A program made the position numbers and the translations under genes. A stretch of 61,050 nt of DNA from Gammaproteobacteria bacterium (GTDB lineage Bacteria > Pseudomonadota > Gammaproteobacteria > UBA9214): NCBI GenBank assembly GCA_022340485.1, contig JAJDNX010000123.1:1-61050 (forward strand). Direction: 5' to 3'. Below are positions 1 to 61,050 of this stretch, in pieces (position 1 is the stretch's first letter; each line of letters opens with the position of its first letter). Below the pieces are notes generated by a model, which made no database searches, was not told where the DNA came from, and worked only from the letters and a program-made list of their open reading frames with translations.

Positions 1-254
1 TCCTGCAGTGCATCGATGGTAGCCTCCAGCAGGCTGGTCTTGCCTGCGCCGGGAGAGGACATGAGGTTGATGGCAAGCACGCCATGCCGTTCAAAATGCT
101 GGCGATTGTGTGCTGCCGTGTGGTCATTGGCCTGCAGCAGGCCGTGCAGTACGCTGACGGCTTCGTGGCCGTTCTCGGTTTTTGACAGGCGTCCACCCGG
201 CTTCAGCAGGTGGGCATTTCCCTGTGTCACATTACAACCGCAGGTATCACACAT
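1..254 (-). CDS. hypB: Hydrogenase nickel-incorporation GTPase HypB (5' part; runs off window start)
   Basis: Not in ORF track. Manual translation from ATG 254 gives MCDTCGCNVTQG...AINLMSSPGAGKTSLLE (N-terminal CxxCGC Ni site and P-loop). GGAG RBS upstream. Confidence 0.93.
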   Translation of the reverse strand, partial: MCDTCGCNVTQGNAHLLKPGGRLSKTENGHEAVSVLHGLLQANDHTAAHNRQHFERHGVLAINLMSSPGAGKTSLLEATIDALQ

Positions 255-295
255 GCTTCACTCCTGAAAACGTCATCCCGCTCCTGCGGGTATGG

Positions 296-703
296 TTAGT
301 TACACTGTTCGCTTGTTGCCGGCATGGTTGTTGCCGTATCCGCCGCTGGATCCACGGTCTGTCTGACAATTTCCACATGCAGCAGCAGCAGTTCGTCGCC
401 GCTCACCAGGCGGGTGTGCCAGTCGCCACAGTTCCCGCACAGCAGCCGACTTGGCAGGGCATCCGTTACCTGGCCGCATTGCTTGCAGCTGACCCGGATC
501 GCCATGCTCTCTATCACCAGTTCCGCATGATCGGCAACCGTGCCTGCACGGGCGACGGTGAAGGCCTGCTCCAGCAGGGCGGGTTCGACCCCCGAGAGTG
601 GCCCGATGCCGAGGTGGATAGCGACTACCTGGTCTGCGCGTTGTTCCAAGGCAATGTGCTCGACCTGTTCCATCAATGCCTGGCATACCGCAAGTTCATG
701 CAT
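296..703 (-). CDS. hypA: Hydrogenase maturation nickel metallochaperone HypA
   Basis: MHELAVCQAL start; two CxxC (CKQC, CGNC); SGDELLL motif. Confidence 0.95.
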   Translation of the reverse strand: MHELAVCQALMEQVEHIALEQRADQVVAIHLGIGPLSGVEPALLEQAFTVARAGTVADHAELVIESMAIRVSCKQCGQVTDALPSRLLCGNCGDWHTRLVSGDELLLLHVEIVRQTVDPAADTATTMPATSEQCN

Positions 704-944
704 GGGCATCACCCTCACCGGGTTCTTCCGCCAGCATCAGGTCATACATTTCCCAGGCGGTGCGCGCCTCCCGGGGAGTGATCTTCTGGATTGCATAACC
801 CACGTGGACAACAACGAAATCGTCGATCTGGAATTCCTCATCCTGCAGCATGAACAGGCTGACCTCACGGCGCACGCCTTTTGCCTCGCAGCTGGCGGTA
901 AAGCCATCTATGGATTTGATCTGCATCGGGATGCCGAGACACAT
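696..944 (-). CDS. hypC: Hydrogenase assembly chaperone HypC/HupF
   Basis: MCLGIPMQI N-terminus; VVVHVGYAI motif; stop overlaps hypA start. Confidence 0.95.
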   Translation of the reverse strand: MCLGIPMQIKSIDGFTASCEAKGVRREVSLFMLQDEEFQIDDFVVVHVGYAIQKITPREARTAWEMYDLMLAEEPGEGDAHA

Positions 945-1025
945 GAAAGTTAATCCTCGTTTGCCACCGCCAGCAGGCCGGCGTTTCATTGGCGTCTACT
1001 TAAACACGGTCTATATCAATAAGAG

Positions 1026-1039
1026 TTGATATGGATCAA
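1026..1039. promoter_or_regulatory. FNR/DNR-type box between divergent hyp and hyn operons
   Basis: Exact TTGAT-ATGG-ATCAA match to TTGAT-N4-ATCAA. Confidence 0.8.
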
Positions 1040-1095
1040 TAAACCCGATCTTTCACTCCTGTACAAATCAACCTCAAGTATCGAGGGCCTATTGG

Positions 1096-1611
1096 ATGTC
1101 GAGTCGTATTAATACACTGATCCTGGGTATTGGCAACACCCTGCTGGCAGACGAGGGTACCGGCGTCCACATGCTGGATTACCTGCGCCGGCATCATCCC
1201 GAACTGGCGGTCACCTATCTGGATGGCGGTACACTGAGCTTCACCTTGGCGCCCTACATCGAGGAAGCGGATCAGCTGATTGTGATCGATGCCGCGGAGC
1301 TGGAATCCGCTCCCGGCACGGTTGCCGTGTTCTGCGGCCAGGAAATGGACCGTTTTGCCGGCAAGACCAAGCGCAGCGTACACGAGGTCAGTCTGGGTGA
1401 CCTGCTGGCGATTGCACATCTAACGGGTACCCTGCCGGAAAAACGTGCCCTGATCGCCGTGCAGCCGTGTGATGTCGACTGGGGGTCCTGCCTCAGCAAC
1501 CCGGTGAAACAGGCATTGCCGCAAGCGGCCAGCCGACTGACCGGGCTCCTGCAAAACTGGGCCCAGGCACAGGAACCGTCCGCTGTCAGCCAGCTCGCGG
1601 CAAACGCCTAG
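1096..1611 (+). CDS. Hydrogenase maturation endopeptidase (HyaD/HupD/HynD family)
   Basis: LILGIGNTLLADEGTG, LDGGT, IVIDAA, SVHEV motifs. Confidence 0.93.
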   Translation: MSSRINTLILGIGNTLLADEGTGVHMLDYLRRHHPELAVTYLDGGTLSFTLAPYIEEADQLIVIDAAELESAPGTVAVFCGQEMDRFAGKTKRSVHEVSLGDLLAIAHLTGTLPEKRALIAVQPCDVDWGSCLSNPVKQALPQAASRLTGLLQNWAQAQEPSAVSQLAANA

Positions 1612-1634
1612 CGAGAGACCAGGAGGAAGGGCCA

Positions 1635-1790
1635 ATGGAAGACAAGATACTTCTACCACTCGACGGCCCAGGGCCACTGCTGGAACCACTCTTCCCTGTC
1701 AATGCGGCTGCAGCCTGCAGCTCGAAGGCAAGAAACGCTGCTGAATGTATTGAAGGGCATCTGGGGCGGGTGATTCCATGCCTTGTGTGA
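1635..1790 (+). CDS. Putative 51-aa small protein (not in ORF track)
   Basis: AGGAGG at 1621-1626, ATG 1635, TGA 1788-1790 overlapping an in-frame GTG (1787) of the next gene. Confidence 0.45.
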   Translation: MEDKILLPLDGPGPLLEPLFPVNAAAACSSKARNAAECIEGHLGRVIPCLV

Positions 1791-2194
1791 CAGACACCGC
1801 ATCACTGCCGGCTGGGGCCGGTGAAAACCTGACCCATAATGTGCAGCCGTTGCTGCATGAAATCCGCCATGCGCTGGCAAAGCTGCTGGAGGATGGTGAC
1901 GGCACGGTAATCGATTTGCGCAGTCTGCCACTGGCACCGGGAGAGGAACAGAAATTACTGGATGAACTGGATCAGGGGGAGGTAACTGCCCAGATACAGG
2001 CACTGGGCCCCACCGAGATTATTGAAACACGCTATCCCGGTGTCTGGGTGGTGGTGCATTTCAACAATGACAACGAGGTGGTTGGCAAGTTTATCGAGGT
2101 CTGCCACATCCCGGCACTGTTGTGTTCACAGCAGGAAGACATCCGGGAAGGCCTGGAAAGACTCAGTCACCACTTGCTTGAAGCGACAACATGA
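1778..2194 (+). CDS. Hydrogenase expression/formation protein (HupH/HyaF/HynH-like)
   Basis: IDLRSLPL..LDQGEVTA..ETRYPGVWVVVHFN..FIEVCHIP pattern; lies before the small subunit. Start may be GTG 1787. Confidence 0.85.
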   Translation: MPCVTDTASLPAGAGENLTHNVQPLLHEIRHALAKLLEDGDGTVIDLRSLPLAPGEEQKLLDELDQGEVTAQIQALGPTEIIETRYPGVWVVVHFNNDNEVVGKFIEVCHIPALLCSQQEDIREGLERLSHHLLEATT

Positions 2195-2213
2195 TCGCAC
2201 ACAGGAGATAACG

Positions 2214-3305
2214 ATGTCGAAAGACGAGACTTTGGGCGAGGCCCTGCGGCAACAGGGTATTAGCCGACGCGGCTTCCTGAAATTCTGCGCGGCAACGGCT
2301 TCCATGATGGCGTTGCCGCCAAGCATGGTGCCGGCCATTGCAGCGGCCCTGGAAAAGGCGAGGCGGCCATCGGTGATCTGGCTGTCCTTCCAGGAATGTA
2401 CCGGTTGTACGGAATCGCTGACGCGCTCGCATTCGCCGACGGTGGAAGGTCTGATCTTCGATGTGATCTCGCTGGACTACCACCATACCCTGCAAGCCGC
2501 CTCAGGTACCGCGGCAGAAGCCGCCAGAGAGACTGCCATAGAAGAGAACTATGGCAAATATCTCCTGATTGTGGATGGCTCAATACCGACAGCCAATCCG
2601 GGTTACTCCACTATAGCCGGTGTCAGTAATGTGGATATGCTGAAGGAGGTGGCAAAAGGGGCCGCCGCCATTGTGGCGGTAGGTTCGTGCGCCGCCTTTG
2701 GCGGTATCCCGCACGCCCATCCCAATCCAACGGGTGCCGTATCGGTTTCCGATCTGGTCAAGGACAAGCCGATCATCAATGTCCCCGGCTGCCCGCCCAT
2801 CCCGGTGGTCATAAGCGGCGTACTGTTACACTACCTGACCTTTGGTGCGATCCCGGAACTGGATTCACTGTCGCGTCCCAAGGCCTATTACGGCCAGAGT
2901 ATTCACGACCGCTGCTACCGCCGTCCCTTCTATGACAAGGGCCTGTTTGCCGAGGGTTTTGACGATGAAGGTGCGAAGAAGGGCTGGTGCCTGTACAAGC
3001 TGGGCTGCAAGGGTCCGACGACCTACAACGCCTGTGCCACCACAAAGTGGAATGCCGGGACCAGTTTTCCGATCGAGTCGGGGCACCCCTGCCTGGGCTG
3101 TTCGGAGCCAGACTTCTGGGATGGCGGCGGCTTTTACAAGGCGTTGTCCATGCCGACGGAGGACATTAGCCGTACCGCTGTGTATGCCATCGGTGCCGGT
3201 GCCGCCGCCGGTGTTGCGCTTGGCGCACTGAATCGTGCAAAGAAGGCAAAGGCAACGAAAGCACATGAAAAGGTAACCATCAATGACCTGGAAAAAGGGA
3301 ACTAG
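2214..3305 (+). CDS. hynS: [NiFe]-hydrogenase small subunit, Tat-exported
   Basis: SRRGFLK Tat motif; ECTGC, GCPP, HDRCYRR, GWCLYKLGCKGP, HPCLGC Fe-S ligands; C-terminal hydrophobic anchor; AGGAG before ATG 2214. Confidence 0.95.
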   Translation: MSKDETLGEALRQQGISRRGFLKFCAATASMMALPPSMVPAIAAALEKARRPSVIWLSFQECTGCTESLTRSHSPTVEGLIFDVISLDYHHTLQAASGTAAEAARETAIEENYGKYLLIVDGSIPTANPGYSTIAGVSNVDMLKEVAKGAAAIVAVGSCAAFGGIPHAHPNPTGAVSVSDLVKDKPIINVPGCPPIPVVISGVLLHYLTFGAIPELDSLSRPKAYYGQSIHDRCYRRPFYDKGLFAEGFDDEGAKKGWCLYKLGCKGPTTYNACATTKWNAGTSFPIESGHPCLGCSEPDFWDGGGFYKALSMPTEDISRTAVYAIGAGAAAGVALGALNRAKKAKATKAHEKVTINDLEKGN

Positions 3306-3307
3306 CG

Positions 3308-3970
3308 ATGACTGAGACAGAACTGTTGTTGTGGGTGCGTGGCCCGGCATTGCAGGTCGCCACGGTCATCTTCCTTGTGGGTGTGGCGGTGCGTTTCATC
3401 GAGATCCTGATGCTGGGCAGGCAAAAGGATCTTGCCGAGGCACGTGGCTCCGCGCTGGCCGGTGGTCTGCGCACCATTGTGACCCGCTCTGTACCGGATC
3501 GCGGCACCATACAGCGCTCCACATTTAACGTGGTCGCCGGCTATGTCTTTCATGTCGGTTTCTTTGTGGTACTGCTGTTTTTTGCGCCCCATATCTTGTT
3601 GTTCCACGAGGTGCTGGGCCTGAACTGGCCTGCACTGCCGACACCGGTGATTGATGCCACCACCGTGGTCACGATTATTGCGTTGCTGGCAGTGCTGGTG
3701 CACCGAGTGCTGCACCCGGTGATGCGCTTTCTGTCGCGATTCCAGGATTACCTGGCGTGGCTGGTGACGATCCTGCCACTGGTGACCGGTTACCTGGCTT
3801 TTCACCGGGTTGGCGTGGCGCCACCTCCAACCCTGATTGCCATCCATATTCTCAGCGTTGAGCTGCTGATGGTGGTGTTCCCGTTCACCAAGCTGATGCA
3901 TGCCGTTACGCTGTTTATGGCGCGCTACTACAATGGCGCCATCGCGGGCTACAAGGGGGTGAAATCATGA
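3308..3970 (+). CDS. isp1: Isp1, NarI/DsrM-like membrane b-type cytochrome
   Basis: About five TM helices with His ligands; FPFTKLMH motif; lies between hydrogenase subunits. Confidence 0.85.
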   Translation: MTETELLLWVRGPALQVATVIFLVGVAVRFIEILMLGRQKDLAEARGSALAGGLRTIVTRSVPDRGTIQRSTFNVVAGYVFHVGFFVVLLFFAPHILLFHEVLGLNWPALPTPVIDATTVVTIIALLAVLVHRVLHPVMRFLSRFQDYLAWLVTILPLVTGYLAFHRVGVAPPPTLIAIHILSVELLMVVFPFTKLMHAVTLFMARYYNGAIAGYKGVKS

Positions 3971-5247
3971 GTGCTTCACTGCAGCGAGGTATCAACGCTT
4001 TCAAGGAACAGATCGATGCACCGGTAGCGTCCTTTTTCAGCAGCTGCGTGCGCTGCGGGCTGTGTGCCAATGCCTGCCTGTTTCACACCGAGACCGGTGA
4101 CCCGAAATATACGCCGATCCACAAGCTGGAACCGCTGCGCCGCGTGTGGCAGCAGAACTACACCTTCTGGGGCCGTTTCGCGAAGGCACTCGGACTGAGC
4201 AGGGCGGTGACGGATGATGAGCTGGGTGAATGGGAAACGCTGGTGTATGACAGTTGCACCATGTGTGGCCGTTGCTCCATGGTCTGCCCGGTCGGTAACG
4301 ACATCGCCTACATGATTCGCAAGATGCGCGAGGGCATGGCGGCTGCCGGTCATGCACCCGAGGGCCTGATTGGGGCCTCCCAGCGGGCCGTTACCATCGG
4401 CAGTCCCATGGGTGTGAAACTGCCGGCACTGCAGGCACAGATCCGCCACACGGAGCAAGAAACCGGGCTGAAAATCCCGGTCGATGTGGAGGGCGCCGAG
4501 TACATGTTGTTGCTGTCCTCCATGGAGATCATGAATTTCCCGGAATTCATCGGTGCCATTGCAAAGATCCTCAAACAGGCCGGCGTCAGCTGGACCATTG
4601 CGTCCGAGGCCTTTGAAGCCACCAACAGCGGCATCCAGATCGGCGTCTCTGAAATCGCTGCCGAACTGGTGGAGCGTGTTGTTGCGGCAGCAGAAAAGCT
4701 CAAGGTCAAGGGTGTGATCAGTCCCGAGTGCGGACATGCCTACATGGCGATCCGCTGGGAGGGGCCCAATCTTATTGGACGTCCCTACAGTTTCAGGGTG
4801 GTGCACATTATGGAACTGCTGGATGAGTTGCGCGAACAGGGACGCCTGAAAACCACTGGCAAGGAATCGCAGCGCCTGACCTACCATGATCCCTGCCAGG
4901 TGGCGCGTCGCGGTGGCGTGGTGAAACAGCCGCGCAACCTGCTGAACATGGTGGCGGAAGATTTTGTGGAAATGCCGGAAACCGGCACCATGAACTGGTG
5001 CTGTGGCGCCGGCGGTGGTGTCAGCGCCAATGAGCGCGCCGACGAGATCAGGTTAAAGGCCTTCAACCGCAAGAAAAAGCAGCTGGATGCCATCCGTCCG
5101 GATGCCATCGTCTCTGCCTGTTCCAATTGTCGAATTTATCTGGAAGACGGGCTGGAAGAGTACGGTATGGATATGCCGGTCCTCAGCCTGACGGAAACCA
5201 TTGCAGAACATCTTGCAGGCACAGAACAAACGGGGAGCAAGGAGTGA
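3967..5247 (+). CDS. isp2: Isp2, HdrD/DsrK-like Fe-S protein with CCG domain
   Basis: Two CxxCxxCxxxC motifs; ECGH, YHDPC, CCGAGGG, ACSNC. Confidence 0.88.
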   Translation: MSASLQRGINAFKEQIDAPVASFFSSCVRCGLCANACLFHTETGDPKYTPIHKLEPLRRVWQQNYTFWGRFAKALGLSRAVTDDELGEWETLVYDSCTMCGRCSMVCPVGNDIAYMIRKMREGMAAAGHAPEGLIGASQRAVTIGSPMGVKLPALQAQIRHTEQETGLKIPVDVEGAEYMLLLSSMEIMNFPEFIGAIAKILKQAGVSWTIASEAFEATNSGIQIGVSEIAAELVERVVAAAEKLKVKGVISPECGHAYMAIRWEGPNLIGRPYSFRVVHIMELLDELREQGRLKTTGKESQRLTYHDPCQVARRGGVVKQPRNLLNMVAEDFVEMPETGTMNWCCGAGGGVSANERADEIRLKAFNRKKKQLDAIRPDAIVSACSNCRIYLEDGLEEYGMDMPVLSLTETIAEHLAGTEQTGSKE

Positions 5248-5699
5248 TGAGCGAAATTACCAATGATGCTGAATTCAGGAAGGCGCTTGACGGTCTGGAT
5301 GCAACCCGGCAGCGCCAGGTTGGCGCACGTTTTGTGGAGAATGTCATTGCCTTGTGCTCCGATCATCGTATCGCACGTGCGCTGAAGGTGGCTGGCGACA
5401 GTGAGGTCACGCAAGAGGAGCTTGCCGATGCACTGAAGACTGCCCGGGCGACCACCTTCGATTGTCATGCCCGCTGTGGTTCCGAAGGGGACTGGTCCGA
5501 GCAGGCCGGCTATTTTGTGGCACGCGCGGCAACTGCGGCATTGACACCCATCGGGCAAATGCCCAGTGGCCCGGCCTGGCAGGCGGCCCTGAGCAGCAGA
5601 ATGGCACAGACATCCAAGTCAATAGTAACCGGCGATGACACGGCCGGACAGGAAGCTAAGCAGCAGTACCGGATCTTGTCCGAATTTCTGAATTCCTAA
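5247..5699 (+). CDS. Hypothetical 150-aa Ala-rich protein inside the hyn operon
   Basis: TGATG coupling to isp2 stop with GGAG upstream; ends 15 nt before hynL. Confidence 0.8.
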   Translation: MSEITNDAEFRKALDGLDATRQRQVGARFVENVIALCSDHRIARALKVAGDSEVTQEELADALKTARATTFDCHARCGSEGDWSEQAGYFVARAATAALTPIGQMPSGPAWQAALSSRMAQTSKSIVTGDDTAGQEAKQQYRILSEFLNS

Positions 5700-5714
5700 C
5701 TGAGACTATATGTT

Positions 5715-7436
5715 ATGACTGAGCGTATTGTTGTTGACCCGATTACCCGTATCGAGGGTCACCTGCGTATCGAGGCGCAGATGGATGGTGACCGTATTGC
5801 GCAAGCCTATTCTGCCGGCACCATGGTGCGCGGTATCGAGATTATCCTGCGTGGCCGTGACCCGCGGGATGCCTGGGCCTTTGCGCAGCGCATCTGTGGC
5901 GTGTGCACGCTGGTACACGGACTGGCGTCCATTCGTGCCGTCGAAAATGCACTGAACTACCCGATCCCGCCCAATGCGCAGCTGATTCGTAATCTGATGA
6001 ACGGTGCGCAGTATGTGCATGATCACGTCATGCATTTCTATCATCTGCATGCCCTGGACTGGGTCGACGTGGTATCGGCGCTGAAAGCCGATCCCGCGGC
6101 CACCGCAACGCTGGCACAGTCACTCAGCAATTATCCGAGATCCTCGCCGGGTTATTTTTCTGACGTACAGAAGAAGTTGAAGAACTTTGTCGAGTCGGGC
6201 CAGCTGGGTATCTTTGCCAATGGCTACTGGGGGCACCCGGCCTACAAGCTGCCACCGGAGGCAAACCTGATGGCCGTGGCACATTACCTGGAGGCGCTTG
6301 CTTGGCAGCGAGACGTGGCCAAGCTGCATGCTATCTTTGGAGGCAAGAACCCGCACCCGAATTTCCTGGTCGGGGGGGTCGCCTGCCCGATTGACCTGAA
6401 TTCCGATTCGGCGATCAATGCCGAGCGCCTGGCAAAGGTGCAGGAAATCATCACCCAGATGCAGTCTTTTGTCGACCAGGTCTATATCCCTGACCTGCTG
6501 GCCATCGCCGGTTTCTACAAGGACTGGGGTGCACGCGGTGAAGGGCTGGGCAATTTCCTCACCTTTGGTGATTTCCCGGAAAAGGGGATGGACGATCCGT
6601 CCAGTTACCTGATTCCATCCGGCGCGATCCTGAATCGGGATCTGTCGACCATCCACGATGTCGATATGAACGCAGCCGATGAAATCCAGGAATACGTCTC
6701 ACACTCCTGGTATGACTACAATGGCGGCAAGGAACAGGGGCTGCATCCCTATGACGGCGAGACCCGTCTCAATTACAGCGGACCCACGCCACCGTATGAG
6801 CAGCTGGACGTGGAGCAGTCCTATTCATGGCTGAAGTCACCACGCTGGAAAGGCCATGCCATGGAGGTCGGGCCGCTGGCACGGGTACTGATGCTGTATG
6901 CCAGTGGAAACGAGCAGGCGCAGGAGCTGGTCAAGATGACGCTGAGCACGCTCGATGTTCCTGTGGATGCGCTGTTTTCAACGCTTGGTCGCACCGCCGC
7001 ACGCGGACTCGAGACCAAGATTGTCTGTGACATGATGCAGACCTGGTACAACCAACTGGTGGCCAATATCAAGGCCGGCGATACCAAAACCCATAATGAA
7101 GCCCTCTGGGACCCGTCAACGTGGCCGCAGCAGGCGAAGGGTGTCGGCTTCATGGAGGCACCACGTGGGGCGCTGGCTCACTGGATCGTCATTGAGGAAG
7201 GCAACATCAAGAACTACCAGGCAGTGGTCCCCAGTACCTGGAATGCCGGTCCGCGTGACCAGCAAGGACAGCCAGGTGCCTATGAGGCGGCCTTGCAGGA
7301 CAACCATACCCTGGTTGATCCAAAACAGCCGATCGAGATTCTGCGCACCATCCACAGTTTCGATCCCTGCATTGCCTGCGCGGTGCACGTAACCGACCCG
7401 GAGGGTGAGGAACTGATCAAGGTGAAAGTGCGTTAA
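5715..7436 (+). CDS. hynL: [NiFe]-hydrogenase large subunit (group 1e, Isp type)
   Basis: DPITRIEGH; L1 RICGVC; L2 DPCIACAVH followed by a cleavable C-terminal tail. Confidence 0.97.
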   Translation: MTERIVVDPITRIEGHLRIEAQMDGDRIAQAYSAGTMVRGIEIILRGRDPRDAWAFAQRICGVCTLVHGLASIRAVENALNYPIPPNAQLIRNLMNGAQYVHDHVMHFYHLHALDWVDVVSALKADPAATATLAQSLSNYPRSSPGYFSDVQKKLKNFVESGQLGIFANGYWGHPAYKLPPEANLMAVAHYLEALAWQRDVAKLHAIFGGKNPHPNFLVGGVACPIDLNSDSAINAERLAKVQEIITQMQSFVDQVYIPDLLAIAGFYKDWGARGEGLGNFLTFGDFPEKGMDDPSSYLIPSGAILNRDLSTIHDVDMNAADEIQEYVSHSWYDYNGGKEQGLHPYDGETRLNYSGPTPPYEQLDVEQSYSWLKSPRWKGHAMEVGPLARVLMLYASGNEQAQELVKMTLSTLDVPVDALFSTLGRTAARGLETKIVCDMMQTWYNQLVANIKAGDTKTHNEALWDPSTWPQQAKGVGFMEAPRGALAHWIVIEEGNIKNYQAVVPSTWNAGPRDQQGQPGAYEAALQDNHTLVDPKQPIEILRTIHSFDPCIACAVHVTDPEGEELIKVKVR

Positions 7437-7488
7437 ATCAGGCTGAAGAGTTTATTTTTCAAATCATGAAAGAAATGGAGTAGATGTT

Positions 7489-8028
7489 ATGCAATTGAAA
7501 ACCTTGTCAGCGGTGCTGCTGGCGCCAATCATTCTGCTGCTTTCCCCGCTTGCACTTGCGCACTCCGGCGCCGGCCATACTGCCGGACTGGCCGATGGTT
7601 TCATGCACCCGGCGACCGGTCTGGACCACCTGCTGATTGCCATCGCTGCCGGCTTCTGGGCGGGACGTTCCGGCAATCACGGGGTCATGGATGCGGGTTA
7701 TTTTCTGTTGCTGTTTCTGGGTGGTGTGCTGCTGGGCACCTGCTGCCTGCTCTTCCCGCTGCTGCAGCTGTCGACCATCCTGGTGGTGTTGCTGACGACA
7801 GGTTTTGTGGCAGCAAGTATTGCGGCGCCACAGTATTTCGGCTACATCTTCTTTGGCGGATTTGCCCTGTATCATGGTATGGTTCACATGCTGGAGATGC
7901 CGGCAGGGGTAGCGGCTGCAGCTTTTATCCTTGGCCTGTTGCTCTCAACCGGGCTGTTATTGATGCTCGGCCTTATCCTGCGACAGGTGGTAGTGACCCG
8001 CAAACCACATTCAGAGACAACACAATAA
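7489..8028 (+). CDS. hupE: HupE/UreJ family nickel permease
   Basis: Signal-like N-terminus, AHSG, GFMHPATGLDHLL, FALYHGMVH. Confidence 0.9.
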   Translation: MQLKTLSAVLLAPIILLLSPLALAHSGAGHTAGLADGFMHPATGLDHLLIAIAAGFWAGRSGNHGVMDAGYFLLLFLGGVLLGTCCLLFPLLQLSTILVVLLTTGFVAASIAAPQYFGYIFFGGFALYHGMVHMLEMPAGVAAAAFILGLLLSTGLLLMLGLILRQVVVTRKPHSETTQ

Positions 8029-8059
8029 CCCGGTTTTTGCCGGTGAGGGATTCCAAATT

Positions 8060-8563
8060 ATGAGCGACAACACATGCACCGATATGGATGTCAGCGCGGC
8101 TGCCATCAAGGCATCTCCCCTGGGTGAGGAACTCAGCGATGCACAGTGCGAGTTGCTGGCAAGTGTCATGACCGCCTGTGGGATCAAGGACCAGGCTTTC
8201 CTTATCGAGGAAAATCAGAAGGATGACTGCCTGCATGTCCTGACCTCAGGGAATATGGAGGTCGTGACACATGCTGCCCACGGTGAGTTGGTCGGTCTGC
8301 AGATTCTCCGTGCAGGTGACATCCTCGGTGAGCTGGGTTTTCTGGATGGTGTGGAGCATTCAGCCAGTGTGCGTGCAATGGGTAATTGCGAGCTGTTGAG
8401 ACTGGACCGCACCAGTTTCGAGAGCTTGCTGGAGAAAGACCCGGATCTTGTCTACAAGGTCATGCGCGCCATTGTCCGAACCGTGCATCGCATCCTGCGC
8501 AACATGAATTTCCAGCAGGTCGAGCTGACCAACTATATCGCCAAGATGAACGGGCGCTACTAG
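8060..8563 (+). CDS. Stand-alone cyclic-nucleotide-binding domain protein
   Basis: GDILGELGFLDG..HSASVRA cNMP fold signature; no HTH. Confidence 0.85.
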   Translation: MSDNTCTDMDVSAAAIKASPLGEELSDAQCELLASVMTACGIKDQAFLIEENQKDDCLHVLTSGNMEVVTHAAHGELVGLQILRAGDILGELGFLDGVEHSASVRAMGNCELLRLDRTSFESLLEKDPDLVYKVMRAIVRTVHRILRNMNFQQVELTNYIAKMNGRY

Positions 8564-8728
8564 AACGTATTCGTTTCCGGTTCCCTCAATCCAACAAGGA
8601 TATCCCTTCCTTCTCCGGTATGCCTACAAGGACGTAGGCGATAGGACGGCAACAGACGGCGCTTCCTCCGGAGTACCCTGGGAACAGGTGCCAAGGAGAG
8701 GGCGTTCCCAGCTCGGCCCTATCCCCTC

Positions 8729-9919
8729 ATGCATATGCACAAACAGCCAGTAGGGTATACCGGTGCTGCGATCCTGAACCTCGGTTTTCGACCGTTCTTT
8801 GCCGGTGCCGCAATTTTCTCGGTGCTGTCCATGCTGTACTGGATGGCTGTCTATGTACTCGCTTGGCACTGGCAAACGGCGCTGCCGGCTTCAACCTGGC
8901 ATGCACACGAGATGGTCTACGGCTATGGCATGGCGGTGATTGCCGGCTTTCTGTTGACGGCCGTGCGCAACTGGACCGGTGTACAGACATTGCATGGAAT
9001 ACCACTGTTGCTGCTGTTTCTGCTGTGGCTTGCAGCGCGTCTGCTGCTGCTTGGAGATGCCGCTATCCTGAAATGGGCGGCAATGGCGGATGTCCTTTTC
9101 AACGCCCTGCTGGTGGCCGCGCTTGCCTGGCCCATTTTCAAGGTACGACAGTTCAAACAGCTTGGCATCCTTTCCAAGGTGCTGCTGCTGATGCTTGCCA
9201 ACCTGCTGTTCTATGCCGGTGTGCTGGAAATATCCCCCTGGGGTGTACACGCCGGTCTGTATTCGGGGGTCTATCTTGTCCTGGCGCTGATCTTTGTCAT
9301 GTCGCGTCGGGTAATCCCCTTCTTCATTGAGCGCGGGCTCGATCAGGCGGTCACGCTGAGGAACCGTGACTGGCTGGATGCGGCCAGCCTGTTGCTGTTT
9401 ATCGGCTTCTGGCTTGCCGACATTGCATGGCCGGACTCACTGCCGGTGGCGGTGCTTGCCGGGACGCTGTGTGTGCTGCACGGTATCCGGCTCACCGGCT
9501 GGTATGCCGCAGGTATCTGGTCAAGGCCACTGCTGTGGGTGTTGTTTCTTGCCTATGCGGCCGTGATTGTCGGCTTTGCCCTCAAGGTGGCGGTGTACGT
9601 GTTGGCTATTTCGCCCTTCCTGCCTCTGCACGCCTTTACTGTTGGCGGGATCGGCCTGTTTACCATGGGCATGATGGCGCGGGTAACACTCGGGCATACC
9701 GGCAGGGATGTCCTCCAGCCGCCGTCACAGGTGTCGTGGATGTTTGCATTGCTGCTGGTCAGCAGCATCGTCCGGGTCGGGTTGCCATGGCTTGATACGG
9801 CACACTACGTATACTGGATCGGTCTGTCGCAGCTCTTGTGGATCCTTGCCTTTACCCTGTTCCTGTGGGTGTTCCTGCCCATGCTGTACCGGCCGCGCAC
9901 CGATGGCCAGTTTGGTTGA
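8729..9919 (+). CDS. nnrS: NnrS family membrane protein (NO stress)
   Basis: LGFRPFF, WHAHEMVYGY, FLLTAVRNWTG, RVTLGHTGR motifs. Confidence 0.93.
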   Translation: MHMHKQPVGYTGAAILNLGFRPFFAGAAIFSVLSMLYWMAVYVLAWHWQTALPASTWHAHEMVYGYGMAVIAGFLLTAVRNWTGVQTLHGIPLLLLFLLWLAARLLLLGDAAILKWAAMADVLFNALLVAALAWPIFKVRQFKQLGILSKVLLLMLANLLFYAGVLEISPWGVHAGLYSGVYLVLALIFVMSRRVIPFFIERGLDQAVTLRNRDWLDAASLLLFIGFWLADIAWPDSLPVAVLAGTLCVLHGIRLTGWYAAGIWSRPLLWVLFLAYAAVIVGFALKVAVYVLAISPFLPLHAFTVGGIGLFTMGMMARVTLGHTGRDVLQPPSQVSWMFALLLVSSIVRVGLPWLDTAHYVYWIGLSQLLWILAFTLFLWVFLPMLYRPRTDGQFG

Positions 9920-9933
9920 AGCGGTCCGGCCGG

Positions 9934-10575
9934 TCATTTTTGATCAGGGTCCTCCCCTTCGCCAGCCGCTGCTTCATCTTCCCAGTCATAGGTTTTTGTC
10001 GCTGGCGCCGCGTCACGGTTGCGGAACAGGAATGCTGCCAGGATCCCGGTGATGGCACCGAAGAAATGGCTTTCGTAGGAGATGCCCGGTTGCTGAGGAA
10101 AGATGCTCCACACCATCCCGCCGTAAAGAAAAAACACAATCATGGACAAGGCCATGGAAAACTTGTCGCGGCGCAGGATGCCAGTGGTAAAGATGAAAAA
10201 CATCATGCCATGCGTCAGGCCACTGGCGCCGATGTGATAGGTGTGGCGGGCAAACAGCCAGATACCCACACCGGAGCCTATATAGATCAGTGCCAGCACA
10301 GGCAGGGCAGCCCGCGGGTAGCCGTACAGCAGGGTGACGCCGAGCAGCAGCAGCGCGAAGCTGTTCGAAGCCAGATGACTCCAGGAGCCGTGAATCAGGG
10401 GTGCGAACAGGATGCCCAGCAGCCCATGCAGCTCACCCGGGTAGACGCCAAGCCGGTACAGATTCAGCCCAAAGGCACGGTCAGCCAGCTCAATAACCCA
10501 CAACAGGGTAATGAAGGTTACGACAACCAGAACGCTATGCTGCAGCCTGCTGCTCACCCGGCTATTGTTACACAA
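9934..10575 (-). CDS. Rhomboid family intramembrane serine protease
   Basis: HGSWSHLASN, IGASG catalytic Ser, ESHFFGA catalytic His. Confidence 0.9.
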   Translation of the reverse strand: MCNNSRVSSRLQHSVLVVVTFITLLWVIELADRAFGLNLYRLGVYPGELHGLLGILFAPLIHGSWSHLASNSFALLLLGVTLLYGYPRAALPVLALIYIGSGVGIWLFARHTYHIGASGLTHGMMFFIFTTGILRRDKFSMALSMIVFFLYGGMVWSIFPQQPGISYESHFFGAITGILAAFLFRNRDAAPATKTYDWEDEAAAGEGEDPDQK

Positions 10576-10725
10576 TTGTCCGGCTGTAACGGGAGGGCGT
10601 TAGCGTGGCGGTTAGGCAGGCAGTTACAGTCAAGTCAGCCTGGCTCTCAAACGGAAGTGCAGCTGCCGATAGGGGGCCGCTGGTCTATAATTTGCCCTAG
10701 ATCACCCGGGAGGAGGTAACAAGCT

Positions 10726-11190
10726 GTGCCGCTATGGGCATTTTTTCACAGCGTGAACTGCACGCAGTTACCATCCCTTGTCATGGTTGCACTGGCTGTA
10801 CTGATTGGTATCGGTGGCTGTGCCAGTCCGGCAAAGCGACCGCTGCTGTACCCCAACGACCACCTGAATGAAGTCGGTCAACAGGCTGCGCAGCAGGACA
10901 TCAATGCCTGTATGGCACTTGCACGTACCTCGAACGTGAATGAGAACAAGGACGGTGAGGCAGGGCGCAAGGCCGCCGGTGGGGCTGCGATCGGAGGGGC
11001 CTCTGCAGCTGCCTGGGGACTGGTGAGCGGTGGCAGTGTCGGTAATCGTGCCCTGGCCGGTGCCGCGGCGGGTGCCACAGCGGGTGCAGTAAGTGGCGGC
11101 CTGCAATCGACGGAGACCTCACCGCTGTTCATGAATTTCGTCAACAAGTGCCTGTCGGACAAGGGCTACAGTGTGGTCGGCTGGCAATAG
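10726..11190 (+). CDS. Glycine-zipper lipoprotein
   Basis: Lipobox IGGC; [15 protein letters not shown] zipper; CLSDKGYSVVGWQ end. Start may be 10783. Confidence 0.75.
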   Translation: MPLWAFFHSVNCTQLPSLVMVALAVLIGIGGCASPAKRPLLYPNDHLNEVGQQAAQQDINACMALARTSNVNENKDGEAGRKAAGGAAIGGASAAAWGLVSGGSVGNRALAGAAAGATAGAVSGGLQSTETSPLFMNFVNKCLSDKGYSVVGWQ

Positions 11191-11250
11191 TATGGATAGG
11201 GAGCGTGTGCCACGTTATCCCCGTCTGCGGTAGCCTTTCTGAATTTAGGC

Positions 11251-11604
11251 ATGTTAACAGGAACGCTCTTTTCTGGTATGGATCCGAGTATCGAAGATAT
11301 CTGGCAGGGTATCTGGTGGACCTGGGTAACAGTAGCGACGGCAGGGTATGGCGATGTCGTGCCACAAAGTGCTGCGGGCAAGGTGTGCGGGGCGATCGTG
11401 ATCATGTTTGGTGCTGGTTTTTTCTCCCTGCTGACTGCCAGCTTTTCGACCTACTTTATTTCGCGTGGCGAGGTGGAGATCGGGTAGGAGGAGGCCAAGG
11501 AGATCTATCGCCTGAGGGATATCGAAAGGCGCATTCAGTTCATGGAGGAGGCGCTGCAGCGGATCGAGGCGGTTTTGAATAAAGACCGGGATTCGACAGC
11601 ATAG
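11251..11604 (+). pseudogene. KcsA-like 2TM potassium channel remnant with in-frame TAG
   Basis: WWTWVTVATAGYGDVVP pore; TAG at 11485-11487, then frame continues as coiled-coil-like EEAKEIYRLRDIERRIQFMEEALQRIE to 11604; upstream in-frame stop at 11197 shortens TM1. Confidence 0.65.
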
Positions 11605-11641
11605 CCTGGGCAAACGTTGTGCCTTGATCGCGCGGATTGCG

Positions 11642-11853
11642 TTATCCACAAAGTCTGTGGATAACTCTGTGGATGAATTGTTGTCAATTGCACCAAATCC
11701 CTATTTTTCCCTGTTTGGCGTTAAATTGATCAAATTTTATCCACAGCAAATTATTTATAACAATCAATTGCTTAAGTATATTAGAAGACTGTAAATTACT
11801 GTATTCTATGGTTCTGCAAGACAAAAAAATCACCAAAACAGGGCTGTGTATAA
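11642..11853. promoter_or_regulatory. DnaA-box cluster with IHF and Fis-like sites (DARS-like element)
   Basis: TTATCCACA 11642-11650, TGTGGATAA 11656-11664, TGTGGATGA 11668-11676, TTATCCACA 11737-11745, TGTGTATAA 11845-11853; IHF consensus 11762-11774; AT-rich and non-coding. Confidence 0.75.
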
Positions 11854-12038
11854 GACACGGGTCTATACGGGAATCTACTAACAAGCCGGTCAATCCGGCA
11901 GGCCCGGTTGGGGCCCATTGTCGTGTTGACTTCCACCACAGACAGGCCTTATTTCATCTTTTAGACCGCCTCCAGGTGTGGCTAATCACGCGACGTTGCA
12001 GGGATATTTACTATCCGCTGTGAATTTTCTTGCAGTTG

Positions 12039-12052
12039 TTAATCTGCATCAA
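12039..12052. promoter_or_regulatory. FNR/DNR-like box
   Basis: TTAAT-CTGC-ATCAA (1 mismatch), about 70 nt upstream of the 12123 ORF. Confidence 0.55.
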
Positions 12053-12122
12053 CACAACGCTGTGTGGTTCCCGCTAGAATCACAAATGGTCAAAAGAGAC
12101 CCTGAAACAGGAGGATCTGAAC

Positions 12123-12356
12123 ATGAACACCCGGCATGCAGAAGTTACCTTTCATATCGATGAAGAGACATCACACGATGAGCGTGAAAGGTTCCGTGAT
12201 GTTCTGCTCGCAATGGACGGTGTGATGGCGGCTTCGTATCACGATGAAAAACCCCATCTAATGCTGATTGAATACAACCCGGAGGTCATCAAATCCATAG
12301 AGTTTGTGAACGCCGCGAAAAAGCATGGTTTGCATGCTGAATTGATTGGCTTCTAG
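12123..12356 (+). CDS. Small HMA/ferredoxin-fold-like protein lacking CxxC
   Basis: AGGAGG RBS; beta-alpha-beta pattern (DGVMAA..IEYNPE..GLHAELIG); His-rich. Confidence 0.7.
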   Translation: MNTRHAEVTFHIDEETSHDERERFRDVLLAMDGVMAASYHDEKPHLMLIEYNPEVIKSIEFVNAAKKHGLHAELIGF

Positions 12357-12434
12357 CACCCACTGATCTACAGAACCGCACCTCTACCAGGCTGATCGAG
12401 GTACAGTCAAGAGAGCGCCTTTATCCTGGAGCGG

Positions 12435-13097
12435 TTACTGCCAGGGGACCAGCTCGACATCGAGACATAACTGTACCGTTTCGCTGACGAAGAAGCGGTA
12501 GCTGTTCATGTTGAAACTGGTACGCTGGACCTGGCCCCTGCCCTGCAGCAGGATGCGTGCAGGGCGCTCCTCCTCACCGTCTTCCAGTGGACGTAACGCG
12601 AGGCTGAAAGTAACCGGCTGGGTTACACCGTGCAGGGTGAGGTCACCATGAATGTGACCCTCGGTATTATTCAACCAGTGTGCGGTGTGTCCCACGAACA
12701 GGATCTCGGGGTAGTGGCTGGCGTCAAAGAAATCCTGCCCGGTCACCAACGGCAGCAGGGTGGTATTCTCTGACGACAGGCTGGCGGTGCGGATGAGCAA
12801 CAGTGCCTGCCCATGCTGTGCCGACAGCGGTGGAAAAACAAGGCCACCTATAATGTTGGTGAACTCACCGCGGAACTCCTGTCCGGGAAAATGCCGTACA
12901 CAGAACCCAACCTTCGACGCCTGCGGATCGACCCGGTAGAGTCGCCCGTTACTCGCTGCCTCCCGCATGATTTGCAGTAAACCCGGGTCAACCCGCCCCC
13001 CTTCGAATGGGGTGCAGGGCTGGTCGGCCATGGCAGGTCCGAGCGCCAGGGCAAGTGCAAACAGCAGGACGGTTTTCAGCATTTCAGTTATGAACAC
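12435..13097 (-). CDS. YceI family periplasmic lipid/isoprenoid-binding protein
   Basis: YRVDPQASKVGF, FFDASHYPEILF, GDLTLHGVTQPVTF motifs; signal peptide. Confidence 0.88.
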   Translation of the reverse strand: MFITEMLKTVLLFALALALGPAMADQPCTPFEGGRVDPGLLQIMREAASNGRLYRVDPQASKVGFCVRHFPGQEFRGEFTNIIGGLVFPPLSAQHGQALLLIRTASLSSENTTLLPLVTGQDFFDASHYPEILFVGHTAHWLNNTEGHIHGDLTLHGVTQPVTFSLALRPLEDGEEERPARILLQGRGQVQRTSFNMNSYRFFVSETVQLCLDVELVPWQ

Positions 13098-13232
13098 CAG
13101 ACAGTTTTGTCTAGGTATTGATCGTCCGGGTGCTGATAAGTTGCAGCATCAACGCGTTCATCAGGCACCCGGCATGCACTGGCTCAATGAGTGATTGTCC
13201 CTCCCGCCCACTTTGAGAGGCTTAACCGGCGA

Positions 13233-13667
13233 TTATGCTTTCGTGAGGCTGCGAACCAGTGGATAGAGGTGTTCGGTCTCATCCAGTATGCGTTGCAGCA
13301 CGATTTCGAACAACTCATCCGTGTCTTTGAGAAACAGTGCATGTTCGTTAATGTGCAGGGTGTCCCCTTTCTGTGTGGGGCACCAGCGCTTGGTGAAGTC
13401 TTTCAGAATACGCTTGATTTCCATGGAGCCCGACATGAAGTTTCTGGCAACATTGTTGATCTTCTTGTCGGGGCTTTTCAGCAGGTCGCTGTACATTTCC
13501 CTGTCAACTACCTCGATGTGTTCCTTGACCAGATCCACATAACGATAGAAGAGTTCACAGCAGGAGCCCGTGTCGCACATGGATCTGTCCTTGAACAGAT
13601 AGCTGAGTACATTTGTGAGTTCAGTAATGCGATGATTTTGTTCGTTAAGTTCTGTATAGCTAATCAC
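13233..13667 (-). CDS. Hemerythrin/HHE-like helical protein
   Basis: QNH..EH..D..MY and ETEHLYPLV pattern; GGAGG RBS before GTG. Confidence 0.6.
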   Translation of the reverse strand: MISYTELNEQNHRITELTNVLSYLFKDRSMCDTGSCCELFYRYVDLVKEHIEVVDREMYSDLLKSPDKKINNVARNFMSGSMEIKRILKDFTKRWCPTQKGDTLHINEHALFLKDTDELFEIVLQRILDETEHLYPLVRSLTKA

Positions 13668-13808
13668 CCGATCCTCCAGTGTATTTAGAATTTGTTTGGA
13701 TATAGTACCCTAGAAAAAGGATAAAAAGGTCGGCGCTAAATGAGAAGGCGGGTTTTTTCACCGACACAAGAGCTTGTGTGCTGTCGCCCTGTCGGTAGAT
13801 CTCGTTGC

Positions 13809-14183
13809 TTACTCCTTGAGTTGTCCGGCAATTTTCTGCAACGAGGCTTCATTGTTGCAAAAGCTGATATTGCCGGCATCCACCGTTCCCTCGGCTAACC
13901 GGGTGTCGCACTCCCCGGTGTTCGCGCAGTCATTGCAGCGCTGCATTTGTTCGCGGATCGCAACCACGCGTTCACTGGACAGGTAGCTGTCCGTATCGAT
14001 GCCGAGCGCGGTGAGCATTTTGCCGAGCCGCAGCCGCTGAAGCTGTTCCGCGAGTGTCTGCCGGTACTTCATACCGGCACGGGTATTGAAAATAATGGCA
14101 ACCGGCAGCAGCACCATAAAGATGGCCAGCAACAGCCCAAGCAGCAGGATCGAGAGAATGGATACAAGATTCACTAGATTCAT
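13809..14183 (-). CDS. Membrane-anchored Cys-motif protein (DUF6455-like)
   Basis: N-terminal TM; RCNDCANTGEC..FCNN motif. Confidence 0.6.
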   Translation of the reverse strand: MNLVNLVSILSILLLGLLLAIFMVLLPVAIIFNTRAGMKYRQTLAEQLQRLRLGKMLTALGIDTDSYLSSERVVAIREQMQRCNDCANTGECDTRLAEGTVDAGNISFCNNEASLQKIAGQLKE

Positions 14184-14228
14184 GGGATGTCCTTGCCGCG
14201 AATTTCAGATAACCCCGCCCGCTACGCC

Positions 14229-14885
14229 TTAGTTGTGCTGGAACCTGCAATAGACAAACTGCTGCAGGCCGCCGTTGGTTGTGCGGTGCTCTTCGGTGAG
14301 TGTCTCGACCAGGTGCAACGATTGTGGTCCCAGTGCCTGGCTGAGTGTTTCGGGGCTGTAGCGCATAATATCAAGGCCACTGCAACGGCTCGGGCCACTG
14401 TCCGAGAAGGTGGCAATGATGGCCTGTCCCCCCGGCTTCAGGCTATGGTGCAATGCCTCCAGGTAACTGTTGCGGTCGAGCTCATTTGTCAGGAAATGAA
14501 ACACCGCGCGGTCATGCCAGATGTCGAATTTTCGTGCGGGTGAAAAGTCCGTAACATCACCCTCGATCCATGTCACCTGCTGACTCCGGTCGCCCAGGCG
14601 GAGCTGGGCCCGCTGAATAGCCGTACGGGCAATATCGAGCACCGTGATGTCACAATAGCCGGCCTGTAGCAGATGATCGACGAGGGTGGAGGCGCCGCCA
14701 CCAATGTCTATGATGCTGGCCGCGGTGCCGATGCCCGTATCGGCGATCAGGGAGAGTGAATGTTGCGGATGTACGTGGTGCCAGTTGACCTCGGCAGGCC
14801 CCTTAGCTGCATACAGGTGTTCCCAGTGGTCTTTCCATTCGGGGTGCTTGCAGATGGCCGGTTGCCGTGCAGGGCTGGTATTCAT
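14229..14885 (-). CDS. Class I SAM-dependent methyltransferase
   Basis: IIDIGGGAS, WHDRAVFHFL, CSGL motifs. Confidence 0.9.
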   Translation of the reverse strand: MNTSPARQPAICKHPEWKDHWEHLYAAKGPAEVNWHHVHPQHSLSLIADTGIGTAASIIDIGGGASTLVDHLLQAGYCDITVLDIARTAIQRAQLRLGDRSQQVTWIEGDVTDFSPARKFDIWHDRAVFHFLTNELDRNSYLEALHHSLKPGGQAIIATFSDSGPSRCSGLDIMRYSPETLSQALGPQSLHLVETLTEEHRTTNGGLQQFVYCRFQHN

Positions 14886-14919
14886 TGCGTACTTATATAG
14901 ACAATCACGCTGTCTGTCA

Positions 14920-14933
14920 TTGATCCATATCAA
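14920..14933. promoter_or_regulatory. FNR/DNR box upstream of methyltransferase
   Basis: Exact TTGAT-CCAT-ATCAA. Confidence 0.75.
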
Positions 14934-14986
14934 GGAATCGTGCTGCCATGGCTTTATCTTGGTCAGTGTCCGGGTAGAAGCAGGTA

Positions 14987-15661
14987 CTAGCCCAGTGTCT
15001 GGATGTCCTTGATATGAATCAGGTTGCCTTCGGCGACGATATGTCCCTCGCGCTGCAGGTTGCGCAGGATGCGCGAGAAGGATTCTGGCTGGATGGAGAG
15101 GCGCGAGGCAATCACATGCTTGGGAGCGCCCAGTTTGACGGTCACTTCATGTTGCGCCCCCGCCGGCACCTGGTGGAGCAGGTAGTTGGTAAAACGCAGC
15201 GTGGCATTTTGCAAGGTCAGTGCGTCGATGTCTGCGAGCTGCCGCTTCAGCCAGGTGCTCATGTCGGCCATCAGCCGGAAGCAGGTGTCGGTTGAGTCCC
15301 GCAAGATGGCGCGGAAGGTATTGTTGGAAAAGGCCAGCAATTCACAGGCGTCAAGGGCACTGGCATTGACCGGGTAGACCTGGCCCTCCATGAAGGTGAT
15401 GGCCTCGGCAAAGGTTTCGCCGGCCGTGATCAGGTGTATCACCTTTTCAGTTCCGTCGGGCGCTGACAGGTACAGCCGAATCGTGCCACTGCGCACCATG
15501 AAAAACTGCCGGGCTTGCTGCTGGGCATGAAACAGCAGTTGACCATCACCGAGGTGGATGAGCTGTGCAGTTTCCAACAACAACGCCAGCTGCCGGTCAT
15601 CCAGTCCGCCGAACAGCGGATGACGGCGCAGTTCTCCGGGCAGGATCTTGCTCGCATTCAT
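14987..15661 (-). CDS. dnr: Crp/Fnr family regulator, DNR type
   Basis: GETFAEA sensor domain; IASRLSIQPESFSR HTH with ExxSR; no FNR N-terminal Cys cluster; next to nor/nir. Confidence 0.82.
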   Translation of the reverse strand: MNASKILPGELRRHPLFGGLDDRQLALLLETAQLIHLGDGQLLFHAQQQARQFFMVRSGTIRLYLSAPDGTEKVIHLITAGETFAEAITFMEGQVYPVNASALDACELLAFSNNTFRAILRDSTDTCFRLMADMSTWLKRQLADIDALTLQNATLRFTNYLLHQVPAGAQHEVTVKLGAPKHVIASRLSIQPESFSRILRNLQREGHIVAEGNLIHIKDIQTLG

Positions 15662-15781
15662 GCTGCCAGCTTACCCAATCCTGCAGAAAACTGCAGCAGA
15701 GAACGGACTAACACAGATCAAGGTGTACGGGTCGGGTTTTTGCCAGAGTATCTGCATGGCAGGGGTGGATGTGAAAGATTG

Positions 15782-16045
15782 ATGAATGCCGAGCGGATTC
15801 TGGATGTGCGTGGAATGGAACAGCCGGAACCACTGTTGCGGGTGCTGGCGGCGCTGGGTGAACTGGGCTTCGGTGAATATCTGCACCTGTTGAGTCATCG
15901 TGACCCGGTATTGCTTTACCCGTTGCTGGCACAGCAGGGGTTCGCCTATGAAAAAACGCTACCCGGCGTGGCAACGATTGAACTCCTGATCTGGCGTGCG
16001 GGCGATGCCGTTGCGGAACGGGGTGTGCGTGAGCGTGCTAGTTGA
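15782..16045 (+). CDS. DUF2249/TusA-like small protein
   Basis: LDVRGMEQPEPLLRVLAAL..HRDPVLLYPLL motif. Confidence 0.75.
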   Translation: MNAERILDVRGMEQPEPLLRVLAALGELGFGEYLHLLSHRDPVLLYPLLAQQGFAYEKTLPGVATIELLIWRAGDAVAERGVRERAS

Positions 16046-16058
16046 AGCAGAGGCCTAG

Positions 16059-16072
16059 TTAACATAGGTCAA
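16059..16072. promoter_or_regulatory. FNR/DNR-like box upstream of norC
   Basis: TTAAC-ATAG-GTCAA, about 60 nt before norC ATG. Confidence 0.6.
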
Positions 16073-16134
16073 GGTTAAACATGCTTTCCGGCCAGTAGGA
16101 TGTCACCCAACCCCAGTTGGAAGAGGAGTCGACT

Positions 16135-16569
16135 ATGAGTGGTACCTTCACAAAATCCATGGCGCGCAACATCTTTTATGGTGGCAGTGTCTTCTTCTTT
16201 TTACTTTTTCTGGCACTGACCTTCAATACCACGAAGGCCCTGCCCGAACGGGACAACCGCGGTGCCATCAGTCCCGTGGTCGCCAAGGGCAAGCTGATCT
16301 GGGAAGAGAACGACTGTATCGGTTGTCATACCTTGCTGGGCGAGGGCGCCTACTTTGCGCCGGAGCTGGGTAACGTCTATACACGCTACGGCAACAGCAA
16401 GGAGGCCATTATCGGCTTCATCAAGAGTCGCCCGGTAGATGGCATCCCTGGTCGTCGCAGCATGCCGCAGTTCAATTTCAGCGACGAAGAGCTGAACGCA
16501 CTGGCGGAATTCCTGAAATACACCTCAGAAATCAACACGGCGGGCTGGCCGCCCAATGTCCAGGGTTAA
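16135..16569 (+). CDS. norC: Nitric oxide reductase cytochrome c subunit
   Basis: FTKSMARNIFYGGS, CIGCH, EGAYFAPEL, WPPNVQG. Confidence 0.97.
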   Translation: MSGTFTKSMARNIFYGGSVFFFLLFLALTFNTTKALPERDNRGAISPVVAKGKLIWEENDCIGCHTLLGEGAYFAPELGNVYTRYGNSKEAIIGFIKSRPVDGIPGRRSMPQFNFSDEELNALAEFLKYTSEINTAGWPPNVQG

Positions 16570-17979
<1,410 letters not shown>

Positions 17980-18088
17980 TTCACTACCAGGGGAGTTGAT
18001 GCTCCCGCACTTGCAGCGGGTTGATACAGCAATGGATCAACCTGCTTTTTTTTGCAGGGATACGAACCACAGCCCGTGTCCTGACGAA

Positions 18089-18102
18089 TTGACATGAATC
18101 AT
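18089..18102. promoter_or_regulatory. FNR/DNR-like box upstream of norQ
   Basis: TTGAC-ATGA-ATCAT. Confidence 0.5.
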
Positions 18103-18198
18103 GGTAAATGCAGGGCACCCGGACTCGTTTTATAGCCAGTGAAAGCGGGGCATGGGTGCTTGCAGCTCATGACTGCAAGCAAGACAGGAGGATGTCTG

Positions 18199-19011
18199 AT
18201 GGATGCAACTGCGGAAACACACACCAGTCTTGGTAGCCTGCCGTTCTACAAGCCGCAGGGTAACGAGGTGGTGCTGTTCGAATATGCCTGGCGACATTGT
18301 CTGCCGATGCTGATCAAGGGTCCGACGGGTTGCGGCAAGACGCGTTTTGTCCAGTACATGGCAGCCAGCCTCGGACGCCCCCTGTATACCGTTGCCTGTC
18401 ACGATGACCTGACAGCCGCCGATCTTGTGGGTCGCCACCTGATCGGTGATCACGGTACCTACTGGAGCGATGGTCCACTGACCCGTGCCGTGCGTGAAGG
18501 TGCCATCTGCTACCTCGACGAGGTGGTGGAGGCACGCAAGGATACTACCGTGGTGTTGCACCCGCTGACCGATGATCGCCGTATCCTGCCGATCGAACGC
18601 ACCGGCGAGACGCTACAGGCACCGGCGGAATTTATGCTGGTGGTCTCCTACAATCCGGGCTATCAGAACCTGCTCAAGGGGATGAAACCGAGCACCCGCC
18701 AGCGCTTCGTCGCGAAGCGTTTTGATTTTCCCGAACCGTCACTGGAAGCAGAGGTCCTGCAAGGCGAGTCCGGCATCGACGCTACACTGGCAAAGCGGCT
18801 GGTGGCGCTGGCAACGGCCTTGCGTGCCCTCAAGGACCATGATCTGGAAGAAGCGGCATCCACGCGCCTGCTGGTGTATGCCGCCACCCTGATCCGGAGT
18901 GGCTTCGATCCGCTGGAGGCCTGCCGTTCGGCACTGGTGGAGCCGCTTACCGATGACGAGGAGACCGCCGTCGCCCTGATGGAGGTGGTGCATGCCACGT
19001 TTGGCGCATGA
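18199..19011 (+). CDS. norQ: NorQ/NirQ AAA+ (MoxR) ATPase
   Basis: GPTGCGKT, YLDEVVEAR, SYNPGYQ, STRQRF; AGGAGG RBS. Confidence 0.95.
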   Translation: MDATAETHTSLGSLPFYKPQGNEVVLFEYAWRHCLPMLIKGPTGCGKTRFVQYMAASLGRPLYTVACHDDLTAADLVGRHLIGDHGTYWSDGPLTRAVREGAICYLDEVVEARKDTTVVLHPLTDDRRILPIERTGETLQAPAEFMLVVSYNPGYQNLLKGMKPSTRQRFVAKRFDFPEPSLEAEVLQGESGIDATLAKRLVALATALRALKDHDLEEAASTRLLVYAATLIRSGFDPLEACRSALVEPLTDDEETAVALMEVVHATFGA

Positions 19012-19399
19012 TTCACCAGCGGCCGGGGAGGTAGCCCCCGGGCAGGGGCTCGCCGTGGCAGCCGAGGCCCTGTATCTCGTCAACCTGCTGCTGTTGCCCG
19101 GTGTGGGCTTCCTGGTGCTGCTGGCACTGTATCTGCGGAACCTCCGTGTGGCCCCGCCACTGGCTGTCTGCCACCTGCGCCAGACGCTTTCTGCCAGCCT
19201 GTGGGCGGGTGCGCTGCTGCTGGTGGCCAATGTCATGATTCTGCTGCTTGGTGGTTACCACAGTCCCTACACCTGGATGGTGGTCATCATCTACTTCACC
19301 ACCTGCCATGCCACGCTGGTATTGCTGGGTGTGATGGGGCTTGCCAAGGCGATGGCCGGCCAGTGTTTCCGGTTCCCGCTGGTTGGCCGACCGGTCTGA
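18992..19399 (+). CDS. Hypothetical 3-TM membrane protein
   Basis: Three hydrophobic segments; overlaps norQ end; start may be TTG 19001. Confidence 0.7.
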   Translation: MPRLAHDSPAAGEVAPGQGLAVAAEALYLVNLLLLPGVGFLVLLALYLRNLRVAPPLAVCHLRQTLSASLWAGALLLVANVMILLLGGYHSPYTWMVVIIYFTTCHATLVLLGVMGLAKAMAGQCFRFPLVGRPV

Positions 19400-19400
19400 G

Positions 19401-20363
19401 ATGGGCGTGCAGCGACATTCTTTGAGCCGCTACCGCCGGTGGTTGCAGGCGGGCTTCTTTATTCTGTTCGTGGTGGCTCCGCCACTGGATGTCTTCCGTT
19501 ATGACCTGACGCTGGGCCATTTCATTGTCCTTGGCAGGCCCTGGACACTGGGGCTGGATGCCCTGATCAGTGGCGACATCAGTGCCCCCCGGGCAGTAGC
19601 AAACGTCATTGTGCGCGGTTTCCTGCCGGTGCTGCTGGTTGGTGCTGCGCTGATCTGGACAGCATGGCGCTATGGACGCCTGTATTGCGGCTGGCTGTGC
19701 CCGCATTTTTCCGTGGTGGAAACGGTCAATGCGCTGATGCAACGCGCCAGTGGCAAGCCAAGTATCTGGGAATCCCAGCCGTTACCGGCACGGCGTCCGG
19801 ATGGTCGTACGGTGTTGCCGGACGGGCGTTACTGGCTGCTGACGGTTCCGCTTGCGGCCGCCTTTGCCTTTCTCTGGGCACTGAGTCTGCTGAGCTACCT
19901 GTTACCGCCCTTCGAGATTTACCACAACCTGCTCAACGCCAGCCTGACTGGCAACCAGGCACGCTTCCTCGGTATCGGCACACTGCTGTTCTTTATCGAT
20001 TTCATGTTTGCCCGCCACCTGTTTTGCCGCTTTGGCTGTGCGGTCGGGTTGTTTCAAAGCCTTGCCTGGATGGCAAACCCGCGTGCGCTGGTGGTTGGTT
20101 TTGACAGTTCACGGGCGCGCAGCTGCCAGGCCTGCAATAATGCCTGTGACAATGCCTGTCCCATGCGGCTGCGGCCACGCACGATCAAGCGCCGCATGTT
20201 TACCTGTACCGAATGCACCCAGTGCATCTCGGCCTGTGAACAGGTACAGGCCGACAACCCGGCAGGAGGCCTGTTGCAGTGGGTGGATGATGCGCACGCC
20301 ATCCCGGTGGCCACCGGCCGATCGATCCGGCCTCGTAGTGGTAAAGCGGTAGCGGATTACTGA
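19401..20363 (+). CDS. NapH/CcoG-like membrane 4Fe-4S protein
   Basis: GRLYCGWLCP, FCRFGCAVG, CQACNNACDNACP, CTECTQCISAC. Confidence 0.88.
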   Translation: MGVQRHSLSRYRRWLQAGFFILFVVAPPLDVFRYDLTLGHFIVLGRPWTLGLDALISGDISAPRAVANVIVRGFLPVLLVGAALIWTAWRYGRLYCGWLCPHFSVVETVNALMQRASGKPSIWESQPLPARRPDGRTVLPDGRYWLLTVPLAAAFAFLWALSLLSYLLPPFEIYHNLLNASLTGNQARFLGIGTLLFFIDFMFARHLFCRFGCAVGLFQSLAWMANPRALVVGFDSSRARSCQACNNACDNACPMRLRPRTIKRRMFTCTECTQCISACEQVQADNPAGGLLQWVDDAHAIPVATGRSIRPRSGKAVADY

Positions 20364-22204
20364 TGGAAGAGCAGGTCGGACAACTCTGGGACCGCCTGAT
20401 TACCCGGGCCGCGGAACAGCGTTATCCTGCGGCAGCCGTGACGCTGGAGCAGGTCAGCAGGACGGCGGCGATCCTGTTCCGCGCACTCGGCGGTGACGCT
20501 GGTCTGCGGGTCGAGGCCGCGACGGCTACCGCACATGGTGCCAGGCGATCCTGGCTGCAGCGTATCGCCGGCAGTAACACCTCCGTGAAACTCTCCTGGC
20601 GCGATGCGCAGGCGCTGCGGCTGCCACCGGTCATTGACTGTTTTGCCGAGGCCAGCCTGAACCGTGACCTGTACCTGTGGCTGGCGGCACTCGCTGCACA
20701 AACCGCCAGCAATCAGGCTGCGGACTGGTTTGTACGCAGTCAGCAGATGACGCTGGCTGTGCTGGACGAGTACCCGGGTATGGGCACGCGTTACCGGCGT
20801 CTGGTGGCGGCGCACCTGGCGCAACGTCCGCATCCCGAACGGATGCATGCCGATGAAGCGGCCCGGGAACAGGCGATCCGTGCCGCATTACAGCACCCCG
20901 GCAGTTGCCGCCATCTGCCTGTGGCAAAACGTGCGCCGCAGCCGGTGTTGTTGTGGTTGCACCCGACGCCACCGCTGCCAGCAGCCAGCAGCGCGGATAC
21001 CGCCGGCGAAGACGCCGGGTCGTGCGATCATGAGGGCCTCAGCAAGGCGCTTGAGGACCAGAGCCGCAGGCAGGCCGAACGTGTCGACATGCCGGAAGAA
21101 AACCGTGGTCTGATTGCCGTGCGCATGGAAAACATCTTTACCTGGGGCGAGTTTGCCAGGGTGGACCGTGGTACGGAGGAGAACGAGGACCTTGATGAGG
21201 CCGCGGCTGCTGCCGAATCCATGGATCGCTTCAGTGTGACCCGGGGCGGCAAGACGATCGCCTCGCGCCTGCGCTTTGATCTCGATCTGCCCTCGGAGAG
21301 TTGCGACGATCAGCAGATCGGTACCGGTATCCTGTTGCCAGAGTGGGATTACAAGGCACAACGGCTGCAGCCGGCTTACTGTCGTATCCAGCCCATGGTC
21401 GCGGCAGATGCCAGTCCTGTCGAATTGCCGGAGAGACTGCGACGTACGGCACGGTTGTTGCAGGCACAGTTCCAGTGGCTGGCACCGGCACGAGTCTGGC
21501 ACCGTGAACAGCAGGAAGGGCAGGAAATCGATCTGGATGCCTACCTGCGCTTCCGTGGGGAGCGTGCCGCCGGACAGGCGGTCGCCGGTGATCGCCTCTA
21601 CCGTGACATGCGCAGTGGTGCCCGTGACCTGGCCTGCCTGTTGCTGGCCGACCTGTCGTTATCTACCGATGCCTTTGTCAATGACAGGGTTCGGGTGATC
21701 GATGTGATACGTGACAGCCTGTTCCTGTTTGCCGAATCGCTGGCCGCTACCGGTGACCGCTTCGCCATGTACGGTTTCTCCTCGCGACGTCGTGATCCGG
21801 TACGTTTTCATCAATTAAAGGGCTTTACCGAATCCTACAATGCGCGCGTGCGTGGCCGTATCGATGCCATCAAGCCCGGTTACTATACCCGCATGGGGGC
21901 GGCGGTGCGGCATGCCACCCAGCTCCTGGCCGGGCAGCCGGCGGGTCGTCGCTTGCTGCTGTTGCTGACCGATGGCAAACCGAATGACCTGGACCGCTAT
22001 GAAGGGCGTTACGGCATCGAGGATACCCGGCATGCCCTCAGGCAGGCGCGGGAGCAGGGATTGCAGCCTTTTTGTGTCACTGTCGACCAGCGTGCCGGTG
22101 AATACCTGCCGCACCTGTTTGGCAGTGGTGGCTACGTACTGATCCACCGGCCATCGCAACTGCCACGTGAGTTGCCACTGCTGTATGCGCGGCTCACGGC
22201 CTAG
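20363..22204 (+). CDS. norD: NorD, VWA-domain NOR activation protein
   Basis: MEEQVGQLW start, LPEWDY, DLSLS MIDAS, YYTRMGAA, LTDGKPND. Confidence 0.95.
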   Translation: MEEQVGQLWDRLITRAAEQRYPAAAVTLEQVSRTAAILFRALGGDAGLRVEAATATAHGARRSWLQRIAGSNTSVKLSWRDAQALRLPPVIDCFAEASLNRDLYLWLAALAAQTASNQAADWFVRSQQMTLAVLDEYPGMGTRYRRLVAAHLAQRPHPERMHADEAAREQAIRAALQHPGSCRHLPVAKRAPQPVLLWLHPTPPLPAASSADTAGEDAGSCDHEGLSKALEDQSRRQAERVDMPEENRGLIAVRMENIFTWGEFARVDRGTEENEDLDEAAAAAESMDRFSVTRGGKTIASRLRFDLDLPSESCDDQQIGTGILLPEWDYKAQRLQPAYCRIQPMVAADASPVELPERLRRTARLLQAQFQWLAPARVWHREQQEGQEIDLDAYLRFRGERAAGQAVAGDRLYRDMRSGARDLACLLLADLSLSTDAFVNDRVRVIDVIRDSLFLFAESLAATGDRFAMYGFSSRRRDPVRFHQLKGFTESYNARVRGRIDAIKPGYYTRMGAAVRHATQLLAGQPAGRRLLLLLTDGKPNDLDRYEGRYGIEDTRHALRQAREQGLQPFCVTVDQRAGEYLPHLFGSGGYVLIHRPSQLPRELPLLYARLTA

Positions 22205-22291
22205 CAGGCCAAGGGTTCAATTTGCCTGCGCTTGCTCGCTCATGGACGAACCGGCGTATTGACATCCGGATAGGCCGCCACAAGCGCTAAC

Positions 22292-22305
22292 TTGATGCAG
22301 ATCAA
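22292..22305. promoter_or_regulatory. FNR/DNR box upstream of nirI/nosR-like gene
   Basis: Exact TTGAT-GCAG-ATCAA. Confidence 0.8.
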
Positions 22306-22365
22306 GGCGATGCACGGGCGACACCGATAGCGTTCCGGGTATCTCCTGGCAGCCCGGCCCGTCAC

Positions 22366-23985
22366 ATGACTAGAACGCTACGTAACAGCCTCCCTTTGTC
22401 CGCATGGCTGTGGTGCCTGTGTCTGCTGGGTGTGGCCGGCAGCCTCCACAGCGCCTGCGCCACGGGGACTGAGGAAGTGGTGCGGCAGTACTTCCCGCAG
22501 GCGACGCATGTCGGCGAGTTTGCCGGCGAACCACTGGCTGCGCCGGTGTTTCAGGACGAGCAGCTGCTGGGTTATCTCATGCGCACCTCCGATATTGCAC
22601 CGATCCCGGCCTATTCCGGTGAGCCGATCACCCTGCTGGTCGGACTGGATCTCGAGGGCAAGATTACCGGCCTCAAGATCACGGAACACTCCGAGCCCAT
22701 CCTCGTGGTAGGCATTTCCGAGCAGGACCTTGCACACTATGTTGAGCAGTACCGGGGGGTAACGGTCGAGCAGAAGGTCAAGCTGGGCGGCGCGGAACGC
22801 GAAGGCTATGTCACCATAGATGGCATCACCGGTGCCACCATCACCGCCATGGTGATGAATGCCACGGTCATGAAGTCTGTACAGCAAGTGGCTGCCACCC
22901 GTGGTATCCCGCGGTCGCCTGAAGGGGCCGCAGCGGAAGTCGATCCTGCCTTGCCTGACTCGCAGGAAAACCGGCAGACCGAGGCAGCCCGCTCGACGCC
23001 ACCACCTGCCTGGTGGCTGGGCGAGTCCGCCGAGCCTTTCTGGGTCTCGGTGTGGCGAGATCGTGTCTGGCAGATCTCGATATTGATCGTCGCCCTTGTC
23101 GTCCTGACCCTTATCCTGCTGTTTCAGGACTGGCTCACCCGCCGGCCCGCTATGTTGCGCATCGTGCGCACCACTTTTCTGTTGTTTACGCTGTTCTTTA
23201 TTGGCTGGTATGCGCTTGCGCAGCTGTCGGTTATCCATGTGCTGACGTTTATCAATGCCATTTTGCACCGCTTTAGCTGGGAATCGTTCCTGGTCGATCC
23301 GCTGATCTTCATACTCTGGGGTTATGTGGCGCTGACCCTGCTATTGTGGGGACGTGGCGTCTACTGTGGCTGGCTATGCCCCTTCGGTGCCCTGCAGGAA
23401 CTGCTTCACCAGCTGGCGCAGCGGCTGAAGATCCCGGAATACAAGTTCCCGGATGTCGTGCACGAGCGCCTTACTGCCATCAAGTACATCCTCTTTATCG
23501 CGCTGTTCGGCCTGTCGTTGCAGTCCATCGGTTATGCCGCCCGGGCCGCCGAGGTGGAGCCCTTCAAGACGGCCATCGTGATGCACTTCGACCGTGGCGG
23601 AATCTTCTTGCTGTATGCCCTGGGCCTGTTGCTGATCGCCGTGTTCAATCGCAAGTTCTTTTGCAAGTACCTGTGTCCACTGGGCGCGGCACTGGCGATC
23701 CCGGCGCCACTGCGCATCTTTGACTGGCTGCGGCGGCGTAAGGAATGTGGCCGGCCCTGCCAGATCTGTGCCCGGCAGTGCGAGGTGCAGGCGATTCGGC
23801 CGACCGGTGAAATCAACCCGAACGAATGTCACTACTGCCTGGACTGCCAGCTGACCTACTGGGATGATCACAACTGCCCGCCACTGTCGGAAAAGCGTAT
23901 CAGAAGGGAAAAGAGTCAAAAGGCGCTGGAGCGGATCCAGGCAGCAGGGGCAGCCACCAGCCCAGGGGGAAAAATAGCGGATTGA
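22366..23985 (+). CDS. nirI: NosR/NirI family FMN- and Fe-S-containing membrane protein
   Basis: DGITGAT flavinylation motif, GRGVYCGWLCPFG, FCKYLCPLG, C-terminal ferredoxin motifs; directly upstream of nirS. Confidence 0.8.
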   Translation: MTRTLRNSLPLSAWLWCLCLLGVAGSLHSACATGTEEVVRQYFPQATHVGEFAGEPLAAPVFQDEQLLGYLMRTSDIAPIPAYSGEPITLLVGLDLEGKITGLKITEHSEPILVVGISEQDLAHYVEQYRGVTVEQKVKLGGAEREGYVTIDGITGATITAMVMNATVMKSVQQVAATRGIPRSPEGAAAEVDPALPDSQENRQTEAARSTPPPAWWLGESAEPFWVSVWRDRVWQISILIVALVVLTLILLFQDWLTRRPAMLRIVRTTFLLFTLFFIGWYALAQLSVIHVLTFINAILHRFSWESFLVDPLIFILWGYVALTLLLWGRGVYCGWLCPFGALQELLHQLAQRLKIPEYKFPDVVHERLTAIKYILFIALFGLSLQSIGYAARAAEVEPFKTAIVMHFDRGGIFLLYALGLLLIAVFNRKFFCKYLCPLGAALAIPAPLRIFDWLRRRKECGRPCQICARQCEVQAIRPTGEINPNECHYCLDCQLTYWDDHNCPPLSEKRIRREKSQKALERIQAAGAATSPGGKIAD

Positions 23986-24013
23986 ACGAACCATGCAGAA
24001 TGTCATGCAAAAA

Positions 24014-24027
24014 TTGATGTAGGTTAA
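24014..24027. promoter_or_regulatory. FNR/DNR-like box upstream of nirS
   Basis: TTGAT-GTAG-GTTAA. Confidence 0.6.
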
Positions 24028-24051
24028 GGTTGGCGTGGTCCATCACGGTAG

Positions 24052-25827
<1,776 letters not shown>

Positions 25828-25845
25828 GTACTTGTGTTGTGAGTT

Positions 25846-25879
25846 CGGGAAGGGGGCATCCCCCTTCCCGGTTTTTTTT
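25846..25879 (+). terminator. Intrinsic terminator after nirS
   Basis: CGGGAAGGGG..CCCCTTCCCG stem followed by a T8 tract. Confidence 0.85.
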
Positions 25880-25918
25880 GAGGCACAGCCTGTAGCCACA
25901 TAAAGATCAGCTGACGAA

Positions 25919-26245
25919 ATGATGCAATCCAGATTTATGGCGGTTGTTTTCTGCGTGCTCTCTGGCATGGGTGCCACAGTATTCGCGGCACCGGACAGCG
26001 CCCGCCAGGCTGAACTGCTTTATTTGCTGAAACATGACTGTGGTTCCTGTCATGGCATGACCCGCAAGGGTGGGCTGGGACCGCCGTTACTCCCCGAATC
26101 CCTCAGTAATCGATCACAGCAACTGCTGCTTGGTACCATTCTGGATGGCCGCCCGGGTACCCCCATGCCGCCATGGCGCGGTGAGTTGTCCGAACAGGAT
26201 GCACAATGGTTGATCGAGGCGATGCGCCGCGGGGAGGGCTTGTGA
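25919..26245 (+). CDS. nirC: Cytochrome c55X
   Basis: DCGSCHG..GGLGPPL, GRPGTPMPPW. Confidence 0.9.
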   Translation: MMQSRFMAVVFCVLSGMGATVFAAPDSARQAELLYLLKHDCGSCHGMTRKGGLGPPLLPESLSNRSQQLLLGTILDGRPGTPMPPWRGELSEQDAQWLIEAMRRGEGL

Positions 26246-27522
26246 ACACCTCACCACAAAACGGGGTCAGGAAACTCTTTTTCTTCAGCGCCACCATTTT
26301 CGGGAGCGGACGCCCGCAACAGGTTCCTGGCAGCTTTTTGCGCGACTGCGGTTGGATTTTTCTGTCCCTGGTGTTTCTCTCTGGCAGCAGTCAAATCGCG
26401 AACGCAGACTGCCTGATTCGTGGCACCGGTGACCTGGGGGTGGTGGTCGAGCGTGCCACTGGCAGTGTGCAAATCCTCGATACCACGGCCAGATCCAGAC
26501 TGTTCAGGGTCACCGGTCTCGGTGATCTTTCGCATGCCTCGGTTGTGTTTTCCCGTGACGAGCGCTATGCGTATATCTTTGGCCGTGATGGAGGGCTGTC
26601 CAGGGTTGACCTGCTTTGTGGCACACTCGACAAACGCGTGGTACAGGCCGGTAACAGCATCGGCGGCGCCATTTCACAGGACGGTTCGCTGGTCGCGGTC
26701 TCCAATTACACGCCGGGTGGTGTGAAGGTATTTGACGCCGACTCCCTGGTACTGGTTGCTGATTTGCCGGCGATAGGGAAAGACGGCAAACCCTCAAAGG
26801 TCGTCGGTCTGGTGGATGCGCCAGGACAGCAGTTCGTCTACACGCTCTATGATGCCGGTGAGATACGGATAGCCGACCTCTCTGACCGGGCTGCGCCGGT
26901 GGTGACTACGTACCGTGACATCGGCCGGCTCCCCTATGACGCCCTGATTACACCGGATGGCCGCTATTATATTGCTGGCCTGTTCGGCGAAGATGGCCTG
27001 GCGTTGCTGGATCTGTGGGAACCACAGGAGGGTGTGCGGCGCATCATGGACCATTATGGCCGCGGCAAGGAGGCATTGCCGGTCTACAAGATGCCGCACC
27101 TGGAAGGCTGGGCCATGGCGGGACGCTATGCCTTTATCCCGGCGGTAGGTCAGCATGAGGTGCTGGTCGTGGACAGTGACAGCTGGCAGGAAGTTGGCCG
27201 TATCGCTGTGCACGGGCAACCGGTGTTCGTCGTGGCGCGTCCGGATGGCCGCCAGGTATGGGTGAACTTCGCCCATCCGCTGAATGACACCGTGCAGGTC
27301 ATCGACACGCAAAAAATGCAGGTGGTGCATACCCTGCAACCTGGCAAGGGTGTCTTGCATATGGAGTTTGCGCCGCGTGGTGAAACCCTCTGGCTGTCTG
27401 TTCGGGATGACGACCAGGTACAGGTCTATGACACGGCGAGTCTTGCACGCGTGGCACAGCTCAAGGTTGAAAAGCCCAGCGGGATTTTCTTTACTGCCAG
27501 GGCACACCGGACAGGACTGTAA
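26242..27522 (+). CDS. nirF: Haem d1 biosynthesis protein NirF
   Basis: RGTGDLGVVVER, GDLSHAS, YKMPHLEGW, PSGIFFTARA; GTGA overlap with nirC. Confidence 0.93.
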   Translation: MNTSPQNGVRKLFFFSATIFGSGRPQQVPGSFLRDCGWIFLSLVFLSGSSQIANADCLIRGTGDLGVVVERATGSVQILDTTARSRLFRVTGLGDLSHASVVFSRDERYAYIFGRDGGLSRVDLLCGTLDKRVVQAGNSIGGAISQDGSLVAVSNYTPGGVKVFDADSLVLVADLPAIGKDGKPSKVVGLVDAPGQQFVYTLYDAGEIRIADLSDRAAPVVTTYRDIGRLPYDALITPDGRYYIAGLFGEDGLALLDLWEPQEGVRRIMDHYGRGKEALPVYKMPHLEGWAMAGRYAFIPAVGQHEVLVVDSDSWQEVGRIAVHGQPVFVVARPDGRQVWVNFAHPLNDTVQVIDTQKMQVVHTLQPGKGVLHMEFAPRGETLWLSVRDDDQVQVYDTASLARVAQLKVEKPSGIFFTARAHRTGL

Positions 27523-27524
27523 TC

Positions 27525-28049
27525 ATGTCAAGGAAACAAAAACCTGCAGCAGCTGCCTCACAGGCGACAAGTCCACTCGCGATCCTGGATACACCGGTTA
27601 CCCTGACAGGGTTGGAGAAATGCCTGCTAAATGAATATCAGCGCGGCTTTCCCCTGTGTGCCTCACCCTTTGCACGGATCGCCGAACAGCAGGGCGTGAC
27701 CGAAGATGAGGTCATCGGGACACTGGAATCACTGCAGCAACGGGGTCTGATTAGTCGTGTGGGACCGGTATTTGCACCGCAGCGTGCCGGTGCCAGTACC
27801 CTGGCAGCGCTTGCGGTCCCCGCGGAAGATCTTACACAAGTTGCAGAATATATTAGTAATTTCGAAGCGGTGAATCACAACTATGAACGCGAACACCACT
27901 ATAACCTGTGGTTCGTGGTCACGGCACCGGATCAGGCGCAGGTACAACGCGTGCTGGGCAGGATCGAGGCAGAGACCGGCTTGCAGGTCCTTGATCTGCC
28001 TCTGGAAAGATCGTTTTATATTGACCTGGGATTTCCGTTATGGTGCTGA
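27525..28049 (+). CDS. nirD: Sirohaem decarboxylase subunit
   Basis: Lrp/AsnC-like; GASTLAAL, NHNYEREHHYNLWFV; gene order. Confidence 0.88.
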   Translation: MSRKQKPAAAASQATSPLAILDTPVTLTGLEKCLLNEYQRGFPLCASPFARIAEQQGVTEDEVIGTLESLQQRGLISRVGPVFAPQRAGASTLAALAVPAEDLTQVAEYISNFEAVNHNYEREHHYNLWFVVTAPDQAQVQRVLGRIEAETGLQVLDLPLERSFYIDLGFPLWC

Positions 28050-28576
28050 GCGAGCAAGACCGTGAGCTGATTGCCGCAATCCAGGGAGGCCTGCCGCTGG
28101 TGGCCAGACCGTATGCTGCAATTGCTGCCCGGCTCGGTCTGCATGAGGATGAGGTGATTGTGCGGCTGGCGGCACTGCAGCAAGCCGGGATGATTAAACG
28201 CATGGGCGTGGTCGTCAAACACCGTGCGCTCGGCTACAATGCCAATGCCATGGTTGTCTGGGACATCCCGGATGCCGAGGTGGCGCATATCGGTGCCCTA
28301 CTGGCCGGGGAAACCTGTATCACCCTGTGTTACCAGCGCCCGCGGCGGCTTCCGGAATGGCGCTACAACCTGTTCTGCATGATCCATGGCCGTGAGCGGG
28401 ATAGTGTGCTGCGGCGCCTGGAACAGATCGTTGCCCTACATGGCCTGGAAAAGTTTCCGCATACGGTGTTGTTCAGTGGCCGCAGTTTCAAGCAGCGCGG
28501 TGCGCATTATGTGGAAACCGGCAAGTTGACGGGATCTCTGCACGGGTCTCCTAGTCGGAAAAAGGCGCATGGATAG
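28040..28576 (+). CDS. nirL: Sirohaem decarboxylase subunit
   Basis: HRALGYNANAMVVW, CYQRPR, FKQRGA. Confidence 0.88.
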   Translation: MVLSEQDRELIAAIQGGLPLVARPYAAIAARLGLHEDEVIVRLAALQQAGMIKRMGVVVKHRALGYNANAMVVWDIPDAEVAHIGALLAGETCITLCYQRPRRLPEWRYNLFCMIHGRERDSVLRRLEQIVALHGLEKFPHTVLFSGRSFKQRGAHYVETGKLTGSLHGSPSRKKAHG

Positions 28577-29012
28577 CATCGATGCCAGCATCGTGAACCG
28601 CTTGCAGGAAGGCCTGCCTGTCTGTGCACGTCCCTTTGATGAGGTCGCGGCAACACTCGATCTTTCCCTGGATGAATTACTGTCACGGCTGCAGCGCCTG
28701 CTTGATGACCGGGTCCTGAGCCGTTTCGGACCGATGTTCAATGCAGAAAAAATGGGTGGCGCCCTGAGTCTCTGTGCCATGCAGGTCCCTGTCGAGCGCT
28801 TTGACATTGTAGCCGCGCAGGTGAATGCCTTTCCCGAGGTGGCGCACAATTACGAGCGTGACCATTTGCTCAACATGTGGTTTGTGATTGCCACGGAGCG
28901 ACCGGAACAGGCGCTTGCCGTTATCCGCGACATCGAGCAGCTAAGTGGCTGCCGGGTCTATGATATGCCGAAGCAGGAAGAGTTTTATATCGGCCTGAAG
29001 CTGGCCGTTTAG
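28569..29012 (+). CDS. nirG: Sirohaem decarboxylase subunit
   Basis: SRFGPMFNAEKMGG, VAHNYERDHLLNMWFV. Confidence 0.88.
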   Translation: MDSIDASIVNRLQEGLPVCARPFDEVAATLDLSLDELLSRLQRLLDDRVLSRFGPMFNAEKMGGALSLCAMQVPVERFDIVAAQVNAFPEVAHNYERDHLLNMWFVIATERPEQALAVIRDIEQLSGCRVYDMPKQEEFYIGLKLAV

Positions 29013-29015
29013 GGG

Positions 29016-29546
29016 ATGAGGATGAGCGGCCATCCGCATGCATCGAACGAGGTACAGTCTGATGGCCAGCTGCTGGATGCAACGGACCGGCAGATCATTG
29101 TTGCCACACAAGCCGGCCTGCCGCTGGTCGCCGAGCCCTATGCCGTGCTGGCACGGCAACTGGGTCTCGAAACCGGCGAGGTGCTGCAGCGGGTGGCTGC
29201 CATGCAGGCACGTGGCATCATCCGTCGCATCGCCGCCGTTCCCAATCATTATGCCCTGGGGTACACGGCCAATGGCATGTCCGTGTGGAATGTCTGCGAT
29301 GACCGTATTGCTGAATTTGGCAGACAGGTAGGTGCACTGGATTATGTGAGCCACTGTTACCAGCGACCGCGGCATCTGCCGTTGTGGCCCTATAACCTGT
29401 TTGCCATGGTGCATGGCCGCAGTCGCGAGGATATCGTGGCAAAGGTAGCTGCGATCGCAAACCTGCTTGGAGAGCACTGTCGCAGCCACGAGGTGCTGTA
29501 TAGCAAGCGTATTCTCAAGAAGACCGGCCTGAGGATCAGGGAGTAG
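29016..29546 (+). CDS. nirH: Sirohaem decarboxylase subunit
   Basis: PNHYALGYTANGMSVW, HCYQRPR, ILKKTGLR. Confidence 0.88.
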   Translation: MRMSGHPHASNEVQSDGQLLDATDRQIIVATQAGLPLVAEPYAVLARQLGLETGEVLQRVAAMQARGIIRRIAAVPNHYALGYTANGMSVWNVCDDRIAEFGRQVGALDYVSHCYQRPRHLPLWPYNLFAMVHGRSREDIVAKVAAIANLLGEHCRSHEVLYSKRILKKTGLRIRE

Positions 29547-29550
29547 TCGC

Positions 29551-30744
29551 ATGTTTCGAGTCTCGCAATTCATGCAGGAACTGCTGTCACCCACTGCACT
29601 TGCCGAGAGGCGCGCTCCACCCGGTCCCGTGGTGATCTGGAACCTGATACGGCGCTGCAATCTGACCTGCAAGCACTGTTACTCGATATCTGCAGACATC
29701 GATTTCAAGGGCGAGTTGTCAACCGAGGAGGTCTTCACGGTCATGGATGACCTCAAGTCTTTTGGGGTGCCCGTGTTGATCCTGTCCGGTGGTGAGCCGC
29801 TGTTGCGAGCCGATATTTTCGATATCTCACGACGTGCAAAGGAGATGGGGTTTTATGTTGGCCTATCAAGCAACGGCACCTTGATCGATGAATGCAATAT
29901 CGATGCCATTGCTGCCATCGGCTATGACTACGTCGGTATCAGCATAGACGGCAGTCGGCATACACATGACCGCTTCCGTCGCAAGGAAGGTGCCTTTGAC
30001 GCCTCGATGCGGGGTATCCGTTTGTGCCGGGATCGCGGTATCAAGGTGGGACTGCGCTTCACCATGACCGAGGACAATGCCGTCGAGCTGCCTGACATGC
30101 TGCAGCTGATGACCGACGAGGGCATCAACAAGTTCTATCTTTCCCATCTCAACTACGCCGGGCGCGGTAACCGCAACCGCGACAGCGACGTGCAGCACGC
30201 GATCACACGCGGTGCCATGGACCTGTTGTTTGAGACTGCCTTCAGGCACGCACGGCGCGGTAATGACACGGAGTTCGTGACCGGTAACAATGATGCCGAC
30301 GGTGTCTACCTGCTGCACTGGGTCATGCAGCATCATCCTGAAAAGGCTGACCATATTGCGGCTAAATTGCGACAATGGGGTGGCAACAGTTCCGGCGTCA
30401 ATATCGCCAACATCGATAATCTGGGCGAGGTCCACCCGGACACCTTCTGGTGGCATTACGGCCTCGGAAACGTCCGTCAGCGGCCGTTCTCGGCGATCTG
30501 GGAGGATACCTCGGACCCGATCATGAAAGGTCTGAAAGCAAATCCACGCCGGGTTAAAGGCCGTTGCGGAACTTGTCGTTACTTTGATATCTGCGGTGGC
30601 AATACCCGGGTGCGGGCCTTGCAATTGACCGGGGATCCATGGGCCGAGGATCCTGCCTGTTATTTGACTGATGCAGAAATTAGGGATATTAATGGATCCG
30701 GTGTGAACCCACAGCCTGTACACATGTCGTATACAGGGCGGTAA
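29551..30744 (+). CDS. nirJ: Haem d1 biosynthesis radical SAM protein
   Basis: MFRVSQFM, CNLTCKHC radical-SAM motif, SPASM cysteines, DPACY. Confidence 0.95.
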   Translation: MFRVSQFMQELLSPTALAERRAPPGPVVIWNLIRRCNLTCKHCYSISADIDFKGELSTEEVFTVMDDLKSFGVPVLILSGGEPLLRADIFDISRRAKEMGFYVGLSSNGTLIDECNIDAIAAIGYDYVGISIDGSRHTHDRFRRKEGAFDASMRGIRLCRDRGIKVGLRFTMTEDNAVELPDMLQLMTDEGINKFYLSHLNYAGRGNRNRDSDVQHAITRGAMDLLFETAFRHARRGNDTEFVTGNNDADGVYLLHWVMQHHPEKADHIAAKLRQWGGNSSGVNIANIDNLGEVHPDTFWWHYGLGNVRQRPFSAIWEDTSDPIMKGLKANPRRVKGRCGTCRYFDICGGNTRVRALQLTGDPWAEDPACYLTDAEIRDINGSGVNPQPVHMSYTGR

Positions 30745-30765
30745 CAGATTCTGTATGGTATCAGT

Positions 30766-31311
30766 ATGAATGATAAAATAATAAATATGGACAAACAGCC
30801 CTCAGGAAACACAACGTCATCCGAAGGCTTCCCCGAAGGGGACTCCATGGATCGTTTTGTCCGCGTGTTTGAGGCCAGCGCCCGTCGCTGGGAACTGATT
30901 GTCTATCCTGCCATGCTTGCCTTCGTCGTACTGGCGGCCTATGGCTTCTTCCTTATCTATACCCTGAGCAAGGACATCAATACCCTGGCGAAGGGCATGG
31001 ACCCGAATATGGGGGAACACCTCAGTCATATTTCGGAGAGTGTCATCTACCTGTCCGAAAATGTGCGTACCATGACGCGTCGTGTTTACCATATGTCCGA
31101 ATCTGTAGAGACCATGGCCGATAGGATGATCGCCCTGGAACACCTGGAGCCGATGCTGAACAATATGCATGGCATGAACCTTTCAATGGAAAGCATGAAC
31201 CAGAATATGCGTCTCATGACCATTACCGGCGATGCCATCCGTTATGAAATGGGTGACATGAGCAACAGCATGAAACCAATGGGCCGCATGAACAGCATCA
31301 TGCCGTGGTAA
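30766..31311 (+). CDS. Met-rich single-TM coiled-coil hypothetical protein
   Basis: One TM helix then a Met-rich heptad region; stop overlaps nirN start; start may be 30847. Confidence 0.75.
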   Translation: MNDKIINMDKQPSGNTTSSEGFPEGDSMDRFVRVFEASARRWELIVYPAMLAFVVLAAYGFFLIYTLSKDINTLAKGMDPNMGEHLSHISESVIYLSENVRTMTRRVYHMSESVETMADRMIALEHLEPMLNNMHGMNLSMESMNQNMRLMTITGDAIRYEMGDMSNSMKPMGRMNSIMPW

Positions 31312-33056
31312 GGCAGCCTGTCAGTACCTGGTTCCTTGCCATCTGCATCGGTTGTGCATTACTGACTGCAGCAACAGTTATCACCGCTACCGAGGCTGGT
31401 TCTCCACACTACTATGAAGAATTCAATCCTTCCCTGACCCCCTGGGAACCTCCACCAGAAAAAAATATAGAGGAGGTCTTCAAGCGATACGAGTACTACT
31501 CCATTGTGTATTCGGATAATGAGACAAGGCTGGTTGTATCTCACTATCTAAGCGGATCGCTTGCAGAGGTGTCATACTGGAAACTCCAGCCAGATGGTGC
31601 ACTGCAACAGGAAAAAGATCCTGATTCACCTGTTTCGATTACCGCCAACCGCTTGTATGCAGGTCTTTGTGCATCCTGCCATGGGGCCACCCGTCTGGGT
31701 GGTGCAGGTCCGGCACTGTTGCCGTCGAACCTGGGTCGTTTGCGCAAGCTAGATGCTGCCGATGTAATCAGGGAGGGTCGACCTGCGACACAGATGCCGC
31801 CTTTCGGCAAGCAGTTGGATGAGGCAGGCATACAGCAGCTGGTTGCATTCATCTACTCGCCACCCGATGCGGACCTGACGTGGGATAGTGAGTCCATCAA
31901 CGCTACACGTACCGTGCTGTACTCCCCCCAGGAACTGTCGGACAAGCCGGTGTTTACTGCCGACCCGCTGAATCTGTTCATGGTCGTAGAGGCGGGGGAT
32001 CATCATGTGACGGTGCTGGATGGTGATCGCCTGCAGCCCATCCACCGGTTTGCCTCACGCTATGCACTGCACGGCGGCATTAAATATTCACCGGATGGCC
32101 GCTACGCCTACCTTGCCTCACGTGATGGCTGGATAAGCAAGTTTGACCTGTATAACCTGAAAATTGTGGCTGAGGTGCGCGCCGGCATAAACACGCGCAA
32201 TGTTGCAATATCCGGTGACGGTAACACTTTGCTGGTCGGTAACTATCTGCCGAATTCACTGGTGTTGCTGGATGCCGCGGATCTTCACCTGATAAAAATC
32301 ATTCCCGTGCTTGATGTGGAGGGGAAACCCTCTCGCGTCAGTGCCGTCTACCAGGCAGAGCCTCGCGGCAGCTTTGTGGCCGCCCTGAAGGATGTCCCGG
32401 AAGTATGGGAAATTCGATATGACACAAAGGATTATCCTGTCAGGAAGATTCGTCTGCAGCAGGTTCTGGATGATTTCTTTTTTGACCAGGAATATCGCTT
32501 GTTGATTGGCGCTGATCGTGAGCAGCAGAACGGACAGGTGGTGGATCTGGAGAGTGGCAAGCGTGTTGCAGTATTGCCCCTTGCCGGCATGCCGCACCTG
32601 GGTTCCGGTATCACCTGGGAGTACCAGGGTAGACCGGTGCTGGCGACGCCGAACCTGAAGGACAGCAAGGTCACGGTGATCGATATGCAAAACTGGGAAG
32701 TGATCCGCGAGATACCGACCCTGGGACCGGGATTTTTCATGCGTAGCCATGAAAATACACCGTATGCCTGGACGGATGTCTTTTTTGGTCCGGACAAGGA
32801 CGCCATGCATGTTTTCGACAAGCGCACCCTCGAAATGGTGAAGACCTTGCGCCCCGAGCCTGGCAAGACCTCGGCACATGTCGAATTCACCCGTGACGGT
32901 CGTTATGCCCTTGTCAGTCTGTGGGAAACTGAGGGTGCGCTGGTGGTCTACGATGCAGCGACGCTTGTGGAGGTCAAGCGTATCCCCATGAACAAGCCTT
33001 CGGGTAAATATAATGTCTATAATAAAATCGAACGTTCTGCCGGTACCAGTCACTGA
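31305..33056 (+). CDS. nirN: NirN, dihydro-haem d1 dehydrogenase (c + d1 domains) with N-terminal extension
   Basis: CASCHG, DPLNLFMVVE, YALHGG, GMPHLGSG, FFMRSHE, KPSGKYNVYNK..SAGTSH. Confidence 0.9.
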   Translation: MVRQPVSTWFLAICIGCALLTAATVITATEAGSPHYYEEFNPSLTPWEPPPEKNIEEVFKRYEYYSIVYSDNETRLVVSHYLSGSLAEVSYWKLQPDGALQQEKDPDSPVSITANRLYAGLCASCHGATRLGGAGPALLPSNLGRLRKLDAADVIREGRPATQMPPFGKQLDEAGIQQLVAFIYSPPDADLTWDSESINATRTVLYSPQELSDKPVFTADPLNLFMVVEAGDHHVTVLDGDRLQPIHRFASRYALHGGIKYSPDGRYAYLASRDGWISKFDLYNLKIVAEVRAGINTRNVAISGDGNTLLVGNYLPNSLVLLDAADLHLIKIIPVLDVEGKPSRVSAVYQAEPRGSFVAALKDVPEVWEIRYDTKDYPVRKIRLQQVLDDFFFDQEYRLLIGADREQQNGQVVDLESGKRVAVLPLAGMPHLGSGITWEYQGRPVLATPNLKDSKVTVIDMQNWEVIREIPTLGPGFFMRSHENTPYAWTDVFFGPDKDAMHVFDKRTLEMVKTLRPEPGKTSAHVEFTRDGRYALVSLWETEGALVVYDAATLVEVKRIPMNKPSGKYNVYNKIERSAGTSH

Positions 33057-33176
33057 ACCTGGTTTCAGCAGGCCAGGGGTGGCTCCAGGTGTCTTCATGG
33101 CAGTATGATCTTTCGTGTAGGCTATACTTTGTGCGTGACCAGTAAAGACTAAAACAATTTAAAAAGGAGAATCGTT

Positions 33177-34283
33177 ATGTCGTTAAAACCACTTTTTTTT
33201 AGCATCCTTGCGGTAATGCTGCTGCAGCCAGCTGTCCAGGCCGAGGAAACTGCACCTGCCGCTGAGCCTGCGCCTGCCGCAGAGCCAGCCGCTGCCGTTG
33301 AGCCTGCACCTGCTGCAGAGCCAGCCGCTGCCGCAGAGCCAGCACCTGCGCCTGCCGCTGAGTCAGCCGCTGCCGCAGAGCCAGCACCTGCGCCTGCCAC
33401 TGAGCCAGCCGCTGCCGCAGAGCCAGCCGCTGCCCCTGCTCCCGAGCCTGCTGCGGTAGTCGCACCCGCACCTGCAGCTGAACCATTGAACCCTATGGAA
33501 GAACGTATCCGCGCCTATCGTGAGCAATTTGATCAGCGTACCAAGGAAGCCGAATTGATGCGCCAACAGCATCAGGCGGAGATGGAGAGAATGCATGCAG
33601 AGCGTCAGGCAGAGATGGAGCAGGCGATCGAAGAGCACCAGGAAGAGGTGGTGGATACGCGTGAACAACTCCAGGCAGAGCTGGAACAGCTGATCGAGGA
33701 GCGCCAGGCGGAGATGGAGAGCATGCGTGCCCAGCATCCCATGCAGGTACCCCCTCCGGTATCAGAGCGCCAGCAGGCGCTGCAAAAGTATCGCGAAGAG
33801 CAGCGCGCCTATTTCGAAAAACAGCGGCAGGAGCGGGAAGCGCTGGCAAAACAGCGGCGCGAGGAAAGGCAGAAGTACCTGGATGCACGCATGGAAGCCT
33901 ATCTGAAACAGCGCGAGGAACGCCTCGCCGAAATCGAGAAGCAGCAGGAAGAAATCCGTAATCGTGCTGAAGACAGACACAATTATCTGGTTGAAAACCA
34001 GGATGAGATCCTCAAGGAAATGCTGGATGAACAGGTAGACATTGCCAGTCGTCATGAGGAAATGCGCCAGCAGGCCGAAGAGCGTCGCAAGAGGATAATG
34101 GCCATGCGTGCCACATTAATGGACATGAGCCCTGAAGAACGCATGGCCTATCTCGAGGAGCACCGGGATGAACTGTTTGGCGAGGAGGCTGCACCGCAAC
34201 CCCCCGCAAGACCTCGCATGATGCAGCCGTCTATGCGCACTCCCATGCGGCCGCCCGTCCCACCGGTACCCCCGAGGTACTGA
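33177..34283 (+). CDS. Secreted Pro/Ala-repeat and coiled-coil protein
   Basis: AGGAG RBS; signal peptide ending AVQA; AEPAPA/AEPAAA repeats; E/Q/R-rich helix; Pro-rich tail. Confidence 0.8.
   Translation: MSLKPLFFSILAVMLLQPAVQAEETAPAAEPAPAAEPAAAVEPAPAAEPAAAAEPAPAPAAESAAAAEPAPAPATEPAAAAEPAAAPAPEPAAVVAPAPAAEPLNPMEERIRAYREQFDQRTKEAELMRQQHQAEMERMHAERQAEMEQAIEEHQEEVVDTREQLQAELEQLIEERQAEMESMRAQHPMQVPPPVSERQQALQKYREEQRAYFEKQRQEREALAKQRREERQKYLDARMEAYLKQREERLAEIEKQQEEIRNRAEDRHNYLVENQDEILKEMLDEQVDIASRHEEMRQQAEERRKRIMAMRATLMDMSPEERMAYLEEHRDELFGEEAAPQPPARPRMMQPSMRTPMRPPVPPVPPRY
33250..33482 (+). repeat. Coding tandem repeats, about 18-nt units (GCAGAGCCAGCCGCTGCC variants)
   Basis: Degenerate in-frame direct repeats encoding AEPAPA/AEPAAA. 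Confidence 0.85.
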
Positions 34284-34299
34284 TTACCGCATCTGCAGG

Positions 34300-34333
34300 G
34301 TCAGGCTGGCAGGGTAAACTTTGCCAGCCTGAC
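34300..34333 (+). terminator. Stem-loop after coiled-coil gene
   Basis: GTCAGGCTGGCA..TGCCAGCCTGAC 12-bp stem; no clear U tract. Confidence 0.55.
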
Positions 34334-34530
34334 AGCTGCATCCGGATTAGGACGCGGTGTCATTCTTTTTTCTGGTCTCTGTTGCTGTTTAAACGAGGCG
34401 GGTTATTCCACTGGACGGGTTGCGCTATTTGCCGTTACGGCTCGACCGGGAACGACCCGTACCGTTTTGATCCTGCGCGCGGCATTTGACCTGCGAGCAT
34501 GCGGTTGACGCACTGGCAGCCGCTTATTCC

Positions 34531-34980
34531 TCAGGGGCGTTTTTTGGCCTCCTGCTCGGCCTCTCGTGCGGTTAGCTTGACCAGCAGGGAGAGTTCCTCG
34601 CTCAACAGCCCCAGAATATCATTCTGTGCCAGCACGCCGACCAGTTCACACTGGTTTGAAACAACCGGAACCCGCCGTACGCCACGGGCTCGCATACGCT
34701 GTGCGGTTTCGAGGATGCTGTCGTTTTCATTGATCTTGAGCACGGCGCTGGTCATGATGTCGCCGACGGTGACGATATTCGGGTCAACATCTTCGGCAAG
34801 GACTTCAACGACAATATCCCGGTCAGTCAGGATGCCGACCGGTTCGATGTCAGGGTCCCGCTTTTCGGTGATGATAAGACTCCCAACATGTCTGTCGCGC
34901 ATCAAGCGTGCTGCCGCGGAGATGCTGGTTTCACGGGTTGCAGTAACCACGTTCCGGTTGCAGAGTGCTCCTGCATTCAT
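34531..34980 (-). CDS. CBS domain protein
   Basis: Tandem CBS pair: HVGSL..GILTDRDI, GVRRVPVV..GVLAQNDI. Confidence 0.9.
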   Translation of the reverse strand: MNAGALCNRNVVTATRETSISAAARLMRDRHVGSLIITEKRDPDIEPVGILTDRDIVVEVLAEDVDPNIVTVGDIMTSAVLKINENDSILETAQRMRARGVRRVPVVSNQCELVGVLAQNDILGLLSEELSLLVKLTAREAEQEAKKRP

Positions 34981-35076
34981 GGGTTTTCCCCCTGTGTTCT
35001 GTGAATAAACGAGACGGCCGGTGATTGCATGTATCACGGCCCGGCTTCAGTATAGGCAGGGTTGTTCCCGCCGGTG

Positions 35077-35090
35077 TTGATCCATGTCAA
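35077..35090. promoter_or_regulatory. FNR/DNR-like box between CBS gene and kinase gene
   Basis: TTGAT-CCAT-GTCAA. Confidence 0.65.
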
Positions 35091-35101
35091 GGTGATCATG
35101 A

Positions 35102-36790
35102 GTGATCGCACTGGTGTGTCTTCGGAAGATTTATTGCTGCTACACTTGCAGGGAATTCGAGTGTCACGGAAAGGCAGGACCCTTGGGACATAAACCGCAA
35201 AATGACAACACGGTAACCACGCAGTTGCCCCTGATTGCGGCGCTGCAGAACCCGGTTGTTTACGGACATGCGGTCGCTGAGCTACAACTGATCGAGACGC
35301 ACATCTCCTGGGTCTTCCTCACGGGAGAGTATGTCTACAAGGTCAAGAAGGCAGTCAACTTCGGTTTTCTTGATTACTCGACGCTGGAGAAGCGCAGCTT
35401 TTATTGCCAGGAAGAATTGCGACTGAACCGGCGTTTTGCACCACACGTTTACATTGATGTGGTCGCCATCACCGGCACTTGCGAACAGCCCTCCCTGCAG
35501 GGCGGCGGCAAGCCGATCGAGTATGCCGTGAGGATGAAACAATTTCCCCAATCCGCGTTACTCAGTGTGCTGGCAGCACAGCACACACTTTCATCGCAAC
35601 ACATCGACGCACTTGCAGCACTGCTGCCCGCCATGCATGCGGCAGTCGAGATCGCAGACAAGCACTCAGAATTCGGGCGGCCAGACGACATCCACCACTG
35701 GGTCATGGAGAATTTTGAACATATCCGTCCGGCACTGCATGAAGCTCAGCAGCTGCAACTGCTTGACAGGATAGAGCACTGGTGCCTTCAGGAATTTGAA
35801 GACCGTCGGGCATTGCTTGAGAGGCGTCGTGATGAAGGCTTTATTCGGGAATGTCACGGCGACCTGCACCTCGGTAATCTGGCAATCATAGATGACCGGA
35901 TCACCCCGTTTGATGGTATAGAGTTCAACCCGCAACTGCGCTGGATTGACGTAATGAGCGAGGTTGCTTTCCTGCTCATGGATATTCGTGACCGTGGTTA
36001 TCTGCACCTGGCACGCCGACTGCTGAACGCGTATCTGCAACACACGGGGGATTATTCGGGTCTGGCGGTGCTGCGTTACTACGTAGTCTACCGGGCGCTG
36101 GTGCGCGCAAAGGTGGCTGTGCTGCGGTCACTGCAGGCTTCCTCCACACTCGATGAGCAAGATGCCTGGTACGAATATGCCACCTACATGGATCTGGCTT
36201 CACGCTATGTCGAAACACCGTCAGCAGCGCTGATTATTACGCACGGTGTGTCGGGAACGGGCAAGTCATTTTTTGCCACTCGACTGGCTGAACAACTGGG
36301 TGCTATCCAGCTACGTTCCGATATTGAGCGTAAACGTCTCTATGGTTTCGCGGCGGGAGCCGATACGAAGTCGGGTATCAGGGCAGGAATTTATTCTGCG
36401 GGTGCCAGTGAGCGCACCTATGAGCAGCTTGCCGTGCTGGCGGGCACGGTGATTGCAGCCGGCTTCCCGGTAATTGTTGATGCGACCTTCCTGCAGTTGG
36501 TGCGGCGAGAACAGTTTCGCCAGTTATCAGCCACGTTGTCTGTACCGTTCGTGCTACTGCATTTCGAAGCAGACAAGGAGACACTGTATGCACGCATACG
36601 GCGCCGTCAGGCTGCAGGTGAGGATCCATCAGAAGCAGGTATCGAGGTACTGGAGGCGCAGCTGGCATCACAGGATCCGTTGCTGCCAAGGGAAATCAAC
36701 GCTGCGCTCAGCGTGGATTCCTGCAGGGACAAACCTGCAGACACATCTCGCCGGCTCAATGCAAAGATACAGGCGATGCTGAGTGGATAG
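35102..36790 (+). CDS. Bifunctional aminoglycoside-phosphotransferase-like / P-loop kinase (AAA_33) protein
   Basis: ETHISWVFL, ECHGDLHLGN, FDGIEFN, GVSGTGKS, RSDIERK, VDATF; true start probably near 35183-35225. Confidence 0.88.
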   Translation: MIALVCLRKIYCCYTCREFECHGKAGPLGHKPQNDNTVTTQLPLIAALQNPVVYGHAVAELQLIETHISWVFLTGEYVYKVKKAVNFGFLDYSTLEKRSFYCQEELRLNRRFAPHVYIDVVAITGTCEQPSLQGGGKPIEYAVRMKQFPQSALLSVLAAQHTLSSQHIDALAALLPAMHAAVEIADKHSEFGRPDDIHHWVMENFEHIRPALHEAQQLQLLDRIEHWCLQEFEDRRALLERRRDEGFIRECHGDLHLGNLAIIDDRITPFDGIEFNPQLRWIDVMSEVAFLLMDIRDRGYLHLARRLLNAYLQHTGDYSGLAVLRYYVVYRALVRAKVAVLRSLQASSTLDEQDAWYEYATYMDLASRYVETPSAALIITHGVSGTGKSFFATRLAEQLGAIQLRSDIERKRLYGFAAGADTKSGIRAGIYSAGASERTYEQLAVLAGTVIAAGFPVIVDATFLQLVRREQFRQLSATLSVPFVLLHFEADKETLYARIRRRQAAGEDPSEAGIEVLEAQLASQDPLLPREINAALSVDSCRDKPADTSRRLNAKIQAMLSG

Positions 36791-36904
36791 TAGCCAGGCG
36801 CGGGGCCTGGAGGTATTTTGTATATGAGTAATGCCGTGGCTAACTATGCATACTCCCTGGCCGATATGAGCTGAATAAAGCGGTATTAAGTAACAATCGG
36901 GAAA

Positions 36905-38119
36905 ATGTACTGGCTCTCATTCAAAAAAAAGAAGGATAAACCCGTAACCGGCCTTATCCTGCCGGGTGGCGGTGCACGGAATGCCTACCAGGCAGGTGTG
37001 CTGAAGGCAATCGGCGATATGTTGCCGGAGGATGTTGAAAACCCGTTTGCAGTTATCTGTGGGACTTCCTCGGGCGCCCTCAATGCGGTATTGCTGGCCA
37101 GCAGTGCGACCCGCTTTCAGGAGGGCGTTGACCGGCTTTACGGTGTCTGGGCAAATTTTCATGTCGGCAAGGTTTTCAGGACCGATTCATGGACCGCGAT
37201 CAAGAGTGGCTTCCATTGGGCAGTAACCTTCATGGGCATCGGCCGGGTGAAACGACAGCCAAGATCCGTGCTGGACAATTCGCCGCTGCGCAGGTTGCTT
37301 GAAAGCCATATCCGTTTCGCGCGGATCCAGCAGGCAATCGATACCGGGTGCCTGGATGCAGTCTCGGTTACTGCCTCCGGTTACACCAGTGGCATGTCGG
37401 TCACGTTTTATCAGGGCAAACAGGGGCTGAAGCCATGGAATCGAACGCGCCGCATCGGGCAGCCGACCGAGCTGACACTAAACCATCTGATGGCCTCATC
37501 GGCGATACCGGTACTGTTCCCCGCGGTAAAACTGCGCAACGAATATTTTGGTGACGGCTCCATGCGGCAAACGGCACCACTCAGTCCGGCATTGCACCTC
37601 GGTGCAAACCGCCTGCTGATCATTGGCGTCAGAAACCCGCGCCCGGATACACCGCCGGAAGATGCCAGGAAGATTCCCTTCCCGACGTTCGGAGAAATAA
37701 CCGGTTATATCTTTGATACCCTTTTCATGGACAGCCTGGATGCCGATATCGAACGCCTGCGGCGAATCAATCACACCATTACCGAGACCCGCGACAAGCG
37801 GGTGAAATACCATGACACCTCTTTGCGCCAGATCGATTACCTCGTGATCTCGCCGAGTATGGATATCCGTGATATCGTGGCACGCTATGTGGGTAATTTT
37901 CCGCGCTCCGTGCGCCTTCTCCTGAAGGGAATCGGCGCCCTCACCCGCGAGGGTCGTCCCCTGATGAGTTACCTGATGTTTGATGCACCCTACTGCAAGG
38001 AACTCATGGAACTCGGTTACGCCGATGGCATGGCGGCGCGTAAACAGGTGCTGCATCTGCTTGGTTACGAAGAACTCGCCGTAGAAACACAAGCCGACGA
38101 AGCCGAAGCCGCGAGCTAG
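36905..38119 (+). CDS. Patatin-like phospholipase
   Basis: GGGAR, GTSSG nucleophile elbow, DGS motif. Confidence 0.9.
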   Translation: MYWLSFKKKKDKPVTGLILPGGGARNAYQAGVLKAIGDMLPEDVENPFAVICGTSSGALNAVLLASSATRFQEGVDRLYGVWANFHVGKVFRTDSWTAIKSGFHWAVTFMGIGRVKRQPRSVLDNSPLRRLLESHIRFARIQQAIDTGCLDAVSVTASGYTSGMSVTFYQGKQGLKPWNRTRRIGQPTELTLNHLMASSAIPVLFPAVKLRNEYFGDGSMRQTAPLSPALHLGANRLLIIGVRNPRPDTPPEDARKIPFPTFGEITGYIFDTLFMDSLDADIERLRRINHTITETRDKRVKYHDTSLRQIDYLVISPSMDIRDIVARYVGNFPRSVRLLLKGIGALTREGRPLMSYLMFDAPYCKELMELGYADGMAARKQVLHLLGYEELAVETQADEAEAAS

Positions 38120-38232
38120 TATTCCTCGATCAGGAATGATTACGGCCTGTTGTCAGGCCAGTGCGGTCAGATTCCACCTTCTCATGGGTAAGCCCGTGAT
38201 TGTGTAGTAGTATTGGACCCTGATGGGATTCA

Positions 38233-39990
38233 ATGCTTCCGGACAATCTTTCCTGCAACCCGCCAGCCTCTAACCAGATGCCGATCTCGATCCCCAAAGG
38301 TAGTTTGCGCAATGTCATCCTGTTCGGGATGTCTGCCGGCTTGCTGCTCTTTGGCGGGCTGGGAGCGCGCAACCTGTGGGGCTCCGAGGATCGCTGGGCC
38401 GAAATCAGCCGCAATATCCTAAAGAGCGGGGACTGGTTCCATCCCGTGATTAACGGCACCGTCTACTTCGACAAGCCACTGTTTTCCTACTGGTGGATCG
38501 TGGTCAGTGAATGGATCACGGGGACGCTGGATGAATTTACCATACGTCTCCCGAGTGTTATGGCCGGCATTATCGTGCTGTGGGCCACGTTCAGTATCGG
38601 CCGCCGTCTCTGGGACCGGCAGGTTGCCTGGATTGCACTGTGGCTGTTGCTCAGCAGCTACGGGTTTTTGTTCTGGACGCACACGGCGGCTGCTGATATG
38701 GGCAACGCGGCTTTCATCATGCTTGCGGTCGCCTGGTTCTTCCGCTATCGCGATTCGCGTGCATTTCGCCATTATCTGGTATTCTGGCTGATCTGCGGTG
38801 CAGGGGCGCAGATGAAGGGGTTAACGGCATTTGTCGTTCCGGCACTGTTGCTGCTCCCATGGCTGGTGCGGGAGCGCCGACTGCTGCTGCACCTCAATCT
38901 CCCGCATGCACTGGCGGCATTGGCCGGGATCGCCTTTTTCCTGTTGCCTTATCTGGGCGCTGCCCTGTTGCCGTTGCCCGAAGGTTATTTGCTACCACGG
39001 AATGAACTGAGCGGGCTGGATCTGGTGATCCGCGAGAACGTGGTGCGCTTTTTCCAGCCCTTCGATCATCGCGACCCGGTGTACAGTTATCTCTACCACG
39101 TGCCGCGCCTGTTGCTGCCGTGGGTGTTCGTATTCATTGCCGCGCTGGTTTTTGCGCTGCGTAACTACCGCGAGGCAGCGTGGCAGGAGCGCTGGCTGCT
39201 GGAAGCCATTTTACTGGTTTTCCTGTTCTTCACCCTGTCTGGCTCGCGACGCTGGTATTACATTCTGCCGATCGTGCCGTTCTGTTCCCTGCTGATGGCC
39301 TCCTATCTGTTGCAGGGGCCCGCCGGATACCTGCGCTCGGCTGCGCTTGCGGCTACCCAGGCCCTGCTGGCCGTGGCAGGTCTGGTGCTGGTGGCCAGTC
39401 CGCTGGTGCTGATCTACAAGGACATGCCGGTCAGCGCTGCAATGTGGCTCATGAGTGCGGGCTTGCTGCTGCTGTTACCCTTGATCTGGGTCAAGCGTGC
39501 GCGGATTGCTGGGTATACTGGCACTGCCCAAATGGGTGTACAGTTTGCCGGACTGGTCGCTGCGGCCGTGTTGTTGATGTGGGCACTGTTTACTGTGGTC
39601 TTGCCCTATAGCGACAACTTCCGGCAAGACAAGGCCTTTGCGCTGCAGTTGAAGCAACAGCTGGGAGGAGACGACCGGGTAGCGTTTTACCGGCATGAAC
39701 GTGCCGATGTGGTGTTCTATCTCGGTCAGGATTATGCCGTCCCGCTACTCGACGCGTTATCGTTGCACGAGGTAGGGGATACGACGGTGCTGATTGTCGA
39801 GCAGCAGAATATCGACGAGCTTGCCAGCCGTTTTCCCGAACTGATGGAGGTTGGGCCGCTGCTCCGGCAGGTTGAGTATGAATGGCAAGGGGATCGCAGC
39901 AAATACAACCTCAGTGCCTGGCGATTACCGGACGCAGCATCAGGCCAGCAGCAGCCAGTTGAGCCTGGACAGAAGGACGCAGGGACTTGA
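38233..39990 (+). CDS. ArnT-family glycosyltransferase (paralogue 1)
   Basis: EDRWAEISR, YFDKPLFSYW, RLPSV, multi-TM. Confidence 0.85.
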   Translation: MLPDNLSCNPPASNQMPISIPKGSLRNVILFGMSAGLLLFGGLGARNLWGSEDRWAEISRNILKSGDWFHPVINGTVYFDKPLFSYWWIVVSEWITGTLDEFTIRLPSVMAGIIVLWATFSIGRRLWDRQVAWIALWLLLSSYGFLFWTHTAAADMGNAAFIMLAVAWFFRYRDSRAFRHYLVFWLICGAGAQMKGLTAFVVPALLLLPWLVRERRLLLHLNLPHALAALAGIAFFLLPYLGAALLPLPEGYLLPRNELSGLDLVIRENVVRFFQPFDHRDPVYSYLYHVPRLLLPWVFVFIAALVFALRNYREAAWQERWLLEAILLVFLFFTLSGSRRWYYILPIVPFCSLLMASYLLQGPAGYLRSAALAATQALLAVAGLVLVASPLVLIYKDMPVSAAMWLMSAGLLLLLPLIWVKRARIAGYTGTAQMGVQFAGLVAAAVLLMWALFTVVLPYSDNFRQDKAFALQLKQQLGGDDRVAFYRHERADVVFYLGQDYAVPLLDALSLHEVGDTTVLIVEQQNIDELASRFPELMEVGPLLRQVEYEWQGDRSKYNLSAWRLPDAASGQQQPVEPGQKDAGT

Positions 39991-41615
39991 GTGTTCGGTT
40001 GTTTGCCGTGGTCATGGTGTTGGCCGCGATCATCTGGTTTGCCATGCTGGGCCACCGGGACCTGGTAGAGCCTGATGAAGGACGTTATGCAGAAATCCCG
40101 CGCGAGATGGTGGCCAGTGGTGACTGGGTTACCCCACGCCTGAACGGTTTCAAGTACTTCGAGAAGCCAGCACTGCAATATTGGGCCACGGCTGTTGCCT
40201 ACACACTGTTTGGCGATAGCAGCACCACGGCGCGCTTGTGGCCGGCGCTGACAGGATTTCTGGGTGCACTCTGGGCCGGCTTCCTCGCACTGCGGCTTTA
40301 TGGTTGTTCCGCCGGATTTTACACCTTCCTGATTACCCTCAGCGGCTTGCTGTATTTCATCGACGGGCACTACCTGGTGCTGGACATGTCGCTCGCCGTT
40401 TTCCTGTTTATGGGGGTCGGTTGCCTGGTGCTGGCGCAGCGTTCGCGTGATAATCCGGTACGGTTGCGTAACTGGATGCTGGCTGGCTGGACGGCCCTGG
40501 CGCTGGCAACCCTGTCCAAGGGGCTCATCGGCGTGGTGCTGCCGGCGGCAACCGTGGTGATCTACAGCCTGTGGGCCCGTGACTGGATACTGTGGCGTAA
40601 CCTGCACCTGATCAAGGGCCTGCTGGTCTTCCTCCTGGTTACCGCACCCTGGTTTATCTCCGTCAGCCTTGCCAATCCGGAATTCCCGCGGTTTTTCTTT
40701 ATCCACGAGCACCTGCAGCGCTACACCTCGACAGTGCATCAGCGAGAGGGATCCCCCTGGTATTTCGTGCCGGTGTTTTTACTGGGTATCTTCCCATGGG
40801 TGGCACTGGCACTGAAGAGCCTGCTGCGGCCGGGGTTTAGCAGCCGTTCCCCGGGTGAAACGGCTTTTGATAGCGAGCGTTTCCTGTGGTCCTTTGCACT
40901 GCTGGTGTTCGTGTTCTTTTCTGCGGGTCAGTCAAAATTGCCCTCCTATATCCTGCCCATGATGCCGGCAGTAGCGATCATGGCCGGGAGGCGGCTGGCC
41001 ACGGAGGGCTATCACCGGGTTGACGGGTGGCTGCTCGCTATCATGTCCGTGGTATTGCTGCTAACCGGGTGGCAGGTGGCATTGCTGGAAAGCGATGTGA
41101 TCAGCGCCGAAATGTATCACGCCTATCGGCCCTGGATCTTTAGCGCGGCAGGCCTGTATATGGTTGCGTCCGTACTGGCGAATGCTGTGCGTAACTTGCG
41201 TGCCGGCCACATTACCGCCATTGCCCTGCTGGCATTACTGGCTGCACAAGTCCTGTTGCTGGGCTTCCAGTCGCTGTCTGCCTCCCGTTCCAGTCATGAC
41301 CTGGCCCGCGCCATCCGCGCCAATGTGCCGGAAGGTACCGAGGTCTTTGCCCTCGCCAGCTATCCGCAGTCGCTGGCATTCTACCTGAAACAGACACTGA
41401 CGCTGGTGATCGTAACCGACGAAATGAAGATGGGTATCGAACTGGAGCCGGATCGCTGGATCGGCAGCGAACAGGAATTCCGTGCTCGCTGGGACGCGGC
41501 TGATCAGGCCGTTGCGGTATTTCGTGCACATGATCTCGAGAAATACCGGCCATTGCTGGAGCCGCTACGCATCATCTACAGCAGCCCGCGGCGCACAGCC
41601 GTGGCGAAACCATGA
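39987..41615 (+). CDS. arnT: 4-amino-4-deoxy-L-arabinose transferase
   Basis: PDEGRYAEIPREM, YFEKPALQYW, FFIHEHLQRY, SKLPSYILP. Confidence 0.9.
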   Translation: MSVRLFAVVMVLAAIIWFAMLGHRDLVEPDEGRYAEIPREMVASGDWVTPRLNGFKYFEKPALQYWATAVAYTLFGDSSTTARLWPALTGFLGALWAGFLALRLYGCSAGFYTFLITLSGLLYFIDGHYLVLDMSLAVFLFMGVGCLVLAQRSRDNPVRLRNWMLAGWTALALATLSKGLIGVVLPAATVVIYSLWARDWILWRNLHLIKGLLVFLLVTAPWFISVSLANPEFPRFFFIHEHLQRYTSTVHQREGSPWYFVPVFLLGIFPWVALALKSLLRPGFSSRSPGETAFDSERFLWSFALLVFVFFSAGQSKLPSYILPMMPAVAIMAGRRLATEGYHRVDGWLLAIMSVVLLLTGWQVALLESDVISAEMYHAYRPWIFSAAGLYMVASVLANAVRNLRAGHITAIALLALLAAQVLLLGFQSLSASRSSHDLARAIRANVPEGTEVFALASYPQSLAFYLKQTLTLVIVTDEMKMGIELEPDRWIGSEQEFRARWDAADQAVAVFRAHDLEKYRPLLEPLRIIYSSPRRTAVAKP

Positions 41616-41693
41616 AAATCATGGTAGCCGGCCGGATATTGCCAGTACCGATAGCCGCGGGCATTTCCTGCTGGCGTCTTATATAATGCCGCG

Positions 41694-42065
41694 ATGACAC
41701 TGCCAGCCTTTACCCTCATCATGATCGGCGTTTTGCTGAATGCCATCGCACAGCTGGCCTTGAAGGCCAGTGTAAAAGACAGCGGCGCCATCGAATTGAG
41801 TGTCAGCAACATGCTACCAGCGGCGAGCCAGCTAATGACGGAGCCCTGGTTATGGGTCGGTCTGGGCTGTTACGGTATCAGTGTGATTGTCTGGATACTG
41901 GCGCTGTCCCGCGTGGATGTCAGTATTGCCTATCCCATGTTGTCTGTCGGCTATATCGTCAATGCATTCGCCGCCTATGCCCTGTTTGGCGAGGCACTTA
42001 CTCCAGCCCGCTTGCTTGGTATCGGGATTATCATTCTCGGCGTGACGGTACTGGCGCGCGCATGA
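41694..42065 (+). CDS. Undecaprenyl-P-Ara4N flippase subunit (ArnE/ArnF, SMR-like)
   Basis: AQLALK, WILALSRVDVSIAYPMLS, LFGE; 4 TM. Confidence 0.85.
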   Translation: MTLPAFTLIMIGVLLNAIAQLALKASVKDSGAIELSVSNMLPAASQLMTEPWLWVGLGCYGISVIVWILALSRVDVSIAYPMLSVGYIVNAFAAYALFGEALTPARLLGIGIIILGVTVLARA

Positions 42066-43183
42066 CCACCTTGCCGTTCACGCGACCTACGATCGGAGAG
42101 GATGAGCTGCAGGCGATTCGCGAGGTACTCGAAACCGGCTGGATCACCACCGGACCGAAGTCACTGGCGCTGGAACAGGCGCTGGCAGACTATATTGGCG
42201 GTGACGTACAGGTACGGGTTTTTAATTCTGCCACCAGTGCACTGGAAGCCTCCCTGCTTGCGGCGGGTATTGGTCCGGGTGACGAGGTCATTGTACCGGC
42301 GATCAGTTTTGTCGCGACCGCCAATGTGGTACTGCGAGCCGGTGCGCGCCCCGTGTTTGTCGAGGTCGACCTGCACAGTCGTAATCTTGATGCCGCTGCG
42401 GTCGCAGCGGCATGGACGCCGGCTACGCGCGCGGTTATCCCGGTGCATTTTGCCGGCCTGGCCGTGGACATGGAGCCCCTGTATGCACTGGCTGAAAAAC
42501 ATCAGTTGCTGCTGCTCGAGGATGCTGCGCAGGCAATTGGCACTGAGTATCAGGGCAGGAAAATCGGTGCCAGCGGTAACCCGGTGAGTTTCAGTTTTCA
42601 TCCTAACAAGAACATGACCACCATCGAGGGTGGAGCTGTCGCCAGCACGGATGCCGATTTCATGAAGCGACTGGAACGGCTGCGATTTCATGGCATAGAG
42701 CGCGACGCTGACGGCAATATTGATGTCACCGTCTGGGGTGGAAAAATGAACCTGCCGGATGTCAATGCGGCAGTCGGGATGGTCCAGTTGATGCGGCTCG
42801 ACCGTTTCAACCAGCGTCGCCGCGAACTGGCACAGCGTTATTTTCAGTTATTGCCAGTCAATGAAACGCTGGTGCTGCCGGCTGATGACGCAGGTCACAG
42901 CTGGCACATGTTCTGTGTCTGCATTGACCACGTGGCACTCGGTAAAACCCGGGCCGAGATAATGTCGCACTTCAGCGAGCACGGCATCACCGTGGGTACT
43001 CACTATCCTGCCATGCATCTGTTTTCCCTGTACCGCCAGTTTGGCTACAGCGAGGGTGATTTCCCCGTTGCAGAAAAGATCGGGGCACAGACACTGACGC
43101 TGCCATTGTTCCCGGCAATGACGGAAGCAGATGTGGATCATGTGTGTGCGACAGTGACGGCCATTGTCTCGGGTCAGATATGA
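42062..43183 (+). CDS. arnB: UDP-4-amino-4-deoxy-L-arabinose aminotransferase (DegT family)
   Basis: LPFTRP, GWITTGPK, EDAAQA, FSFHPNKNMTTIEGG; ATGA overlap. Confidence 0.9.
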   Translation: MTTLPFTRPTIGEDELQAIREVLETGWITTGPKSLALEQALADYIGGDVQVRVFNSATSALEASLLAAGIGPGDEVIVPAISFVATANVVLRAGARPVFVEVDLHSRNLDAAAVAAAWTPATRAVIPVHFAGLAVDMEPLYALAEKHQLLLLEDAAQAIGTEYQGRKIGASGNPVSFSFHPNKNMTTIEGGAVASTDADFMKRLERLRFHGIERDADGNIDVTVWGGKMNLPDVNAAVGMVQLMRLDRFNQRRRELAQRYFQLLPVNETLVLPADDAGHSWHMFCVCIDHVALGKTRAEIMSHFSEHGITVGTHYPAMHLFSLYRQFGYSEGDFPVAEKIGAQTLTLPLFPAMTEADVDHVCATVTAIVSGQI

Positions 43184-43211
43184 CCCGGATTCCTGTCCAA
43201 GGAATACTGTA

Positions 43212-44183
43212 ATGACCTCCACGCCACAGCCCGATCTATCTATTATTATCCCGGTGTACAACGAGCAGGACGTGTTGCCCCTGTTGTTCACCCGCCTGTA
43301 CCCGGTGCTTGATGGTCTTGGACGCAGTTATGAGGTAGTGCTGGTTGATGATGGCAGTCATGACCGTTCGCCCGGACTGTTACGCAAGCAATACCATGAA
43401 AGGCCGGAGGTAACACGCGTGGTGCTGCTGCGTGCCAATGCCGGACAACACGCGGCACTCACGGCTGGTTTTGAGTATTCGCAGGGGAGATACGTCATTA
43501 CCCTGGATGCGGACTTGCAGAACCCGCCCGAGGAAATTCCCAAGCTGCTGGCCGCGGTAGACAAGGGCCACGATTATGTGGGCTCCATTCGCAACATTCG
43601 TCATGACAGTCGCTGGCGCCACTGGGCCTCGCGTGCCATGAACTGGGTGCGTGAGAAAATTACCAGCATACAGATGACGGACCAGGGCTGCATGTTCAGG
43701 GCCTATGACCGGAATATCATCCAGGCGATACTCGACTCGCGCGAGTCGCAGACCTTTATTCCTGCACTTGCCTATACCTTTGCGGGTAATCCGGTCGAGG
43801 TGGTCGTGGAGCACGAGGAACGCGCCGCCGGCCAGTCAAAATATTCCCTGTTCAAGCTGATCCATCTGAACTTTGACCTGATGACCAGTTTCTCGATTGT
43901 ACCGTTGCAGATTTTTTCGCTGATCGGCATGGGGATTGCTGTTATTTCCTTTTTGTTCGTAATTTACCTGGGCGTGCGCCGGCTTATGATCGGACCGGAA
44001 GTCGAAGGTCTGTTCACATTGTTTGCAATCGCCTTTTTTCTGATCGGTATCCTGTTATTCGGTATCGGTATGCTGGGTGAATACATCGGCAGGATTTATG
44101 TGCAGGTGCGCCAGCGTCCACGCTTTCTCATTGGTACGGTACTGGGAGCGGGAGAGTCGTCACAGGACGACAACGACGCATGA
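43212..44183 (+). CDS. arnC: Undecaprenyl-phosphate Ara4FN transferase (GT2)
   Basis: IIPVYNE, DDGS, LDADLQNPPEEIP, two C-terminal TM. Confidence 0.9.
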   Translation: MTSTPQPDLSIIIPVYNEQDVLPLLFTRLYPVLDGLGRSYEVVLVDDGSHDRSPGLLRKQYHERPEVTRVVLLRANAGQHAALTAGFEYSQGRYVITLDADLQNPPEEIPKLLAAVDKGHDYVGSIRNIRHDSRWRHWASRAMNWVREKITSIQMTDQGCMFRAYDRNIIQAILDSRESQTFIPALAYTFAGNPVEVVVEHEERAAGQSKYSLFKLIHLNFDLMTSFSIVPLQIFSLIGMGIAVISFLFVIYLGVRRLMIGPEVEGLFTLFAIAFFLIGILLFGIGMLGEYIGRIYVQVRQRPRFLIGTVLGAGESSQDDNDA

Positions 44184-45112
44184 GTGCTATAGCAAAGCGA
44201 GCCGTGGTGTTCGCCTACCATGACGTCGGTGTTCGGGGACTGTCGGTATTGCTTGCACTGGGCGTGGATGTTCGACTGGTCGTCACGCATGACGACGACC
44301 CGGCTGAAACCATCTGGTTTTCCAGTGTCGCTGAACTGGCGGCGCTTAACGATATCCCGGTGATTGCACCCCCGGATCCCAATGCAGCTGATGTCGTTGA
44401 GCGGGTGCGCGCCTGTCAGCCGGATGTGCTGTTTTCGTTTTACTATCGCCATATGCTCGGTGCGGAGCTATTGCAGATCCCTGTGATCGGTGCGTACAAC
44501 CTGCACGGCTCCCTGTTGCCGAAGTACCGTGGCCGGGTGCCGGTTAACTGGGCCGTGCTGCAAGGAGAGACGGAGACCGGTGCCAGCCTGCACCGCATGG
44601 AGATCAAGCCCGATGCAGGAGCGCTGGTGGGCCAGCAGGCGGTCGCTATTCTGCCGAACGACACCGCGCATGTGGTGTTTCGAAAAGTCACTTGTGCGGC
44701 AGAACAGCTATTGCTACGGTGCGTACCGTTGCTGCTGAATGGAGTTGCGCAGGAGACTGCACTGGATTTGTCCGCGGGCAGCTATTTTGGTGGCCGTCGG
44801 CCGGAAGATGGCCGTATCGACTGGCATAGACCGGCCAGCACCATTCATAACCTGATCCGTGCAGTGGCACCCCCTTATCCAGGTGCGTTTTTCATCATCA
44901 AGGGAACCAGGCTGCAGGTTCTGGGCAGTTATTACCGTGCCCTGCCGGCCCTCGGCCAGGCGCCGCGGCTCTACTGGCAGGATGGCCATTGCCGCGCAGA
45001 CTGCGTAGACAAGCGACGACTTGAACTAACCGCCCTTGCCATTGATGGCAAGGCGCTGGATGAACGGGGTTTCCAGGCGCGGTTTGGCGCAGCAGAAGTC
45101 GATCTTACTTGA
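44180..45112 (+). CDS. arnA: UDP-Ara4N formyltransferase (ArnA N-terminal half as separate gene)
   Basis: VVFAYHDVG, FSFYYR, NLHGSLLPKYRGRVP, YFGGRRPEDG. Confidence 0.88.
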   Translation: MSAIAKRAVVFAYHDVGVRGLSVLLALGVDVRLVVTHDDDPAETIWFSSVAELAALNDIPVIAPPDPNAADVVERVRACQPDVLFSFYYRHMLGAELLQIPVIGAYNLHGSLLPKYRGRVPVNWAVLQGETETGASLHRMEIKPDAGALVGQQAVAILPNDTAHVVFRKVTCAAEQLLLRCVPLLLNGVAQETALDLSAGSYFGGRRPEDGRIDWHRPASTIHNLIRAVAPPYPGAFFIIKGTRLQVLGSYYRALPALGQAPRLYWQDGHCRADCVDKRRLELTALAIDGKALDERGFQARFGAAEVDLT

Positions 45113-45137
45113 AGCAAATTGTTACAGGAGCACTAAT

Positions 45138-46178
45138 GTGAATATTCTGATCCTCGGGGTGAATGGATTTATCGGTCACCACCTGTCGAAACTGATTCTT
45201 GCAAGCACCTCGTGGCATGTCTATGGAATGGACATGCAATCAATGCGGGTTGCCGACCTGATGGATAACGAACGTTTCCATTTTTTTGAAGGTGATATCA
45301 CCATCAACCATGAATGGGTCGAGTATCACATCAGGAAGTGCGACGTGGTGTTGCCGCTGGTGGCCATCGCCACACCTGCAACCTACGTGCAGAATCCACT
45401 GGCGGTTTTCGAACTCGACTTCGAGGCGAACCTGCCGATTGTGCGCCATTGTGTCAAATACAGGAAACGGGTCCTGTTTCCATCGACTTCTGAAGTCTAC
45501 GGCATGTGCACAGACAGTGAATTCCATCCGTACGAGTCTCCACTGGTACTGGGTCCCCTCACCAAGCAACGCTGGATCTATTCCTGCTCCAAGCAGCTGA
45601 TGGACCGGGTCATCGCCGCCTATGGCCAGCAGCAGGGTTTTGACTACACCCTGTTCCGGCCATTTAACTGGATCGGCCCCGGACTCGACAGCCTGCATAC
45701 ACCCAAGGAGGGCAGTTCGCGGGTGGTCACCCAGTTCCTGGGACACATTGCTCGTGGTGAGCCGATCAAGCTGGTTGATGGTGGCAAGCAGCGTCGCAGC
45801 TTTACCAACTATAGTGACGGTGTCGCGGCACTGTTGAAGATCATCGAGAACAAGGGCGGTGTGGCGACAGGCAAGATCTACAATATCGGTAATCCGCAGA
45901 ATGACCTTTCGGTTCGCGAGCTGGCCGAGATGATGCTGGAGATCGCGATGGAGTTTCCCGAATACAGCGCCGGGGCCAGCGAGGTGACGCTGGTCGATGT
46001 GAGTTCCTCGAGATACTACGGCGAAGGCTATCAGGATATCCAGACACGCGTGCCCTGGATTGAAAATACCCGAAAGGAGCTGGACTGGGAACCTCAGGTG
46101 AGCGTGCGAGATGCCCTCAGAAGCATTTTCGACGCCTACCGTCACGAGGTTTCCGAAGCGCGTGCGTTGCTGGATTAG
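45138..46178 (+). CDS. arnA: UDP-glucuronate oxidase/decarboxylase (ArnA C-terminal half as separate gene)
   Basis: ILGVNGFIGHH, FELDFEANL, STSEVYG, RWIYSCSKQL; own AGGAG RBS and GTG start. Confidence 0.9.
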   Translation: MNILILGVNGFIGHHLSKLILASTSWHVYGMDMQSMRVADLMDNERFHFFEGDITINHEWVEYHIRKCDVVLPLVAIATPATYVQNPLAVFELDFEANLPIVRHCVKYRKRVLFPSTSEVYGMCTDSEFHPYESPLVLGPLTKQRWIYSCSKQLMDRVIAAYGQQQGFDYTLFRPFNWIGPGLDSLHTPKEGSSRVVTQFLGHIARGEPIKLVDGGKQRRSFTNYSDGVAALLKIIENKGGVATGKIYNIGNPQNDLSVRELAEMMLEIAMEFPEYSAGASEVTLVDVSSSRYYGEGYQDIQTRVPWIENTRKELDWEPQVSVRDALRSIFDAYRHEVSEARALLD

Positions 46179-46190
46179 GTTCTGCAGCAC

Positions 46191-47090
46191 ATGCAGGTGG
46201 CACTGAAGGTTGATGTCGATACCTTGCGCGGCACTCAGGAAGGAGTGCCAGCGCTGTTACGGCTGTTTGACCAGTACCAGGTTCGGGCAACCTTTTTGTT
46301 CAGCCTTGGACCGGACCACACCGGTCGTGCGCTGCGGCGGGTATTTCGCCCGGGTTTTCTTGCCAAGGTGCGACGCACCTCGGTTGCCAGTCACTACGGT
46401 CTGAAGACGCTGATGTATGGCACGCTGTTACCCGGACCACATATCGGCCGACGCGCAGGGCACATCATGCGCGATGTGCTGGCAGCCGGCCACGAGGTCG
46501 GTATTCATTGCTATGACCACATACGCTGGCAAGACTTCGTGGCAAACAGGAATGCTGAATGGACGCGGCATGAAATGCAACGCGCAATGGATGTGTTTCA
46601 GGATGTTTTCGGCCACCGCGCAGAAGTGATCGGTGCGGCGGGCTGGCAGATCAATGCACATGCTCTGGCCCTGGAAGAGGAGCTTGGTTTCCGTTATGCC
46701 AGCGATGTCCGCGGCGAGTCGGCCTTTTACCCGCTAATGGAGGGTGTCGCCTCCCGCTGTGTGCAGATTCCTACCACACTGCCGACACTGGACGAATTGA
46801 TTGGCAGTGATGATATGTCTGCTGCGAATGTACACGAGGTAGTGTTTGATGCCAGTCGCAAGGCGTTGCCCGATGGTCATGTCTATACCCTGCATGCGGA
46901 ACTGGAGGGTATGGCGTTGTCTCCCGTGATGCAGCGCCTGTTGGGTGCCTGGCAGGCGGCGGGCGATACGCTCGGAACCTTGCGCGACACCTTTGCGACG
47001 CTCGACCAGGCAGCGCTGCCGACCAGGCCGGTGGTATGGGATCAGGTGCCGGGTCGTTCGGGGGTGCTGGCAGTGCAGGGGGCTTCCTGA
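46191..47090 (+). CDS. arnD: Ara4FN deformylase / polysaccharide deacetylase
   Basis: LKVDVDTLRG, GPDHTGR, HEVGIH, PTTLPTLDE, YTLHAELEG. Confidence 0.88.
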   Translation: MQVALKVDVDTLRGTQEGVPALLRLFDQYQVRATFLFSLGPDHTGRALRRVFRPGFLAKVRRTSVASHYGLKTLMYGTLLPGPHIGRRAGHIMRDVLAAGHEVGIHCYDHIRWQDFVANRNAEWTRHEMQRAMDVFQDVFGHRAEVIGAAGWQINAHALALEEELGFRYASDVRGESAFYPLMEGVASRCVQIPTTLPTLDELIGSDDMSAANVHEVVFDASRKALPDGHVYTLHAELEGMALSPVMQRLLGAWQAAGDTLGTLRDTFATLDQAALPTRPVVWDQVPGRSGVLAVQGAS

Positions 47091-47127
47091 CTGCCAGCCG
47101 CGCTGGGACCCATTGAGCCCCAGAGTC

Positions 47128-48783
47128 CTAGCGGTGCTGGCGGTCCTGGCGGCGCCAGCGATCCACAATATCATCAATATCCAGGTCGCTAGGCCCGGTC
47201 ACCCAGTGGCGGAAGAAATCGACACTGGAACTGTTCGGGGGTGGGTCAGGCTTGTAGAGCTGTACCCGGGTTGGCAACGGTACCGCCAGTCCCATGATCA
47301 TGGCTTCGCCCTGGCCCAGCGATGACAGCACATTGATGAAATCACTTTCAGCTTCCGGCACCAGGTCGCGTACATAGTTCTGGTCGTCCGGGTTGGTGAG
47401 GCGCAGACATACAAACGTGCTGCACTGTGCCAGCACGGTTTCTGATAACTCATGTGGTCGCTGTGTCACCACTGCGAGGCCGACGCCGTATTTACGCCCT
47501 TCCTTGGCAATGCGCTGCATGGAGCGACGGGTGCCTTCGTACTGCGAACCACCTTCACGCGGGATGTAGGCATGAGCCTCCTCGCACACCAGCAGCAAAG
47601 GGAATTCCTTGAATTTCGGATTCCAGTAATTGAACTCAAACGCCAGTCGACCAATCTGCGCGGTCACCACCGGCCGCACATCGAAGGGCACAGAGCTCAG
47701 ATCAATGATCGTAACCTGCGCCCTGGGGTCACCAAGGCCGACAAAGTCGCGCAACAACCCTGACATGGAGCCGGAAGAAGTACGGTGCTTTGGCTGCAGC
47801 AGAAAATCGTAACGCATGTCGTTCATACGGCTCTGCAGGCGCATCAGGAACTGGTCAAACAGGCCGGCAAGTGCGCCCTTTTGCTTGCCGAAGTTGGACG
47901 TCATCTTGTTCGCTTCTTCGAAGTAAGAATACAGTTCAGTCAGCGAGAAGTAGACCGGGGAGTCTATCGAGATATCACCCAGCTCCAGTTCCCTGTTGGA
48001 CTTGTTACGCAGGTCATGCACACTGTCACGCAGGAAAGCGATTTGCGAAGAAGCACTGTCATCGCTGCGGTCGATCAACAGGTCCACCAGTTCGGCGAAG
48101 GTCATCAGCCAGTAGGGGATCTCCAGTTCCCGTGCATCAATATAACGGGTAACCTTTTTGTCAAACGCATGTTGACGATTACCTTGATTGTCTTCCCAGC
48201 TGTACTCGCCATGCAGGTCAAGAAGGATAATATGTGCTTTGGGCATCGACTTGACTGCGCGCTGCAGCAGGTTGGCAACGGTCCATGACTTGCCTGCGCC
48301 AGACTGTCCGAGAATGGCAAAGTGGCGACCAAACAGGGCGGCAGGATCCAGGCAGACATCAATAGAGTGGTCGGCGGAAGCAACCCCGACGGAATAACCC
48401 TGGGCGCGGAACTTGACGAAGATGGATTCGACTTCTTCCTTGCTTACGGTGTGTACTTCTGCACCGGTGACAGGAAAACTTGTAATGCCGTTCTGGAAAA
48501 CACCACCGGGAGAGACTTCACCGAGCGGGATTAGCTTGATGTGTTTGCGGGTACCGTTCCCGCTTGCTGCAGGGATCTCCTGGATGGATTTAATAATTGC
48601 GAGCAGCTTGATCTTGCCCTGTGTGATTGCAACATAGGAGCCCGGTTGGCCGCTCATGTCACTGTCATGCTGGATGGCGATGCGTGGCAGCCGGCCTTCA
48701 GTGGCTTCTACCAGTGTTGCCTCAAGTGCGCCGGTTTCTACTCTGGTAACTTGCCCTATTAACGTTTTGGTATACGGTGTCAT
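47128..48783 (-). CDS. HerA/FtsK-like ATPase (DUF87 type)
   Basis: N-terminal HAS-barrel-like region, RHFAILGQSGAGKS, DLHGEY, LLVCEEAH, RIAKEGRKYG, TQRP. Confidence 0.88.
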   Translation of the reverse strand: MTPYTKTLIGQVTRVETGALEATLVEATEGRLPRIAIQHDSDMSGQPGSYVAITQGKIKLLAIIKSIQEIPAASGNGTRKHIKLIPLGEVSPGGVFQNGITSFPVTGAEVHTVSKEEVESIFVKFRAQGYSVGVASADHSIDVCLDPAALFGRHFAILGQSGAGKSWTVANLLQRAVKSMPKAHIILLDLHGEYSWEDNQGNRQHAFDKKVTRYIDARELEIPYWLMTFAELVDLLIDRSDDSASSQIAFLRDSVHDLRNKSNRELELGDISIDSPVYFSLTELYSYFEEANKMTSNFGKQKGALAGLFDQFLMRLQSRMNDMRYDFLLQPKHRTSSGSMSGLLRDFVGLGDPRAQVTIIDLSSVPFDVRPVVTAQIGRLAFEFNYWNPKFKEFPLLLVCEEAHAYIPREGGSQYEGTRRSMQRIAKEGRKYGVGLAVVTQRPHELSETVLAQCSTFVCLRLTNPDDQNYVRDLVPEAESDFINVLSSLGQGEAMIMGLAVPLPTRVQLYKPDPPPNSSSVDFFRHWVTGPSDLDIDDIVDRWRRQDRQHR

Positions 48784-48916
48784 TGCCGGGTTTCCTTTGG
48801 ACTAAATCAGTAAAGAGCTGCCCAGGGATCACCAATGGGCAGCTCTCAGGATTTAACGGCAGCGCTAGCGGTATGTTTAAATCATTCGCCAGCGCGCCCG
48901 GCAAGGTGTCTCTGCC

Positions 48917-49522
48917 TCAGTAGCGAGTCGCTATCCCCGGGCGGTACAGGCTCCGGAACTGGTTGCGGTAGTAGACCACGGCACTGTTGCCCCCGGCCTT
49001 TACATCGAAGATCTTCCAGCCGGCTTCGCTCTTGTAGAAGCGAAACTCCAGCTTGGTGGGGATGCCGTTCGGTTGCATGATCCAGGCGCTGACCCGCACA
49101 TCATCGGTGCCTTGTCCGCGTGGTGTGAAGTAACGGATGGGCTGGTTGGTGTAGCTGGTGAGCTTCTGTGCCAGCGTGGTCATGAAGGCCTGCGTCAGCT
49201 GCTCTTGCATGACGGCACGTTGCTCGGGTGTCATGGTCCGCCATGCCGGGCCGGCTGCCCAGCGAGCCATATAGTTGAAGTCAAAATAGGGTGCCACTTC
49301 TGATTCCAGAAAAATTCTGGCTTGCTCGGGGTTCTGGGCGCCACCATTGCGGATGAACGTGGTCAGTTTGTTAATGCCCGTCTTGACGATGTTCGCCGGT
49401 GCGGATGAGTCAGACTGGGGTGCTGGATAATAAGAAGGGTAAGGTGAGTAGGGTGCTGCGAATACGGTGCTTGCGAATGTGGGAACGAGAACAAGAAAAA
49501 TAGCCAGTAGATTAGCTTTCAT
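48917..49522 (-). CDS. mlaC: MlaC/Ttg2D-family periplasmic protein
   Basis: PYFDFNYMARWAAGPAWR, WKIFDV..G.S.VVYYRNQF; signal peptide; no other mla genes nearby. Confidence 0.75.
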   Translation of the reverse strand: MKANLLAIFLVLVPTFASTVFAAPYSPYPSYYPAPQSDSSAPANIVKTGINKLTTFIRNGGAQNPEQARIFLESEVAPYFDFNYMARWAAGPAWRTMTPEQRAVMQEQLTQAFMTTLAQKLTSYTNQPIRYFTPRGQGTDDVRVSAWIMQPNGIPTKLEFRFYKSEAGWKIFDVKAGGNSAVVYYRNQFRSLYRPGIATRY

Positions 49523-49619
49523 TTAGGCCTCTGTAATTGTGCTGGGTGTTTGGAAGAAAAACAGGCTGGCATTTGCCAGCCTGCGACTTCCGTCTTATAC
49601 ACCAGACGGCCAGCTGTTT

Positions 49620-49651
49620 CCAGCGCATGCGTATAAAAACGCATGCGCTGG
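49620..49651 (-). terminator. 13-bp stem-loop downstream of sulfur globule gene
   Basis: CCAGCGCATGCGT-ATAAAA-ACGCATGCGCTGG. Confidence 0.6.
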
Positions 49652-49664
49652 TCAGGAGTAGCGA

Positions 49665-50054
49665 CTACTGAGCGGTAGCCGGTGCAGCCGGTGCAGCCGC
49701 CGGTGCAGCCGGTGCTACAGGGGCATAACCATAGGGAGCACCCCATCCATAACCAGGATAACCATATGGACCGTAGCCATACGGACCGTAGCCACCATAG
49801 TAATCGCCATAACCACGTCCATAACCACGTCCATAACCATGGCCACGACCACTACCGCTACCGTACATGTTGAAGCCAAAATCGCCATCACCGAAGAAAT
49901 CGCCAAGGCCATCACCCCAGCCATCACCCCAGCCATCATTGTAACCACGATTACCCCATGGGCCCCAGCCACCCCAAGCATGTGCGGATGTCATTGGAAG
50001 CGCGACCAGAGTGCCAAGCGCGGCTGCTGCCAGTGTAAGTTTCAATGTCTTCAT
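49665..50054 (-). CDS. Sulfur globule protein (SgpA/B, CV1/CV2-like)
   Basis: Signal peptide ending AHA; WGGWGPW; GDGDFGFNM; GYGR and YGPYG repeats; Pro/Ala tail; AGGAGG RBS. Confidence 0.8.
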
Positions 50055-50134
50055 CAAGATACCTCCTGTTTTTAGTCTAAAGTGCGTCATTTAGATGACG
50101 GCACCAATTCTCTGAGAACCAAGAACAAAATGAA

Positions 50135-50148
50135 TTGACCTGCGTCAA
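50135..50148. promoter_or_regulatory. FNR-like palindrome between sgp and cytochrome c-DUF302
   Basis: TTGAC-CTGC-GTCAA. Confidence 0.6.
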
Positions 50149-50239
50149 GATAGTGGCAGTTTTATCTGGCTATTGTTCCCATTGGTGAGAATATTAGTCA
50201 TTCACGTTAGACTCACTGCTACGATGACCAGAGAAAAAG

Positions 50240-51295
50240 ATGTGGCGAGGGGATGAGGTGATTCGCTGGATAGTTTGTATTCTGTTGCTGGGAATAACCA
50301 TTGAGGCGATGGGTGCCCCCCGGGGTGGGGAATTGTATTCGGCGCATTGTGCGGCTTGTCATGGCGACACCGGTGGAGGTGGCGTCGGTGTGCCGCTGTC
50401 CCTGCCGTCCTTTCTGGACAGCGTAGACAACGATTTCCTGCGTATCACCATCCGCCATGGCCGGCCCGGTCGGGTGATGCCTGCCTTCAGACAGCTCAGT
50501 GATGCGCAGATCGATGCCATCGTGCGCTTTATCCGCGGCTGGTCCAATAAGCCGGCCCCTGTTTTTTCCGATAAACCCATTCAGGGGGATGTGCAGCATG
50601 GCAAGCAGCTTTTTGCCAGCTATTGTGCTGGCTGTCACGGTGCCGATGGTGAAGGCGGCAAGGGAACCGGGGTAACCTTCTCGCGCAAACGAGAGCTCCC
50701 GGTTATTGCGCCGGCACTGAACAATGCCGGCTTCCTGGCAGCGGCATCGGATGAAATGATCCGGCATACCCTGCAGTATGGTCGTGAGGGAACACCGATG
50801 CGCTCATTTCTGGTGCAGGGCCTCTCCGAGCAGGACCTCGAAGACCTGGTCAGTTATGTACGTACCTTTGAACAGCAACCATTGCCCGTGAAGCCTCTGG
50901 TAACGGCCGCCGAGACGACCATTTCGGCGGAGTCACCCTATACGCTGGAAGAAACGATCGACAACCTCAAAGAGGCCATTGTCAGCCAGAATTTTGTCCT
51001 GATCAGGGAAGATACCCTTGAGCATGGCCTCGTCAAGGAAGGTGATGAGGATCCTTCAAAAGTGATCCTGCACTTTTGTAATTTCAAGTTTCTCTTTGAT
51101 GCACTTGCTGTCGATCCGAGAATCGGTATGTTTCTGCCCTGCCAGGTTACCGTGACGGAATCCGCTGGCAAGGTTGTCGTAGCCACCATCAACCCCCTGT
51201 ACCTGAGTCGCTTGTTCAATAATGATGAACTGAGCGAGTTTTGTGAGAGGATGTATGATGTGTACGCCTCGATCCTGGAGGATGCGACACTATGA
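50240..51295 (+). CDS. Dihaem cytochrome c fused to DUF302-like domain
   Basis: CAACH and CAGCH with GRPGRVMP/GREGTPM Met ligands; C-terminal HFCN..GMFLPC.V.V..INP pattern; start may be GTG 50258. Confidence 0.82.
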   Translation: MWRGDEVIRWIVCILLLGITIEAMGAPRGGELYSAHCAACHGDTGGGGVGVPLSLPSFLDSVDNDFLRITIRHGRPGRVMPAFRQLSDAQIDAIVRFIRGWSNKPAPVFSDKPIQGDVQHGKQLFASYCAGCHGADGEGGKGTGVTFSRKRELPVIAPALNNAGFLAAASDEMIRHTLQYGREGTPMRSFLVQGLSEQDLEDLVSYVRTFEQQPLPVKPLVTAAETTISAESPYTLEETIDNLKEAIVSQNFVLIREDTLEHGLVKEGDEDPSKVILHFCNFKFLFDALAVDPRIGMFLPCQVTVTESAGKVVVATINPLYLSRLFNNDELSEFCERMYDVYASILEDATL

Positions 51296-51750
51296 AATGC
51301 TGGTTTGGCGTTATCCTGGTTGCTGCAAGTCTGATGCAGTTGCCGCGACTGGCTGTTGCGGAGGACATGATCATGACACGGTCAATGCAGGCATTCCCGG
51401 AAGCCATGCTGACATTGCAGGAATCGATTGCCGCGCATGGCTATACCGTGTCACGGGTACAGCGTATCGACATCGGCCTGACTGGTATGGGTTACAAGAC
51501 GGACAAGTACCGCATCGTGTTTGCCGGCAAAATCGATGAGATCAGGGAACTGACGGAAAAGGCGCCGCAGCTGACACCCTATTTACCCCCCAAAATATCA
51601 ATCTTTGCCGAAGGCGACCAGACTATCCTGGTGACCATCAACCCGAAGCAGTATGCTGCCATAGCGGGTGATGCGGTGGACCCGGTCTTTTTTGACCGTT
51701 GGGAAAGTGACCTGCGCTCAATCTTTTATGATGTCAACAATACCCGCTAG
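51292..51750 (+). CDS. Periplasmic DUF302-like protein
   Basis: Signal peptide; HGYTV..YLPPKISIF..INP; ATGA overlap. Confidence 0.72.
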   Translation: MKCWFGVILVAASLMQLPRLAVAEDMIMTRSMQAFPEAMLTLQESIAAHGYTVSRVQRIDIGLTGMGYKTDKYRIVFAGKIDEIRELTEKAPQLTPYLPPKISIFAEGDQTILVTINPKQYAAIAGDAVDPVFFDRWESDLRSIFYDVNNTR

Positions 51751-52107
51751 TACCGGGTGTCCCTCGACGACAACCCTGTTGTAGCTGGCACACCGCCTAG
51801 GACACCCCTGGAGCAGCGGCTGGCGTCTGTTTCGAGTCCCTGCTCCGTCAACATTTATTTTCCCTGGGCCGGTCACGAGACCGGGGGTGTCAGGTCCTGC
51901 CGGATTTGGTTGACCGCTGCCCGTTTCACCCTCTATACCAATCCCGCACCAGGTTCGTCCGATAATGCTGGCAATGGCAAGAGTAGCTGCGCTAGTTTTT
52001 TGTCTCGGAATTCTGGCACATCCCAATGAACTCATTGTTCGTGAAGGCTAAAATTTCATTTCAGGATGGTTGGCCATTGTGTCGACAATTGATCACAGGC
52101 AGAATTA

Positions 52108-52123
52108 TGGGAAAAGGTTCCCA
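52108..52123. promoter_or_regulatory. Palindromic operator candidate upstream of DUF6502 gene
   Basis: TGGGAA-AAGG-TTCCCA flanked by ATTA/TAAT. Confidence 0.55.
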
Positions 52124-52214
52124 AATAATGAGTTTGATGCTAGCATGGCTATAAATGTGCTGGCTGAATCCTTCCCGATTCTGTGACCCAGTTTTCACTG
52201 CTGCCGGTTTTGAA

Positions 52215-53024
52215 ATGAGTGCATCTCAGCAACATGCCCTGTTTTCTGCGATTCGACTGCTGCTGCGTCCGCTGGTCCGCATTCTGCTGCGCAACGGGGT
52301 CGCCCATGGGGCATTTGTGGAACTGTCGAAAAAGGTGTTTGTGGATGTGGCCTTTGATGAATTCCCGCCAGAGGGTAAGAAACAGACGTTATCCCGTGTT
52401 TCTGCACTGACCGGATTAACGCGCAAGGACGTGGCGCGCTTGCATGAGTTGCAGCAGACCGATGATTGGTCTTCCCAGGCGCGTTATAACCGTGCCGTGC
52501 GAGTGATCAGCGGGTGGATGAATGACACACGCTTCCTGGATGCCGAAGGGAATCCAGCCGAACTGCCGGTGAGTGGGGAACCACATTCATTTGACGGGCT
52601 GGTCAAGCTATATAGTGGTGACATACCGACCCGGGCCATGCTTTCCACGCTGGTCGAGGCCGGTAGCGTGCAAGAGATCGAGGGCAAGGTTCGCCTGGTA
52701 CGCCATGCCTATATCACCGGCAGTGACCAGGCAGAGAAGCTGAACATTCTGGGAAGTGATGTATTTGAACTGATCTCGACCATTGATCATAACCTGACGG
52801 CTGAACCAGAAAAGCTGTTGTTCCAACGCAAGGTTTCCTACGACAACATCGATCCGGCCGCACTGGCAAAACTCAGGAAAATATCTGCCAGAAAGGCACA
52901 GACACTGCTGGAACAGCTGGACAGGCAGTATGCAAGCCATGAGTTGCAGGACAGTGGTGACGGGGGCAAAACCATCAGCCTGGGTATTTATTACTACGAA
53001 CAGGATTCAACTGAGGAGACATAG
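52215..53024 (+). CDS. DUF6502 family protein (probable HTH)
   Basis: LLRPLVRILLRNGV, SRVSALTGLTRKDV, RVISGW, FQRKVSYD pattern. Confidence 0.8.
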   Translation: MSASQQHALFSAIRLLLRPLVRILLRNGVAHGAFVELSKKVFVDVAFDEFPPEGKKQTLSRVSALTGLTRKDVARLHELQQTDDWSSQARYNRAVRVISGWMNDTRFLDAEGNPAELPVSGEPHSFDGLVKLYSGDIPTRAMLSTLVEAGSVQEIEGKVRLVRHAYITGSDQAEKLNILGSDVFELISTIDHNLTAEPEKLLFQRKVSYDNIDPAALAKLRKISARKAQTLLEQLDRQYASHELQDSGDGGKTISLGIYYYEQDSTEET

Positions 53025-53026
53025 AC

Positions 53027-54514
53027 ATGATAGGCCAGCTACAGAAGGGGATCATTGTCGCCGCTGTGCTTGGATTGGGTGTTTTCATCACCGCATGTGG
53101 TGGTAGCGGTGGCGGTAGCTCACTGGCCGGCGGCGGTATTGGCGGTACCGGCGTGACCTCGGGTACCGTGTCCGGCTTTGGCAGCGTCTTCGTCAACGGC
53201 ATCGAATTTGCAACCGACGGTGCAAGCCGGGATGTTGATGATGTGATCGATATCAGTGATGGCAGGGACGACAACACGGTGTTGGGAATCGGTATGGTGG
53301 TGACCATTACCGGTACCGTGAATGCTGACGGTGTAACCGGTACTGCAGAAAGCATTGTGTACGATGATGACGTCGAGGGACCAGTGGGCGCGATCGTGGC
53401 AGACCAGGATATGGTCACCAAAACCTTTGCGATCTTCCGCACCACGGTGGTGGTCGACCGAAACACCACGGTATTCGTATCAACTGACTATGGCAGTCTC
53501 GCAGAGAATGATTTGCTGGAAGTCAGTGGCTATTTTGGTGCGGACGGAGTGCTGCAGGCTACCCGCGTGGAGAAAAACGGAGTACTGGTCCCGGGCGTCA
53601 GTAATGTGGAGATCAAGGGCGAGGTCAGCGGCTTCAATGGAATCGATACCTTCATGCTGGATGACATCAGTGTTCGTTTTGATGCCGCAACCGCCTTCGA
53701 GGACTTGCCAGGTACGGTGCAGAATGGCCAGTTCGTCGAGGTACAGGGTACGCTGGAGACGGTGACCTCCATCGCGGCCAGGCGCATAGAGCTCGAGGAG
53801 GGTGGTTTTGGTAATGATGTGGATGAGATAAGCCTTGAAGGAATCGTGACGGACTTCAATGGCAGCGGTGATTTCAGGGTGGCAGGCCAGCGTGTGAATG
53901 CTGCAAACGCAACCTTTGAACCAGCTGCACTGCTAACGAGCATTGCCAATAATGCCAAGGTCGAGATCGAGGGCTCGATCGTTGACGGAATACTGCAGGC
54001 CAGGGAGGTTGAGCAACGCGGAGGTGATGTCCGTGTGAGTGCGATCGTTGTCAGCAAGAACAGTTTGGCCGGCACGGTCACACTGCAGGTTGTATCGGGT
54101 CAGCCTTATCTGACCATCTCGAGCAATAGCCAGACGCAAATCGAGGATAAACGCGATGAAGAGGAGCCGTTTTCCATCGACCATATTGATGCGGGTGACT
54201 ACCTCAATGTCGAGGGCTATGTGGATAGCAATGGCGGTATCGTCGCCACACAGATCGAGCGTGAAGAAGCGGGTGATATCGAGTTGCATGGGCCGGCAGA
54301 TGTGCCACCCACCCTGGTTAGCAATCTGGCGGGCGTAGTTTCCATCTTTGGAATCGAAATCGTAACGGATGGTTCAACCGAGTTTGAAGATGCAGACGAG
54401 GCAAGTATCCGTGGCGATGATTTCGGCGCACAGGTCAATGATGCAGATCGGATCGCCTTCGAGGACGATTTTCCTGCAAACGGTATTGCCGACGAGGTTG
54501 AATTCGAAGACTAG
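53027..54514 (+). CDS. DUF5666 repeat acidic lipoprotein
   Basis: Lipobox ITAC; GGGIGGTG; GFGSVFVNG; about six repeated VEV.G..A..IE beta modules; very Asp/Glu-rich. Confidence 0.82.
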   Translation: MIGQLQKGIIVAAVLGLGVFITACGGSGGGSSLAGGGIGGTGVTSGTVSGFGSVFVNGIEFATDGASRDVDDVIDISDGRDDNTVLGIGMVVTITGTVNADGVTGTAESIVYDDDVEGPVGAIVADQDMVTKTFAIFRTTVVVDRNTTVFVSTDYGSLAENDLLEVSGYFGADGVLQATRVEKNGVLVPGVSNVEIKGEVSGFNGIDTFMLDDISVRFDAATAFEDLPGTVQNGQFVEVQGTLETVTSIAARRIELEEGGFGNDVDEISLEGIVTDFNGSGDFRVAGQRVNAANATFEPAALLTSIANNAKVEIEGSIVDGILQAREVEQRGGDVRVSAIVVSKNSLAGTVTLQVVSGQPYLTISSNSQTQIEDKRDEEEPFSIDHIDAGDYLNVEGYVDSNGGIVATQIEREEAGDIELHGPADVPPTLVSNLAGVVSIFGIEIVTDGSTEFEDADEASIRGDDFGAQVNDADRIAFEDDFPANGIADEVEFED

Positions 54515-54535
54515 GCGCGCTTTCACTTCCCCCTT

Positions 54536-54560
54536 TGGCGCCCCTGGGCGCCATTTTTTT
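54536..54560 (+). terminator. Intrinsic terminator after DUF5666 gene
   Basis: TGGCGCCC..GGGCGCCA stem plus T7. Confidence 0.65.
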
Positions 54561-55074
54561 ATCTGCCGGGGAGGCTGGCCGGGTGAGTAAACACATAATC
54601 ATTGCTTTTCACCGGGGTATGGCAACCGAAGCATTCGTTAACAAAATCTGCATCCTTTCCATAGGGTTGCTGCTCCAGCCCGGTCCAGCGGGCAAAACCC
54701 CAGCCACCGGTTTCGCTCCATTTTCTAGCATCCTTGAACATGAATTCTGCATGCACGAACTCGCCGGGAACGACTGCCTTTTGCCAGGCCGCGTGGGTAG
54801 TGTCCTTCCAGACCAGTTTGCCCAGTATGGCGCCATCCGGCCAGGGGTTGGTGTTGCCAGCGCGTGCGGCAGCAACGGCAATGTCGTTGCCAAGAATGAC
54901 ACGCAAGGTATTGTTGTCGAGACGGCTTGATGAACCGATCATGCGCCAGTCCTGGTAATTTTCCGGCAGCGTGATGCCATTGGGTGCTGGCGATACATCG
55001 GTCGCAGCAGAAGTCGGTAGCCACAACAGGGCGGGGAGCATCACTGCGAGTACGAGGTGAAGTGTTGTTTTCAT
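54559..55074 (-). CDS. Cytochrome P460 / c'-beta family protein
   Basis: PENYQDW, WPDGAILGK, MFKD..TGGWGF, C-terminal CFGCH..DYVF. Confidence 0.88.
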   Translation of the reverse strand: MKTTLHLVLAVMLPALLWLPTSAATDVSPAPNGITLPENYQDWRMIGSSSRLDNNTLRVILGNDIAVAAARAGNTNPWPDGAILGKLVWKDTTHAAWQKAVVPGEFVHAEFMFKDARKWSETGGWGFARWTGLEQQPYGKDADFVNECFGCHTPVKSNDYVFTHPASLPGR

Positions 55075-55151
55075 ATGTCAACTCCGAACGGGTCTGGGTT
55101 ATAAAGGAGAGACTGCACGATTTAGACTGCAGTCGCCATTCACGGTGTTGC

Positions 55152-55814
55152 CTATGCCTGTGACCGTCTCAGGTGCCAGGCATGCTCGGACAGAGTCGTC
55201 ACCCCCTTCTCCCTGAAGCGCTGATTTTCCTCAAGCGCATCGAACTCGAACAGTTGTTCTATGCTGAATGCCGGCTCGAACAGGTGATAGACCTCCTCCC
55301 GGGGTACCGAAAAAGGCGGGCCGCTCATTTCAGACTGATTATAGTCCAGCGTAATCAGCAGTCCGGTGGTGCCACCATCAAGCAGTCGGGTCAGATGTTC
55401 GACATAGCCCGGTCGTTGTGACGGGGTGAGCGCAATCAGCGCAGCGCGATCATAGAAGGCAGCCACCTTCCCGGTATCCTCTGCTGTGAGTGAGAAGAAA
55501 TCGGCACACAGTACTTCGAGCTGGTCAACGACATAACGGCGCCCAAACGGCTCCTCATAGACCTCGGGTGTCAGCCTGTTTTCGGCAAAAAAAGCTTCCA
55601 CCGCGAGTCGGCTGATTTCAATGCCAACCACAGGGTGCCCCTGTTCTAGCAGCCACAGGATGTCGAGACTTTTGCCGCACAACGGCACCAGGATGCGGCT
55701 GTCTGCTGCCAAATCCAGTTGCGGCCAATGACGCAGCAGATGGCGGTTTGTCTCGCTTTGGTGGAAGCCAATCTGATTGGCTTGCCAGCGCTCATGCCAG
55801 AAGTCCGGATCCAT
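55152..55814 (-). CDS. tpm: Thiopurine S-methyltransferase
   Basis: MDPDFWHERW..IGFHQ, VPLCGKSLD, YDRAALIAL, GPPFSV. Confidence 0.93.
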   Translation of the reverse strand: MDPDFWHERWQANQIGFHQSETNRHLLRHWPQLDLAADSRILVPLCGKSLDILWLLEQGHPVVGIEISRLAVEAFFAENRLTPEVYEEPFGRRYVVDQLEVLCADFFSLTAEDTGKVAAFYDRAALIALTPSQRPGYVEHLTRLLDGGTTGLLITLDYNQSEMSGPPFSVPREEVYHLFEPAFSIEQLFEFDALEENQRFREKGVTTLSEHAWHLRRSQA

Positions 55815-55892
55815 AGTCGTGACGTATCGCGGGTATTTGCCTACCGATAGTATAATGGCTTTTCCATAACCGCATGTTGCGTCGAGGTGCTT

Positions 55893-56336
55893 GTGACTGA
55901 ACAGCCAACAGAACCCTTCAGGTCGGCCTTCAAGGGCCGCTTTGAAAACGTGTTGCGCTGGGAGCAGCTGGACGCCTTGTGGAAGGTGCTTCGTCGTGAT
56001 GCAGACGGTGGCTGGCATATCTATGCAGTGGGTGAACCGCCACCACAACAACCGGTCAGCGCGGCCTCGTTGCAGAAGTTCCTCACGGAAATTGATCAGT
56101 TATTGCGCAGTGAGCACGAGGAAGACTACTGCGGCGTGGTCTTTGCGGATTCCATGGAAGCGCCACGCTTTGTGAAGATCTTTGACCCCAACAACCTTGG
56201 TGTATCCTGCGGCTTCAGTACCCATCCACCCTTGCCGGGCTGGATACTCTCGAAACTGCCTCCGGTGGATCTGAAAACTCCGCTCGCCATGCCGCGAAAT
56301 CGCCGCCATTGGTGGCAACGTCTCTTTGGCGACTGA
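55893..56336 (+). CDS. Hypothetical protein
   Basis: Protein-like motifs EHEEDYCGVV, KIFDPNNLGVSCG, PLPGW; GAGG before GTG; divergent from tpm. Confidence 0.75.
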   Translation: MTEQPTEPFRSAFKGRFENVLRWEQLDALWKVLRRDADGGWHIYAVGEPPPQQPVSAASLQKFLTEIDQLLRSEHEEDYCGVVFADSMEAPRFVKIFDPNNLGVSCGFSTHPPLPGWILSKLPPVDLKTPLAMPRNRRHWWQRLFGD

Positions 56337-56482
56337 CTGGCGATATGTAAGTTACTGTAAATAAAAAAGATATAAATTTTTGGTTGAAGTATATTAGCTA
56401 TCTTAAATATACTCACGCTACGGATCTTGTGGCAACCTTGCACGGGATCCCCATTTTTTATCAAGCTTGTGGAGAAGCCATA

Positions 56483-56788
56483 ATGAAAAAAGTAACCGGT
56501 ACGTTAATTGCAGGTATTTTATTGAGTGTCAGCGGTTCTGTGTTCGCTGCTGATGGACAGCAAATCTATCAGGCCAGTTGTCAGGCCTGCCATGCCACGG
56601 GTGCAGCAGGTGCCCCGAAATTGGGTGACAAGGAGGCCTGGGCACCGCGTATCGCTACCGGAATGGATGCGCTGCTATCATCCGCGATCAACGGCAAGAA
56701 TGCGATGCCACCGAAGGGTGCCTGCATGTCTTGTTCCGATGAAGATCTGAAGGCGGCTATCGAGTACATGGTCAGCCAAAGCCAGTAG
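56483..56788 (+). CDS. Cytochrome c5
   Basis: CQACH..GAPKLGD..AW, MPPKGAC..CSD. Confidence 0.92.
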   Translation: MKKVTGTLIAGILLSVSGSVFAADGQQIYQASCQACHATGAAGAPKLGDKEAWAPRIATGMDALLSSAINGKNAMPPKGACMSCSDEDLKAAIEYMVSQSQ

Positions 56789-56851
56789 TCTTTATCGGCT
56801 GATACCGGGAGCAGGTTCTTTGGGGCCTGGGCCCAGAAATGCAGTTCATGG

Positions 56852-56882
56852 AATGGCGTGCCACTGGCACGCCATTTTTTTT
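56852..56882 (+). terminator. Intrinsic terminator after cytochrome c5
   Basis: AATGGCGTGCCA/TGGCACGCCATT inverted repeat plus T tract. Confidence 0.65.
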
Positions 56883-56891
56883 GGAGTATCG

Positions 56892-57215
56892 ATGATGAAA
56901 ATGCTTTTTTGCGGAATACTACTCGGAGCTGTAGCCGCGCTTGGCAGTGCCGCGCAGGCGGCTGATGCGCTGGCGGGTAAGACGAGGGCCGGCACCTGTG
57001 CCGGCTGTCACGGGGTGGCCGGTATCAGCAGTAATTCCATGTGGCCAAATCTTGCTGGCCAGCAGCCAGGCTACCTGGTCAAGCAGCTAAAGGCCTTTCG
57101 GGATGGCAGCCGGACGGATCCCATGATGTCAGTGATGGCAAAGCCGCTGACAGATGAGGACATCGCCAACCTGGCCGCCTGGTACAGCGGTCTTCAGCCG
57201 TCCGTTGAGGAGTAG
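56892..57215 (+). CDS. Monohaem cytochrome c553/c554 (c4-like)
   Basis: CAGCHG, WPNLAGQ..YLVKQL, PMM; signal peptide. Confidence 0.92.
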   Translation: MMKMLFCGILLGAVAALGSAAQAADALAGKTRAGTCAGCHGVAGISSNSMWPNLAGQQPGYLVKQLKAFRDGSRTDPMMSVMAKPLTDEDIANLAAWYSGLQPSVEE

Positions 57216-58252
57216 CTGGTCCGGTGGTGTGTATAGAGCATTATCGTGAATAACAGCAGTGCACCTGCCTGGTGCGTTGCCGCAAGGGCCACGGGTACAT
57301 GCAGCAGCAAGGTGGATATGCCCAGGCTGACCTGCAGCACTACGGCTACCAGCATCAGGTGCAGTCCGGTGGTCACCGCTGCAGGCAACGCGTAGCGACG
57401 CGCTGCAATCCACAGCAAGATGACACTGCTGAATACCAGCGTCGCCAGTAGCCGGTGCACAAACTGCACGGTGGCAATGTTTTCAAAAAAGTTACGCCAC
57501 AGCGGGCTCTGCATGAAGATCACCTCGGGTATCCAGTGACCATCCATGAGTGGAAAGGTGTTGTAGGCAAAGCCTGCCTTGAGGCCGGCGACAAAGCCAC
57601 CGGAAAGAATGGTAATGAACACCAGTCCCGTCAACAGCGTGGTGGCGTAACGCAGTCCGGCGGGTATGCTCGCGGTACGCCGTTCGCCGAGCCAAAGTCC
57701 CAGCGCGACATAAAACATATAGGCGTAAATGAGGATGGCCAGTCCCAGGTGAGCCGTGAGCCGGTACTGGCTGACATGCGGGTTATCGATCAGGCCGCTT
57801 TTCACCATGTACCAACCCAGTAACCCCTGCAGGCCGCCGAGCACAAACAGGGTCAGCAGTTTCGGAACCAGTGGTCGGTGTATCCAGCCCCTTGCCAGAA
57901 AAAACAGAAACGGTAACAGGAATACCGTACCGATGGTTCTGCCCAGCAGCCGGTGTGAATACTCAAACCAGTAGATCCCCTTGAAGCCCTCTAGGTCCAT
58001 ACCGATATTGATCTTCTGGTATTCCGGTGATTGCTGGTAAAGCCTGAAGGTCTCTTCCCAGCTGGCCTGGTCCAGAGGGGGCAGGATGCCGAAGATCGGG
58101 TCCCATTCAACCATGGAAAGACCGGACCCCGTCAGCCGTGTCACGCCGCCCAGGATGACCATGGCGTACACCATGAAGCAGCATACAAACAGCCAGGCAG
58201 CAATGCGCCGGTTGTGGGTATGTTCCAGTGCTGGTGTCTGGTCCCGGTTCAT
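57194..58252 (-). CDS. ctaA: Haem A synthase (COX15/CtaA)
   Basis: GGVTRLTGSGLSMVEW, EYSHR, GWYMVKSGL, YRLTAH, VQFVHR, THQ. Confidence 0.93.
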   Translation of the reverse strand: MNRDQTPALEHTHNRRIAAWLFVCCFMVYAMVILGGVTRLTGSGLSMVEWDPIFGILPPLDQASWEETFRLYQQSPEYQKINIGMDLEGFKGIYWFEYSHRLLGRTIGTVFLLPFLFFLARGWIHRPLVPKLLTLFVLGGLQGLLGWYMVKSGLIDNPHVSQYRLTAHLGLAILIYAYMFYVALGLWLGERRTASIPAGLRYATTLLTGLVFITILSGGFVAGLKAGFAYNTFPLMDGHWIPEVIFMQSPLWRNFFENIATVQFVHRLLATLVFSSVILLWIAARRYALPAAVTTGLHLMLVAVVLQVSLGISTLLLHVPVALAATHQAGALLLFTIMLYTHHRTSYSSTDG

Positions 58253-58362
58253 AGGACTGTGCATTCTACCTGATTTCATCAAGCAAACTACTGTTACCGC
58301 GGTGCCGGATGGGAGTTAGAATGTTTCAGGCTGGACAGTCTACAAACCGCGGGAAGGTTCTT

Positions 58363-58869
58363 ATGAAACAGCTGTTCATGTTCGTACTGGCTGGCCTGCT
58401 AATACTGCTGGCCTATTTTTACCTGTACCCTGTCCAGCGACAGGGAGAGCAGGTACTGCCGGGTAATGCTGTCGTTGAGTTCCCTGCAACCCTGCCTGAA
58501 GATGACGAGTCAGTCAGGACGGTCATTGATATCAGTGTTCATACCCTCGAAGGGCTGAAGGTGCTGTTTGATCGTGCAGAGGATCTGGCGATGCGGCCAC
58601 AGGCACAGGGGCAAGGGGCCAGTATAGTACTGGTGCTGCACGGACCTGAAGTGGAGTTCTTCGCCATCGGCAACTATGAAAAGTACAAGGATATTGTTGA
58701 CCAGGCTGCACGCCTGGATGCCTTTGATGTCGTCGACGTGAAAATCTGTCAAACCATGCTGGATGCACGCGGCATCGAGCGGGATGACATACCTTCCTTT
58801 ATCGAGCAGGTGCCTGTGGGGCCGGTTGAAATAGAGCGCCTGGTGCGGCAAGGCTATGTCGCTTTTTGA
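58363..58869 (+). CDS. DsrE/F-like protein with N-terminal membrane anchor
   Basis: VLVLHGPEV..F, VKIC, VPVGPVEI..L...GY pattern. Confidence 0.7.
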   Translation: MKQLFMFVLAGLLILLAYFYLYPVQRQGEQVLPGNAVVEFPATLPEDDESVRTVIDISVHTLEGLKVLFDRAEDLAMRPQAQGQGASIVLVLHGPEVEFFAIGNYEKYKDIVDQAARLDAFDVVDVKICQTMLDARGIERDDIPSFIEQVPVGPVEIERLVRQGYVAF

Positions 58870-58914
58870 TGATTATCCGGAGCAGCTAACCAGCAGATCG
58901 TATCGATATGGAAA

Positions 58915-58972
58915 CCACGCAAGATCGCCAAAGAAAATATCCTAGAAGGAAAACTTTCGTGTTCTTGCGTGG
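58915..58972. repeat. Extragenic inverted repeat (REP-like)
   Basis: CCACGCAAGA ... TCTTGCGTGG arms between convergent genes. Confidence 0.5.
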
Positions 58973-59007
58973 ATTAGTGGCGGTTCGAGGGACCTGAGAA
59001 CTACGGA

Positions 59008-59032
59008 TCGGGGCAGAAAAACCCTGCCCCGA
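59008..59032 (-). terminator. Stem-loop downstream of prk
   Basis: TCGGGGCAG-AAAAACC-CTGCCCCGA. Confidence 0.55.
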
Positions 59033-59050
59033 CAGATGCGCCGCAGCTAC

Positions 59051-59926
59051 TCAGCGGTTACGGTTTTCGAGGATGTTCTCGATGATCGGGGCAAGGATGA
59101 TTTCCATGGCAAAGCCCATTTTTCCGGCAGGAACAACCAGGGTGTTACGCCGCGACATGAAGGAGTCGTCCAGCATGCTCAGCAGGAAGGGAAAATCGAT
59201 ATCGAGTTTCTTGGGGTCCTTGAAACGAATCACCACGAAGCTCTCGTCCGGTGTCGGTATGTCACGGGCGATGAACGGGTTGGAGGTGTCGACGGTCGGC
59301 ACACGCTGGAAATTGATGTCAGTACGAGAGAACTGTGGCGTGATGTAATGGACATAGTCGGGCATGCGTCGCAGGATCGTATCGGTGACGGCCTCTGTGG
59401 AGTAACCGCGCTGTTCGCAATCCCGGAAGATCTTCTGAATCCACTCGAGGTTAACGATCGGTACAACACCTATCAGCAAGTCAACGTGTTTGGCTACATC
59501 CACCGTGTCGGTTACGATACCGCCGTGCAGACCCTCGTAAAACAGCAGATCGGTACCGGCCTCGATGTCTTCCCAGGGGGTGAATTCACCCGGTTTCTGG
59601 TCATAGGGTTTTGCTTCCTCTTCACTATGCAGGTAATAGCGGCGTTTGCAGGAGCCGGTCTCACCATAGGTCCTGAAGGTCTCTTCGAGTTTGTCGAATA
59701 CATTGGCCTCCGGGCCGAAGTGGCTGAAACTGTGATTGCCGGCCGCCCCGGCCTCTTCCATGGCAACCTTCATGGCAGCGCGGTCGTACTTGTGGTAACT
59801 GTCACCTTCAATCACAACGGGATTTACACCCTCGCGCAGGAAGATATGCTCAAACGCCACCTTGACAGTGGTCGTGCCGGCACCGGACGAACCGGTAACA
59901 GCGATTACTGGATGTTTTTTGGACAT
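59051..59926 (-). CDS. prkB: Phosphoribulokinase (proteobacterial type)
   Basis: MSKKHPVIAVTGSSGAGT, YEGLHG, NLEWIQK, FQRVPTVDTSNPF. Confidence 0.97.
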   Translation of the reverse strand: MSKKHPVIAVTGSSGAGTTTVKVAFEHIFLREGVNPVVIEGDSYHKYDRAAMKVAMEEAGAAGNHSFSHFGPEANVFDKLEETFRTYGETGSCKRRYYLHSEEEAKPYDQKPGEFTPWEDIEAGTDLLFYEGLHGGIVTDTVDVAKHVDLLIGVVPIVNLEWIQKIFRDCEQRGYSTEAVTDTILRRMPDYVHYITPQFSRTDINFQRVPTVDTSNPFIARDIPTPDESFVVIRFKDPKKLDIDFPFLLSMLDDSFMSRRNTLVVPAGKMGFAMEIILAPIIENILENRNR

Positions 59927-60393
59927 GAAAAGCTCCTCGACCCTAAGGGAAAATCAGGTTAGTTTGGATTCATGGCAGGTCAATTGACCTGATTCCGGAC
60001 AGCTGGGTACCGCATTGCCAAGGTTCTATGGGTGAACCGAAGCGGCGTATTGAACCATTATTACACTCCCGGACTCAAGTAGCGGTGTAAAGCGGACGGT
60101 GCGACTGTGAAAAAGGCACAGTAAAACAACTAGATATGAGATCTTTCCTTTGCTCCGTAGCTTCACAATGTCCACGCCAAGTCTCTTTCCCGCCAGCCTG
60201 AAGGGCTCCTCGAGATCCTTGCTGACGTGACCGTTAGCCAGTTGCTGCAGGATGCCCAGCCTGGTCAGCAGGACATTGGCTTGTGGCCGTGGCCCCATCG
60301 GGAAGGTCTGCCAGCAATGGTCATGGCGGTTGCTGCGGAGAGCTGAGGAAACCTTGTTACGCAAGGTGGGCGCGCTATTCTCTGTGCGAGGTG

Positions 60394-61050
60394 CTAAACC
60401 CGTTCGTACAGCAAATCCCATACCCCATGCCCGAGGCGCTGGCCTCGCTGTTCGAATTTCGTCACCGGACGGTAGTCAGGCCGCGGCGCGTAATTCCCAT
60501 CAGCGGCCGTGTTGCGGAAGGCCGCGGACTGTCCCATGACCGCCAGCATGTGAATGGCATAGTCTTCCCAGTCGGTGGCCATGTGCAGGCTGCCGCCCGG
60601 CCTGAGCTTCCTGGACAGCAGTTCGACAAAGCCTGGCTGTACAATACGGCGTTTGTGATGACGCTTCTTGTGCCACGGATCCGGGAAAAACAGCAACACC
60701 CGGTCCAGGGTGTTATTCACGAAACAGGTATTCAGTATCTGCACGGCATCCTCGCGCATGATGCGAACGTTGCCCAGTTGACGCTCATGCAGTTGCTGTA
60801 ATAGTCGGCCCACGCCGGGGCGATGCACCTCAATGCCAATGAAGTTACATCCGGGCTGTTGTTCGGCCATGCTGAGCAGGGCGTCACCGTTGCCAAAGCC
60901 GATCTCGAGAGTGCAGGGTGCATGCCGACCGTAAATGGCGGCCATCTCCAGAGGTGCGTTGGCTTCCAGCCCGTAGCGTGGCCACAGGTCTTGCAGGGCA
61001 CGTTGCTGTGCGGCAGTTATGCGCCCCTCGCGGCGCACATAGGAGCGGAT
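60394..61050 (-). CDS. trmB: tRNA (guanine-N7)-methyltransferase (5' end outside window)
   Basis: IRSYVRREGR, LEIGFGNG, GIEVH, FFPDPWHKKRH, ATDWEDY, TKFEQRG. Confidence 0.96.
   Translation of the reverse strand: MRSYVRREGRITAAQQRALQDLWPRYGLEANAPLEMAAIYGRHAPCTLEIGFGNGDALLSMAEQQPGCNFIGIEVHRPGVGRLLQQLHERQLGNVRIMREDAVQILNTCFVNNTLDRVLLFFPDPWHKKRHHKRRIVQPGFVELLSRKLRPGGSLHMATDWEDYAIHMLAVMGQSAAFRNTAADGNYAPRPDYRPVTKFEQRGQRLGHGVWDLLYERV

Follow-up and report, generated by a model that had tools for sequence, protein, structure and literature searches.

What role does a tight cluster of DnaA boxes play in a non-coding, AT-rich gap of a gammaproteobacterial genome, on a contig other than the one that carries dnaA? 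The DNA analysed here is a stretch of 61,050 nucleotides, hereafter the window, and the cluster occupies 212 bp of it, at 11642..11853. The original prediction, made from the letters alone, took this cluster for a DARS2-type DnaA-reactivating element and named datA-like and oriC roles as alternatives. Our analysis indicates that the element is a real, selected DnaA-binding module of DARS type, with binding predicted from its sites, and that it is not an origin. The best reading of its function is that of a DARS2-like DnaA-recycling site, acting by DARS-like nucleotide recycling, to which we assign, by analogy with E. coli, a probability of about 0.55. To our knowledge, E. coli is the only species in which chromosomal DARS sites have been shown to recycle DnaA.

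Anatomy of the cluster and geometry of its core

The whole DARS-type module (11642..11853) comprises a triad of DnaA boxes, a Fis site overlapping a fourth box, an IHF site, an AT-rich spacer and a fifth box, and is defined by motif scan, alignments and positional conservation; strands are given for the boxes and the IHF site. Box I (TTATCCACA, 11642..11650, plus strand) and box II (TGTGGATAA, 11656..11664, which is TTATCCACA on the minus strand) are both perfect and oppose each other across 5 bp. Box III (TGTGGATGA, 11668..11676, or TCATCCACA on the minus strand) has one mismatch and follows box II in tandem after a 3-bp gap. Next comes a block reading CCTATTTTT (11700..11708), which is part of the genus consensus, common to the genus copies, and has no function assigned to it. 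A second block, GTTAAATTG (11720..11728), is identical at offset +78..+86 in all three copies of the host genome; its TTG is kept class-wide and forms the left edge of the predicted Fis site (GATCAAATTTTATCC, consensus GNNYRNNWNNYRNNC, 11728..11742). This Fis consensus overlaps by 6 bp the perfect box IV (TTATCCACA, 11737..11745, plus strand), which is kept in most genus copies and is degenerate in the host copies on contigs C72 and C159 and in other families. The AT-rich spacer between boxes IV and V (11746..11844) includes an A-run before box V and contains the predicted IHF site, an exact match to the consensus (AATCAATTGCTTA, consensus WATCAANNNNTTR, 11762..11774, plus strand), at +120 from box I. 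Box V (TGTGTATAA, 11845..11853, or TTATACACA on the minus strand), with one mismatch, closes the module at +203.

The GC content drops to 32.1% over 11642-11853, against 56.7% for the window, and is 31% over 11677-11844. A reading frame is open across the whole module in only 1 of 29 related copies, and both strand and frame vary between copies, so that the non-coding, AT-rich island of the original prediction stands and a small protein, for which no frame is conserved among the related copies, is rejected. An Rfam scan of 11000-13000 with E-values up to 1 returned only a chance miRNA match elsewhere in that interval. The module is, in short, invisible to gene annotation.

A motif scan recovered all of the predicted motifs in their places: the five boxes, the Fis consensus and the exact IHF consensus. 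Boxes with at most one mismatch number 17 in the window against 9.55 ± 3.06 expected, a count reached by 2 of 100 shuffles, and five of the 17 fall within these 212 bp. A genome-wide count of similar clusters, proposed along with the prediction, ranks the element as the densest in the 2.77-Mb assembly, with five boxes per 300 bp; the next three clusters hold four. The Fis consensus has 121 matches in the window against 146 expected, and the IHF consensus 2 against 1.06, which makes a single match to either uninformative alone. The weight of the Fis and IHF matches comes from the conservation of their positions, presented below, and not from match quality.

The core triad was compared directly with the two chromosomal DARS sites of E. 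coli MG1655. In both DARS1 (bioD-uvrB; L006, boxes at 1108/1122/1134) and DARS2 (rppH-mutH; L007, boxes at 1636/1650/1662), the boxes start at +0 (plus), +14 (minus) and +26 (minus). The window triad has the same orientations, the same 5-bp gap separating box I from box II and the same 3-bp gap between boxes II and III. The spacing of 5 and 3 bp that the original prediction gave for DARS1 is therefore correct on MG1655 DNA and holds for DARS2 too. DARS1, whose core geometry is identical to that of the window triad, is not known to require IHF or Fis. The opposed orientation of boxes I and II across a 5-bp space, and the conservation of the spaces in DARS candidates, are also described in the literature (PMC6868365). 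The element thus has what defines a DARS core: three boxes, the first two opposed and the third oriented as the second, in non-coding DNA distinct from oriC.

Beyond the three-box core, E. coli DARS2 shares with the element a regulatory arm carrying sites for IHF and Fis, a non-coding setting and a location outside oriC. Some 200 bp from the core, both have one more DnaA box, at +211 in E. coli and at +203 here, although the two are opposite in orientation: the E. coli box is forward and the window box reverse. A DnaA box overlaps or adjoins the Fis region of DARS2 as described in PMC8682772, as box IV does here. The arrangement of the sites differs. In E. coli the order is core, IHF (+93 and +109) and Fis (+145), with the essential Fis site beyond IHF and IHF about midway between core and Fis, whereas in the window the order is core, Fis (+86), IHF (+120) and box (+203), with the Fis consensus between core and IHF. 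The core boxes also differ in quality, being near-perfect in the window and degenerate in E. coli, where boxes I and III are imperfect. Alignment of the element to E. coli DARS1 and DARS2 gave no convincing homology beyond the core, recovering just the core and, in loose alignment, an IHF site. An identity of 11 nt (TTGGCGTTAAA) with the DARS1 flank, offset by 11 bp, was spotted by eye and is given no weight here.

Copies in the host, its relatives and the class

The full triad, TTATCCACA-N5-TGTGGATAA-N3-TGTGGATGA (27 specified bases), occurs three times in the 2.77-Mb host genome (G000). The second copy (C72:11738-11772, reverse; L003/L030) lies between a SLOG-family (cpYpsA/SLOG) gene and a SulP transporter gene. 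The third (C159:6892-6926, reverse; L004/L035) lies in the pntB-priA spacer, 111 nt upstream of priA. Box IV and the IHF site are more degenerate in these two copies than in the window copy. Common to all three are GTTAAATTG at about +78, a T-run at about +63, a box or box remnant at +95 and a reverse box at about +203; the T-run reads CCTATTTTT in the window copy (C28) and on C159, and GTGTTTTT on C72. Judged from these shared features, the element is one of three paralogous modules in the host genome. Synteny with bioD-uvrB (DARS1) or mutH-rppH (DARS2) is absent at all three.

Copies syntenic with that of the window are present in two related genomes, G012 and G014, and align with it without gaps over 11642-11880 at a three-way identity of 64%. 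The identity is highest in the triad (91%), the most conserved part of the module, and reaches 89% in box V and 60% in the spacer between boxes IV and V. It is 59% in a tail beyond box V (TATACGGGAA.CTAC, 11854..11880) that is kept only in these yceI-linked copies of G000, G012 and G014, and the flanks have 20%, 27% and 6%. On the box I side, at 273-332 nt, G012 and G014 carry a divergent secreted-protein gene that reads away from box I; in its place, G000 has a decayed K+ channel gene reading towards the module. The left neighbour has been replaced in G000 and yet the module is kept; the conservation of the module is therefore independent of its neighbour gene, and the module has outlived it.

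Several minor features of this neighbourhood were recorded. The remains of the channel gene (10726-11604, plus strand) include a pore fragment (Ion_trans_2, 11251-11487), and their frame is broken by stops at 11188-11190, 11197-11199 and 11485-11487. On the other side, the stretch between the module and yceI (11881-12430) is largely absent from G012 and G014; it includes an ORF of 77 aa (12123-12356) that matched no family and, at 11977-11985, a sixth DnaA box, which has one mismatch. The genes of the wider window include a NiFe hydrogenase large subunit, NnrS and two CRP/FNR-type regulators (5715-7436, 8729-9919, 8060-8563, 14987-15661).

With up to two mismatches allowed, the triad was found in 16 of the 18 further genomes that represent the genus and, outside the family, in 4 of 12, and a reversed control pattern had 0 matches in the same 31 genomes. 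The neighbours of the 29 related loci are priA at 18, yceI at 3 (the window, G012 and G014), sulP at 1 and none of the query proteins at 7. At the same tolerance, the triad is present in 175 of 401 genomes of a family-balanced sample of the class (173/399 without the unpublished genomes G313 and G159), against 0/401 for the reversed control, and many of these genomes have two or three copies. The class figure is a lower bound, because the DARS cores of E. coli itself would fail the triad filter.

The accessory sites were found to be locked in position relative to the triad. An exact-pattern scan, with one genome per species, gave at least 120 named loci, and the architecture was counted in offsets from box I at 110 of the loci listed, those with enough flank. 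In 71 of the 110 listed loci (28 of 39 priA-linked, 43 of 71 others), an IHF consensus that has no more than one mismatch starts at +110..+130, with 70 of the matches at +119..+122; the controls gave 1/110 at the mirrored offset and 0/110 at +210..+230. In 70 of the 110, a DnaA box in reverse orientation, again with one mismatch at most, lies at +180..+230, with a peak at +203..+206 (control, 1/110). The Fis consensus stands at exactly +86 in 45 of these listed loci, where the mean is 0.26 loci per position. The conserved columns, TTG at +84..+86, AAATTTT at +90..+96 and CA at +100..+101, coincide with the specified positions and the A/T-rich centre of the Fis consensus. Among the 29 copies from relatives, the Fis consensus is found at +85..+87 in 16, and the IHF consensus (at most one mismatch) at +119..+121 in 17. 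The window copy matches the template offsets base for base (+86, +120 and +203). The IHF and Fis matches of the original prediction thus lie at offsets that are conserved across the class.

Location, neighbouring genes and alternative roles

An oriC, or a secondary or cryptic replication origin, would share the composition and motif content of the element, since DnaA boxes, an IHF site and AT-rich DNA are origin-like, and the rank of the element as the densest DnaA box cluster of the assembly would also suit it. The location argues the other way. GC skew has the same sign on both sides of the site (+0.048 left, +0.050 right) and keeps its sign at the C159 copy too; it switches from -0.046 to +0.034 at rpmH-dnaA-dnaN-recF-gyrB on contig C38. 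There, at the skew switch, the 205-bp dnaA-dnaN spacer (C38:39767-39971 = L005 9767-9971) contains four DnaA boxes and an AT-rich tail, and is likely the oriC of the host genome. The skew switch, which the original prediction had named as the mark of an origin, is therefore found at dnaA and not at the element. The description of the site as far from dnaA holds insofar as dnaA is on another contig, but in a draft that places the two on separate contigs the distance can be bounded only from below, at about 31 kb. The module is also present in three copies per genome, whereas oriC is unique in the chromosome, and neither Dam nor SeqA was found in the 93%-complete assembly. In the single-contig genome G030, the cumulative skew minimum (2.13-2.16 Mb) is near dnaA (2.109 Mb) and the triad is at 1.984 Mb, in a profile that is noisy and weakly informative. 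An oriC role is rejected, largely refuted by skew and copy number, and an origin of any kind is highly improbable here.

A datA-like or purely titrating DnaA sink deserves closer attention. Such a sink would use the boxes and the IHF site to hold DnaA or to promote DnaA-ATP hydrolysis, and would thereby be a negative regulator whose dosage rises on its replication. All boxes are high-affinity, as would suit it, and the DnaA residue Gln208 discussed below is not conserved. Moreover, copies in relatives lie 89-134 kb from dnaA in G030, G002, G008 and G029, and 114 kb from it in G036; the early duplication of copies near dnaA would suit a brake. E. coli datA resembles the element in being a cluster of DnaA boxes that lies outside oriC and has one essential IHF site (PMC10950094). 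Its boxes 7, 2 and 3 surround IHF and support an ATP-DnaA oligomer, and the position of the IHF site between boxes IV and V is loosely like the datA order of box 2, IBS and box 3. The box-IHF-box spacings, however, measure 25 and 83 bp in the element and 65 and 97 bp in datA, and the boxes are oriented differently. More importantly, datA, which promotes ATP hydrolysis, is without a head-to-head 5-bp pair followed by a 3-bp tandem box, while this triad is the most conserved part of the module. The distance between triad and dnaA also varies: in 9 single-contig genomes (treated as circular) it amounts to between 3.7% and 50% of the chromosome, and a fixed distance is rejected on these values. 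We consider the sink unlikely, although it retains appreciable weight.

Two further systems were compared with the element. Bacillus subtilis has several non-origin DnaA-box clusters (DBCs) per chromosome that modulate initiation, as described in a 2026 review (PMC13220808), and a passage of this review gives DARS and datA as absent from that species. The DBCs act by titration, lack a defined triad geometry and involve neither IHF nor Fis. The first DARS to be described lies in the origin of a ColE1 plasmid, as a 70-bp element with three DnaA boxes (PMC5835720), which we liken to the module by description and not by geometry. This precedent, and the match of the triad alone to two plasmid records, might suggest that the module is the remnant of a plasmid or mobile-element replication region. 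The matches are limited, however, to the 31-32-nt core, with nothing for the rest of the 241-nt query; the positions of the module are syntenic across genera, and its flanking genes include no mobile genes. A plasmid origin is rejected on the core-only matches, and a remnant of this sort is barely credible.

The genes next to the module raise the question of transcriptional control. The commonest copy is the one upstream of priA: in 56 of 59 priA-linked loci (41 named among L041-L160, matches listed, and 18 among L008-L036), priA starts within 600 nt of box I, at a median of 114.5 nt, and is transcribed away from the module. A literature search for DnaA boxes upstream of priA found no paper. 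E. coli DARS1 and DARS2 themselves sit in the promoter regions of the repair genes uvrB and mutH, as reported in PMC5835720, and the DARS1 position, at a DNA repair/replication gene (uvrB), is a parallel to the priA-linked copies. The module could accordingly be read as a promoter region controlled by DnaA, IHF and Fis, in which the triad would be an operator coupling the neighbour gene, priA in the ancestral copy, to the DnaA level; the G012 and G014 copies, 273-332 nt before a divergent secreted-protein gene, fit such a role. The window copy, however, has no gene to control. On its box I side no gene departs, and the neighbours read towards the module, while the sole ORF on the other side (12123-12356) lies 270 bp past box V in a region absent from relatives. 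Promoter-like sites are at chance level (2 against 1.2 ± 1.2 expected), terminators likewise are not above shuffles, and the 212-bp module adjoins genes as unrelated as priA, yceI, sulP, hemW, xseA and engB. A promoter role in place of DARS activity is improbable; it could coexist with DARS activity instead of replacing it, and a second role in gene control is possible for the priA-linked copies.

The non-priA named loci (L042-L122; 55 loci, 100 of 144 flank ORFs scanned) adjoin a HemW-like radical-SAM gene at 16, where citrate synthase is often alongside (11 loci). They adjoin xseA at 6, 4 of those with exbB, in records named Betaproteobacteria, an M48 peptidase at 6 and an EngB-like GTPase at 4.

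Proposed recycling mechanism, host proteins and distribution

Under the DARS2-like recycling reading, a sequence of events can be proposed by analogy with E. coli DARS2. ADP-DnaA would assemble on the triad, where the head-to-head pair would loosen the bound ADP; apo-DnaA would then depart and rebind ATP. Fis and IHF would bend the DNA, and a U-turn at IHF would bring box V and its DnaA back to the triad. This bending would make the activity dependent on growth phase and cell cycle. DnaA at box IV would compete with Fis and provide a negative feedback like that of E. coli DARS2, at which competition between ATP-DnaA and Fis has been demonstrated (PMC8682772).

The host assembly encodes Fis (downstream of dusB; NF001659, 102.8 bits at a cut-off of 99), IHF alpha, IHF beta and Hda; the host Fis is 50% identical to E. 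coli Fis and the host DnaA 64% identical to E. coli DnaA. The host differs from that of E. coli DARS2 in having no detected Dam or SeqA, an absence that fits the non-enteric host of the original prediction, and RuBisCO large-subunit fragments at two contig ends (C5 and C89) agree with its description as an autotroph. It also differs in DnaA itself. DARS-dependent ADP release in E. coli needs Gln208, according to PMC6868365, and in the host DnaA Ala189 aligns with this residue. In 15 triad-bearing genomes this position is Gln in 3, Ala in 7, Ser in 2, and Gly, Thr or Val in a single genome each, and it is the single variable residue of its helix. By contrast with position 208, the residues that make up the modelled head-to-head interface (L290, V211, L214, Q215, F239 and K243) are invariant or nearly so in the same 15 genomes, and V211, L214, Q215, F239, K243, D269, R285 and L290 are all conserved in the host. 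The position equivalent to Gln68 of Fis, a residue reported to contact DnaA (PMC11724364), is Asn in the host. The substitutions of Gln208 and of Fis Gln68 are the main points against a strict E. coli mechanism.

The arguments can be set side by side. The DARS reading draws support from the MG1655 core geometry, the spread of the triad against the reversed control and the position-locked accessory sites. Further support comes from the 64% identity of the module against 6-27% in its flanks, the evidence that the site is not oriC, the presence of genes for Fis, IHF and Hda, and the conserved interface residues of DnaA, as well as from the DnaA box that overlaps the Fis site, as in the competition at E. 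coli DARS2, and from the promoter setting that the priA-linked copy has in common with E. coli DARS1 and DARS2. Against it stand the absent Gln208, a site order unlike that of E. coli DARS2, Asn in place of Fis Gln68, and the lack of uvrB/mutH synteny and of flank homology. That all three core boxes are near-perfect could, in addition, favour stable titration over turnover. The DARS2-type label of the original prediction holds for the core geometry, for IHF and Fis matches at class-conserved positions and for the non-origin status of the site, and it does not extend to the order of the sites or to Gln208.

The conservation of DARS has been described for species called 'E. coli-proximal', at syntenic positions, in Shigella, Erwinia, Yersinia, Photorhabdus, Rahnella, Vibrio and Shewanella (PMC8682772, PMC4245941, PMC5742627). 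Our search of the literature on DARS-like sites found only Vibrio cholerae, at the E. coli positions; Fujimitsu et al. 2009 or Supplementary Figure S10A of Kasho et al. 2014 (PMC4245941) may already list non-enteric candidates. What the present analysis adds is that about 44% of the genomes in a family-balanced class sample carry the triad, accompanied by Fis, IHF and DnaA sites in a fixed arrangement of its own. It also adds the presence of the module in lineages without detected Dam or SeqA and without Gln208, and new, positionally conserved loci, above all upstream of priA. Cultured carriers of the module, such as the Dyella strains among the named matches, make it testable how general the control of initiation through the DnaA nucleotide state is, and which parts of the E. 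coli mechanism are essential.

We also put forward, tentatively and with more doubt than confidence, a broader hypothesis. The 212-bp arrangement might be the ancestral and widespread form of DARS in Gammaproteobacteria, including the former Betaproteobacteria, present in one to three copies per genome, with a preference for promoters of genes that act in replication restart and repair (here priA and xseA, in E. coli uvrB and mutH). Besides recycling ADP-DnaA, it would make the expression of these genes depend on the initiator's state, without Dam, SeqA or DnaA Gln208, and E. coli DARS1 and DARS2 would be derived, rearranged forms.

Among the matches listed, nearly all of the at least 120 loci are in records named Gammaproteobacteria or Betaproteobacteria. 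Among the lineages represented in these matches are Lysobacterales/Dyella, Woeseiaceae, Chromatiales, Ectothiorhodospiraceae, Thiothrix, Methylococcaceae, Rhodocyclaceae, Nitrosomonas and Duganella. Three further records with exact triads (L050, L091 and L145) bear the titles Candidatus Planktophila lacus, where a HemN-like gene adjoins the triad, Natronospirales and Sphingomonadaceae, and these could reflect binning contamination, gene transfer or independent origin. In a few genomes the triad is found in tandem, with the two copies 325-380 bp apart (G197:C19:216008 and 216333; G341:C206:51221 and 51546; G342:C209:4937 and 5317) or about 2 kb apart (G046:C1:924325 and 926329; G258:C17:199522 and 201360).
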